DNA from: Candidatus Thorarchaeota archaeon
Lineage (GTDB): Archaea; Asgardarchaeota; Thorarchaeia; Thorarchaeales; Thorarchaeaceae
NCBI GenBank assembly: GCA_003345555.1
Contig: PRDJ01000020.1
Location: forward strand, 1-5,557
Direction of reading: 5' to 3'
DNA length: 5,557 nt
In this document: positions 1 through 5,557 of the stretch, in pieces
How positions within the stretch are numbered: the stretch's first letter is position 1
How the letters are laid out: each line of letters begins with the position of its first letter
Notes under the pieces: generated by a model
Told to the model about the DNA's origin: nothing
What the model saw: the letters and a program-made list of their open reading frames with translations, nothing else
The model's database searches: none
Program-made: the position numbers and the translations under genes

Positions 1-674
1 AGACCAGCCACCACGAGCAAGATTGCACCAAATGCCATGCTGATACCGGTCACAACTAGAGGCGGCGCAATCCGGTCCCTGTTAATCGACCTGCCCATGA
101 CTGATGAGACCGCATTTGCGACTAACGACAGTATCACAACTGCCACACCCAAGGTCTCGGACGCAGGCACGCCCGCGGGATAGAAGTAAAGCATCGCTCC
201 CACTACTGCGAGCACTATGAGACCAACCTGTGTCAAGGACGGTACTTCCCGAAGGAAGGTTGCCCCTAGTACCAGTACAATCAAAGGTGTCAGGTTCAGC
301 AACAGTGATACTGTGATTGCCGGCAGCAATGCGAGCGCTACAAACTGTGTGCCCTGAGTGATGGCCACGAATACAATGCCGTACGAAGTGATTTGTCTCC
401 ACCAGCGTCGGCTTTGTCTTCTCGCGGCACTTCGATAGTCGGCTCTAGACATGATGATACCTAGCAGTATCAATGAGGCGAGAGTGTATCTGAGTCCGGA
501 AAAGGTGATAGGAGGTATGTCTTTGAGGCCGAATTTTATAATCACCCACGATGATGACCAGAGAACTGTGACTAGAAGTGCCTCAATCACTGCAAGAGCA
601 TACTTCTTAGACACTGAATCCTCGCGGGCAGCTGGTGTATCTTGTCCTTCTCCGGGAGCAATATCTTCGGTCAA
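1..674 (-). CDS. EamA/DMT-superfamily (drug/metabolite transporter) membrane protein, 3'-truncated by the window edge
   Basis: Manual translation of the minus frame (codons at 3-5, 6-8, ...) has no stop from 827 to the left edge. It reads ...KKYALAVIEALLVTVLWSSSWVIIKFGLKDIPPITFSGLRYTLASLILLGIIMSR...YGIVFVAITQGTQFVALALLPAITVSLLLNLTPLIVLVLGATFLREVPSLTQVGLIVLAVVGAMLYFYP...GVAVVILSLVANAVSSVMGRSINRDRIAPPLVVTGISMAFGAILLVVAG. The W-x-x-x-W-x-x-x-K..PP..F..LRY first-helix pattern, the 'P..V.VLG..FLRE' motif and repeated TM helices are typical of EamA. The start is uncertain: TTG at 674 chosen; GTG at 614 and ATG at 827 are in frame. Not in the ORF track. Confidence 0.9.
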   Translation of the reverse strand, partial: MTEDIAPGEGQDTPAAREDSVSKKYALAVIEALLVTVLWSSSWVIIKFGLKDIPPITFSGLRYTLASLILLGIIMSRADYRSAARRQSRRWWRQITSYGIVFVAITQGTQFVALALLPAITVSLLLNLTPLIVLVLGATFLREVPSLTQVGLIVLAVVGAMLYFYPAGVPASETLGVAVVILSLVANAVSSVMGRSINRDRIAPPLVVTGISMAFGAILLVVAG

Positions 675-798
675 TCTACTTCGCCAAGAGAGGAATTTCC
701 TTCTAGCAGGATTGATGATGTACGAATCGCAGGTCGGCCGCTTATTATTATGGCGGTGCTCTAGGTCTCTATTGAAAGCCTGTGCTGCTTGAGCCTTC

Positions 799-813
799 AA
801 TAATGATATTACT
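799..813. promoter_or_regulatory. AT-rich inverted repeat (AATAATGATATTACT; core TAAT-gat-ATTA) in the divergent eamA / oxidoreductase intergenic region; candidate promoter or operator
   Basis: Core palindrome at 801-811, about 50 nt upstream of ATG 859. It is one of two conspicuous AT-rich patches in this intergenic region (the other is at 741-750). An AGGA SD-like element lies at 845-848. Confidence 0.3.
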
Positions 814-858
814 TGCTTGGCACTCATTTCCCGCTGTTGAATCTAGGAATGATGCCGG

Positions 859-2283
859 ATGACATCCATTGAGTCGGTCTACAGACGCCTTGTGGAGATT
901 GCAGGGTCTGAGTATGTCAGCAACGAACTATGTGATCGGCTGGCGTATTCAAAGGACTACTCCATAGAAGGGATTGCCAAGGACTATACACCAGACATAG
1001 TTGTGAAGCCTGCTAATTCTGATGAAATCGTAGAGATTGTGAAGGCAGCCAACGAGTTTGATGTGCCGCTTTATACTTGGGGCGCAGGAACGAGCATGTC
1101 CGGCAATCCACTTGCCGTCAGACATGGCCTTGTCTTGGACATGAAACGTATGAACCAGATACTTGAGATTGACAGCGAGAATCTCACCATGACAGTGCAA
1201 GCAGGAACCGTCCATGATGAGATCTATAGGACAGCTCTCAAGCACAACCTATTCTTCACACATCATCCGGAAAGCAGCATCTCATCAACGATAGGTGGAG
1301 CACTCAGCTGCATGGGCATGAGCATTTACGGAGCAAAGTATGGGTATGCCTACGACCAAGTTCTCGGTGTGGAGGTTGTTCTCGGAACAGGCCAGAAGAT
1401 GAGGATTGGCGGAAAGAACTACCTGTCCCTGCCAACGCACAATTTGCTCAACTTGTTTCTCGGAGCTGAGGGCACACTTGGAATCATCACTGAAGTGACA
1501 TTGAAGGTCTATCCCTTGCCCGCATTCAGAGACAGAGTGAGCTATGGGTTTGCAGACATCAGAACCTCTATGGAAGCATGCAAGCGGATTCACAGTTCCG
1601 GGTGCTGGCCCGAGACGGTCTATGCCTTCGACAGACGCTCTCTTGTCCAGTATATGGAGCGTGCCAAGACTCCTATTCCAAGTGAGGTTCGTATGGCTGT
1701 CCTTTTCGGATGCTCTGGGGACACTGACATGGTCGAAAAGAGCTTGGAAGTTGTCTCTCGGTGCTGCGAAGAGTACGGCGGTTCACGTCTTCCTGCTGAA
1801 GTGACCGAGTCATGGTGGAAATCCGTCAACATCACAAGGGAGAATTTCGACCAGAGCAATTTTGCTCTCTCACACACTGCATATGAACCCGATTTGATAG
1901 ATGCGTGTGTTCCATTCAGTCGTTTCCAAGAATACAGCGATTTCTGTGATGAGCTCAAGCGGGAATTCGGCTGGGTCGAGATAGACTTCGGAGCGTTTGC
2001 CGTTGCAGCCCCCAGAGGGCCGATTCCGTTCTGCATATACTTCAGTGTGCCCATTGATACTCGTATTCCGCGTGAGGTAAATCATTGGTTCGAATTCAAG
2101 GAGCGGATGTACCGTCGCGCTCTTGAGCTCGGCGGCAGCGTGTCCGACGCTAATGGAGTTGGTCTAAGGTCAGCTCCTTGGGTCCGGGAGGAACTAGGCC
2201 CCGCGTGGCAGCTCCTGACTGGCATAAAGCTGCTTGTGGACCCGAAGCGCATATTGAACAGAGGAAACAGGGGGTTTGACTGA
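859..2283 (+). CDS. FAD-linked oxidoreductase, VAO/PCMH family (FAD_binding_4 + FAD-oxidase_C; GlcD/D-lactate dehydrogenase/alkyl-DHAP-synthase superfamily), substrate unknown
   Basis: 474 aa. Family motifs: PDIVVKP, WGAGTSMSG, LVLDMKRMNQILEID, VQAG, STIGG...KYG, VLGVEVVLGTG, FLGAEGTLGIITEVTLK and C-terminal GGSVS-xxx-GVG...IKLLVDPKRILN. The His/Glu metal ligands of GlcD/Dld are absent (see findings), so no gene symbol is given. Confidence 0.93.
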   Translation: MTSIESVYRRLVEIAGSEYVSNELCDRLAYSKDYSIEGIAKDYTPDIVVKPANSDEIVEIVKAANEFDVPLYTWGAGTSMSGNPLAVRHGLVLDMKRMNQILEIDSENLTMTVQAGTVHDEIYRTALKHNLFFTHHPESSISSTIGGALSCMGMSIYGAKYGYAYDQVLGVEVVLGTGQKMRIGGKNYLSLPTHNLLNLFLGAEGTLGIITEVTLKVYPLPAFRDRVSYGFADIRTSMEACKRIHSSGCWPETVYAFDRRSLVQYMERAKTPIPSEVRMAVLFGCSGDTDMVEKSLEVVSRCCEEYGGSRLPAEVTESWWKSVNITRENFDQSNFALSHTAYEPDLIDACVPFSRFQEYSDFCDELKREFGWVEIDFGAFAVAAPRGPIPFCIYFSVPIDTRIPREVNHWFEFKERMYRRALELGGSVSDANGVGLRSAPWVREELGPAWQLLTGIKLLVDPKRILNRGNRGFD

Positions 2284-3440
2284 TGGCGGTTCGTCTCGCA
2301 AAGTACGAGGACTGGGCCCGTGCGTGCATGCATGTAAGATGCGGGTTCTGTCGTGAGAACTGCTGTTCATATCGCCAATTCAAGTTCGACTCATATTCAG
2401 CGAAGGGCAGATTGACGCTCATGTATCATTGGCTGAAAGGAAACCTGAGGCCTGACAGCACCATGGCTCAACGCGTTTTTTCTTGCACTAGCTGTGGCCT
2501 TTGTGACATCGCGTGTGGATATCCCCAGAGTGAAGCCATCCAAGAGATGAAGACTGCTCTCCTTGAAGCCAACGTGCTGCCTCCTGAAGATTACATGGTC
2601 ATAAGCAGGCGGACCAGAGAGACCGGTAATCCCTATGCTGAGGACTCATCACAAGCGTCGAATCTTCTTCGGGCGATTTCCAAATCTGGAACTGGTCCTG
2701 CGGAATTCACACTCTTCTTTGGATGCACGGAGCTCTTTCGTTCACCAAAACAACTAGACTATGTAACCAATATCCTGAGGGCCGCGAAAGCATCCTTCTA
2801 TGTCTTTCCTCAGAACATATGTTGCGGTTCTCCAGCTAGGAGAATCGGGGACATAGAGCAGGCACGAGCACAAGCGGAATTGGTCTCAGCGGCATTTGAA
2901 TCATCCGGGCCGCGCGACATCGTAGTCTCGTGTTCGGGATGCTACAGAACATTCACGAAGGACTACGCGAGTCTCACTGACCAAGCGCCTGCCTTTTCAA
3001 CCAAGCATACAGTCCAGCTCATAGACACGCTGATTGCCGAGAACAGACTTGTGCTCGGTTCACTTAGCAAGAGGATTACCTATCACGATCCTTGCCACCT
3101 TGGAAGACATTGTGGTGTGTATGATGAGCCAAGGAGGATTCTCAAGGCAATCCCCGGAGTCGAGCTAGTGGAAATGGAATGGAACCGTAAGATCTCGAGA
3201 TGTTGCGGAGCCGGGGGTGGCATGAAAGTGGGGCGCCCCCAAGACGCGGCAGAGATTGCTTCTTGCAGAGTTCAAGAAGCGAAGGAGGCAGGAGCCAGCG
3301 TTCTCGTAACCGCATGTCCTTTCTGCGTGAGGAATCTCAGTGATGGAGCCCGGCTGATCGGCTCAGATATTGAGATCAAAACTATCGAGTTCTTAGTATC
3401 TGAGCTCGTTGGTATTGCTGGTCGGCCGCGAAAGAAGTAG
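2283..3440 (+). CDS. Iron-sulfur protein with an N-terminal 2x[4Fe-4S] ferredoxin-like domain and two cysteine-rich CCG domains (GlcF/GlpC/HdrD-like)
   Basis: 385 aa. Ferredoxin-type cysteines C15,C20,C23,C27(C28) and C68,C71,C74,C78. CCG domain 1 is GC-X31-CC(G)-X35-CSGC; CCG domain 2 is YHDPC-X35-CC(GAGGG)-X36-CPFC. Both fit the CX31-39CCX35-36CXXC consensus. Its ATG overlaps the upstream TGA (TGATG at 2281-2285), indicating translational coupling. Confidence 0.93.
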   Translation: MAVRLAKYEDWARACMHVRCGFCRENCCSYRQFKFDSYSAKGRLTLMYHWLKGNLRPDSTMAQRVFSCTSCGLCDIACGYPQSEAIQEMKTALLEANVLPPEDYMVISRRTRETGNPYAEDSSQASNLLRAISKSGTGPAEFTLFFGCTELFRSPKQLDYVTNILRAAKASFYVFPQNICCGSPARRIGDIEQARAQAELVSAAFESSGPRDIVVSCSGCYRTFTKDYASLTDQAPAFSTKHTVQLIDTLIAENRLVLGSLSKRITYHDPCHLGRHCGVYDEPRRILKAIPGVELVEMEWNRKISRCCGAGGGMKVGRPQDAAEIASCRVQEAKEAGASVLVTACPFCVRNLSDGARLIGSDIEIKTIEFLVSELVGIAGRPRKK

Positions 3441-3456
3441 CAGTCTTTAACGAGTC

Positions 3457-3493
3457 AAAAGAAAAACAAGGGGCGGGTTCGAAAGCGCCGCCC
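3457..3493 (-). terminator. GC-rich hairpin plus U-tract downstream of the ferritin-like gene, between convergent genes
   Basis: The minus strand reads GGGCGG-cgctttcgaac-CCGCCC-CTTGTTTTTCTTTT: a 6-bp G/C stem (3471-3476 with 3488-3493) followed by a T-rich run (3469-3457), 27 nt after the stop at 3521. Confidence 0.7.
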
Positions 3494-3520
3494 AATGGTT
3501 TAGTATCACACCGAGAATAA

Positions 3521-3943
3521 TCACAATGTCTTCTGCAGCAACGTGCTGAATGTATTGTGATGGTCTTCCTCATCCTCGAGGATGTCCTCGAAGAGTTCCC
3601 AAGTGACATAATCCTTCTCAGCCATCGCCTTCTCGATGGTCTGCCTGTAGAGAGTTATGGCCTCTTCTTCTGCTTTCTTGTCCAGTGTGACCATCTCTTC
3701 GGGCGTTTTGCCAACCGTTATCGGGGCTGGCACAGTTGTGGGCTCGCCGCCAAGGTAGTCAATCCGATCCGCGATGCTTTCTGCATGCTTCATTTCTTGG
3801 ATTGCTATCTTCTTGAGCTCATCAGCGATTGGGAGATGAGTGAAACCGAATATCCGAACATGCTGCCACATGTACTGGATGGACACCTGTATCTCTCGTG
3901 CTAATCCCTTGTTCATCAAATCAAGTAATTCTTTGGACGCCAT
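3521..3943 (-). CDS. bfr: Bacterioferritin-like (ferritin-superfamily) di-iron protein, short 140-aa form
   Basis: The true start is probably ATG 3943 (MASKELLDLMNKGLAREIQVSIQYMWQH...), 8 nt downstream of a GAGGA SD (3956-3952), rather than 4021 in the ORF track. Ferroxidase-centre residues E17, E50, H53, E92, E125, H128 and Y24 match E. coli Bfr E18/E51/H54/E94/E127/H130/Y25. The heme-ligand Met is kept (EMKH, M51). Confidence 0.88.
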   Translation of the reverse strand: MASKELLDLMNKGLAREIQVSIQYMWQHVRIFGFTHLPIADELKKIAIQEMKHAESIADRIDYLGGEPTTVPAPITVGKTPEEMVTLDKKAEEEAITLYRQTIEKAMAEKDYVTWELFEDILEDEEDHHNTFSTLLQKTL

Positions 3944-3995
3944 AGTAGCATTCCTCAAGTGGAATTGAATCCAATAGAGGACGCTGTACATGTTG

Positions 3996-4005
3996 CTTAT
4001 TAAAG
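3996..4005 (-). promoter_or_regulatory. TATA-box-like element for the ferritin-like gene
   Basis: Minus strand cTTTAATAAg, 53-62 nt upstream of ATG 3943. Archaeal spacing would give a leader of about 30 nt containing the SD. Confidence 0.45.
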
Positions 4006-4080
4006 TGCAGGCATGGCACATCTTGGCTGTTTTGACTACATTAAAAAAACGTGCCGTGTTCTAATCATCGGGCCTAGAAT

Positions 4081-4114
4081 AGAGAACCAAGGTTATATTC
4101 GCTAAACGAGAGGA
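4081..4114 (+). promoter_or_regulatory. BRE/TATA-like element (agagaaccaaggTTATATTc) and SD-like GAGAGGA upstream of the HEAT-repeat gene
   Basis: TTATATT at 4093-4099 is preceded by a purine-rich stretch and lies about 25 nt before TTG 4121. GAGAGGA at 4108-4114 is 6 nt before the TTG. Confidence 0.4.
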
Positions 4115-4120
4115 CGCGCA

Positions 4121-5326
4121 TTGATACACCCCTTGAGTATGAATCAATCGTTGTCTGACATTACTGAAGTTCTCGTGACCCGTCGGACTGGTGAGCTAAG
4201 AGAGCTGTTTCAGCATTCGCTGGACACCGGCCTACTGCCAGAATTCGTCAATTCCCTGAGCATTATCTCGCAAGGACCAATGAGACAGCGTTGGGGCATT
4301 CTGAGGAGTATCCTCTTCGAGGTTCTCTGTATTGCCGATCTACAGGGGCTCGATAGGGATCCGGTCGATATCATCAACAGAGTTGGCAAACTAGAGGGCA
4401 GGCCAATCAGCAGTTCTGCTCGGCCCTTTGCGATTGAGCTTCTTCGCGAGCAGGTCGCTCGGTACAACACTTTCTTTCTGGACATAGATGCTCTCCAGAA
4501 ATCATTGGGTGCAGTCCTTGTTCCGCAGATAATTGAGGCAAGGCTCGCAGAAGTCAAACATATGTGTAGGGGAAGGGTTAGCTCGTCCGCCCTTATCTCA
4601 ACATACTACGGGTTTACGTTCGCCACTTCAGCCGTGAGGCAAGAAGAATGGAGCGCAGGCCTCCATAGTTTCCTTGGAGAACTCGGGATACTTGGTGATG
4701 ATATATCATGTACTATGGAGTATGATTTTGACCCAGAGCTGGTCTCGTTCAGCAATGCCTCTGACCAGACCGCTGAGCTATTGAAGACTATCTTGGTGCT
4801 TACAGGTCCGAATTCGGGCAAACGTGCAGAGGCGGCAGAGCGACTGGGCTGTATCGCCGATCCGAGGTCCGAGTACTACCTTCGTAAAGTTGCAGGAGAT
4901 CAATACCCGTGGGTAAGACTGTCAGCTATCAGGGCGCTCACCGAGATAGCACTGCCTCCCAGTGTGCTCACATTCATTCATGCTTTGGGCGATCTTGACT
5001 CCAGCGTACGGTCTGAAGCGGTGAAAGGGCTTGTGGCAGTAGGACCCCCAGCTGTGGCCCCTCTAATCAGCATACTCTCTAAGGAACCTAACATTGACTA
5101 TGCTGATACACTCCGCGCAGCGGAGGTCGCTCATCCGAGGTCGCTTGACAATCTAGCCGCGGCATTGACACAGCGATTCAACATCACAAAAGCACTTGCG
5201 GCAGAGGCGCTCGGGAAGATTGGCGACGATAGAGCAGTTCCGTCTCTTCTTCAGCTCGGCCGGGGTCAGGACGAACAACTCAGAAGCATAGCTTTGAACG
5301 CGCTCAATACATTTGGGAAATCTTGA
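4121..5326 (+). CDS. HEAT-repeat (PBS-lyase HEAT-like) protein with an uncharacterised N-terminal domain of about 220 aa
   Basis: 401 aa from TTG 4121 (alternative ATG at 4139). About six repeats of roughly 31 aa from aa ~222: ...KRAEAAERLGCIADPRSEYYL / ...DQYPWVRLSAIRALTEIALP / ...LGDLDSSVRSEAVKGLVAVGPPAVAPL / a degenerate unit / ...KALAAEALGKIGDDRAVPSL / ...QDEQLRSIALNAL. These match the L.D....VR..A..AL..IG....V..L HEAT-like pattern. Confidence 0.85.
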   Translation: MIHPLSMNQSLSDITEVLVTRRTGELRELFQHSLDTGLLPEFVNSLSIISQGPMRQRWGILRSILFEVLCIADLQGLDRDPVDIINRVGKLEGRPISSSARPFAIELLREQVARYNTFFLDIDALQKSLGAVLVPQIIEARLAEVKHMCRGRVSSSALISTYYGFTFATSAVRQEEWSAGLHSFLGELGILGDDISCTMEYDFDPELVSFSNASDQTAELLKTILVLTGPNSGKRAEAAERLGCIADPRSEYYLRKVAGDQYPWVRLSAIRALTEIALPPSVLTFIHALGDLDSSVRSEAVKGLVAVGPPAVAPLISILSKEPNIDYADTLRAAEVAHPRSLDNLAAALTQRFNITKALAAEALGKIGDDRAVPSLLQLGRGQDEQLRSIALNALNTFGKS

Positions 5327-5346
5327 GCGTCTTTGCTGCATACTCT

Positions 5347-5382
5347 TCGGACCATGCGCTGGTCGGATTTCATCTTGCTTTG
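5347..5382 (+). terminator. Weak hairpin plus pyrimidine-rich tail after the HEAT-repeat gene
   Basis: TCGGACCA-tgcgc-TGGTCGGA (8-bp stem with one G.G mismatch, 5347-5367), followed by TTTCATCTTGCTTT, in the 76-nt gap between two convergent stops. Confidence 0.3.
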
Positions 5383-5402
5383 GCTTCAGTGTCCAGGTAG
5401 AT

Positions 5403-5557
5403 TCAGCTTTGTTCGATTTGCGCTTTTGCGCGTTCGACCACATTATCCACCGTGAAACCGTATTTCTCAAATGCAACCTTGTAGGGCGCCGATGCTCCAA
5501 AGCTCTGAATAGAAATCGTCGTCCCATGGTCTCCCACCCACCGTTCCCACCCTTGCG
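5403..5557 (-). CDS. tkt: Transketolase, C-terminal 50 aa (single-chain TktA type); the rest of the gene lies beyond the right edge
   Basis: The minus frame from 5555 reads QGWERWVGDHGTTISIQSFGASAPYKVAFEKYGFTVDNVVERAKAQIEQS*, with TGA at 5405-5403. GW..YVG...G..I.I..FGASAP...LF..YGFT.ENVV is the hallmark C-terminus of bacterial/yeast-type transketolase. Not in the ORF track. Confidence 0.93.
   Translation of the reverse strand, partial: QGWERWVGDHGTTISIQSFGASAPYKVAFEKYGFTVDNVVERAKAQIEQS

Follow-up and report, generated by a model that had tools for sequence, protein, structure and literature searches.

What does a flavoprotein do when it has the fold of a well-studied dehydrogenase family and none of the residues on which catalysis in that family depends? 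The question is raised by a stretch of 5,557 nucleotides from a Candidatus Thorarchaeota contig (the window), in which a gene for such a protein, P0001, is followed at once by a gene for an iron-sulfur protein, P0271 (Table 1). The flavoprotein matches the Pfam families FAD_binding_4 (PF01565, E 4e-35) and FAD-oxidase_C (PF02913, E 3.7e-25), both near full length, and carries all 17 of the Gly, Pro and Glu columns that are invariant over 117 family members. It is a member of the FAD-linked oxidase / VAO-PCMH superfamily, in the branch that contains GlcD and alkylglycerone-phosphate synthase (AGPS). Proteins of this type are currently labeled automatically as 'glycolate oxidase' or 'FAD-binding oxidoreductase'. 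No paper came up in literature searches that paired Thorarchaeota with glycolate oxidase or with D-lactate plus FAD, and a search on Asgard with HdrD, D-lactate dehydrogenase and FAD-binding returned a single match, a Hydrothermarchaeota study (preprint and journal version). A preliminary description of the locus had proposed an AGPS-related protein with rewired chemistry, neither a standard lactate/glycolate dehydrogenase nor a standard ether-lipid synthase.

Table 1. Genes of the window and motifs of the flavoprotein, with nucleotide positions
Feature	Position	Strand	Description
EamA-family transporter gene	3..827	-	Divergent from the gene pair; cut by the contig end; Pfam EamA, E 2e-21
Flavoprotein gene (P0001)	859..2283	+	474 aa; FAD_binding_4 + FAD-oxidase_C; proposed catalytic subunit
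H135-H-P-E138-S139 loop	1261..1275	+	H135, P137, E138 and S139 invariant
F377-G-A379	1987..1995	+	A379 aligned with the first metal-binding His (H398 in mouse LDHD; FGH motif in GlcD)
P385-R386-G387	2011..2019	+	Invariant; within a clade-specific 8-residue insertion just before the Tyr strand
C392-I-Y394-F	2032..2043	+	Y394 aligned with LDHD H405, the second metal-binding His, and with AGPS Tyr578
G425-G-S-V-S-D430-A431-N432-G-V-G435	2131..2163	+	A431 opposite LDHD E442 and AGPS H616; N432 opposite LDHD H443 and AGPS H617
Iron-sulfur partner gene (P0271)	2283..3440	+	385 aa; Fer4_8 dicluster domain + two intact CCG domains (Pfam, NCBIfam)

The motifs on which that proposal was built are where it had put them. 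A script located HHPES at residues 135-139, STIGG at 143-147, FGAFAVAAPRGPIPFCIYF at 377-395 (with CIYF at 392-395), GGSVSDANGVG at 425-435 (with DAN at 430-432) and WVREELG at 441-447. The family motifs that it gave for comparison also hold: E. coli GlcD and over 80 sequences of the GlcD type carry FGHAGDGN[LI]H and G-E-H-G, and guinea-pig AGPS has GHEPDS..STVGG, GACIY578F and GGSLSHHHGVG, with 32 residues from Y578 to G610.

In mouse LDHD, the metal-site residues H398, H405 and E442 and the catalytic base His, H443, are each essential by mutagenesis; the metal chelates the 2-hydroxy-carboxylate, and all ligand mutants are dead (PMC10589216). Every one of these residues is missing from P0001, as had been claimed. 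Unlike E. coli GlcD (FHAGDGNMH, GEHG), P0001 has A379, Y394, A431 and N432 at these positions, and unlike LDHD, D2HGDH and LctD it has lost the Mn/Zn ligands His-His-Glu together with the catalytic His. MAFFT and hhalign agree in placing Y394 opposite the second metal-binding His. The AGPS HHH loop (H615-H617), of which His616 and His617 are named active-site residues (PMC13019191), is likewise replaced by D430-A431-N432 in the alignment with guinea-pig AGPS. The counterpart of the carboxylate-binding Arg of LDHD, R347, in the helix after a conserved Trp, is uncertain: phmmer pairs it with R327, which is Arg or Lys across the clade, and hhalign with V323.

The loss of the histidines is not strain-specific decay, since it is fixed in a whole clade of 31 orthologues (56-93% identity). 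H135, E138, R386, Y394 and N432 are invariant in these orthologues, in which mean column identity is 84%, and the clade pattern at 430-432 is [DNE]-[AVG]-N. The insertion that holds P385-R386-G387 was seen by hhalign relative to GlcD-type proteins, and R386 is a candidate for a new anion-binding residue. The replacement residues at the former active site are thus under selection, and from this conservation we infer that the flavoprotein probably still works as an enzyme, with an altered active site.

The H135-E138-S139 loop aligns with G-H300-E-P-D303-S of AGPS and with P-D-P-[AGS]-S of GlcD-type proteins, and Y394, as aligned through P0037 and the AGPS-type profile, occupies the place of Tyr578, the proposed base of AGPS (PMC3509576; Y508 is the catalytic Tyr of the Dictyostelium enzyme). 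With AGPS (PDB 4BBY, 2UUU) and E. coli YgcU, P0001 shares the G/T-H-x-P-[DEQ]-S loop, this Tyr, the GGS-x-S...G-x-G frame and W-[LV]-[KR]-E-E-L-G. These likenesses speak for an AGPS-like covalent-flavin enzyme, in which a carbanion made by Tyr394 would add to flavin N5 in a redox-neutral group exchange on a DHAP-like or other carbonyl substrate; we regard such an enzyme as very improbable. Two of the likenesses that had been put forward proved less telling than they looked. The spacing from Y394 to G425 is indeed 31 residues, but the second metal-binding His of E. coli GlcD, like that of mouse LDHD, also stands 31 residues ahead of the equivalent GG, so a spacing of 31-32 residues is a property of the fold and not specific to AGPS. 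Similarly, CIYF is an exact match, but only its Tyr is invariant in the orthologues and in AGPS-type proteins, which have CFYF, NMYF, SIYM and similar at this position; the four-letter identity is therefore partly a coincidence.

Other features set P0001 apart from AGPS. Where AGPS-type proteins have HHH, the clade has D/N/E-A-N, and their H-x-S-H motif is absent from P0001. The position of Arg419, whose Dictyostelium counterpart R352 is important for catalysis (PMC3509576), is taken by Y255 (Y or F in the clade), as aligned by eye between the anchors P415/P251 and D422/D258. With 474 residues, P0001 is shorter than the aligned AGPS chains (535-552 residues), and its model aligns only from about AGPS residue 159, leaving the first ~158 residues without a counterpart; the extra N-terminal part of AGPS and its gating-helix domain control a long lipid channel (PMC3509576). 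The AGPS-like traits of P0001 are local, namely H135, E138 (aligned with D303) and Y394.

A quick IQ-TREE analysis, in which AGPS was represented by P0037, P0040 (best PDB match AGPS, E 1e-67, for both) and E. coli YgcU and which ran without eukaryotic AGPS, LDHD and D2HGDH, recovered a GlcD-type clade (15 rows, SH-aLRT 100) and an AGPS/YgcU-type core (15 rows including YgcU and P0037, SH-aLRT 100). P0001 falls outside both, within a separate clade of 23 rows without the histidines (SH-aLRT 99), and the GlcD-type, AGPS-type and His-less clades form a polytomy. AU tests rejected neither the union of the His-less clade with the AGPS type (p 0.63), a result that leaves some room for the AGPS-like enzyme, nor its union with the GlcD type, the whole superclade being sister (p 0.63). 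In the tree P0001 belongs to a third lineage, outside both the GlcD and the AGPS/YgcU clades.

Profile and structure comparisons lean toward the dehydrogenases. In hhalign, P0001 scored 645 against the GlcD-type profile and 591 against the AGPS-type profile. Its predicted structure (pLDDT 89.4) was built from an input alignment of mostly GlcD-type rows, which may pull the fold toward that type; with this caveat, the top structural match is mouse LDHD (Z 44.4, rmsd 2.2, 447 residues aligned), followed by LctD (Z 41.9) and D2HGDH (Z 40.2), within an overall range of Z 32-44 for family structures, whereas AGPS reaches Z 35-36, the same level as vanillyl-alcohol oxidases. Mouse LDHD, human D2HGDH and Acetobacterium LctD (PDB 8JDE, 6LPN, 7QH2) share with P0001 the same three-domain fold (Z 40-44 over ~450 residues). 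Top language-model look-alikes in the ESM Atlas included a YgcU cluster, a point for an AGPS-like enzyme, alongside generic FAD-oxidoreductase clusters, all at 0.97, so this comparison does not discriminate. In summary, the preliminary description was right that P0001 is neither a standard lactate/glycolate dehydrogenase nor a standard ether-lipid synthase: it lies outside both clades and lacks both residue sets. Neither outcome that would have refuted that description came about: P0001 does not sit firmly within a characterized Dld/GlcD clade, and its close homologues do not keep HHH or EHG. The specific kinship with AGPS that it also proposed is borne out neither by the tree, the AU tests and the profile scores nor by the fold and the residue at the Arg419 position.

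The second gene of the pair bears on the kind of chemistry. P0271 is of the GlcF/HdrD/TfrB type, with TfrB as its best NCBIfam match (177 bits). Its ATG overlaps the TGA of the flavoprotein gene (TGATG, a 4-nt start/stop overlap), the two genes adjoin in 17 of 18 loci, and there is little or no variation in the two CCG Cys motifs and the cluster Cys. The module is patchily distributed, being present in 20 of 76 other genomes sampled from the family. Complex prediction for the two proteins scored 0.86, against 0.01 for the best control; 58 of 80 solved complexes attain the mark for this score, as do 2 of 110 mismatched pairs. At least 83% of the contacts recur between runs, and the pLDDT of the partner is 89 or higher. 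In the model, Cys15/20/23 of the partner faces flavoprotein loops 76-78 and 139-142, with residues 139 and 141-142 contacting the first cluster motif, and residue 327 lies at the subunit interface. The prediction supports binding of the partner to the flavoprotein.

An obligatory Fe-S partner points to net redox chemistry rather than the redox-neutral exchange of AGPS, which needs none, and its retention in nearly all loci argues further against an AGPS-like enzyme. So does the genome itself, in which CCG Fe-S genes lie beside even the true AGPS-type paralogue. This arrangement suggests that prokaryotic AGPS-like proteins are themselves dehydrogenases, and an AGPS-type protein wired to Fe-S partners in the same genome is relevant to the way in which the eukaryotic ether-lipid enzyme, itself redox-neutral, may have arisen from dehydrogenases.

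We favor, with some but not strong confidence, a reading in which the two genes encode a two-subunit FAD/Fe-S dehydrogenase, either soluble or associated with the membrane, the flavoprotein being the catalytic subunit and having dropped the metal site and the catalytic His; such an enzyme would probably be metal-independent. In architecture it would match GlcD-GlcF, or a Dld that has an HdrD-like partner. A PF01565 + PF02913 protein followed by a Fer4_8 + 2xCCG protein is also the arrangement of E. coli GlcD-GlcF (in GlcDEF) and of related two-gene D-lactate dehydrogenases, with about 30% identity over the full length, although the window pair has no GlcE-like third subunit and, unlike LctD (7QH2), whose partner is EtfAB, the flavoprotein is paired with a CCG Fe-S protein. 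In the mechanism that we propose, a small hydroxylated substrate would bind at the flavin, held by N432 and R386; the gene neighborhoods suggest that it might be a 2-hydroxy acid derived from a sugar, or else a related alcohol or aldehyde hydrate. Its hydroxyl proton would be abstracted by Y394, at the position of the AGPS base, or by E138/H135 beside the flavin, and hydride would pass to N5 of FAD. Electrons could then run through the N-terminal [4Fe-4S] cluster of the partner to the CCG clusters and on to an acceptor such as a disulfide, a quinone-like carrier or ferredoxin.

Since every canonical catalytic residue is missing, the flavoprotein might instead be catalytically dead, like GlcE of E. 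coli GlcDEF, a precedent for a His-less paralogue in a real complex. It would then have a structural or electron-relay role, with the reaction taking place at the partner's CCG clusters (perhaps thiol/disulfide chemistry of the TfrB/HdrB kind, in keeping with the TfrB match) or in a third subunit encoded elsewhere. We consider this improbable. GlcE, at ~350 aa, is truncated and sits beside a complete GlcD in one operon, whereas P0001 retains the full cap domain and none of the 18 loci has a second, catalytically complete flavoprotein gene beside the pair. A dead site would be expected to drift, and the five replacement residues are invariant. Moreover, among 10 paralogues in the 93%-complete assembly we saw no metal-site gene of the GlcD/Dld type that could supply the activity.

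That same absence is one of several points in favor of another alternative, that the flavoprotein is the organism's D-lactate or glycolate dehydrogenase, acting on GlcD/Dld substrates with the catalytic apparatus swapped for a metal-free one. The two-subunit architecture is that of GlcD-GlcF, the nearest structures are D-lactate dehydrogenases, the gene immediately upstream, in the same orientation, is of the VOC/glyoxalase family in three loci, and a transketolase gene is a neighbor in five. We nevertheless think this unlikely, because loss of all the LDHD metal ligands and of the base suggests another binding mode or another substrate. In addition, two genomes (G242 and G284) carry both the module and a canonical 'H...H...AEHG' Dld-type gene, and the two are not obviously redundant. 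Across family genomes, the module was counted in about 20 and an 'H..H..AEHG' Dld-type gene in 18, with both in 2 against about 4 expected, numbers that come from differing samples and from related, non-independent genomes.

For the dehydrogenase that we favor, gene neighborhoods give a hint of the substrate class, sugar-derived hydroxy acids. Neighbors across loci include EamA, an MFS sugar transporter, SDR, cupin, transketolase and a VOC/glyoxalase protein. They go by genus (transketolase, HTH_10 and EamA in one; MFS, SDR, cupin and a small GTPase in another; VOC in a third), and only the Fe-S partner is constant; this variation among the 18 loci points to no single nameable pathway. The EamA transporter of the window, which also occurs near the pair in the loci of one related genus, is by its context a possible carrier of substrate or product.

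The closest company of P0001 in the tree, the metagenomic proteins P0122-P0135 and P0036 of the same 23-row clade (30-36% identity), are uncharacterized and named only 'glycolate oxidase' or 'FAD-binding oxidoreductase'. They too lack both sets of histidines, and several keep the P-E-S motif. Three are followed by an Fe-S gene: Fer4_8+CCG after P0133 and P0124, and a Fer4_8 fragment, before the contig end, after P0122. Unlike in the Thorarchaeota clade, the former active-site residues vary in almost every subclade (SFAVY...SHTG, SWSVY...SYYG and others), and within the His-less lineage the combination Y394/N432/R386 is confined to that clade. A bolder reading, which we put forward tentatively and think less likely to be right than wrong, is that the Thorarchaeota clade, together with its His-less relatives, makes up a third major lineage of the GlcD/AGPS branch: metal-free, without a His base, with a Tyr/Glu(/Arg) site and a substrate class new to the family, and hard-wired to HdrD/GlcF-like Fe-S subunits. 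If so, the catalytic Tyr of AGPS would date back to anaerobic, Fe-S-linked dehydrogenases and would later have been recruited to eukaryotic ether-lipid synthesis.

The active site of P0001 shares no working residue of the studied enzymes, and Asgard reconstructions that read it as a glycolate or D-lactate dehydrogenase therefore rest on nothing. What emerges is a sizeable uncharacterized lineage of FAD/Fe-S dehydrogenases whose active-site residues change subclade by subclade, a reservoir of substrate specificities; in practical terms, the two genes make a well-defined target that can be expressed and screened for substrates. Finally, short contigs of one wetland metatranscriptome cover parts of both genes, matching the window exactly over positions 1994-2142 and with one mismatch over 2908-3057. 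Stretches that lack such contigs carry no information, and since an RNA library may contain DNA, the matches are a weak hint of expression.

These analyses lead us to conclude that P0001, the flavoprotein of the window, most likely forms the catalytic half of a two-subunit FAD/Fe-S dehydrogenase whose site is metal-free and histidine-free. The window is one complete 5.5-kb contig of a Thorarchaeota-type Asgard genome (2.28 Mb, 93% complete). P0001 itself gave only sub-threshold matches to NCBIfam (GlcD reached 214 bits, the cut-off being 568). Every motif that the preliminary description had located in P0001 was found at its residue, and the family motifs it cited for comparison occur in real sequences: FGHAGDGN[LI]H ... 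GGxxSGEHGxG in GlcD-type proteins, including E. coli GlcD, and GHEPDS, GACIY578F and GGSLSH615HHGVG in guinea-pig alkylglycerone-phosphate synthase (AGPS), with 32 residues from Tyr578 to GG. The spacing of 31-32 residues, previously taken as a sign of AGPS, is also present in the metal-dependent dehydrogenases GlcD and LDHD, whose second metal-binding histidine precedes the same GG by 31 residues; it therefore reflects the fold and does not point to kinship with AGPS.

Coordinates of the gene pair, its neighbours and related genes in the same or other genomes
Feature	Location	Strand	Description
Flavoprotein P0001, 474 aa	window 859-2283	+	full FAD_binding_4 (E 4e-35) and full FAD-oxidase_C (E 3.7e-25)
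Fe-S partner, 385 aa	window 2283-3440	+	Fer4_8 + 2xCCG, GlcF/HdrD/TfrB kind; ATG overlaps P0001 TGA (TGATG)
Ferritin-like gene	window 3521-4021	-	PF00210, weak bacterioferritin/Dps matches; convergent with Fe-S partner gene
401-aa protein, TTG start	window 4121-5326	+	PBS-lyase-type HEAT repeats (HEAT_2 E 4e-19); weak NblB/CpcF-like matches
AGPS/YgcU-type paralogue, 475 aa	G000 (own genome):C8, L002:1462-2889		Tyr in SIYM; SHQHGVG
Same paralogue with two flanking Fe-S genes	L002:341-4135	-	flanking genes Fer4_8 + 2xCCG
Fusion protein, 652 aa	G000:C1:4869-6824 (L003:1363-3318)	+	FAD_binding_4 + FAD-oxidase_C + NuoB-like Oxidored_q6
Partner ORF of one genome, 722 aa	L030:5870-8038	-	Pfam matches in first half only

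In mouse LDHD, Mn2+ is bound by H398, H405 and E442, H443 serves as base and the carboxylate is held by R347; the alanine mutant of each is inactive (PMC10589216). Residue mapping and the orthologue group together confirm that the absence of canonical catalytic residues from P0001 is real and conserved. Both MAFFT and hhalign place Y394 at the second metal-binding histidine, whereas the phmmer register is two residues off on the same strand, so that in either register C392 and Y394 should point the same way. R352, the Dictyostelium counterpart of AGPS Arg419, is important for catalysis (PMC3509576).

Correspondence of active-site residues
Mouse LDHD	Guinea-pig AGPS	P0001
H398		A379
H405	Tyr578	Y394
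G441 (our reading of the motif)	H615	D430
E442	H616	A431
H443	H617	N432
R347		uncertain: R/K327 (phmmer), V323 (hhalign)
	H300	H135
	D303	E138
	Arg419	Y255 (our reading of the sequences)

A tight group of 30 further orthologues (56-93% identity to P0001, mean column identity 84%) keeps H135, P137, E138, S139, R386, Y394 and N432 invariant, while position 430 varies between D, N and E and position 431 between A, V and G. The loss of the canonical residues is therefore not strain-specific decay. The named sources of these orthologues are Thorarchaeota and, in one case, Sifarchaeia; beyond the group, identity falls to 36% or less. The gene was found in 20 of the 76 other genomes sampled from its family and, at E <= 1e-90, in none of 224 genomes from 29 other families of the phylum, implying that the module is accessory and lineage-restricted.

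To place P0001 in its family, we built a tree of 74 sequences (IQ-TREE, LG+C20+F+G4, SH-aLRT support). It resolves a GlcD-type clade (100), an AGPS/YgcU-type core (100) nested in a 26-row clade (95), and, apart from these, a 23-row "His-less" clade (99) holding the Thorarchaeota group (100); the three meet in a polytomy. AU tests found grouping of the His-less clade with AGPS-type or with GlcD-type proteins equally acceptable (p 0.63 for each), and profile-profile comparison scored AGPS-type at 591 and GlcD-type at 645. The AlphaFold model (pLDDT 89.4) best matched mouse LDHD (Z 44.4), LctD (41.9) and D2HGDH (40.2), with only 35-36 for AGPS, on a par with vanillyl-alcohol oxidases, although its alignment was rich in GlcD-type rows and may favour that match. 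The AGPS-like scaffold proposed earlier amounts to a few local resemblances and was overstated; P0001 represents a third, uncharacterised lineage with the architecture of a GlcD/GlcF-type dehydrogenase. Across the rest of the His-less clade, nearly every subclade has its own set of residues where the active site used to be, the pattern that radiation onto different substrates would produce.

In 17 of the 18 loci examined, a Fer4_8 + 2xCCG gene comes directly after the flavoprotein gene; the remaining locus stops at a contig edge. Such a gene likewise follows the sister-clade genes P0133 and P0124; after P0122 the contig end cuts the gene, leaving the Fer4_8 domain alone visible. Both CCG motifs of the partner, and its cluster cysteines, show little or no variation. 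Complex prediction scored 0.86 (best of three controls, 0.01). Of 80 solved complexes, 58 attained that mark, as did 2 of 110 mismatched pairs; these calibration counts are approximate here because we supplied our own alignments and a riding FAD. With at least 83% contact agreement between runs and partner pLDDT of at least 89, the prediction supports binding of the two proteins. The model sets Cys15/20/23, the N-terminal cluster motif of the partner, opposite flavoprotein loops 76-78 and 139-142, and the remaining interface comprises the invariant N-terminal stretch 18-34 and a clade-specific insertion, 325-343. Because AGPS catalysis is redox-neutral (PMC3509576), it should be able to do without an electron acceptor; the strict conservation and translational coupling of the Fe-S subunit here therefore speak for net electron transfer.

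Could the module simply replace a D-lactate dehydrogenase? None of the ten paralogues in its own genome is a canonical metal-site Dld/GlcD, making replacement possible; it is not indicated, however, since of the 18 among 81 sampled family genomes with matches of the canonical class, two also carry the module. All six such loci that we read (L041-L046) encode a canonical protein of about 490-510 aa with FCHTGIGIIH ... AEHGxG, in five of them close to an ORF of ~360-390 aa resembling a membrane protein.

For the dehydrogenase that we favour, the proton acceptor would be either Y394, which occupies the place of the proposed AGPS base, or E138/H135 beside the flavin, and N432 and R386 would bind the substrate. 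Module neighbours differ by genus (EamA and MFS transporters, SDR, cupin, transketolase, a VOC/glyoxalase-family protein) and loosely suggest sugar-derived hydroxy acids or carbonyl compounds. The module makes a clear-cut target for expression work and for screening of substrates.

The own genome also encodes a genuine AGPS/YgcU-type paralogue, which overlaps its downstream Fe-S gene by 4 nt; most family genomes have similar matches to the GlcD-type query, over the same range of the query and at about 30% identity. These prokaryotic "AGPS-like" proteins look like Fe-S-linked dehydrogenases, not ether-lipid synthases. The 652-aa protein unusually joins a VAO-type flavoprotein to a complex-I/hydrogenase module, Oxidored_q6 being the 20-kDa subunit in those enzymes. 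The 722-aa partner ORF, about twice the usual length, may be a fusion, read-through or mis-assembly. Beside the pair, the HEAT-repeat gene is not conserved in other loci; a homologous ferritin-like gene lies nearby in three (L012, L013, L036). In one genus (L012, L013, L036, L037), divergently oriented genes for a ~350-aa Arf/Ras/Roc-type small GTPase and an MFS sugar transporter precede the pair, as a conserved trio.
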